Under the pieces are notes generated by a model. It saw only the letters and a list, made by a program, of their open reading frames with translations, was not told where the DNA came from and searched no databases. A DNA stretch of 63,239 nucleotides, counting the filler, from Hausera hauseri (lineage: Eukaryota), in assembly GCA_046269625.1 (NCBI GenBank). It is 12 parts of 12 records of this genome, joined end to end, with 100 filler letters (N's around TTAATTAATTAA, not from the genome) between each part and the next. Parts side by side here need not be neighbours in the genome. Positions count along the whole stretch, not along the records: positions 21,801 to 25,812 come from JBJURY010820974.1; 11 more parts are not named here. One strand, given 5' to 3'. Below, in pieces: positions 1 through 63,239 of the stretch (the stretch's first letter is position 1; the number at the start of each line of letters is the position of its first letter). The translations under genes and the position numbers were made by a program.

Positions 1-318
1 CACATTCGAGGTAGACGAGTATAAGCATTGTATTTTTCGATGGTATGTTCGATAGGTTTCCAAAAGCTGTGGTGCCCTTCCAATTTGTATTTTGATATCC
101 TCATCGAAAGAAAAAGCCGCAGTTACAGTCCACTCTCGGTAGTTAAAATCTTTCTACGTTTTAAGTTGTTTTCATTCATAGTCAAGATCTGAAATATTTT
201 AGTTGATCAATATGTGATTAATAAGGAAAAATTTAATGTATCCCAAAATCTTTGTACCCAATGAGTATTTAATGGTCTCATAGGAAATAGGCTTAAAGAT
301 TTTGATATAATTAGTGAA

Positions 319-3300
319 ATGGAGGAATCTTTAATATCAGATGCAACTTCAGAGGAATATTCAATTGTAGAACAACCGGAAGTTTTGGAAATTCAGATTC
401 CTTTCGATAACGACGATAAGCCAAAAGATTCGGTTATAATAAATATTAAATCAAGCGACGATTCAAATTTCGATAAAAAAACTTTCATTCAAGATACAGA
501 ATTAAACGAACTACAGAAACAGACTGGTGAGATAAAAGCGGCTAACAATGAAGATGCTGAATTAAATCTTGTTATTAAAGAGTCTCAGGAAAAAGTTGAA
601 TTATTGGAAGACACGTCGATTTTTGAAATTGAAGATGCCCGAGAGGAACAGGTGGCTTCGGATACCGTCAGTGTTGAAGAAAAGTATTTGGAGAGTACAA
701 CACAGATTGCAGAGCAAGGTGAAATAATCGAGAGTCACGAAGTGGAAATATTAACACCCAGTGATGTATCAGAAATAGCTATTGAATCGATGTCAGAAGA
801 AAAATCGTCAGAGAGTATTGTTCAGATTCCAGAACAAGGTGAAATAATTGATGTTGACGAAGCCAANNNNNNNNNNNNNNNNNNNNNNNNNNNNNNNNNN
901 NNNNNNNNNNNNNNNNNNNNNNNNNNNNNNNNNNNNNNNNNNNNNNNNNNNNNNNNNNNNNNNNNNAGAATTGAATATCGTAGACACTGAAGAAGTTGCA
1001 ACCGAATCAACTTTGCAAGAAGAAAAGAAATTAGAAGTTCTTCAAAATGTTGTTGAACAAATTTTAGCGGAGAAGCCGTTAGATGTATCGGAGATGGAAG
1101 CTGAGATAGAAGTATCTGCAATAGAAATGTCAGAAAAATATCAAATTAGCAATGTGGACGTTGAAAAAGAGAAAAATATTTTGGAAATGAAAGAGGACAT
1201 TGAAGAAGTTAAAAGTGAGTTTGAATTGGAAGAGGAAGAAACAACTGTTTGTGAGGAGTCTGAGGAAAAAGTGGAAAGATCAGTTGTGGAATTGACAAAA
1301 GTAATAAAAGATGAGGCCCTAGTTGATGATGATGAGAAAACCATTGTAAAAGACCAGCAAATTATGTTGCAGGAAAAGAAACCAAAGGAAGTAGAAAAAT
1401 CAGTTGTCGAGCACGAGGAATTAGTTGAAATCCAAGAAGTAAAGGTACTTCAAACTGCTGAAATTGAGGAGTTTGCAAAAGAATCTATGTTGGAGAAAGA
1501 TGGAAAACTTGAAGCTCTTCAAAATGTTATTGAACAGGTTGTGGATGAGAAAGTGCTAAATGTTTCCGAAATGGAATTTGAGAAGGAAATGAGCGTGACA
1601 GGAGCCTCAGTGAAATGTGAAGTTGCTAAAGCTGATGTTGCTGAGGAAGAAATATTTGAAGCAAAAGTGGAAACCGAGGAAGTTAGAGCTGAATTCGAAT
1701 TCCAAGAAGAAGAAACAACCGTTGGTGAGGATGTTGAAGCCAGAATTGTTATTGGAGAGTCTAATGTTGAAGCAGAAACTTTAGAAGAAACATCAATTGT
1801 TGAAACTGAAGATGCCCGAGAGGAAGAAGTAGCTTCGGAAACCGTCGATGTTGAAGAAAAGTATTTGGAGAGTACAACACAGATTGCGGAGCAAGGTGAA
1901 ATAGTCGAGAGTCATGAAGTGGAAATATTAACACCTAGTGAGGTATCAGAAATGGCTATTGAATCGATGTCAGAAGAAAAATCGTCAGAAAGTATTGTTC
2001 AGATTCCAGAACAAGGTGAAATAATTGATGTTGACGAAGCCAAAGAATTGAATATCGTAGACACTGAAGAAGTTGCAACCGAATCAACTTTGCAAGAAGA
2101 AAAGAAATTAGAAGTTCTTCGAAATGTTGTTGAACAAATTTTAGAGGAGAACCCGTTAGATGCATCCAATATTGCATTTGAGACAGAAACGTCTGCAACG
2201 GAAACAATTGTCGAATATCATATTACAAAAGCTAATGTTGCTGAAAATTATATCTTGCAGTCCAAAAAGGAAGTTAACGACTTTAGAGCTGAGTTTCAAT
2301 GCGTTGAGGAGGAGCAAAGTGTAGGGGAAGATGTTGAAGCAAAATCCTTTGACAAGATTTCGGAAGAAAAGGTGGAAAATGATGTCGTTAAAATTGATTT
2401 TGCTGATATTAATGAATACTCTGAGTCTTTAGTTGAAGAAGTTCTCGATTTAAATGAAGTTAAAGAGGAAGATGTTGGATCAGATTTGTTCATGATTTCT
2501 GATATTTTGAAGGTTGTTGAACAATTTATGAATATTACCAGTGTGGCTCTGCAGAATATTGATTCAGTTGTATCTGAAAAATCAGAAGATAGTACCGTGC
2601 AGTTAGATTATGGTCATGTTATAAGCAATAATACTGAATATATGGATGATGAAATTGAAGAGATCGAAATTATAGAGGCAGGAGATCAAGATACTTCAGA
2701 ATCTGCTGATGAAGAAGTAGAAATTGAAGATATTGATTTAGATGGGTTGGCCATAGAACCGCAAATGGTGAAATCCTTGTTCGAAGTGTCAGAGCAAGCT
2801 GATAATATCGAATCTGAATTCATTGATTCTTTCTCCTTTGAAGCAGAAACTAATGTGGCTTCGGAATCAGTTTGTTTTGATGAACAAAATACTGGTATTG
2901 CTATAGTTTCTGAAAGAGATGTATTAGAATCAAAGGAAGATGTTAAAACTGAGTTTGACTTTAGTGACGATGGTTTAAAAGTTTCAAATGATGTTGAAGG
3001 TAGACTTGAAATTTTATTTTCAAAGGAAAGTTTAGATTTTGTTCCTGAGAGTAATATCGAAGAAGCACTTTTGTCCGAAACTCCAGTATTGTTCATCCAA
3101 TCGATAGTGCCTAGTGACCAAATAAATAAGCATGAAGTAGAAGTTATGGATCTCTCGGGGAATATAGAATGTAGAGGCGAAGAATTATTAGTCGATGTAC
3201 AGGAAGATAAAGCTATACAGTCTACTGTGTCTTCAGATGGTTTACATAAAGTTACCTTTTCTGATGTAATCCAGGTGTTTACATTAGAATCTGAGGAAGA

Positions 3301-4575
3301 CAGTCAATCGCAATCTGAAATAGAGGAAGAAAAGGCCGTCACTTTGTTTGAAGTATTTGAGGAAGACAATGCATCTGAAAAATTCGATAAGAATGTAGTG
3401 CCTTTAGAAGAAGTTCCTGTTTTCTCTCAAACAGTTGAGCAAAGAGAAACATTGGACCACCAGTCAGTATCTGATATTCCTGTAGAGATTACATCCGAAT
3501 CTCTTTCGGGAGTGGCCGTTTGTACACCGAACTTTTTGGTTACAAAGAGATGCATCTTAATCGAAAATAGTGCATTAATCGATGAAAATATTACAAATGA
3601 CAATGTCTCATCTGATTTTACTTTCGCTGAAGATTTGAATTCAATAAAAACTCATGATGTTGAAAGCAAAATTGAAGTGGAAGAAGAATCAAAGCAGATC
3701 ATCGAAGATACAGAAGATGACGGAATTGGCGATTCTTTTAGTGAAGGTAAAATTGATTTGAACCGACGCATTCGACATAGTATAACAAATGAATTGTTTG
3801 AGTCATTTGAAGAAAGTTATGAGTATGAAGACTTTGATGATAGCAACTTCGTTGAAATGAAAAGTGGTCGACCACTAAATGAGTTTTTCGATAAAGCTTC
3901 TCTCCACAATTTACCAAGTCATGTAAATATGATTGATGAACACATGAACAGTGAATCTTTAGCCGATGAGAATGATTCCATAAATAGTTACATAGCTGAT
4001 ATTACCGAACAAGATTCCGATAATCTGCAGATGGCTACTCTCAATCAGGAAATTTTCTTCGTTAAAGAACTTGAAGATATTGTTCTTAATGTGAGTCAGA
4101 ATCTCTGTTTGGAATGCGAAGTTACTCATACACCGGATATCTCTGTGGAGTGTTTTAAGGATTTAACACTCATCACTTCGAACAGTCATGTAGCTGTAAC
4201 GTATGATTTGGGAAAATGTCTTTTGATGATTCTTGAAGTAATTGAAGAAGACTCTGGAGAATATGTTTGTGCAGCAACATCTCGAGAAAGAAGCATATCT
4301 ACATCAAGCAGTGTTACTGTCAAAAGTGAAATTGGGGAGTTAGATATGCCAAAAGAGTTTGATGAAATATCCATTTTCAAAGAACTACCGAAAATATACA
4401 CTTAAAAGAGAATGCTAGAATTGTTATGGAGTGTTCGTTTGCTAAGGGTAATGTGAAAAAGGTATCTTGGTACCTTGATGGAGAGTTAATTGAAAATAGT
4501 GAATTTTATGAAATAAATGCAAAGGATACGGGTGAATGTCAATTAATCTTAAAGAAAGCTTTCCCGGAAGAGAAG
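319..4575 (+). CDS. Titin-like, very Glu-rich repetitive protein fragment with C-terminal Ig I-set domains; frameshifted near 4390, probably partial or a pseudogene
   Basis: ORFs 319-990 and 848-4405 join across the N gap, as the repeat copy reads VDEAKELNIV. The Ig C-terminal motif is CLLMILEVIEEDSGEYVCAA. A second Ig domain (ENIHLKENARIVMECSF..KVSWYLDG..CQLILKKAFPEE) follows a 1-nt frameshift and is then truncated. Confidence 0.7.
600..2163 (+). repeat. Near-identical internal coding duplication, about 600-1083 versus 1780-2163
   Basis: EDAREE..KYLESTTQIAEQGEI..SEEKSSESIVQIPEQGEIIDVDEAKELNIVDTEEVATESTLQEEKKLEVL occurs twice with nearly identical DNA. Confidence 0.92.
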
Positions 4576-6061
4576 AAAAATCTTGAAATTCATGCTATGA
4601 AAAAATCGAATAGTTTGAAGGATGGAGTTATTGTAAATATCAAAAATTTAGAAGAACAAGTGAAATATTCCTATAAACGAATAAGTGAATTGGAAAGTAT
4701 TTTATCAAACAAAATGCATGATAGCAATAATCCGAAATATTCTACGAAGGACGTACTTTCAGAAGCTCCTTCAGTTCCGTTGCTCTCTTCAGACGTAAGT
4801 AGATTGAAATTCAAATTATCCGAAGCTGGGAAACATCCAAAAACTTCAGCAGACAAATAATCATCTTGAAAATAAAAACAGTAAACTTATAAGCGAGAAT
4901 GAAAATTTAAATGGCCATATTAAAAGTCTAAAAGACAAACTAGAAATTGCCATCAATCGGGAACGGGCCTTTCAAATGAAACTCAAAACGCTAGAAAACC
5001 AGAAGGATGTTATTGCGGAACTGGAACAGAAATTCCACTGCAAAGACGATAATTATAAAGATCGTGAAAAGTCATACCAAAAACAAATTCAGAAAGTTCA
5101 TGCGTTGCCTATGAAAGGTATTAAAGGTCATTTCGACAAGTTCAGAGGGATAAAACAATCAACTTCGAATGAAAATCAGTTCATTTTTGATTCGACTACA
5201 TTCAAACCAATTCCAGGAAACCATATAAAAAGAGTCCGCACTAAATACAAAACAAAAAGGTATTGATTATACTACTGAATATATCTGTACGATAACTCCG
5301 TCATTAATGAATCAAAATCAGTGCAATAAGGATGCTAAACCAGTGAAATGTAGTAATGAAAGTATTGGGGACTGTAGTGAGATGGTCAGTGTGGTTCAGG
5401 GACACAGATCACCTTGGATATTAACCGACGACTTTCTCCTGTATAAAGGCATGAAAGAAAAGAAATCATATCAACTGATTCTAGATACATACTTTTCCGA
5501 ATCTCGTCGAACAATTATTAGTCTCAGAGCACGTTGGGATAAAATCCATCGTAATGAGGAGATTATGTCGACGCTGAAGCATATGTACTGGTCATGAAGC
5601 GGTGATAAATCGACGGAAGAAAGGTGCTAGTGAAGTGAAAAGGTCGGATTGTCAAGATACATTTTCGATGGAATCTGTTGACAAAGATTCCACAATGCAA
5701 CCGACAACGACGAAACCTATTTTTATGTACTTCACCAAAGAATGATAACCATATCGGTTTGTATTCCAGACAAAGAAACAAACCCATTGAAAGACAAGTC
5801 AGTAGTAGTACTGATAACACAGCAGGCCAAACAAGGGACTGGACAATTTTGGAGAACTTCCTTCTTTATAAAGGCGTAAAAGAAAAACGTAGTTGGCAAA
5901 ACATATTCGAAACTTACTTTCTAAATTTCGAACTATCGGTTGATAGCCTCAGAAACCATTGGGATGAAATTCGTGGTAGCAAAAATGACTTTTCGGCCTT
6001 GAAACATGAATATGAGGAGAGATGGTGTAAATTTGCCGGTTACGGTTACCAAATATATTGA
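4576..6061 (+). pseudogene. Coiled-coil protein with two Myb/SANT (TRF-like) repeats, broken by frameshifts and stops
   Basis: WILTDDFLLYKGMKEKKSYQLILDTYF..RTIISLRARWDKI and WTILENFLLYKGVKEKRSWQNIFETYF..SVDSLRNHWDEI fit the Myb W...W...RW spacing. Confidence 0.6.
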
Positions 6062-7099
6062 AAATCCTTTGGTTTCGATGGATGTTGATTCATTTGTGGA
6101 CAAACGTTCAGAATTTAAAAATATGAATAAAATGCACAGAAAAGAAATACCGGATATGAATTTAACAACCGTGTGCCTCTAAAATTCCGAAGATAAAAAT
6201 GTTCTATCTGAGAGACAAAAATGGGTAGTAAAAAACCACAAAAATTCTATCTCACAGTCATTCTAGGAGAAACACAGTTTGTGAAGTTGTGTGCGATGAT
6301 GTCACGGGTAAAAGTCGCGTAGAAGATGGTCTTCATTTTATGGGAAAAAGTGTTGAGAAATATTTTCCACTATTGTCACTGGAAGAAGATAGTTGGCTGA
6401 AATGTCTGTTAAAATTAGCAAGAGCGTGCAATGAATTGAATTTGGTGACTGACACATTGGTGATTTGTGAAAAGGGCGAATTCAAAAATAGTGAAATAAA
6501 TTTGAGAAAGTTGACGGCTCTCCTTAGAGCCACAATTATTGATTATGATGGGGTTCCGAATCCCCTTAAAAAATTTGCTATAATCCCTATTTTAGCCGAA
6601 AGGAACAGAGATTGCGAAAACAAAGTTAAAGTCTATCTCATTAGTCGGGTGGAAATTCCAATTCAGAACGGGATCAACGACATCGAATTCAAAAGTCGAA
6701 TCAGGAAAGACGAGATCGAGGATATAACAAAACCAACCAAAAAATGTCAATCATTCTACACTGTTGTATGCGGTATCATCAGTCGTCCCCGTTCTCCACT
6801 CTAGGCTTCCGTCTGATAAATATTACGTTAAAACCTATCGGGAAGGGTTGCAAAATAATCACGTTATCATATTAAACTATGTAAAGGTAAATATAGCATC
6901 AAATGATAAAAAAATAAGTCCATTTTTTCTCTAAAATCTTCACAAATACTTTGATATATTTATATTGCGCCAGATCCGAAATAACATCACAACAGATAGT
7001 TGGAGAGATTAAAAATATAAAAAATAACCAACTATCTGTTGACAGGTATCATCCACTAAATAAATATATAAATAAAACGTTTAAACATAGGTTAGTCTT

Positions 7100-7470
7100 A
7101 TCAGATAAGATGATGTTAAATCAAGAGAATCCTCCATTAGATCGTGACGTGCAGTACTTTGCTGAAAGGATTACTTGGGTGAGGAAATTATATTTGTATT
7201 TAGAAGATAATATGAACATGCTTGTTATGTCATCACCAGATATTTCTACAATTCCTTATGGTAGAAAACTTGTAAATATTTATAATAACACAAATGAAAT
7301 GATTGTTTATTATGAAAGTATGATAAATTATATTTTTACAAAATTCACTGCTAAGAAATTAATTAGATTGGAAGCTTCGATTTTTGTTCTAACAAAAGAC
7401 AATTTATATAGAGACTGCATACCCAATTTAGAACCGGAAATTCTCAATCTTTTTCTAGAAATAAGTAATA
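7100..7470 (+). pseudogene. DNAH5: Axonemal dynein heavy chain N-terminal (DHC_N1) fragment, DNAH5/8-like, inside chimeric ORF 6951-7691
   Basis: NPPLDRDVQYFAERITWVRKLY..GRKLVNIYN..LEASIFV..NLEPEILNLFLE resembles the DNAH5/8 pattern PPL.RN.PP.AG.I.W.RQL...NFDPQIL.L.RE. Confidence 0.6.
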
Positions 7471-7691
7471 TAATTCCGCAACTTAATGTTGCTTCAACTC
7501 CCAATGAAAAGCACATTATTAGAATTAACAGTGCTAGCCAAAATCCTCTAAAGTTAAAGGATCAAAAAACTGTCGGTGTTGTTGTAATGTCTGTTAGAAA
7601 CGTTATTAACTGCATGTGGAAATATTTGGCGTGTAAAGATGCAACACATGTCATTAAGGATGTTTTATTTAGGCAAATCGCTAAAGCTGAT

Positions 7692-7791
7692 NNNNNNNNN
7701 NNNNNNNNNNNNNNNNNNNNNNNNNNNNNNNNNNNTTAATTAATTAANNNNNNNNNNNNNNNNNNNNNNNNNNNNNNNNNNNNNNNNNNNN
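7692..7791. other. Artificial contig spacer (N-run + TTAATTAATTAA + N-run). It recurs at about 11777, 16985, 21701, 25813, 31020, 35231, 39345, 46702, 52706 and 57849.
   Basis: The same 12-mer, with stops in all six frames, sits inside N runs at 11 places. Sequence content changes abruptly across each one. Confidence 0.97.
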
Positions 7792-8089
7792 GTGGCCAAT
7801 CCTTATACAAAATTTATACAAATACTTATAAATTTACAAATTGATATAAATCTTCGCTTGAATTTGTTAATTTCATGTCGAGCAGTCAATTATGCAGGAA
7901 ATACCAATATCAGACAAATTATTATCCAGAACCCAGTTACTTATGAACGAAACCAAAATTATATAAATATCTGAATTTAGTGTAAAACTACAAATAAAGA
8001 AATAATGATCCTTTTTAACAATCATACCTATTTAAAACTTTATGTTCGTTTATTAATAATAATATTAAAGATCACATTTTATTAATTTA

Positions 8090-8640
8090 GATACCGAAAC
8101 TACCCACAACAATAACAGCTCAAAGTATTGTTTATGTTGGCCCTTTAAAAGTAAAATGATCTAGAATGTATCGAAGGCACTAAAATATCAACGCGGGAGT
8201 ACATTCGAAGCATATCAACTTCATAATTTTTGCCTGGCGGTGTTGCAGAAGGTACCACAAACACAGGATGGATATCATTGGAGATTGATCAAAAGCCGGC
8301 AATCGAATTAGAATTCCAACGACTTATAATTATCAAATCGTCCCAGCTGTACGCTGAAAATGTCAATCGAATAGAGTAAAACAAAAATTATTGATTTGAA
8401 ATTTCAAATAAATGATTTGAAGTATTTTCGTATCATTGGTAATCGATCAATCGTTTGAGAACCAGAAGGTTCTCGGTGAATTCAACAAGGATATATTGGT
8501 ATCAAATTCCAATTTACAAAACCGGATTAAATGAAATCAATAAAGTTTCGAATTGAGATAAATGGCTGTGGAACAAAAACACCATCAGCAGTTACAGTAA
8601 GCCCTAGTACAACCGTCACTACTACACAAACGGGTAAAAT
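8090..8640 (+). pseudogene. Possible F5/8 type C (discoidin) domain remnant
   Basis: GWISLEIDQKPAIELEF and a terminal RIEINGC motif lie in different frames, with several stops. Confidence 0.35.
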
Positions 8641-8669
8641 ATTATTATTATATATAACGATGTTTCTTT

Positions 8670-9103
8670 GTCACATTGCCAGTCCATGTGGCTGCAGCCA
8701 TATATAGACCTTAATACGAAACTGCGGACCAACGCCAAGAATGATTTTGAGAAGGACCAGTTCAAGCTGTACAACAACAGTGTTTTTGGCAAGACCATGG
8801 AGAATATTCGCAACAAGATCAACATTGAGTTGGTCTCTCAGTGGAAGCGAGCAAAGAAGCTCATTGCCAAGCCCAACGTCTACAGCAGCACCATATATGC
8901 GGAGATCTTGGTTAGCATCCATATGCTGAAAATATCCTTGCAATTCAACAAGATAATATATGTTGGTATGGCAATACTTGAACTGTCAAAGACCCTGATG
9001 TACAAATACCACTATGAAATCATGGTCCCCACATTCAAGTCTATGCAGCTGATGTACATGGATTCTGATAGTTTCATCTATCAGATCCATACGGATGATA
9101 TTT
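8670..9103 (+). mobile_element. Polinton/Maverick protein-primed DNA polymerase B, catalytic fragment
   Basis: WLQPYIDLNTKLR, motif B KLYNNSVFGKTMEN, YVGMAILELSK and motif C YMDSDS. Confidence 0.9.
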
Positions 9104-9116
9104 AAGGGGACTGTGC

Positions 9117-9240
9117 TGTCAATCCAACGACAATGCCGACATTGGGTGGAATATAAGGAGAGTCAAGCTTGGATAATTGGTATTTATATTTTAAAAACTA
9201 CAACAAATCAATTATGTATTAATCATCATTATATGTCACA
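9117..9240 (-). repeat. LTR 3' end fragment, inverted copy of 11281-11399
   Basis: About 110-nt inverted match (ccaacgacaatgccgaca..ggataatt..caacaaatcaatta). It ends in ..GACA on the minus strand. Confidence 0.65.
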
Positions 9241-9289
9241 AATCATCATTATTAATTTGAAACTTGTAAGAAGAGTTTACATTGTAAAA

Positions 9290-11776
9290 GTGTATTCACG
9301 TAGTGGGGAAAATCTCTTCACCTATCCGCTAACCCCTCCAGTGCTACCACATTTCAGACACTACATCACCCCCGTGGCAAAATGAAGACTATAAAGAAGG
9401 AAAAATAAACGTGGAATATCGTAAGAAAAGGAAAAGCTTGTATCTATTCAGTTTTGATATATGCCAGACGTTGGATTCTATCTATGAACTTCTCCCTACT
9501 ATAGATGCTAAATGTCACTGCATGACCTGTTCGATGTTGCTGGTACTTGTGGAGTTCTTTGAAGGAGAAATGCTGTGGATTTTGTGGTGTTTTTGGACGC
9601 TGTTCCATGAAGACTTGAAAGTAAAGAAAAAGCTGAAAAGGGAAAAGATCACGCGAAAACGGCAAAATTGGACATGGAAGTGAATCGTGTGTTGAAGGTG
9701 AAGTGAGTAGTGGATTTGCAGGCGATGACGGCAAAGTAGGTGGTGGATGAGCAATGGACTATGAAGGAAATGAAAAGAACTGATTGCGACGCGATAGCGA
9801 TAGCTGCAACGGATCAAAATCATCGAGAAAATTAGATGATGGCTCGAAGGGAGAGAAGTTAGAGTTAGGATTTGAAACATGGCTGTTATCCTGGTCATCG
9901 TCAACGAAGAATGCTGGCTTAAGATTAGAAATGTGTACATTTTGAGGTCTGTTCTTGCATAAAATCGTAGCGATGTGCGAAAAAAGCTTGAGTAGTTTAT
10001 AAGGGCCAACGTACTGAGGCCGAAAACCAAAGGGTGACGGATTCTTCAGCCATGCAAACTTGACTGAGTATAAGTCTTCTGGAATATACGATTTGTCTTT
10101 ATTTATAAGGCGGCAAAAGGTGTTTGAGTTGACATCTAAAAGTGGGACTGTGCGGCACGAATAACTTTATCTGACGGTCTTTCGTCGAGATTGGAGAGAT
10201 CAAATAGGGCACGAATTGGTGTCCCAAAGAGAATCTCAGCTGGAGCACAACCTGTGGCGTGTTGCACCAACCGAGTAGGAAAAGAGGAAGAATTAAGAAC
10301 CAGTTATGATTGTTGTTTGCCAAGATTTTCAAAGAAATCTTGATGGTGCGGTGAAATCTTTCAAGAAGGCCATTTGCTTGGGGTTGGTACGATGTTGTGT
10401 GGATATGGGCTATCCCCAAGTGCTTTATCAGATTTGAAAAGATCAGCTTCAAATTGAGGACCCTGTTCCGTTATAATGTGACGTGGTGCACAAAGCGGCT
10501 GATCCATATATTGATAAAGGCATCTGCTACCGAATTGGTATTGGTTGATCGAAGTGGAAAAGCTTCCGGCCAACGAGAAGCGCAATCAATCATAGATAAG
10601 ATGTATTGATAGCCGTTGTCGGATGGTAAAGGGCCGACAAGATCCAAATGAACGGTGTCAAAACGAGACGTACAAGGGAAGTGGTAAAATGGTGGTTTGA
10701 GGTGTTGATGGACTTTATATTGCTGACATGCCACACATCCCTTAATCCAGACTGTACATCTGTACGCATATTTGGCCATACAACAAAGCGTTGCAGTATA
10801 GGAAATGTAGCTTTCGAATTCGGATGATGAAGAGTGAATGTAAGTGAAAACTCTGTTTTGTAACGATGAAGAAAGAATGACTTTTTATTAGTCGAGTTGG
10901 AGATGTCGTAGGCGATGCCATCAATGATCTCAACAGATTTAAAAGCTTGAAGAATATCAAATGATGGCTGTTTACTTCTCAGGATTTCAGAGGAGCAAAC
11001 TGGCTGAACTGTAATTGAGCTAACCGTCTGCAACAGAAAGTCTGCTACTAAATTTTCGGCGCCTGAATTATATTTCTTAGAAAAACTAAATGCTAACAAG
11101 AATGATATGTATCGTTCTTGTCTGGATGATGGCTGTCTTAACGTAACGATGTGAAGTAGATGTTTATGGTCGATGTGGATGACGAATTAACGTGATAGAA
11201 TCAAATACTTAAAATGCTTTACCGCTAGAACTATGGACAGGAGTTCACGATCGAATGTTGAGTATCGACTTTCTGGTTGTGATTAATATTGATTAATATG
11301 TAATTGATTTGTTGTAATTTTTGAAATATAAATACAAATTATCCATGCTTGACTATCCTTATGCTCTACCCAGTGTCGGCATTGTCGTTGGAACGATATT
11401 GGTGTCAGAAATTGGATAGATACATTAGTGATCTTAAAAAGAAATCATCAATGATGAAGAGAGTCCACGCAGAAGAAAAAAATGTTTGAAGTCAATTAGG
11501 CATTTTATATTTTTTCTAACCGACCGTTCCGAAAGTGAGTACGATTATAAAGATTTATTTGTATCAAGCAGAGATAGATTAAATTGTGGATTAATTGTCT
11601 TTTCTTCCCGGATGGGAGGTGTGCGAAAGGTGCCATAGTTCGGAGCAGTGTAGCACATATTTGTGTACGAAATGCATTGTCCCTAGAAAACGCCTTATGT
11701 CGGTAGGAGTAGTTGGTAATGTCACATTTTTCAACTGCTGTAAGCGATCAGGCTGGACGGAATGACCATCGGGAGN
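9290..11776 (-). mobile_element. Decayed CsRn1-like Ty3/Gypsy element (RT end, RNase H, integrase, PPT, LTR start at about 9365), interrupted at about 11281-11580
   Basis: STFDRELL, HLDLVGPLPSDNGYQYILSMIDCASRWPEA, TEQGPQFE, YQPQANGLLERFHRT. PPT-like GGGGGTGA is followed by TGTAG. Confidence 0.88.
11281..11417 (+). mobile_element. LTR end plus degenerate tRNA-Leu primer-binding site of a second Gypsy family
   Basis: TGGTGTCAGAAATTGGAT at 11400-11417 directly follows the repeat. Compare the cleaner PBS at 49763. Confidence 0.65.
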
Positions 11777-11875
11777 NNNNNNNNNNNNNNNNNNNNNNNN
11801 NNNNNNNNNNNNNNNNNNNTTAATTAATTAANNNNNNNNNNNNNNNNNNNNNNNNNNNNNNNNNNNNNNNNNNNN

Positions 11876-12599
11876 ACGAGACAACAGAAGAGTCCGTAAA
11901 GAAGGCTAGAGCGGATCAGTGGGTAGGGCAAATCATAGGAGTTCAAGATGCAGCAATGTACTTTGAATATCTGCAAAACGACGAAGACAAGAGGCAGTAC
12001 AATAAGAATCCAGTGCTAATCAGCGAAGTCGCACCGACTATAATAAAACAGAAGCGCTCCGTCGGTAGATCACGGAAAACGCGGGAATAAATCGATTATA
12101 ATAGAGACTTAATTGGGGAATTGAGGCAAATATCCATACCAGCCTTCAGCATCGATGACGAGGAATTGAATGAACTCATGAAAAATTGATACGTATAGTG
12201 AACCATTTTAGTCTCAGTGGTGACACACTGGACGAAAAAGAGAAAGTTATATTTAACGCAGCCAAAGCTATGAAAAGTTTTCGGTGTAAATTATCCAGAA
12301 GTGCCTTGAGCGATGAAATGGTACTCGAGAAAATTATGGTAGAGAACACCGTAGAAGAGTTAAGGAAAGTAATGCTGTAATTGGCCGTTAAAACCAATCC
12401 GGTCCGAGATAACGAGTTCAATAGGGCAATTAGTTTGGCAAGAAGGGCTACGAAGAAACTGCCCCGAGAAGTGAACTGGTCCAAATTATTTGAAAAAAAA
12501 GAAGAACGGCAAAATAGGTCCTTCCTTGGCAATAATAGATTTGAAGACTTATTACAAAACGTTGCCGGAAATAAAAGAGGAACGAACCAAACTGTTTAA
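11876..12599 (+). pseudogene. Decayed ORF of unknown function directly upstream of the viral-type glycoprotein, probably from the same element
   Basis: Mostly open frames broken by single stops and frameshifts. It runs into the glycoprotein signal-like segment and has similar A-rich codon usage. Confidence 0.35.
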
Positions 12600-14888
12600 T
12601 TAACGTCTTATCCGTGATGATGTTAATAAGACAAATAGGTGCAGTTACGGTTTACGACTGTGACAAATATAGACTTGGCCAAAAATACTCATTAATGGAT
12701 TTAGAAACTTGCGAAGATGCGAGATCACATAAATTAGAAACAAAAGAGAAAAAATACGTGCTATATCAACAACGCGAACTAGTTACATTAGACGAAGTAG
12801 AATGTATGTTGCGACGATTTCGCAGCATTTTCCATTGTGGACTGGTAAATGGACACTCATCAATAATTAAGCCAACAACCCCACCTATTCCGATGAATTT
12901 AGAACGTCAGCATTGCAAGCAAGCTAGAGAGACGGGAAGAATAAAATGGGACGGCATGGAATTAGAAATGCAGCAAAAGAAAATAACCAGATTGTATAAA
13001 GTGGCGGCAGGGAGACTAGACATGTACACCGGACATTGTTATGGTGCAGAATACGATACTGGAAAAGGATTAGAGTCGAACATCGCAGTGGTTAATTTTT
13101 ATGAAAACGAAATGTTCATACAGAAGGTGATGTTCCAGAGCGTTACTAAACTTTACACAGAAAACCACAAGTGCCACATTCAGGATGGCACATGCTCCTT
13201 CCGATGCTTCGTAGTAATTTGGGAACCTCCAACCAAGACTGATTGCAACTTCATTAGAATTAAGGAGCATAAGTTCAACGAGACGACCGGAAAGCGATAC
13301 ATATGTAATACAGAAACAAATTCTAAAACGCGAGATGTAGCCGAACAATCTACGCCTACTATACTGATTTCGGATAATCATGGATTAGAATTTGTAAAGA
13401 ATGACGTGCTCACGAGATGCGATGTCATAATGTATGCCACCAATTACGAAGCATTTTTTGTAGCTGAGACAGAAATAAACGCCAGAACGTTCAAGCTCGA
13501 GACTCAAGACATTCGAATCGATTACTATCTAAAAATATAAACGACTATTTCTACTATAAAGGACAAGTGGGAATAACCGAATTGTACCACAAGATGACTG
13601 CAAATTAGACTTGGAGGCTATGAGAACCAAGCTGGCCTTAATATATGCCAATCCCGAACTAGCGTAACCAATAATTCCAATGTAAGAAGGCTCTTTCGGA
13701 CGAGTAACCGGAGAGGTTTTACTGACCTACGGATGTGAAAAGAAGGACATACCTATTAACATGGAAGAAAAGAGGTGTATACAAGAGCTTCCAGTGATAT
13801 ACCAAGACGTACCGAGATTGGTAACACCGATTACCAGACTATTGTTGGCAAACTCCACCCAACCGACAATTTTGAGAGACTGCAAGACAAGCTTAGGAGA
13901 GCCAATGTTCAAACGTAGCGAAACCGATTGGGTTAGTTTACCAAATGGCGGTATAATCACGCCGCCCACCAAATTAATGGAAACAAATTTAATGAAGGGG
14001 ATAACCGATGATAAATTCAAAGATACGGCCGCGAAAGGTATTTACCGACCAAAAGAGGTATAGGCGTTCCAACAATTTCTCGCTTTCCCTCGTCGGCGCA
14101 CACGCGAATTAATTAGAGCAATGCACACAATACTAGACAACTCAGGTTACCAAGCAAAGTGGGAATCATTACTTGGCGTCAACTACTACAAAAGGGTAAC
14201 TACGAAAATATTGTACAAAATTTGAGGAAATTCTTAGTATTCGGACAAGCCGCGTCAAGGTTCCTAGCAATCTATTTCTTAATTCAGATAGTAAAAGCGA
14301 TAATTCAAGCAATCATAAATGGATGAGATATTCACCTTAACAGGATTTTCGTGCAAAATTTTGACGGCTATTTTTACACCCTTCGGCAAATTCTTAAAGG
14401 CCTATGAAGAAAGTAGATGGAAAGCGGAGGTAGAACGTCATGTGGGCTACCACAATCGGAACCGCAAGAGAAGGCACATATTCAGCTATAAGCAAAAATT
14501 TATGAATACTAAAATACGGAGAAATAAATCTGACGATGACGAGCCTAAGGGAGGAGACGTTATTTCCCAGTCGAACAGGCACAAAAGCTACTCTGTTATG
14601 AAACTACCATTGTTAATACTACCGCCGACGGCCCCTATATACGAAGACTGTGAGAAGCAATCAATAAGCTCGTGCCGAACAGAAATCTCTCGAAAGCGAT
14701 TTAGTTTGGAGGATCCTTACGAAGGAACGAAGCACTATGGAGTGTTGAGTAAAGTCCATGAAGCGCGAAAACCGTCTATCTCACATCGTCGCTCAGCGGT
14801 CGACGATCACGGTATAATTTATTCACCTAGAATACCTAGACCAAACGAAATGCAATCAATATTTACTAGAATCCGTGAGGCACACTGA
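12575..14888 (+). pseudogene. Chuvirus-type (class III, gB-like) envelope glycoprotein with TM segment and tail; frameshifted endogenous copy
   Basis: Hydrophobic signal followed by VTVYDC..YSLMDLETC..YQQ..VEC..R.IFHCG..HSS..C. Later GRVTGEV..C..CIQELPV..TPITRLL..DC..PMF..W. TM FLVFGQAASRFLAIYFLIQIVKAIIQAIING at about 14230-14325. Confidence 0.8.
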
Positions 14889-15106
14889 TGAGGTTTGGTT
14901 TTAATTTCCTCATTCTTTCCTATTGGAGATTCTAATGAAGGTTTGACTTCTCCTGCATCGGTACTGGACGAATGTACCAGAGGCGATTTAGAACGCTTTT
15001 GTACATTTTTTGAATCACTATTGCGTTTCGTCGTGTCGTATTTGGGTAATTTCTGAGGCCTCATGAATTTCTCTCTGACATCGACCCGTAACATTAATGA
15101 GATCGG

Positions 15107-15388
15107 TTATTGGAAATTTTCATAAGAGTTGATCTTTTGTCGGATGTCACTGAAAATTTTCCCTAATTCCTTTAACACTGGTGGTTCATCATCGAAATTA
15201 TCGCAACCACTCGTACCACATGAATCAATAAAAGACATCGACGGCATAAACATTTTTGGATATGCAGGTGTGTCAGTCAGATAATGGAACTGACCGAATT
15301 TCATTTGGGACGAATCGCCGACGGGAGGATAATTACCAAACTGATTGGGATAGAGTGTCATCTTTCTGGATAGGCTTTGATAAATCAA
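15107..15388 (-). pseudogene. YIPF5: YIP1-family (YIPF5/7) N-terminal fragment
   Basis: NFDDEPPVLKELGKIFSDIRQK matches the family motif EDEPPLLEELGINF.HI.QK and is then truncated. Confidence 0.7.
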
Positions 15389-15620
15389 AATAGTTTCGGC
15401 TGAATAAAATCAAATATGAATGAGCAAAATATTGAACAGGACCAAAATTTCTCAAAAGAATTGAAACGTATCATATAAAAACCAAGCAAAAATAGGCACA
15501 ATTGAATGACAAAACGAGAAAATAGTTGAGAAATATCAAACGTTCGAAATTTCTCTTCATGTATTTATCGTTAAAATACACTGTTTTTACATAGATCAGT
15601 TTCATTTTGCAATTCACCGA

Positions 15621-16984
15621 TTGGGTAAATGTGGGCACCACACACACACTCTCCGGAACCAATATATTCAGCCACCAGTTAGAAGCCAGGGAACAGAAAA
15701 CACGATTGGTGCAAATAATGAATTGTACCCAATTGGAGGACTAAGACAATTGATCAAACAGCCAGTTGGAGCTACGGAGGTTACCATTAACGGTTACAGA
15801 GTGTCCACGATCCAACACCCTCACGTAGCACCAAACTATTACGGTACGATAATCGAAGGTAGGCCATTTGCAAAAATTCAATTAGAAAATTGGGAAGTAC
15901 ATGCGTTGATAGACACAGGATCCGAAATATCACTGATAAAATACGATTCAATGTCGCAACTCCTACGGAAACAATTGTATCCGCTTTCCACAACAAACCC
16001 AGGAAGCATCGGAGCTTTTGGACAATCGTCGAAAAGTAAATTCCGTTGGAGAGCGGAAATTCGCATAATGGGACAATCTTTCCATCATGAATTCTCAGTA
16101 ATGGAGCAATTACCGGATGATGTAGTATTAGGATGCGACCTATTGAGGCAACTACCCAATATAGCAATCGATTTCAATGCAGAAAAGTTGATAGAACTTG
16201 GCCGAATAAAAGGAATCAAAACTACCAGAGATAGAAAATTTGGAGAGGTGTGGATTCCCTTAGACGAGAACATACCGCCCAGAACTGAAATATTAAGATA
16301 TGCTCAAATACGTGAAGATGACGACCAGCCAGTATATTTTGAGCCGAAGGAACCGCTTAATCCGAACCTTATACTCAGTAATGTTTCAACAAGAGTATCA
16401 AGAGGCCGCGTACCAATCAGAATAGCGAATAATGCACCAACTCCAATCAAACTGTATTCCAATACCACTTTGGGACACACGTATAGAGTATCATCAATTA
16501 CCATCGAAAAGAAACCGTATAAGGGTGCCGAATTTCCACTCCACTTGGAAACTAAATTTTCACCGGCGTCATATTGTCGGTTGTACAAACTACTTTGTCG
16601 CTATAGCTTGATTATCGCGANNNNNNNNNNGCGAAAGATGAAGAAGATATTGGCCGAGCCAGAACTTTAAAATTCACGATTCCACTTAAGAAAAAGCCTG
16701 GTTCCTACGACAAAATAGATTTAGAGGATCAAAGATGCACAAAGGGTATCATCCTCCACACTCGTTAAGGCCAGAGATAACCAAGGTAGTTGAACACATG
16801 TTGAAGGCCGACATAATTAGACCAAGCTACAGGTCTTAGTATTCGCCTATACTAATGGTTAAGAAAAAAGGTACCAATAAGCATCGATTTTGTATCGACT
16901 ACCGAGCGTTAAACGCACTTATGATAAAAAACTCCTTTCCATTACCATCCGTAAAGCTTTGGATAAGATTTCGGGAGCTAAATA
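15621..16984 (+). mobile_element. Ty3/Gypsy gag end, aspartic protease, dUTPase-like beta region and start of RT
   Basis: ALIDTGSEISLI, VVLGCDLL, IPPRTE..VPIRIAN, SPILMVKKK..RFCIDYRALN..FPLP. Confidence 0.88.
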
Positions 16985-17083
16985 NNNNNNNNNNNNNNNN
17001 NNNNNNNNNNNNNNNNNNNNNNNNNNNNTTAATTAATTAANNNNNNNNNNNNNNNNNNNNNNNNNNNNNNNNNNNNNNNNNNN

Positions 17084-18770
17084 NGATTGGTTTTCCATAA
17101 AATGCAAACTGAGTCAGAACCACCACAGACCTTTCCGGTATAAAATAAAAATGGATAATTTCGATCTGGGGCAAGCACTGCTCGGTAGTACATACTGTGT
17201 ACTACCAAACGGGAAATGCCCAATTCTGGGGTATCTTTGGGCACAGTTGCCATGGCACTTTTACACTTTTTACATATTTGTTGCTGTACGGCCTAGGAAT
17301 GCTCGAATCGATCAGAGCCAATTGGATAGAGCATGTCGAGATGCATCGAACTGTATGCGGTGCAGTACACATACGCATGTGCAACTGTGCTAAAATCAAT
17401 AATATATGATTTACGATAATTCCAATATTGATGATTAGCACCCGTCACCGGGTGCAGTCGAGTGCATATGCGATACACTAAACGAATGTGCAATTAGAAT
17501 TTAAATCGATCGAGTGAATTTCGAATAATATCGATCCAAAGTGCAAGTGCGACAGAAGAGCCATAGGTTTTATTTTCCATAATGCAGCAAAATTCGATAT
17601 AACATCGAGCGAGAACAGATAGGAAGTCGAGTATGGAGATCTCGAATATCGAGTCGAGTATTCGAAATTCGAAATTTTCTGGGCTCGAATATCGAACTTT
17701 TCGGAAAATGCGACAAGGCAATTCGATTTCCTACATGCGAAAACCCCTTGTGCATTAAAGTTATACCATGAAAATGTACTACATAGATGCAAAATCAATA
17801 TTTTGAATTAAGCAAAATGTAGATTTAACGCTCAGTGAAGCGGAAATGGATAAATTTAATAGCGGGGCTGGATAGGAAGCCATATATGGCCAATCGGAAT
17901 ATGACGTCAGATATTCGAATTCGAGCTTCCAAGTCCTATGTTTAACTATTCAAACTCGAAAACTCGACCAAGCATGCATTATTTCAAGAGTCTAATGACG
18001 TCATTCGAATCTTCATTGGCGAATACCTATAGAGCAGTCAATATTGGTGCGGTGTAGTGCACCGCGCTGTATTAAAACAAGATTTAATAGCATGTAAAAA
18101 GTACGTAAACACGCTAAGTAATTAAACGGTGCTTATTTTGATTGCACAATTGATGGTGAAATTTTAGGTGAAGTGCACTGAAATCAATAAATCTTTAAAC
18201 GTATACAGATAGGAACTCATATATGAAGAATCTGAATTTGGTGTTAGACATTCGAACACATCGAATATTTAAGTATTCTAACTCGAAAACTCGGTCAAGT
18301 ATGCATTATGCGAAGAATCTTATGACGTCATTCGATTCCTCATTGTTGAAAACCTAATCTAAATTGGCGCCCACGTGCATTTAATTTGATATATTAAAAC
18401 AGATACGCAAATGCAACTAGTTGTCAAGACAAATGCAATACGACGGCAATACAAGTAACATAATCACGGATTCATGCATGCCAGCAATGTTTTACCTTGA
18501 ATTTTGTTTAAATTAATCAAATCACCTCACAAGTTCATGCATTTGATGCATTAAACAAATGAACAAATGCAATATGTGGACAATACAAGTGCAATATGTT
18601 GACAACAATATGTAGTACCAAATTTACCCTACCATTAAAATTATTTATTTTTTCCTTACATGTTTGTTTTGTTTTACTGCATAAATTATCCAAATGAAAA
18701 TAAAAATCAATAAAAACAGACAGTGCACATTGATATGGCTACATATTTCATTATTTCCAAATTCTCTTCC
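17084..18770 (+). mobile_element. Polinton subterminal/TIR non-coding region upstream of pPolB
   Basis: Homologous in reverse to about 40770-41800. It contains TCGA-dense tracts, TGACGTCA at 17902, 17996 and 18323, and a direct repeat of about 85 nt (17941-18027 / 18268-18355). Confidence 0.75.
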
Positions 18771-18774
18771 AAGA

Positions 18775-20208
18775 TTGGCGAGTTTTGTTATTTGTGCTTC
18801 TCAAATAATTGGTTTGTTTAGATTTGCAACTTCTACAAATTTTCATGGTGCAGAAACACGAGGACCAGAATTGCCACAGTGTAATGCAGCATTATTTTGG
18901 ATACCAACATAATAGGACTCAATACTATGTATGTCCTGCATATGCGGTAGAATGCCGGACCGGTTACGAGGAATTTTACAACCAGCATAAACAGCATCTG
19001 GAATTGTTCACAAAATGGAAGAAAGAAGTATTCAACAGTAATACTCCAATGACAACAAGTGTCCCAAAGGTAAATAATATGTGCGGTTCCGCAACAGTAT
19101 CATGAAACTATGTAGCGGTATTATGGACACAAATAAAAAAGGATCCAATATTATATATGTCCGGGATGCGAGACTGTATACATTGCAGATTAAATACAGT
19201 TCTATTATGATTACAAACATCATTTGAGTCACTTCGCATCAAAATGAAAAGAAGGTCATCTATAATGAGCAGCATAATATTGATGCCTCTGCTTCACAGC
19301 ATGGTGTTTCACAGTATTTTGCTTCGCGGTATCCCGCGGGGGCTGCAGCAGCAGCTGCAAAGTATATTAGAAAATTGAAACGCGCGGCAACATGCGCAGC
19401 TGCATCAGGCGCAACGGCTCCACCAAAAAGTCAAAGACAGCGGCCAGTTTATACAGCAATGTGAAGAAAGAAGTGCGCAGATATGTTATTGATGCACCTG
19501 GTCAAACAACTCTCCGAGAAACAGAGGGAATTCTTCAGGACAATATGACTGAGCTCAAAGCCCTTAAAGTGAACATGAAACTGGAGGCTACATACGTCAA
19601 TGGTTATGGCGAAGAATCCAAAAGGGTCTTCAATACTCAAAATAGGTCCATATTGGAAACAACCAATATAGTGGAATGGTTTAATGAGGAACATGGGAAT
19701 CTGATCCATGAGGTTGAGGAGAGCCAGGATAAATAGTGGATGGACCCTAGCAATTATCAAGTAACTGATGGTGCGTGTGCACAAGTACCCCTTATGCAAG
19801 GCAGTTCATATATTCAGCTTCCTGGATGGATTCGGCAGAAAAAGGCATGCATAAATGTCCATAATGATGACAACAAGTGTTTCATGTATGCCATTCTATA
19901 AAAACTCCTACGGGATCAACATAATGCTTCACGAGTTTGGCTATATAAGGATGTGCAGCACAACTACGACTTCCAATGTATTACGTTCCCGTCATCCATA
20001 GATGAAGTAAAGAAGTTCAGTCGAATCAACAATATATCAATCAACATCTTTGGATTGGATGATAAGGACAAATTTTATCCCCTGCAAATATGTGATGTTA
20101 AATTGGAAGGTCATAGGGATCTACTCCTACTAAACGATGGAGAAAAGAAACATTACGTATGGATAAAGAACTTCGACCGTCTAGTCAGATCCCAAATTAC
20201 AATTACCT
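18775..20208 (+). mobile_element. Polinton pPolB N-terminal region, pseudogenised (copy 1)
   Basis: SGWTL, GSSYIQLPGWIRQKKACINVHNDDNKCFMYAIL, FP..IDEVKKF..N.ISINIFG, HYVWIKNFDRL. Upstream are duplicated Cys/His domains. Confidence 0.88.
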
Positions 20209-21800
20209 GATCTCGAATAATCTTGGAAATTATCTTCAATATAGCAAGTCAAAAAATTGTTGTTTAGTGTCGTTTGGATGCGATTTATTTACTACTTCTA
20301 TTGGTAATTTTGAAATGGATTTCGGCAGTCATTAAAATTACGGTTCATGTTTTGTACGTATATCCGGACTTCTGAATTTCAATTTTTAAAATTGGCCTTC
20401 GTTCTCTCCTACACAAATCAAAATTTGATCTGTCAATTTTTAAAATCGGCCTTCGTGCTTTCCTTTATCGATCCGGAATTCAAATTTCAAAATTAAATCA
20501 AAATTGGCTTTCGGACTTGCTGTACGACTTTGAATTTTTAAAAATATCCTGCGAGCAACTAACCAAACCAATTGGCGCTTATATAAAACTCATCCTTCAG
20601 GTTTGAACTTATTAATTAACGAAAATATATTCGTTAATTAATACTAAATTTTGCTATTTTATTTATTTCGTAGTGATTTTGTATTTTTTATATTCAACGG
20701 CACTTGTTCATTATGTGCGAGTTTATATCAATATTTGTGTATTTCCGAAATCATTCTGAATGTTGGCTATTTAGCTTTAATTTGATTAATTGATTATTTT
20801 GCCGCCTTAGATAACAAATATATACATTTACAAAAGTCAAAAAGATACACATCTGGGTTTTAACATAGTCAAAAGAAGAAGACGTTTACACATGTACTAG
20901 TGTTTATTATTTATACAAAATATTCACATTGTCATAGTCAAATTTATCTGAACTGCACAATTTTGAATCACAAAATATTATTGTCAATGTTTCGTTAATA
21001 TCGGATCGTCAAATTTTACCGTATTTTCTAAGTTCGAGTGAATAATCGAGTGAACAATCGAGTAAAATACTATTTTGCTTATAAGGTCTAGCTGTTGTCC
21101 GTAACTAGCAGAAGTCAATCATCCACTCATTGTTTGAAAACTCCAGTGACACTGAAACAATTTAAAGCTATGTTTTCCCATAAAAGAAATACCAAAGCCG
21201 AAAATAAATTACAATGAAGCAAACGAACTGACGGGAATAACCATCTAAATGTTTACGTAAGCTGCACAATACCCAAATAATATATTTATTTAATTTGACA
21301 AATCAGTGCTCCGCAGATCCCGAAGAAGGAAATGTCTTTTGAAATATGATTCAAAGAAACGCTTCCAGTTATTTTTAAAATCCTTTTACAATTTAAACAA
21401 TTACGCTGCTTACCAGAAAACATATTATGCTAAAACTTCGAAATTTGAAAACTCATTTTGCACGAGCTAGAGGGCCTCGAGAAACCCATAGAAACAAATT
21501 TTCAGATCCCCAATCGAAAAGTGGTAGAAATGGAGTTGGATATGCTTTAGGGGGTAAGATCGTGTTTCTTCGCCTATTCGCGTCTTAAATATGAACAATT
21601 AGACATTTGAGGATTGTATAATATTCAGGTGAAATGTGCAGAACACTCAAAAGATTCGATTGACGCCTTGGTTGAGGCTGCCCTCCAGTTCGCTTTTCGA
21701 NNNNNNNNNNNNNNNNNNNNNNNNNNNNNNNNNNNNNNNNNNNNTTAATTAATTAANNNNNNNNNNNNNNNNNNNNNNNNNNNNNNNNNNNNNNNNNNNN

Positions 21801-22213
21801 CATAGCCCACTGTCCGAATAGTGAGTATGACAATTTTCCTACTGCTAAACATACTGACAGAACAGTTATAATCTCGGTGCGAGAAACACCTTGGGCTCAT
21901 AAGTACATTCGATAGCCATTGCAAATTTGCGAAGATTGATTGACTAGATATTTAACTGAGTCGTTACTCTGATTCATTGAATTTGGTCAATGACAATTCC
22001 GAATGGTAGTTTCTTACTGTTTTCAGTTGTGATTGGTTTGCGATAACCCATAATGAGATACTTTCCCAACTGAAATATGATGCACGTAAAATCCGGTGGA
22101 CATTTGTGGGCATACTACTTCGGCTTCCATTGATTAAAATCTAGTGAATTAATACACTCGGTAACATGTCCGAGGTAGTTGATATTGGATAACATTATAG
22201 AAGCAGTTTTCAT
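21801..22213 (-). pseudogene. TATA-binding-protein-like gene inside a Polinton, divergent from the ATPase; in-frame stops and one frameshift; truncated by the contig end
   Basis: Manual translation from ATG 22213: MKTASIMLSNINYLGHV..LDF..FTCIIFQLGKYLIMG..IQ*IRVTTQL..INLRKFA..CTYEPKVFLAPRL, then after a frameshift CSVSMFSSRKIVIL. This parallels both TBP repeats (ALIFSSGKMVCTG, IQNMV, YEPELFPGL, LIFVSGKVVLTG). Confidence 0.78.
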
Positions 22214-22267
22214 ACTGTAGCAATATTTATGTGTGTGGCGTGAATATAAACAAAACATGTGACGAAA

Positions 22268-22935
22268 TGTGTCATATTAATATAAAGCTGCAGAATAATG
22301 CAATTTTTCAGATTGTTTGCCCCAGTCGAAGTGGTAAAAAACACTTTGTTTCTAAACTGTTGCAAAACTACAGTGGCATATTTTATTCGCCGCAGTTCAA
22401 TCACATTTACTGGCATCAGGGTGTTTGTGGTGATAATGAAGAGTCCGGTCTGATACATCAGGAATTTTGTAAATTAAAATCGATGACAGTAATAGATGGG
22501 TTTGATATGAATTGGTCTGAAAGATTACGCAGCGGTGACGTTATTTATTGACGATTTATTTCAAGAAATTGAAAAGCAAACCGACTTCAACAACCTGTTT
22601 ACGAAGATTGCACGACACAGTGGTGTGATGGTTATTTTCATTATTCAAAACATGTTCCTCAGGGCGGATGGCATCGGACACGAAATATAAACGTACACTG
22701 TTTGGTGTTGTTCAAAATCCTCGTGATCAAACTATCATAGATTATGTGCACGCCAAGCATTTTCTCACAACTACGCCTACTTAATCGACGCATACATGAT
22801 GCTACGACCACGCGACACGGATACTTGTTCATTGACTTTGCACAACAGTGTCCAGATGACATTAGTGTACAAAAAGATATTTTCAATCCGAAAGTTGTGC
22901 ATATCTATATACAAATTCGAAAATCGACACGATGA
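22268..22935 (+). mobile_element. Polinton A32-like packaging ATPase pseudogene
   Basis: Degenerate Walker A IVCPSRSGKK, Walker B IDDL, LFTKIARH, IQNMF, NPRD and HGYLFID across frameshifts. Confidence 0.88.
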
Positions 22936-23190
22936 TGATCATAGTAGTACTAAAAATTAAGCATTTCCGCAAAACAATTGTTAAATTTAAACCAGTGAAA
23001 CAGGTGTTCAAAATGAAACATGCATCATAAGCAGCAGCAGCAGTAAAACGTAACGCTTCAGTTAAGCGATTAACAAATTCAGTGCTTCGAACAACAACAA
23101 CAATAATATTAGTAGTGACACACAAATTACCCTCAAAGTGGCAAAAATTATATAAATCTTCGTTGCAGCATCAATATGCACTGATGAAAC

Positions 23191-23519
23191 ATGCGTTTCA
23201 AACGTAGTCAATTGTACTTTATTGCTTTGCTTAAAGCACCGTCAAAACATGAACGAATCATGCTACGATCATTCCACAATTTGTAATAGACAATTTAATG
23301 GAAATTTTGTGCAATATTGTTGTGGGTCACACTGACATTGGTAGTGTAAAGCGAAATTTACTAAAGTATCAAAAACCATTCATTGGCCTTGCCAACGCTC
23401 GGGGTAAACGACTGAAACGCGAAATCACGTACTAGCAAGATGTTGGATTCCTTGGTGCAATTTTATTAGTTGTCATGTCATTACAGGGTAATATCATCGG
23501 TTGCAACAGTTTAGTATAA
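23191..23519 (+). mobile_element. Small Polinton ORF (putative virion core/membrane protein), decayed
   Basis: IDNLMEILCNIVVG..LLKYQK..LA..Q(D)VGFLGAILL resembles the recurrent Polinton ORF ending in a Q-x-GGFL hydrophobic tail. It lies between the ATPase and integrase. Confidence 0.55.
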
Positions 23520-23624
23520 ACGATGAATGTAAGTATATGTTGACTTAGCGGTATGGGTGCACGGTTTTCATAATTTTTCAAACTTTACCGAATCTTTCAT
23601 TCACTTTTCGTTCTAATTGTTGTA

Positions 23625-24696
23625 ATGCAAACAAAAGCGACATCGACAACACCGACAATGGACGTATGGTTCGATTCACATCATCCCGTCGGGTATACTG
23701 GAGTCGACAAACTGCCAAAGATATTTAAACAGAGTAGACGACAAACCAAACATTGGCTAAGGAAACAATTGGTATACAGCCTGAAAAAAGCGGTAAGAAA
23801 ACGGTTTCCCACTCTAACATACCGTGCTGTAGGCGTAAACAACGTGTGGCAAATGAATCTAATGGAAATGATCCCGCTCGGTATCATTAACGATTGGTAT
23901 CAGTACGTGCTGACATGTATTGATGTGTTTCGTCGTTTTGTACGTGAAATTTCTGTCAAATTAAAATCCGATAAAAAAGTTGCTGACGCCGTTCATACAT
24001 TAATAAACAAACAAGAACAACCACCGAAGGATGTAGAAATGGATTTAGGTAAAGGATTCTACAATTACAATGTTGCATCGGTCGGGAAACGGTTCAATGT
24101 AAGCCACTACTCTGTGTTTACTCAATACACGGCTATACTCGCTGAACGAGTCAATCGAACACTGAGCAGTCTACTGAATCAATTCTTTACCAAACAAGGC
24201 AATAAACGTCGGGTAGATGTACTACCGAATATTACTTATACATACAGTCATTCGACACATCGTGGAATCAACGGATTACGACCGGTTGATGCAACTGATA
24301 ATTTGGTTATGTGGCTCTATCAAAATCGAAAGCAACGACAACAAGCAACAATTAAATGTGCAAAATTTAATTGGTGATTACATACGTATTCCGAGGTTAG
24401 ATTCAACGCCATTGATCAAGAAATTCAATCGGAACTGGAACGATGATGTATTCCGAATTTCTGTAATCAACACAAAACAAATACATGTCATGTAAGTTTT
24501 AGATAATGAAACCTGTGAAGAAGAAATACGTGGTAAATTCTACGAATAGGAACTGAAGGTGCTGCCTGAGAAACCTGATGTATATCGTATTTAGGAAATT
24601 CTACGTTCACGTAACAAAGGCTCGAATAAATAATTTCTCGTCAAGTGACACGGATACACTACACTGAGTTGGATATTTGTATCGCAGATTGAATGA
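23625..24696 (+). mobile_element. Polinton rve integrase with C-terminal chromodomain, pseudogenised
   Basis: WQMNL, YVLTCIDVF, DLGKGF, LAERVNRTL, then IGDYIRI..NW..VFRI..IRGKFYE..FLVK*HGY..SW. Confidence 0.9.
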
Positions 24697-25717
24697 GAAT
24701 TTAAGTAGTATTTGGCAGTAACAGATCATTATCACAACAAGACAACAACGATACTGCTGAACAATTTATCATGAACTTGGATCAACCGGATGATTTACGC
24801 CGGAGAGCTTGGGAAGTGGCTTTGATGGAATTTACATTTACAGTACGTACGAACAGTGACAGTTACTATTGCAGTGGTATCTACTATTCACTGTATTGCA
24901 GAAATTTTCTGCTTCAAGTTGTTTGCAGTAAACATTTAATGTTCACAATTATACGCGACAAATTTACATCTTTTGTTCAAATCGTCGTTTGATACTAAAA
25001 CACCGACATCCAGTTGAATTGCAATTTAAATCCAATAACCGATACTCAGTCGTGGGGTTTTCAATCTGTCAATGTACGCTCAAAAGGTTTGCAGCTAGGT
25101 TGGCATCTCATAACTAGTGAAAAATTAAACTTTGCCGAAAATGTGAAAACCCATTGAACTGGCAAATGAAAAAATCAACCTTTCACTTGTATACTACCGG
25201 ATATGGCTTACTGTTGGAATGGAAAATAGAACTGTGTGTGTTTATCCTGGAAGTGACTAAATTGGCTCTAAAATTATTTGAATTAAACTCCATTAGTCGT
25301 ATGTCGCTAAAACTACATGATAATGTTATATATTTTGCTTCCTATAAACTATTGGCACGGAATCTGGGTTTTACGAAACGAGAATTCGGTCAAACCGGCA
25401 GCGGTCGATTTATTGTCGCTAAATAAAAACCACAACTCTAAAGCATTTCATCAAATGAACATTTTTACGGATCTGATCGAATCTGCATTTATTGATAAAG
25501 AACGTAAACAACTATAGGCTTCTATTACACTGAACTCTGAGGCGTACAAACAACTGCCGAAACTGCTCACGTTAATATTATCCGGCCCATGTATTTATCG
25601 TTATCTCACAATAATGTGCACAGCATTTAAGTGTATATATTAGGTGAATTTTTGAAACCCATTACATTTCTGCTTGAAGCAACGTCACATCTGACGCTAC
25701 ATTTTCGACGTCGATAA
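24693..25717 (+). mobile_element. Polinton minor capsid (penton) pseudogene
   Basis: N-terminal SN.S..N.TAEQF..L..P..L...WEVALMEF; C-terminal IFTDLIE..YRPMY..LTLHFRRR*. Confidence 0.8.
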
Positions 25718-25729
25718 TAAACAAACTGT

Positions 25730-25732
25730 GTC

Positions 25733-39444: not shown

Positions 39445-42009
39445 TTCTTGATTTCATCTAGGGATGGAGGGAATGTGATACACTGAAAGTCGTAGTTGTG
39501 TTGGAGATCATTATATAGCCACATTCGCTCTGCTGCATGTTTTTGATCCCGTACGAGTTTACATAAAATCACATACATGCAGCACTTGTTGTCATCATTA
39601 AGGATATTGACACATGCTTTTTATTAACGATCTATTCCGGAAGCTGTATATATGAACTGCCTCGCATCGAGGAGTATCTGTATACATATATAAGCAGTCT
39701 TTTGATGGTTGCCAGAGTCCATCCACTATTCTTATCCTGGCTCTCATCGGCTTCACGGATCAGCTTCGTATGCTCTTCATGATGCCAATCAGCTATATTT
39801 GTGTTTTCAGTATAGGCCTATTTTTGGTCTTGAAGGTCCTGTTTGATTCTTTAGCATCGACATTGACGTATGCGGCCTCAAGTTTCATATTAACCTTAAG
39901 GGCCTTGAGCTCGGTCATATTGTCCTGGAGGATCACCTCTGTTTCTTCCTTTGCATATTCCAGGAACTCCTTGATAGTTCTTTTCCCAGCTGCATCAATG
40001 ACACATTTTCCGATTTTTTCTTTAATACAGCAGCATCAACTGGCCTTTATCTTTGGCTTTTTGGCGGAGCCGCTACGCCTGTTGAGCCTGAGGCATCTGA
40101 TGGACCTGGTGGGCATTTTACTCCTGAATCTCGATGTACTGATGCAGGCTGTACTGCAAGCTGTACTGCTGCATCTGGCTGTACTGCACGCTGTACTGCT
40201 GCATCTGGCTGTACTGCAGACTCTACAACTGGCCTATGCACATTATATATGATCTTCTTGGACTTTGATGCAAAGTAAGTCAAATGATGCTTGTGATCTT
40301 CATAGAACTGCATGCATTTGCCATCACATACAGTCTCACATCCTGGGTAAATATAATAGAGGATCCTATTGAATTTGTCGCCATAATAGCTCCTCATGGT
40401 ATTGTAACAGTTCTCAGGGTTATGTATTGTACATGTGCAATATACATATGAACTTCACCTTTGGTTTTCTTTTGGCATGAAAGACGTTGTTGACATATTG
40501 GTATAGAATATTTGTTTTTCGACTTCGCGAAGGAAATCAAGTGTCGTTTATGAACATTGTAGAATTCCTCGTACCCTGTCATGCACACAACCTCATACGT
40601 AGGGCATATATAATATTGAATGCTTTTGTACATATGTACAAAGTATTTCTTCATAATACTGTGGCAATTGTCCGGCTCATGGATTGGAGCCAAGCATTCT
40701 CGGTATAGTTTGCACATCTAAACAAGGCAATTATCTGATGAATATAAAATAAGAGAAGTTACCATTCTCTAAAGTGAATTTGGAAATAATGCAAAATGTG
40801 GCTATGTCAGTGGGCACTGTCTAATTTTGATAATTGATGCATTAAAACGAAACACATGTATCGAAATAATTTTGATGAAGTAAAACGAAACACATGTAAG
40901 GAAATATTTTTAATGTTGGAGTAAGTTGGGCACTGCATATTGTTGCCAATATGTTGTATTATCAACATAATGTATATTTGTTTTAATGCATCAAATGCAT
41001 GAACTTATCACGTACATATCGCTTGTCATGCGTTTGTTTTAATGCATTAAATGATTTAAATATCTGGCGGCGCCATATTCGAATAGGTTTTCGACCATGG
41101 GGATTCTAATGCCGTCATCGGATTCTTTGAATAATGCACGCTTCACTGATTATTCGAGTTCAAATCTATATTTCTTCGAGTTCGAATAATGTTCTCGTTC
41201 ATCTAATATTATATTCACATTCCACATACATGACTTCATATCCCGCCCCGCTATTACATTTATTGATTTCCGCTTCACTGCGCTTTAAATGCACATTTTG
41301 CTTATTTCGAAATATTGATTTTATGGCTACATAGTACATTTTCATGACATAATTTTTATGCACATAGGGGTTTTCATATATTCGGAATCGAGTACCAGTG
41401 TTACATTTTTCGAGTAGTTCGAACTTTGATATTTGAGCTCGAAAATCTTCGAATTTCGAATTTTCGACTCGAAATTCGAGTTCCGCATACTTGATTTCCT
41501 ATCCGTTCCCACTCAATGTTATCGAATTTTGCTTCCTTGGTACTTGAAAACATGGAAAATATAGCCCTTTTTCACTTTCGATCGATATTGAACGATAACT
41601 AATCAATAAACTTAAATTCTAACTGCACATTCATATATTACACCATGTTTCCTTTCGATTGCACCCGGTCACATGTCCCAATCATCCATTTTGGAAATAT
41701 TGGAAATCCAATATTATTGATTTCTGCACACTTGCACATGTGCGGCACACCTGCACTGTGCATCAATCTATGCGCACTAATGTGCACTATCGATTAGCAC
41801 CCTGTCCCGATCGATTCGATCAATACTGCACTGTGCAGCGATCGATTTGTCAAAAGCGCAAAAATGTGCATAGCAACGGTGTCTAGCAGCACAGTTGCTA
41901 GGCACTTTACCAATCAATAGTTCACAGTGCGCACTATCGACTGGCACATGTGCAATATCGATTCGCACACCTTCCGGGAGGCGGGACAGAACGGCCTTTA
42001 TACACTACT
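39445..42009 (-). mobile_element. Polinton left arm (copy 2): terminus AGTAGT at 42009, TIR/subterminal region, pPolB N-terminus (40765 down to 39445)
   Basis: Homologous to 17084-20208. SGWTL, GSSYIQLP, ACVNI.NDDNKC. It ends at ..TACACTACT. Confidence 0.88.
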
Positions 42010-42142
42010 AGCAAACTATGACCGATCGATCGAACCCGATTATGTTTAATTTCGATGAAAAAATTTTTTCTGTTTTTAAAACGATTTTCCACGTTTTCCA
42101 TCGTTGCTCCGTTCGGCAATGGGTTATTTTCATTCGAATACA

Positions 42143-42669
42143 ATTATCGAATAGCACGCGTCATGGGCTTTCTTTCCCTCTCCCACTTGACACTGGATTC
42201 CTTAATCAGTGCACAAATACATGGGTGTCTGTGACGTCATCGGTGCATTGTGCGCCATTCTTTTTGGCTTCATTCGGCTACTCACAGGCCCACTGTTATG
42301 AGACCATTAACCATTGTTCGATAACGTTTTCCACTTCCTCATAAACCATATGCAGGTTCTGGATCACTTTTTTGCCCTAGCCTCGTGCTTCTGCGCGGCA
42401 TCCGATCGACTTCGTTCCTTCCGCATTCGATGCTCCATTGCTGTCCCATCGTTTCTATGTGTCACACATGACCGTGCACTACTTCCTTCTAACATCCGCA
42501 TTTCATCGTGCACTTCCCCTGCTTCCGGGGTGCACTGTAAACCTTTTCGAGTGTGATTTTCGAAATCTCCGTCACCGATTCTACAAAGCCGGTGCCTGTG
42601 TGCTCATCAAGCATGCTTCGCATTGGCTGCATGTCGGGGGTGATCCAGAACCAGTATTTCTATACTACT
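42143..42669. repeat. TIR of a second Polinton-type family (about 527 nt, ends ACTACT)
   Basis: Co-linear with 53043-53571, and its end matches 57949-58069. It abuts the Gypsy protease at CACGTG. Confidence 0.75.
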
Positions 42670-45600
42670 CACGTGGCTAATATTAAATCACCAATATTTG
42701 GCTCAGATTTTTTGGCCGCAAACGACCTGCTAATTGACTGCAAGTGTGGCTGTTTGCTACATAGAGACTCCGTCGTAAATGTTAACAATTGTCTACCAGA
42801 CAGCTCAAAAGGCATTTCGTCTGAGAACTCATACGTTAATTTGGCAAATTTCTCGTCGGTTAATAACGATGCATTTATTAGTTTATCTAGTTTCTCAATT
42901 ACATCTCAAATATCAAAGTCGATTTTAAAACAATCGGTTAAACCGAATGTTGATTTCGGCGATATCGTTTGTTTTTCGCCAATCACAGTCACCGCCTCCT
43001 CTGATAATATGCCTCAATCATTTTTATCACTAGATTCCAATCTCAAATCCTACATCATTTCTTCTTGTTCTCACATATTCAAAAAGGACTCTAGTTTTAA
43101 GCTCCATCAACAACTTATTACCATATCGTCATCCAACACCAAAGACCTATCAGACAAAAGGTGAGACCATTATCTCCTCGTAGACGAAAAGCCGTGGAAT
43201 TAGAGTTTAACGAATTCGATAAATTTGGTATCATTTGGAGGTCAAAATCACCATGGGTTTCACCATTACATGTAGTAGCAAAAAAGACGGTACTTTTCGA
43301 CCATGTGGCGACTACCGTCAAATAAACAATCTAGCAATCATGGACGATGCCCATTACCGCTACATAAAGGACATCCTGCACAGCCTTAACAACACCAATA
43401 CCTATTCCACAATAGATCTAAACAAAGTCTACCATCAAATTCTTGTCGCACCCGATGACATTCCATAGATAGCTGTTATCACTCCATTTGGCTTTTACGA
43501 ATACATCTTTATGCCATTTGGTTTACGTAACACAGCCCAAAACTTTCAACACTACATCGACACCGTCCTCTCAGGTTTTGATTTTGCTCATCCATACATT
43601 GATGACATATTAGTTGCGTCCAACTCCGTCAAACAATACCATGAACATCTCCGATTTATTTTTCACAGATTACATCATAGCAACTTGTAAGTTAACTTCT
43701 CCAAGTGCAAGTTCTTTCAGAAACAGATCAATTTTTTAGGACACATAATCACTCCTCACTGCCACTCTCCACAATCTGATCGACTACAACAATTGAAAAA
43801 TATAATACTACCAACAACCACTATAGATATGAGAAGTTTTCTTGGCACACTACATTTCGTTCTTAAATACATACTGTATTGCTCTGAGCTTACAGCACCT
43901 TTCGCACACCTGTCATCTGGAAATAAAAGACAGTTAATCCACTGGACTCCCAATTTAGTCACCAAATTCGATCACTCACGTGAAGGCCTAAAAACCGTCG
44001 AAATACTGGCCTACCCAAAACCTGACGCGGAGCTGATACTTACCACCGATGCCTGTACCATAGCTACTGGTGCAATACTACACCAGATTTCGAACGGTGA
44101 CGATGAACCTTTAGAATTTTACTTTCAAAACTCACAACCAGAAAGCCGATATTCAACATTTGATCGTGAGCTACTAGCCATAGTTCAGGCAGTAAAACAT
44201 TTCAAACATCCCCTCCTCTCTCATCCATTTATCATCCAAACGGATCACAAGCCTCTGTTGCACATCATGCACTAAAACAGCCATCACCGTGGCAGAAACG
44301 ACAGATATCGTACCTATCTACATTTAGTTTTGTCATAAAGTATATTTCAGATACTGAGAATTTGGTCACGGATTTCCTGTCGCGGTCGATCGGTTCAATT
44401 ACGGTTGAACCAATATTTTCTACCGAAATTTTAAAGCTCAATCAGCCGTCTACTGATACTCTCAGCTCTTTCAAATCCTTGGAAATCATTGATTGTATTG
44501 CATACGACACAACTAATCCCGGTAATAAAAAATTATTCTTGCTCTTTCTTTGCAGAAACCAGCATTCCTTCACACGCATTCATTTCATCATGCAGGTTCG
44601 AAAGCCACGTTTCGCTTTCTCCAACGTCATGTAGTTTGGCCATCAATGCTCACAGATGTACAGGGCTGGGTTAAGGAATGTGTAGCCTGACAAAAATCGA
44701 AAGTCAACAAACATCTTAAACCGCCGCTTTACCATTTCTCCTGTACGTCACGTTTTTATACCACCCATCTTGATCTCGTTGGGCCCTTATCTTCTGACAA
44801 CAGGTATCAACATATTCTCACTATGACGGAATGTGCTTCTCGATGGCCTGAAGCCGTTCCTCTCAGCTCAACAAACACTGATTCTGTAGCAGATGCCTTC
44901 ATTAAAATCTGAATCAGTCGTTTTGGATACCCACTGCACATCATAACGGACCAAGGTCTGCAGTTCGAATCGGAACTCTTTAAATCGCTTGGTAAACGCT
45001 TGGGGGTATCACATTTCCATACAACGCCGTACCATTTACAATCAAATTGCCTTCTTGAAAAGTTCCATCGAACAATGAAAATTTCTTTAAAAATCTTAGC
45101 ACACAATCATCGCAATTGGACGTCCATCCTACCATTTGTTCTACTCGGTTGGCGCAACACCGTTTCCACCACCACGGGTTGTGCTCCAGCTGAGGCACTT
45201 TTTGATACTCCAATACGGGCTCTGTTCGAACTTTCCGAACTCGGCGACAATCCGACAGACGAAAACATTCGTGCGGCACAATCTCACTTCGTCGAGGGCA
45301 GCTCAGACTTGTTCTGCTGCTTATTCAACAATAACAAATCGTACATTCCGAAGGATTTTTATTCAGCCAAGTTTTATTGCTGAAGGATCAATCACCTTCG
45401 GGTTTTCAACCTCAGTATGTTGGCCCATACAAACTCCTTCACCTCTTATCTCATACAGCCACCATCTTACGCCAAGACAACCCCTATAACGTCCATATTT
45501 CGAATCTTAAGCCCACTTTCTTTGTTGACGACAAACCAGATGCCGATTCTACTTCCAACCCTAACTCAACTCTCACTCCTCCCATTCCTTCCTCAAACTT

Positions 45601-46300
45601 TCTCCACGATTTCGCTCCGTTGCAGCAACTACTTTCTCCCACACTAAATCATCCTCATCTTCCGCACCGCTTACTGTACCTACATCGCTTATTCCGTTTT
45701 CTCCGCCCGCCTCTTTTCCTTCTCTTTCATCATCTCCACCGCCTTCAGTTTTTTCGACTCTCTTACTTGATTTTTTCTCCTCACCATCTTCAACATCTTC
45801 ACCACAAGCAACACAGCACAGTGAGTCAGAAAACCTTATAAAACGTCTACCATAAAATATCGTTCAACAGCCAAGCACAAATCAATCAAATAAGGCATTC
45901 AGAGTGACATTTAGTACCTATGGCAGGGAAATATCCGTAGACGGAATTCAATGCCTCATACACACCAAAACCCAATAGGCACTAAACGTTTTTCTTGCAT
46001 TTTGTATCTTTCTGTTTTGCATTACAGTTTATTTTCTGCCACGGAAGGAGGGTGACGTAGTTCCAAGGTTTAGAACATGGCTTTCCATTTTTGGCAATCG
46101 GGTCACCGTTCGGTGCAGCTAGGCCGGCAAGGTTTTCGTCCTGCCTTTTTACATTTTGGCCTGTGTTTGTTTGGCAGCCGAACAGTTTATATCAGTGTCA
46201 AATAAAATCAATATTCTTATTTGGTTGTTTATCAGGCTACCAATTATTCTATCTTTTAATTCTGACTGTTTGTTTCATAATCGTCGTTGAAAAGCCTGCA
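42670..46300 (+). mobile_element. Decayed CsRn1-like Gypsy copy C (protease end, RT, RNase H, integrase, PPT, LTR from about 46056)
   Basis: RPCGDYR, IDLNKVYHQI, MPFGLRN, YIDDILVAS, TTDAC, YSTFDRELLAI, HLDLVGPL, TDQGLQFES, YVGPY. Confidence 0.92.
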
Positions 46301-46801
46301 TTAAAGTTGGAAGTTATGAATGGCAATACAAGCCCAACTAAAGCATGTCGAGCACATAAAAATACCCACTGAATTCATCGGTTTTGCATAGTCCTGCAAA
46401 AAATCAAAATACGTAAGCTAAATTAAATTTCGTAAAATTTCTGGATTTTTACGGGAAGGGTTTGACATGTGTCATTAACACGATTTCATTACCACAATAC
46501 CTTAATGCTCATCGCCAATTACCGATCTGATGTAAAACATATCTCAACAACATTACTTTAGAACGAATTACTTTCCAATTCGGAACTTAGTCTAAAATAT
46601 TGTAGATATCATGATGAATCTCGTAGTTCAATTAAATCGTAGTAAAAATGCCGAATACATCAAATGCAAAATTTGCCTCGAAGATTATCAAACAAGAATA
46701 ANNNNNNNNNNNNNNNNNNNNNNNNNNNNNNNNNNNNNNNNNNNNTTAATTAATTAANNNNNNNNNNNNNNNNNNNNNNNNNNNNNNNNNNNNNNNNNNN
46801 N

Positions 46802-49015
46802 GGCGGGTATTTTAAAACCCTACCCCGGCTGGGCGATGACGTGGACGGTGTGGAAGTGCACGCAGCCAACACAGCAAATCAATAATCTTGCTGATATTCT
46901 AACTTCTTCATCACCATACGACATGCTTTACCAATCTGAGTTCCATATTACAGATTCATCGGTCGACAATATAATACAAAAGTACATTAACGAGCATGCT
47001 ATAGGCAATCAAAAGCCTTCTGACTTTCTGTACACCTCTATTTCACAACTAAGTGCTCTTGGAGTTACCTCCACCAACAATGCAGACCTGCTTCGTCGTT
47101 ATTTCCTCGCCTCTTTACCCACTCCCATTAGTGCACTACTTACTGTCGTTGAGGACTCAATGGCCATTGAAAAACGCGCCTTAACGGCTGATAAAAATTT
47201 TGAGATTCTTCAATCAAATAATACATAGCCTATAGCTGCAGATACCATTTTATTTTCAAAACAACTGCAAATGATGCAGAAACAATTCGACACACTGCAA
47301 CAATCAGTTTCTGCGATTACAGCCCAACTTAGTGATTTATCTCTGCCTCGACGAAGTGAGATCCGTGTTTCGCGCGATCGTAGCATTTCCAGGCATTCCT
47401 TTCGACCAAAATCTCGAGATTGAAGAATGATTTGCTTTTATCATAATAAATTCCGCAGCGACACAAGGAAGTGGCTTTTTGGCTGCCGATTTCACGACAA
47501 ACATTATGCAGTAGGCAGCCCAATCTGCATTTATCACATAAAATATCAATCTCATGCTAAGTCATGTGTGCCAGGATGCAAACATTATAAAAAATTTACA
47601 GTTTTTCTCCATCTTCTTCTCCGCCTCGCTCTTTTCTTCAATACTGTTTGTTTTCGCAACAAGGCTCAAAAAACTAACAACGCCGCGAGATGCTAAGGCA
47701 CATTCTTGTATATGCAATACCGCTCAACCTTCTGGCCGTCTGAACACCGCCTCTGCAGTTTTCCTGTTAAAAGCCGCATTGCTCCCGAGCAGTGTTTCAC
47801 ATATCGACTTCCTTATCGATTCAGGAGCTGCTTTTTTGCTCTTTCCCTTGTCCTTCACTTCTACATCCACTATAGTTTCCTCTCCACCGCTCTTCACTTC
47901 CAGTGGTGAACCGTTGTACATCGCAAAAACCACGGAATTGATTTTCACATTCACCAACTTGCTAGATATGTTTGTCTGGAAATTCCACGTGGCCAATATT
48001 AAATCTCCCATAATTGGCTCAGATTTTCTGGCCGCACATGATCTGCTAGTTGACTGCGATCATCGCTGTCTGCTGCGCAGATACTCCGTCGTGGATGCCA
48101 ACAAATATCTCCCAAACAGAACAGTAGAAACTCCATTGTTTTTGGCTGTTAACTCACGTGTGAATTTGAAAACTTGTTCGTCGGCTAACAACGGTGCATT
48201 TAGTAATTTATCCGTTTCTTCCATTACATCTAACGTATCTAAGTCGGTTTTAAAACAACCAAGTAAACGGAATGTTGATGGTGGCAGTTGCGGTTATTAT
48301 TCGCACATACCATCCACTATCTCGTCTGTTGATATGCCTCAATAATCCTCATCACTGGATTCCAATCTCAAATCCTATATCACAACCTCTTGCTTCCGCA
48401 TCGTCAAAAAAGGACGTCAATTTTAAGCCACCTTCCACAACTTATCATCATATAGTCAGCGAACACCAAAGCCCTATCAGACAAAAGGTCTGACCACTAT
48501 CACATCGTAGACAAAAAGCCGTTGAATTAGAGTTCAGTGAACTCGAAAAATCTGGTATTATTAGAAGATCAAAATCACCATGCGTTTCATCATTGCATGT
48601 AGTAATAAAGAAAGATGGCACTTGCATACCATGTGGTGACTATCGGCAGTTAAACAATCTAACATCCCTGGATGCTTACCCTTTACCTCTCATAAAGGAC
48701 ATCCTGCACTGAGCCAGATAATCTCACAAAACGTCTACCACAGAATGTCGCCAAACAGTCAAACACAAATCAATCAATCAGGGCACGCAGTGACATTTAG
48801 CACCTACAGAAAGGAAAAGTTCTTTAATGGTACACAACGCTTGGTACATACCAAAACCGAATAGGCACTAAACATTGTTTCTTTTTTGTGATTTATTGTT
48901 TTCATCTTCATAATTTTATCATTCCTTTTACCTTTACATAGATTCTCTTCTGCCACAGAGGGTGATGTGGTGTCTCGATCGCGGGCACACCTCGTGTCCT
49001 CACCAAGATACTGGA
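46802..49015 (+). mobile_element. CsRn1-like copy D: LTR fragment, gag with tandem CHCC motifs, -1 slippery site, protease, RT start; internally deleted up to the 3' UTR, PPT and LTR (TG at 48966)
   Basis: IGNQKPSDFL..FLASLP; CFYH..F..(W)..GC and CIYH..Y..AKSCVPGC; A AAA AAC TAA at 47668-47677; FLIDSGA; 48710-48965 matches 45820-46055. Confidence 0.88.
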
Positions 49016-49029
49016 TCGAGTCAACAAAG

Positions 49030-49651
49030 GCATAAGTCAAACTTCGTTGATTTGCGCACAGGTTTTAAATACAAGAATAGAGCCAAAAATCAGAAGTCTT
49101 TTCATTGATGTTCTCGACAATGAAATAAAAATTTGTACATAATTGAGTCACACAGTCCCATTCTCAAATTTTGGGTTCATATTATTTCCAATAAAGATTT
49201 TTTATTCGATATACCTCTTTCTAAACATAAACCGGTTTTGGAATGTATGAAATGTATTGGACGGGTTTCTAATGGATGTCTGTTTAAACCATGAAAATAA
49301 TTTTGTTTGGCTCACACAGCTCTTTCATGATGTAATCGAGACGTATCTACTGAAAATCGCGACGTGTTACGAGAGTATTAAAATACACCTAGCAGTGAAT
49401 TTCATACTCATTATGACTCAGCGTTGAACACAGAAGGTATCAACATCAGTCTAGCCCTTGTGTTGTTGTACCACAAGTACATAAAATTCTCTCAGACTCA
49501 ATTTATCGAATCCATTAAACATTCCAATAATTCACTCAAAAACAGAATGAATGGATCAACATTTTACGAGAGGTCAACGATTTGTATACACCAGAATGTT
49601 ACTTTTCAGAAGAAAATGGAAAAACTGCAACGACTATTTGCTGAAAGATGA
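49030..49651 (+). pseudogene. Plexin cytoplasmic (GAP) C-terminal fragment
   Basis: SHSPILKFWVHIISNKDFLFDI..FLMDVC resembles SNSLPLRFWVN.IKNP.FVFDI..FMDSC. The later NISLALVLLYHKYI resembles the plexin terminal helix. Confidence 0.62.
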
Positions 49652-49762
49652 AGCCTTTTGTTTACTTGTTTTAGGCAACTTTTGAATGTTAAAAAAATCA
49701 ATAAATAGATACTTATTGTTTTTAACAGTTGTTGATAAACTCTTACAATGCTGGATTTAAAT

Positions 49763-49785
49763 TGGTGTCAGAAGTGGGATTCGAA
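49763..49785 (+). promoter_or_regulatory. Retrotransposon primer-binding site complementary to the tRNA-Leu 3' end
   Basis: TGGTGTCAGAAGTGGGATTCGAA includes the complement of CCA. No tRNA body follows. Confidence 0.85.
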
Positions 49786-49879
49786 GGAATTTATGAAACG
49801 TTGCCTAAGAAAATTTCCGTCAATTGCTGATGATCGAAGTATTTATCGCAGAGCAAAATTCATGGAGGATTTGGAATTA

Positions 49880-52022
49880 ATTGTTCGCAACAGTTATTTT
49901 GTTGGTGGTATTGGAAATAAGTACATTAGTGAATACAAATCTATCAGTAAAACAGACATACCAAAATATAATTACTATGATATATTGGGGAACAAATGTG
50001 TCAATGAGATTGAAAGTCAACGAAAAGACAAATCAAAACCAAAAGGTAAAAAAATGCACACTGAAAAGTCGGAAAGATATTATAAGTTGCTAAAAAAACA
50101 AAAGGATGACAAGGAACACGTGTTTGTTCGTCGTTGTGAATGCGGGACTCATTGTGTCTGTCATTAGTCGTTTATTCCAGTTTCTTTTGACATGGAAACG
50201 ACCGGCATAAGGACAAATCTTCCAGATGATGATGACATTATATATATCGAGTAGCGCAGTTAAATGAAATGGTGAACAATGATCCACATAACATTGATGC
50301 ATGGATTGAACTTATCAATTTACAAGACGAAGGAAGCACCATTGGATTCGTCAAGAATTCATGTCTGACAAGTATTTTAATCGATAAGAAACTGCTTATC
50401 ATGGACAACGCAACTTCGAAGAATCTAAATAACCTACTGTTACATTTGTTGAGAATGGAATTGGGTGACAAAATATGGAGTCCTGAAAAACCGCAACGGG
50501 GATGGAGTGAACTGATATTTATCCACAACACAAACATCAACATCTGGCAGTATTATATAGCGCAATCATGTCAAATGTCAACAGGTTTCGGTGTTGAAAA
50601 GGTTATCAGTGCGTACCACAATTGTTTCAGTGCATTTTTCAACATTCTCTTCGGTCGAAATAGAACAAAACCAGTGGGTCCAAATACGATTTTCGAACTA
50701 TGTGACATGTTTGCTGATTACTGTGACTTTCTTGTCAGTTCTGGTTATCCAGAACGAGCGACTGGTTGTGGCAAGCAAATATCGAGTTCAACGCACTTGC
50801 TCTGTCACATGCCCGTCTACAAACGTCGAGTAATGTTCTAGATGATCCGATGTTACAATCATTTCAACGGTTTTGGAACAGTAGACAAGAAGATACGTTT
50901 GGTGGGCGATATACAACGGAATCTACATGTGTTGCGACTTCACGTGATTTGGTCGAGCGTTTCTCCAATGATACTGAACGGTCTTTAATAAATGTGCCGG
51001 AAATAACAGAAGCGGAAATGTGGTTTCGATTAGGACAAACACGGTATGGTTCGTATTGGCTACCACTGTTGGCCGTTCCATCAGACGTAGAAGATCCGAA
51101 TCGGTGTGTTCCATTTAGTGCAATTCAACCGAGCCTTTTAACATTGCACGCACCTTGTAATCTCACTGCAAATTGCAATTCAACAAATGTCAGTCTTCAG
51201 GCGAAAAAGCGATTGTTGTTACTGTTTTTTGACTATTTCGATGTTACAAATGTCCGTTTGTCTTCACGATTTGGATTACCAGTAAATAGAATACGCCTTC
51301 AACAATTGGATCATTTATCCGATGTACGTAATCTTCTAATACCCATTCATCGACAACGTCAGTTTTTACCGGAATTCATTCATACTTGTCTGCAACAGTT
51401 ACGCGTGGTATTAGACGATAATTGGCGAGAAGCTGTGTCTGTACTGGAGCTATCATATCATTTTCGCATGAACCAGATGGCTGATACATGGAAACAGGCT
51501 TTGGCTGCTGTCAAACAAACTGCCAAAACAGTACTTGCACCACAAAGTGACAATCGAGTACTGTGGTTGACATACGCCGAATTATTGTTGCAACTTACAG
51601 ATCAGCCGCTTTTCACACAGTCCGATAAGGCTGTAGATTGGTTGTTTAAAGAGGCTTCGAAGGTTCTTGATGGATTATCTCAGCAAATTAACAGTGGTGA
51701 CTTGTCATTAGAACAAATTCTGCGTATTTTAAATCATTCTATCTGTCTAAAAATCAAACAGAACCCCACCAATGGCTCACAATCCATACTTGAAGGTATT
51801 TTAAAGAAAGTGTCATTGGCCGCAAACGTTCTATGTAAAAAATTTGCATTGCCTATACTGCGAATTTATTCGGCCACAATGGTATCAGATTGTCTGAATG
51901 ACATTATTCGTGAGATCGAAAGTCATTCACCCATAGATAATTACTGGCATTTGGCAGTCTTATTTGGTGGTTTGTCTCGATTACTGCAGTCGGATGTTGA
52001 GGTAAAGAGTGTTTTTCGTTAA
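49880..52022 (+). pseudogene. NRDE2: NRDE2 homologue, intronless, with stops and frameshifts
   Basis: EYKSISKTDIPKY..ERYY..SFIPV, DPHNIDAWIELINLQD, KKLLIMDNA, INIWQYYI, SGYPERA..WQANIEF, FQRFWNS, WLP..EDPNRCV.F. Confidence 0.85.
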
Positions 52023-53042
52023 TCTACGGGGTATTCATCAAAATTTTAACAGATTTGGAAACATTAGTAGAGTTCATGGGATTTTATATCGCAGAAAAGT
52101 AATTGGTGGAAAATAAAGGTTTATTAACAGATTTTACAAATTACAGTCAATGGCAGTGCATGTTCAATATTCCACCCACCATTTTCTTCAATTATGTTAA
52201 ATCGTAATATTGCACTATCTATAGTATTTCAAAGCATTTCTCCCGGATTGTTACAAATATTTCGGTGAATGATACCTTTCAACATTGAAAAATTTTTGAT
52301 GTTTTCACCATAAACTGTGTTTTTGAGTAAATGGTTACTTATTGGTACATGTCTGAAACTGTTACTATGGCAAAATTTTACAGACGACAGGGTTATTGGC
52401 TGACACTTTTGTTGCATGGTCACGTCGGTCACCAGACCGCAACTCATATGGCTTTCGGCTTTGGGGTTTTCTTAGAAGCACAGTTTATCGTTACAACATT
52501 GGGTATTTGTAACATTTTGGCTCAAGTACTGTAGAGGGTGTGATATTGCGCTTTAGTTGTTGTACCAGAAAATGATGGACAGCACATTGAATATGTTCTG
52601 CATTGCCTGTAGTTTGTAACATCTTTTTTCAGTATATAAAAGTCAATGACCTCTTATATAATATTTCCGAGTTTCGTTCAGTTCTCATTTTATTGGGGGT
52701 TCCAGNNNNNNNNNNNNNNNNNNNNNNNNNNNNNNNNNNNNNNNNNNNNTTAATTAATTAANNNNNNNNNNNNNNNNNNNNNNNNNNNNNNNNNNNNNNN
52801 NNNNNAAAAATAATTGATTTTGTTTCCTTATTTTATATGTATTTAACATACACATTGTATGGCCTTATATTCCCTTTCGTTTAATCTTTAATGTGTGTAT
52901 ATGTGTGTGATAAAAAGAGATGTACTTTAAGAGACATTTATAAAACCGAAAAAATAATCTATATTTTTCGAAAGTTTTTGTTTAAAACCGCATAAAAATT
53001 CATGTGTTCAAAGTTCACATGTACATAGAAAATGTGGACACC

Positions 53043-53571
53043 ATTATCGAATAGCCCGTGTCATGGGCTTTCGTTTCCTGTCCTACTCGACACTGGATTC
53101 CATCATCAGTGCACACACAAGGGTGACTGTGACGTCATCGGTGGATCGTGCACCGTTCTTTTCGGTTCCATTCGGCTACTCACAGGCCCATTGTTATGGG
53201 ACCATTAACCGTTGGTCGATAACGTTTCCCACTTCCTCATAAACCATATTCGGGTTCTGGATCACTTTTTGCCCTCGCCCCGTTCTTCTGCGCGGCATCC
53301 GATCGACTTCGTTCCTTCGGCATTCGATGCGCCATTGCTGTCCCATCATTTCTATGTGCCACACATGGCCGTGCACTGTTTCCTTCTAACATACCCATTT
53401 CTTCGTGCACTTCCCCTGCTTCCGGGGTGCACCGTGCACCTTTCCCAGTGTTATTTTCGAAATCTCAGTCGCCGATTCTACCAAGCCAGTGCCTTTGTGC
53501 GCATTAAGCACGCTTCGTATTGGCTGCATGGGGGTAGGGGGATGATCCAGAACCCGCATTTCTATACTACT
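53043..53571. repeat. Second copy of the family-2 Polinton TIR
   Basis: Aligns with 42143-42669 and ends CTATACTACT. Confidence 0.75.
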
Positions 53572-54229
53572 GGCATCATTCTATTGTTTACGAGAAAAAC
53601 ATTTAGTAGTGCATTATTTTGTCAAGAATTATTTTTATGTATGCAGTAAACTATTTACCCCAACTAAATGACTGACTGCACTAATTCGAGATGAAACAAA
53701 AAAAACTGTAATCACTATACAATAGAATAACAACGTAACAATTTGTTTGAAATTGCCATTCAACGGACCCCAATGAAACAACAATGCTTTTCAATCATGT
53801 ACCTATAATCAGTACATCCCTACCAGATTCGTATGAATCTTCGAGTCTCGATCACGAAATCTGAATACCTAGCAAGCCAAACGAGTTGTTCTTTGTGGAC
53901 TGTCGTTAACTTCATTGATCTGCGTGCAAATCATTTCATTTCCATCAAATCGGCTATCTCCGCCAATGCTTTCTTTCTTAGCATCTTCCACATCATCAGA
54001 AAAATCATGGGAAACATAAGGAGACTGTGTGAACTAAATACCTAAATAAAATTAACTAAGGCAAAGTTGGAGTGTCGAGATGGTCGGTGGGGGTAGATAA
54101 CAATGATATAGATGACTGAAAAGATTCTAAACGAAAATCAAACGTTGACGGAATTAATGACATTTCAGGTGTCAATCTTCAAAATATAATTATTATTGTA
54201 TGGTAAAAATAATGACAATAATTATTATA

Positions 54230-55915
54230 ACAGTGCTATAAAATTGTACATTATTGACGATATTCAAGTGAATGAAGGGATTCTGAAGTACATCGATAAG
54301 AATTACAAAGCACTTCTTAATGTTGCCATGCAATGGGTTCCGAATGTCGTCGGATCCCATTTGATTCAGTATGTTCTCAAACTTAAGAATTCGGTATAGG
54401 ATTGGGACAATATATTGGATTGGCCATTGCAACACAAGGTGTTTTAACTTTTTTTCGATGGAAGATTAATGCCCGCCTTGAAAACATTATTAGTAGTTTA
54501 ACTCGGTTCAAATCTGCCGAACCTTTCAAATCGGGTTAATCGAAATCGGCGAAATCGTTATCACGGAAAAGTTTATAGAATGATTGATGCATTTGATAAC
54601 ATGGATACAGTAACCAATCGTCTAATCAACGATTTAAAGAAAGCTTGTCCGAAAGCCGAAGAAATATACGACAGTGATTCTACAAGCAATCTATCAGTGA
54701 TAGAGGAAAGAAATTATAAACAAGAAGGTGGTCGATGTCAGGTTTGATTGTTCAGAAATTTTGAATTTATGGTTGTATCAACAGATCTTTTAAGCCGCAA
54801 ATTATTGTACGAACTGTGTTCGGTGACATATCATCACTATACATCCTACATTATTGAGCGCATAGTCGCCTGTTGGATCTGGCTTTAGCTACTAAAAGTA
54901 ACACAAATTCATTTGTGAAATAAACAATGCTTCACAACAAACAATTGATAAAAATAGGCGCCTTTACACCGGATGTAGAAGAATGTCGCACGTCAATTAT
55001 TAGAGAAGGCTCTAAAATGTGTCAAAATGTTTCTAATGCCATATCCCACAAGATATGGACAAGAATTTTACAGGAAGGATTATGTGGCACAAGAAGGCAG
55101 TAAATGACAAAATTGAAATTTTGTCCAGTCTTGTATTGGGATCTTTGAGTAAGTCTTCAGGACTTTCGTAATGGTCAAGTGCACTCGGTGTTCAATCCCG
55201 ATTGTTAAGTATGAGGTTGTCAATTCTTCAATTCATGCAAGATAATTCCATTAGCAAAATGTTTTCAGAGAAAAGCTTTATACGGCGACTTTTGAATATT
55301 TTAGCAATCAACTATGACATTCCAGCCAAAAATCTGCTGACTTGAAAAGCGACATGGCAACGGTCACTCAATTTTAGATAGTGTTGATGAATTGGAATAC
55401 TTTCATGATAACAACAAAGGAACTATTTCCAATGGTTTACATTTGAATTACTTTTATTTTCCTTTCAAAAAATCCGGTAGTTTCCCGAAGGGAAGTTTAT
55501 CGGCTAGTTCGATGATTCATTTGTAGGCACTCTGTGGGAATATAATGATTTGTCTAGTGCGGCATCTGTTACATCTACCAAGCAATCCACATTTGATAAA
55601 AGATCAGTCAATATGGTCTTAAGTGACGATTCATTTACACAGCAACGTTTGGAAAAATGAAATCTTATTCTAGCAGTTGCTGTTGAAATAGACAGATTTA
55701 GAGTCTGGAATAATCCCAATGGAAAACCGGACATGAATCCACCTGATTTTTCAGACGTTTATATATGGTAAAAATAAAAGCTGGTACGAGAAAAGTACTG
55801 GCGAAAAAATGTAAAGTTAGCACGGTCTCTGAGTCCGGACTTGGCCATATATTTACCGAAGCGATTTCATAGTTCAGAACGGCTGTATGAGGAGATTTGT
55901 AGGTTTGTCAAAGAG
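54230..55915 (+). pseudogene. PI4KA: Phosphatidylinositol 4-kinase III alpha internal fragment, intronless and heavily decayed
   Basis: In the expected order: AMQWVPNVVGSHL; LLYELC..ACWIWL; SHKIW; YTATFEYFS; VEIDRFRVWNNP; EKYWRKNVKLARSLSPDLAIYLPKRF. Confidence 0.82.
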
Positions 55916-56699
55916 TCATAGGAAGAATTCAAGTTGAAATTGGTTAGCCAAGAATTGAGGCAACGACAATGGAATTTTCTCGAAGAAAAATCGAGTTCTG
56001 AAAGAGATGTACCGGTAGTAGAGATCCACGAACAATGGAATTCAAGAAGTAGCCGAGACCAAGATTATCTGAAGGACACGTCACTTTATGAAATGACTAA
56101 TATGATTCTGCATTATCATATACCAATACAAAAACTTCGAACCACGTATTGATGAAACCATGCGAATACCGTGTGAAAACAATAAAGGAAATGTTGAAAA
56201 GTTTAAACGATCACTGTAAAAATTTTGGGGTGATTCATCAAATCAAAATATCGTGGAGTAATTATTGAGTTCGTGAAAGAACCAAATGGGATGTGACAAT
56301 GAGAGGCCTTTTTCGTTTAAATTTGAAATCAGAACAAGAGAATCAAAATAATTATTCGAAATACGGCTCACATTCGATTAATAATGGAGGTGTGATCATT
56401 TATATACAAAATGTGCGGTGGTTTGACAGTCAAAGTGGTTCATCAATTCTGTTTTCATCCTTAATTTTCAAATATGATGTAAACACGATTCGACGTGGCC
56501 ATTTTCGTAGTGTTATTTTGAGAACGGTAACGGCTCTCTTCAGAACCACAATCATTGATTTATACGAGGTTTTGAATCCTCTTAAAAATTTATTAAAAGG
56601 CCAAATATGATGATGCAAAGAAAACGTATTGATGAATTTGTACGCAGTTATATGGAAAAGTTAGATTTAAATTTAGTTAACAGAGATAAAGTAATTAAA

Positions 56700-56810
56700 A
56701 TCAGAATATTAAATGATCAGAAAGTCATTTTCAAGAAAACACGTTTAACCACTAAGAGTGGATGTTTTATATTGTAATGATATAATAAACTACATAATCC
56801 TCCTTTTAAA
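56700..56810 (-). mobile_element. Possible PPT plus LTR start of another LTR element
   Basis: Minus-strand AAAAGGAGGATTA followed by TGTAG at about 56807-56791. Confidence 0.35.
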
Positions 56811-57948
56811 CAAATAGTTAATCTGACCCCCAACTCATTCCCCAGCGTAAACTTTATTATCTTCCTCCTGGGCCCATTTAATCTCACTTTTGATATACAC
56901 ACATCTTTATTCTTCATTGAAAGATTTCGAATCGAATAATATACTTTGATTTTAAAATTCTCTACGAGATCGTCTCTCTTTTTCATTAGAATACTACACA
57001 CGCATGTATTCGTCTTACGATTACATGTGTCTATTTCAGATCCGGATATCTTTGAGTTCGATTCAAACTTTAAAAAATGTAATTTTCGACCGGAAACAAA
57101 CAACAGAAATCACACACAACCATAAGTCAAACATCAAAAGCTAACTTGTGTTGACTGCCTGGTTCTTTAAACGCAATCCCTGTCCAGAATTGGTGCTGTA
57201 AACGCCGCCAGTGCGGTGACCTGAAAAAGACAACTTAATTTCACCCAGCATGAAGCCTTATCAAGTTAACAGCTCAATTTTTTCCACTTTGAGCATTATC
57301 TTAACCTCTTCCTGCGTACCTCGGATGGCTAATGTGAACCGTGTGTCAGGGAGACGTGGGTTTTTCGCCTCCACAGAAAAGACAAACATTAGTAGGACAG
57401 AAAAAAGTCCAGATAATAGTGACTCAACTAGCTAACTTAAAGATTTTTGTCATTTCTATCAACAAAAACAAGATGAAATCTCTCATTTCAGGGTGCACTA
57501 AGGAAATTGAATTTTTGTTTCTATTATTTTATTGATTTTTCTTACTTTTCGAATGCTCTAGAAACATTTGTCTGATTTTGTTTTACTGTAATAAATTACT
57601 AAAGTGGTAAATTTGAAACCATTGATTTATTGACTTTATTGGATTATCGATAGGGGCGAATTGGTATGTACCCATGACTACTTTTTGCACTTATTGCCGC
57701 CATAAATTTTATTAAATGAAAAATACATAACGCCAAACCGAAGTACAGTTGCAAATAAATTTGCAATCACTGTCTTCCGTCTTTCCCATTCTGCAGAAAT
57801 ATTTGTACTTGCTTCATTAATCATAATGCATCGACATATGAATTCTGCNNNNNNNNNNNNNNNNNNNNNNNNNNNNNNNNNNNNNNNNNNNNTTAATTAA
57901 TTAANNNNNNNNNNNNNNNNNNNNNNNNNNNNNNNNNNNNNNNNNNNN

Positions 57949-58069
57949 CGGTGTGTTTTTCAACATCTCCGTCGTCGAATCTATCCGTCCGTGCGGGTGT
58001 AAGCATCAACCACGCCTCGAATTGGCTGCATGGGGGGGGGTGAGCCAGGACCGGCATTTTTCTACTACT
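57949..58069. repeat. Third, truncated copy of the family-2 Polinton terminus
   Basis: attggctgcatgggg..gtgagccagga..CTACTACT. Confidence 0.7.
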
Positions 58070-58261
58070 CTAGCATTTTATTATCTCTATATATATTTCT
58101 ACACGTCTGGCGTATAGGCAAATTTTCCTTATCGTTTAAATCAAGGTTTACTTTTAACCTATCAATATTTGTTCTCAAAGAATTTTACTTTTAACCCTGT
58201 TCAACTTGTAACCCGAATTTTTAAAACTTCCAAACCATTTTCAATTACTTGATGTGGACGC

Positions 58262-59123
58262 TGATCGGCAATATGTTGTTAATTAGCTCTGAGCTGAAGT
58301 CTAGCGAGGCATTGATCTGTCCTAATGACGACAGAAATTATTGACAAGTCGTTAAATTTGAGTGTGGAATCAGTTTTTACCATCATGACGGTAGATTTTA
58401 AAAAAGGAAGCTTCGTGTGCGCTTTGTGTCGCACTCACTTACTCCAAAAAGAACACAGAATTTCCTCCTCCAAAGATTTTATTGCCATATCCGCAGACAA
58501 AACGCCAAAGTGCTGAATGGACAAGTCCGAAAAAGGCAGCCTTATAAAAGTTTGCGCTTTCAAATCGAAACTAAAACAATGTTGATAACCTTTTTAAACA
58601 GTAGGGGCATGGTTCATCAAGAATTTCTTCGTTAATGTTCTACTATGACTGGGACATTCTACAAAAATGTTTTGGATCGGCTTTTGAAAAGAATGCGGCG
58701 TGTGAGGCCCGAATTGTTGGATAATAGAAATAGGTTCTTATAGCACGACAATGCACCATCTCACATGTCCATCCTTGTGCAGCAGTTTTTGGCAAGGATG
58801 CAGGTTGTTTGTATCAATCACAACTCATACACTCCAGATCTATCCCTTCCAGACTTCATTTTGTTTAACAAGTTGAAACGGAAGAGGGAGGGGCAGCGGT
58901 ACGAGTTGGTGGAGGCGATCGAAGCAGCAGTGACAAGTGAACTTAAGAGTATTAAATAAGAGGCTCTTCCAGAAGGCGTTTACGGACCTGTATGCTCGTT
59001 CCAAGAAGTATATCGAATTAGGGAAGGGAAACTATATAGAAGCCTGATACCAATTATACGTATATTTTATGTCATACGGTCTGTGTTTGCTTTGTCCTGG
59101 AACTTTCTGAATACATTGTGCAT
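58262..59123 (+). mobile_element. Mariner (DD34D-type) transposase pseudogene with probable right TIR
   Basis: RFVSHSLT, KTMLITF..RGMVHQEF, HDNAPSH, YTPDLSLPDF.LF.KLK. The end GGAACTTTCTGAATACATTGTG resembles mariner TIRs. Confidence 0.85.
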
Positions 59124-59231
59124 AGTCATAACATTTGGTCATGAATTTAAATATTACAATTCCTTATTTTGTTGATTTATTATATAATTATGGTAATTCA
59201 TTTGAAAAATACGTATTAATTACAAATAAAA

Positions 59232-62200
59232 ATGCTGATCACATTCGTATCTGTTGCACTAATCATCAGTGAGGCAATTGGACTCGAACAGAACATTTTG
59301 TTGAACAAGCCTGTCTTCGGTAACAACAATCGACCAGGCTATGTAAACAATGGGAAAACAGATGAATGCAATTGGATTGACGCTCACAGTCCAACGTGGA
59401 TAATCTTCGAAATGGAGGCAATTTACCATGTGAAAAATTTGACAATTTGGAACCGTTCATGTAAGTTTATTTAACGTATCCAAACAACAAAAACTGCATT
59501 TTTTATTTTAGTTCAATCCAAAGTCCCATTGTCAATATACGTTGGAGACAAATTTCGAATATGTAATGTGAAAGAAAATTTGAGAAGCTATACTTTGTGC
59601 AACGACAATGTGTATCAGTCGGGCCAATCAACGCATGTTGTTTGTAAAAATGGTGGAGTCACAGGACAATATTTGGCAATTGTCAAAGGAAAATTTGACC
59701 CTCAATTTAAAAATGAAAAAACCTTACTTTGTGAAATTGAAGCCTCTGGAGAAAAAGTCGCAGAAGCACGAACAAAACCTACAGTGCAAAGCGAAAGCAT
59801 AACGATAGATAAAGAATACTTTGTAAGTTTTTACAGTTATATATAATATTTCCTGGGATTTTTTATGAATTCCTTCTTATGACATTTTCATCGCAAAATA
59901 AATTAGATATTAGTTAGATTATTTTTAAATATCCCATAACGTTAATTTCTCTCGTCCGTACAGATTGTTATAACCGTTTTATTTTAGACAATCACCAAAG
60001 ACATCATTCGGGAGTCAGAAACTGTACACGCAATGGCCAATTCGAATAAAATAATATATCTGGATAAAAGATGTCAAGCAGTTGTTTGGAATCCAAATAT
60101 CAGTGGCCATGTGTACGGTGCTGTTTGTCAAACAAATGATAAGAAAGGACGAATTGCAGTGTTTGGAAAACGTAACTTCTTAAACGTTTTTCCAGCAAAT
60201 AGTGCAATTAAAAAGAACATATTTAAGTGGCTGTCAGGTGTTGATAATCCAGTGATTGTTAGTGGTGGAAGTATCAGAACGATAGATGATGTACGTGAAA
60301 AATTAAAACCGGGCTACATATTGGATTACGATGTTTATCATGCCTACGATTCCTCTGTTAATGATGCTATGAAATCTTTGCTACTCAATAATACTATTTC
60401 AATGATATTTCACATAACATTCTGGAATGCTCCACAAGGTGAAATTAGACAATCGTATTTAAAAATTTTGAACATTTTCAATGTTGACTGGTCATGGTCA
60501 GATATGGGAGGAGCGACTGTTACTCTTTCACCTGCCACCATGAATGACAATATGATGGATCTTGTTGGTAAGTTAGAAATTGTAGGAAAAAATCACAATT
60601 ACTTAATGAAACATGGTAACGATGCAGCTGCGCAAGTCGATTATTTCTCCAATACAAGGGAAATAACGTCACAACTTAATAAAACTATTTTTCAATTGAT
60701 AGAAAAATACGATAAGTTACTTAGTTGGATTTGTCCCTGTGATTCAAATCAGGCAACAGACTACGGTGATAGATCCGTGATATCTACTTTCGGAATAATA
60801 GCCAATAGCCAACTTCTTCGGAACTCAAATTACAAACCACCTTGCGTTTCAAATAGCGGATTTCAATTAGATTTTGATGAGCCTCCACGAAAATCTATTG
60901 TTACTCTGAACCTTACAGGCATTACTGGATATACAATGAATCCAACTGGGTATTACTTAAAACCCGGTGATACTTTGCGATACAAAATTCATCAAAGTTC
61001 TGGTAATTGGAAGATGTCAATTGGTTGCCACTCGGATGATATAGGAAATTGGCATCGGTCTTTACTTCGCTATCCATATGTCGTGTTACCCAATCGAGGT
61101 CTTGACAAGGAAGGTGAAATATATTCCGGTTTTGGAGGAATTATATGGTTAGTAAATGACAATGTAAACGACAATATTACAATAACCCTTTCAAATGTCG
61201 TAGCTGCACCTTTCTTTAATGTACGAGATCCATCATCGGTATCACAATGGGAAACAAATAGAAATAATGTAGCTCCTTGGGCTATAATAGCAGGTGATAA
61301 TTTGGTCATCTGTGAGAGGTCTGAAACTGTGAGAGGATTTTCCAAGGAACATTTACTAGATGTCACATTGGATAATTGGGATAAGGTAATTCGAATGGAT
61401 CAATATTTGAAATACCGTGATTGGCAAAGTTCAAGACCAGAAATCATAGTTCTTGATATTCAAATATCAGCTGGTGTTGGTCATAGTGGTTACCCATTTA
61501 TGTCCACTTTTGGCTGGTCGGACAGCATATTTAATGTGCAAGGAATTAGAACGTGGGGCAGTTGGGGAATGTGTCACGAAATTGGACATAACATGCAAGA
61601 AAATGCATGGACGCTTCCTGGTGCACGTGAAGTAACAAATAACATGTTTTGTCTATTTAACTATGCCATATTATGGAAAGTACAAACTAGAGGAGTAAAT
61701 TTGCAAAACACTAATGTAAATGAAGTCAAGTCTTACTTAGACAGAGGAAGTCCATTCGGTGTTTGGAAAGGTCAACCATTTACAGCTCTCATGTCTTACG
61801 CTCAACTTGCCAACCATTTCGGTTGGGGATTCTATAACAAAGTATTCAAATACTATGTAGAAAACAAGTTAAATCCATGGGAAGATAATAATAAAATATT
61901 CACATGGATCAACACAACTAGTACAGTTGCTAGGCAAAATCTAATTCCCCTTTTTGAATTTTGGGGATTTCCAATTGACGATTCTTTAAATCAGTCGTTG
62001 AAATCATTACCATGTTTCTTACCAGACTATTTCTTTATTCAGATAAGCGAAACCAGACGAAACTACATAACTGAAAAATACAAAGATTGTCAACGTACAG
62101 CAAGCTCAAAGGAAGATATTGATTTGACCCGAATTAACAATCCTCAAGTACGTCAAAATTTTGTGAGTGTTATGAAAAAATTGCAAGTGTCACCAAAATC

Positions 62201-62258
62201 AGTATCTAATATTGACAAATTGTACAACGAATATCTGACACAGTTGTCTTCGAAATAA
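59232..62258 (+). CDS. Secreted M60-like (TCAF/enhancin-related) zinc metallopeptidase with N-terminal F5/8-fucolectin-like domain; exons 59232-59460, 59512-59822 and 59988-62258 (about 936 aa)
   Basis: Signal peptide MLITFVSVALIISEAIG. GTAAGT..TTTTAG introns of 51 and 165 nt keep the frame. Lectin-like PTW..I.NR..I.VG..C..C..GQY..LCEIE. M60 motifs PTGYY, IGCHSD, FGGII, APW, DIQISAG.GHSGYP, WGMCHEIGHN..EVTNN. Confidence 0.88.
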
Positions 62259-62574
62259 ATGAATATTTATGTTTAGTTTTATATTCTGACTACTGTCGTA
62301 ATCGCAATATTAAATCCGTTGTCATTTGAAAATAAATATTTGATAATGTGTTGTATAGAAATTGCTATAATTTATGCGCTTCGTTACTAGTCTTATATTC
62401 TGTACACGAACGTTCTAAATCGTGATTGATTTAAACATTGCGTATAAGTATGTAAATAGGAGGATATGAACCCAAAATCAACCCGGGAAGGAGAAAAAAG
62501 TGCATACTGTTCTGTGATTGGTTGGTGAGTCACGGGTGAGAATAAACATTGTACATTCTACTCTCTACCCCCAC

Positions 62575-63110
62575 TGCCGATGAACGGAAAATCTTGGTGT
62601 TGGTGAACGACAAATCAGGATGTTGGTGAACGACAATCAGGATGTTGCTGAACGGTAAACTCGGTGTTGGTAATTGGTGAATGGTAAACCTTGATATGTG
62701 ATCAATAAATCTTTACGTAAATGAATTTTTCAAAAACTATAAATACAGTTATCTCTGTGTATAATGTTTGTAGGTATATGTGAGCGCACCAGATCAGACC
62801 TCACCAGGGAAGGAAAGTAACCAATGAGAGGAGGAGACGTCATCGGGGTTAGGAAAACTGGCTAATGGGAGGATGACACGTCATGGCGGGGTAAGGAAAA
62901 CTGGCCAATCAGAGAGCTGTAGACCTAATAACACCTGGCTCGGATTGGGTTTCACTATTTCCACTCCTAGAACAAAGCATTTTCTGGCCTGATCGTGGTC
63001 GCACTATTCCCACTTTGTAGAACAAAGCATTCTGGGCTCATCGCGGTTTCATTATTTCCAGCCCCAAAAATAAACCTGGCTCGGATTGGGTTTTACTATT
63101 CCCACCCCCT
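62575..63110. repeat. Cluster of short tandem repeats (units of about 22, 41 and 45-50 nt)
   Basis: GTTGGTGAACG units; duplicated ACGTCAT..GGGGT.AGGAAAACTGGC; four CTGGCTC..ACTATT(T/C)CCA-type units. Confidence 0.7.
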
Positions 63111-63239
63111 TTTTGTTTAAATTTTGCAAAGTTGATATAAATACCCATGTGAAAGTGTCACTTATGAAAAATGTCTCAACCAGATATCTTGTCATCATTT
63201 AAATCTAAAATGAAAGTTTATGCGGCAGTGATTAAGTTG

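Follow-up and report, generated by a model that had tools for sequence, protein, structure and literature searches.

A decayed Polinton stretch and its TBP-like pseudogene

The contig at positions 21801 to 25812 of the window (the whole stretch of 63,239 nucleotides of Hausera hauseri DNA under analysis, in which 12 contigs are separated by linkers of the form N-TTAATTAATTAA-N) is a decayed Polinton/adintovirus stretch of approximately 4 kb. This stretch fills the contig, and the termini of the element are absent from it, both contig ends lying inside the element. A TATA-binding protein (TBP)-like gene on the minus strand is followed by a packaging ATPase, a small open reading frame (ORF), an integrase, and a penton, all on the plus strand, and each of the five genes is broken. 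Other contigs of the window carry dynein heavy chain, Ig I-set, LTR-element, and chuvirus-type fusion pieces, a content suggestive of an invertebrate animal source, although the contigs may derive from more than one organism.

The A32-type packaging ATPase pseudogene (22267 to 22935, plus strand) contains five frameshifts, a relative of it matching Pfam Pox_A32 (E 3.8e-6). It is followed by a broken small conserved ORF (23191 to 23501, plus strand) of cluster C4, which is present in 18 of 81 loci, by an rve integrase with a C-terminal chromodomain-like part (23625 to 24696, plus strand; Pfam rve, E 1.6e-7), interrupted by one frameshift and five stops, and by a heavily broken minor capsid protein (penton) pseudogene (24702 to 25717, plus strand), which is detected with a profile of relatives (E approximately 1e-6). 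The penton label is supported by the folded model of a relative, which matches the pentons of mavirus (Z 13.0) and Sputnik (Z 12.6). A (CAT)n microsatellite occupies the contig end (25731 to 25812, plus strand). The order of ATPase, small ORF, integrase-chromodomain, and penton given in the earlier note stands, with the qualification that the chromodomain is matched by Pfam in a relative alone (E 1e-4) and not in the decayed window piece; the C-terminal piece of the window integrase aligns to the chromodomain part of the relative at 50%. The rve integrase, packaging ATPase, and minor capsid protein represent the core Polinton features on the 4-kb contig, which carries no double-jelly-roll major capsid protein and neither pPolB nor protease, the latter two being present in 8 and 7 of 81 loci of relatives, respectively.

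All four TBP motifs formerly read from a minus-strand frame beginning at ATG 22213 were found, the first three in that frame; VSMFSSRKIVIL, however, lies in a different frame from the others, which places a frameshift near 21870 to 21856, and in-frame stops occur at 22117, 21976, and 21946. The likelier start would be ATG 22195 rather than 22213, since residue 1 of P0006, a natural open relative of 160 amino acids (aa) that is 68% identical to the window piece (E 7e-38), aligns there. This pseudogene of a compact Polinton family (21801 to 22195, minus strand) is interrupted three times by in-frame stops and once by a frameshift, and its 3′ end is cut at the contig edge, beyond which approximately 28 codons fall when compared with the closest relative. 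The ATPase ATG at 22267 is located 53 nt from 22213, in agreement with the spacing of approximately 55 nt reported earlier. When its 116 residues were searched with X at the stops, TBP was the sole Pfam match (E 0.0012; 19.1 bits against a cutoff of 22.9), and a phmmer search of the broken piece against PDB returned no TBP. The second C-lobe glutamate is lost in the window copy (YEPKVF), and this copy is no longer functional.

Two boxes lie between the TBP-like gene and the ATPase, namely, CATAAATA (22224 to 22231, minus strand), a putative TATA-like box of host type for the TBP gene, 36 nt upstream of ATG 22195, and TATAAAC (22245 to 22251, plus strand), located 37 nt upstream of position 22282, where the first residue of the ATPase relatives aligns. 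A second TATAAAC box (23515 to 23521, plus strand) precedes the integrase at a distance of 110 nt from ATG 23625. Two further sites of the box are situated inside genes, and no box was found before the small ORF or the penton of the window.

Breaks per 100 aligned codons amounted to 3.9 to 4.0 in the TBP-like pseudogene, 2.4 to 2.5 in the ATPase, 2.0 to 3.4 in the small ORF, 1.8 in the integrase, and approximately 3.4 in the penton, for which the value is uncertain owing to low identity; the four plus-strand genes together span 1.8 to 3.5. The earlier statement that the TBP-like gene is about as decayed as its neighbors is borne out in that these values are similar within counting noise, that of TBP being the highest. 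In run X1, 6,830 contigs matched the element stretch, most of them 85 to 95% alike, and the TBP part was covered like the core genes; the element is, therefore, a many-copy family. X1 may itself be the source of the window.

Fold, gene neighborhoods, and phylogeny of the compact TBP family

The gene is TBP-like. Pfam PF00352 and structure prediction, the means suggested for verifying its identity, were applied to the open relative P0006, which passed on both counts. This protein scores 59 bits against the Pfam TBP cutoff of 22.9, matches solved TBPs (E 2e-14), and yields a model (pLDDT 95.6) which aligns with human TBP 5fur_A over 146 residues (Z 13.0, rmsd 2.6); hhalign gave 99.2% for the TBP fold. 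Comparison of the model with 48,161 chains returned TBPs as all of the top five matches (Z 13.0 to 10.8, with 146 to 147 residues aligned), the next match reaching Z 6.4, and structural identity to cellular TBP is 21 to 24%.

Both TBP half-repeats are present, as had been claimed, but the N-lobe is devoid of both helices, and the halves are thus unequal: the C-lobe of the P0006 model is complete, and the N-lobe strands are kept, with no helix before residue 85. The two helix-bearing segments of the N-lobe measure 37 and 57 residues in relatives (medians of the 75 rows with all anchors), compared with 47 and approximately 70 in cellular TBPs, and are thus shorter by 10 and approximately 13 residues. 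The family TBPs encoded in the loci have a median length of 154 aa, all of which is TBP fold; the longer proteins include one 357-aa member, with no second Pfam domain. The family shares with cellular TBP/TRF proteins (PF00352) the two-lobed saddle, the YEPE(L/I)FP stirrup, and three phenylalanines, but differs from them in lacking the N-lobe helices and the N-terminal tail and in DNA-face residues that are fixed otherwise.

Within the C-lobe glutamate pair, E97 is glutamate in 103 of 105 relatives (aspartate in 2) and E99 in all 105. F40, F101, and F117 are likewise phenylalanine in 105 of 105, and at the first N-lobe phenylalanine position the profile alignment contains no conserved phenylalanine, F20 (96 of 105) being located nearby. 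Six positions which we take from alignments to be DNA-facing are fixed to noncellular residues, i.e., N6 and R46 (103 of 105 each), S72 (104), and M48, R105, and N115 (105 each).

The compact protein is widespread: P0006 as query returned 240 clusters, and among the best 120 of these a length of 145 to 165 aa prevails. When the 105-row family alignment was compared with metagenomes, 173 loci were recovered, the best 80 of which were analyzed. The neighbors of TBP in these loci include the ATPase (26 loci), the integrase (15), PLA2 (15), the penton (13), a putative major capsid protein (11), pPolB (8), and protease (7), and a core Polinton gene is present on 36 of 80 loci and on 18 of the 21 loci of at least 4 kb. 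In terms of Polintons/Mavericks and adintoviruses as described in the available part of PMC8502044, the window thus has the ATPase, rve integrase, and penton in common with them and its relatives have pPolB, protease, and PLA2. The putative major capsid protein, cluster C9 (approximately 410 aa, 11 loci), is labeled by size and position only, and it had no match by sequence in Pfam or PDB. Cluster C2, a frequent neighbor, was considered as a partner of TBP and set aside, as it itself carries the box described below (17 of 22). No TFIIB-like gene was found in the family loci, either by Pfam on representative ORFs or by phmmer with the TFIIB of locus L095, which carries a different TBP together with its own TFIIB; the family loci are partial (the longest being 18.4 of 23 kb), and a TFIIB of their own could lie outside. 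In the viral_contigs set the family was nearly absent, only a giant-virus TBP being matched, and a capsid alignment had no match there; locus scans with single proteins returned no match. The taxa of the Atlas TBP clusters rest on 1 to 8 members and were not used for host range.

The head-to-head arrangement of TBP and ATPase on the window contig is not the order shared by the family: of the 26 loci with both genes, 2 are divergent, 23 carry them in tandem, the ATPase lying downstream, and 1 is arranged otherwise. Head-to-head order was, therefore, rejected as a functional trait.

With regard to phylogeny against host TBPs, the family was not nested among the cellular TBPs sampled, a set without TRF2, insect, and archaeal TBPs. 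In the first tree, 25 family rows fell on one side (SH-aLRT 95) opposite 26 cellular rows, four of them badly trimmed; in the second, based on the C-lobe and omitting these four rows, one duplicate, and three family rows lacking an anchor motif, 22 family rows fell on one side (85/77) opposite 21 cellular rows. The window sequence is sister to P0006 in both trees, and its grouping with mammalian TBPL2 was rejected (p-AU 0.011). These trees, with their long branches and a sampling that lacks TRF2 as well as arthropod and archaeal TBPs, point to no particular donor.

These data bear on whether the TBP-like gene is simply a fragment of a host TBP or TRF gene which lies beside a Polinton by chance. 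Breaks per codon are more frequent in it than in any of its four neighbors, its orientation is unlike that of most relatives, and TRF2 and insect TBPs are absent from the trees, all of which would suit such a fragment. Against it stand the recurrence of this compact protein in 240 clusters, its company of core Polinton genes (36 of 80 loci; 18 of 21 of at least 4 kb), the tree in which all 25 family rows keep to one side with the window sister to P0006, the rejected TBPL2 grouping, and the variant X1 copies, which span both the TBP part and the core genes. A chance fragment is consequently highly improbable and is refuted as far as present data go, and the suggestion that the TBP-like gene belongs to the element is supported by its core Polinton neighbors in family loci and by the X1 copies.

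The YATAAAC box upstream of virion genes

TATAAAC was found in 87 of 266 upstream regions (100 nt each, de-duplicated from 318), compared to 5.7 expected from shuffles. Its density is 7.6 per kb at −60 to −21 versus 0.34 elsewhere, and YATAAAC peaks at −40 to −31 on the sense strand, where positions refer to start codons taken as first-Met guesses, many integrase boxes lying at −53 to −96. YATAAAC precedes 65 of 77 core genes, a group set by function, comprising ATPase (22 of 23), integrase (11 of 14), penton (9 of 13), putative major capsid protein (9 of 10), protease (4 of 5), and PLA2 (10 of 12), and antisense YATAAAC occurs before none of the 77. It precedes 1 of 59 TBP genes, whose upstream regions contain canonical TATAWAW in 26 and TCAKT in 22 cases; canonical TATAWAW is also found before 26 of 120 virion-group genes, this larger group having been formed by adding clusters C2, C4, and C20 after the motif was seen. 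Immediately after YATAAA, C is present at 110 of the 130 sites upstream of virion-group genes and at 1 of the 25 upstream of TBP genes. At position 8, 73% of 132 sites have A, and 18% of sites end in G. The YATAAAC box lends sequence support to the proposal that the TBP would serve the promoters of the element itself.

Among 24 Polinton-type control loci without a family TBP, the box precedes 2 of 69 core genes; these controls were found by pPolB or ATPase, and they are incomplete contigs, mostly of distant elements, in which a TBP could lie outside. Locus L117 was left out of this count as its ATPase is identical to that of L116. The GC content of most controls is 26 to 42%, similar to that of the family, with four at 51 to 59%, and no shared non-AT word stood out upstream of their core genes. 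One control, L120, carries TATAAAC at −39 from its ATPase, with no TBP in the 12.3 kb of the locus; in L086, which was recovered via its ATPase, the TBP gene and the box occur together. As the split between family and nonfamily loci in the ATPase tree has a support of 55, few independent contrasts are available, and Fisher p-values overstate the association of gene and box, which may both be marks of one lineage.

TATAAAC deviates from the TATA consensus by one base, and it might be readable by host TBP. The Forkhead consensus is RYAAAYA, which fits ATAAACA. It is conceivable, if unlikely, that host factors (TBP acting on a weak TATA variant, or Forkhead) read the box and that the TBP of the element acts otherwise, e.g., as a decoy which ties up TFIIB or blocks the TATA boxes of the host, thereby dampening host transcription. 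The prevalence of A at position 8 and the presence of the box in L120, where no TBP was detected, are in line with this reading, and TFIIB glutamates retained alongside a lost regulatory helix would suit a decoy too. However, the strict sense orientation and the −40 to −31 peak are those of a core promoter rather than of an enhancer-type site, and the sites that end in G also speak against it. Furthermore, a reader of host origin alone leaves the skew toward C after YATAAA (110 of 130 versus 1 of 25 before TBP genes) unexplained, and the fixed DNA-face changes imply a specific target.

A putative early-to-late switch and its known counterparts

We favor, with moderate confidence and from sequence evidence, the reading that the family TBP is encoded by an early gene and that, by recognizing YATAAAC, it brings host TFIIB and Pol II to the late genes. 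The TBP gene would first be transcribed by host machinery, driven by an ordinary TATA/initiator promoter; its product would then bind YATAAAC via its altered DNA face, and the kept glutamates would recruit host TFIIB and Pol II to the packaging, integrase, and capsid genes. The protein would escape the host regulators TAF1, Mot1/BTAF1, and TFIIA, since their docking helix is gone, and the outcome would be an early-to-late switch for an element of 15 to 20 kb from a single protein of 150 residues. When TBP is bound to its box, the C-lobe reads the 5′ half and the N-lobe the 3′ half, a hint that the remodeled N-lobe may face the changed position 7.

The co-occurrence of gene and box is silent on the sign of the effect, and loss of the N-lobe helices could block assembly of the preinitiation complex; the protein could, on this basis, be a sequence-specific repressor which keeps virion genes off in latency, or a DNA-bending factor in replication or packaging. 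We regard this as improbable, as the glutamate pair, which would be needless for a pure blocker, is kept in 103 to 105 of 105 relatives, and as the box occupies the place of a TATA box before genes which are mostly without another one.

The proposed recruitment of TFIIB by the family TBP may be set against virus-borne TBPs of other groups. The available text of Ravarani 2020 (PMC7221094) gives TFIIB as the partner of the glutamate pair and TFIIA, TAF1, Mot1, and Brf as those of N-lobe helix 2, and reports, for the TBPs of nucleocytoviruses, that the glutamates are variable (approximately 40% kept) and that a viral TFIIB mostly accompanies them. Loss of the N-lobe regulator signature in a virus-borne TBP is common to nucleocytoviruses, as described in that text, and to the Polinton family, in which, by contrast, the glutamates are near invariant, no TFIIB was seen in the (partial) loci, and the helices are deleted outright. 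The best structural matches in BFVD are giant-virus TBPs (E 5.5e-8, 15% identity).

A functional parallel may be provided by the TBP mimics of beta- and gammaherpesviruses, among them KSHV ORF24 (PMC12529657) and HCMV UL87 (PMC8360532), the proposed common features being a viral TBP fold, a one-base TATA variant before late genes, and the use of host Pol II. According to the former source, as far as available, ORF24 reads TATT, binds Pol II via an additional N-terminal domain, and depends on five further viral proteins. The box of the Polinton family is YATAAAC rather than TATT, and its TBP, of approximately 150 residues, lacks any additional domain and retains the TFIIB glutamates; the structural match to BcRF1 is weak (E 3.7e-3). 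We infer that the Polinton TBP would work like the herpesvirus mimics without being a member of that group.

Within the full-text literature covered, whose scope leaves subscription papers and Repbase outside, TBP is tied to such elements only in figure legends of Starrett 2021 (PMC8502044; preprint 10.1101/697771). In the available text of that work, “TBP” appears solely as a label in the Fig. 5 legend, on non-animal MELD viruses; in the animal maps (Fig. S2) the text bears no TBP label, and the main text does not contain the word promoter. The accessible portions of PMC11071296 and 10.64898/2026.06.19.733378 mention no TBP, TATA, or promoter, and in PMC12220804, as far as accessible, a reference-list entry was the only match. 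The literature searched contained nothing on how Polintons control transcription.

The element-borne TBP is considered real, and a late-gene switch is its likely role as judged from sequence. A wider proposition, which we hold to be evenly balanced, is that a broad animal-type Polinton group runs an early-to-late cascade with a 150-residue TBP devoid of host-regulator surfaces, a private YATAAAC box, and host TFIIB, that such elements have acquired basal factors at least twice (as L095 would suggest), and that TBP and box would form a natural orthogonal TBP-promoter pair. It has long been asked whether Polintons should be seen as transposons or as viruses that follow a programmed cycle. The pairing of a dedicated factor with its own box upstream of virion genes offers a direct test, YATAAAC also providing a sequence mark for late genes among the many unknown Polinton ORFs. 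If true, the switch would be a convergent counterpart of the herpesvirus TBP mimics, and the protein a minimal natural TBP, showing which surfaces initiation can spare.

Other contigs of the window

Three contigs of the window besides the Polinton contig harbor pPolB-like fragments (positions 8614-9090, 19629-20195, and 39444-39835), for which no connection to the TBP-bearing Polinton element was established; the segments at 19517-19661 and 39802-39946 are 80% alike. A further contig encodes a piece of a chuvirus-type (Monjiviricetes) fusion glycoprotein and a retroviral-type protease (12575-13540 and 15510-16670), a pairing shared with LTR elements that have captured an envelope. The window also contains an open, 756-aa M60/enhancin-like peptidase (59988-62258; Pfam E value, 9e-53) and dynein heavy chain pieces (26677-31019 and 6918-7688), one of which retains approximately 1,450 codons in an unbroken frame.

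Accessory and TBP-proximal genes of TBP-family loci

Accessory genes of the metagenomic TBP-family loci encode a ubiquitin-conjugating enzyme (L024:225-719), a dual-specificity phosphatase (L007:4008-4316), RING fingers (L040:1710-2168 and L067:13315-13893), a leucine-rich repeat protein (L034:1918-3327), whose gene carries the YATAAAC box in 5/5 cases, and a KilA-N protein (L065:218-1216). Frequently adjoining TBP is the conserved 160-aa gene of neighbor cluster C2, present in 25 loci (e.g., L030:3360-3857) and preceded by the box in 17 of 22 cases. A Pfam search with the C2 protein returned no match; its acidic motif, FIDFEAF..IKELC, and C-terminal His/Cys motif hint at a possible DEDD-type nuclease fold. 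Small genes without the box are also located close to TBP (clusters C3, C12, C18, and C19; e.g., L031:667-1236), and their products, whose beta-rich C-terminal patterns look alike by eye, are perhaps single-stranded-DNA-binding proteins.

Four assemblies of bacterial genomes include the Polinton contigs L086-L090, L097, and L100 in their bins, apparently as contamination from eukaryotic viruses.

The box and basal factors in other Polintons

In L120, TATAAAC (5598-5604) is located 39 nt upstream of a Polinton ATPase gene, and no TBP gene was found across 12.3 kb; this locus is possibly a counter-example to the co-occurrence of box and TBP, or its TBP gene may lie off the contig.

The 22.9-kb Polinton L095 (G004:C86) encodes, on the minus strand (11777-13041), a 189-aa TBP-like protein (Pfam TBP, 44 bits), which differs from the compact family TBP and was unmatched in the compact-family profile search, directly followed by a 252-aa TFIIB-like protein with a zinc ribbon (Pfam TFIIB, 27 bits over cut-off). 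YATAAAC is absent upstream of its ATPase, integrase, penton, capsid, and protease genes. The TBP-like and TFIIB-like genes of L095 suggest that basal factors were taken up a second, separate time in Polintons.
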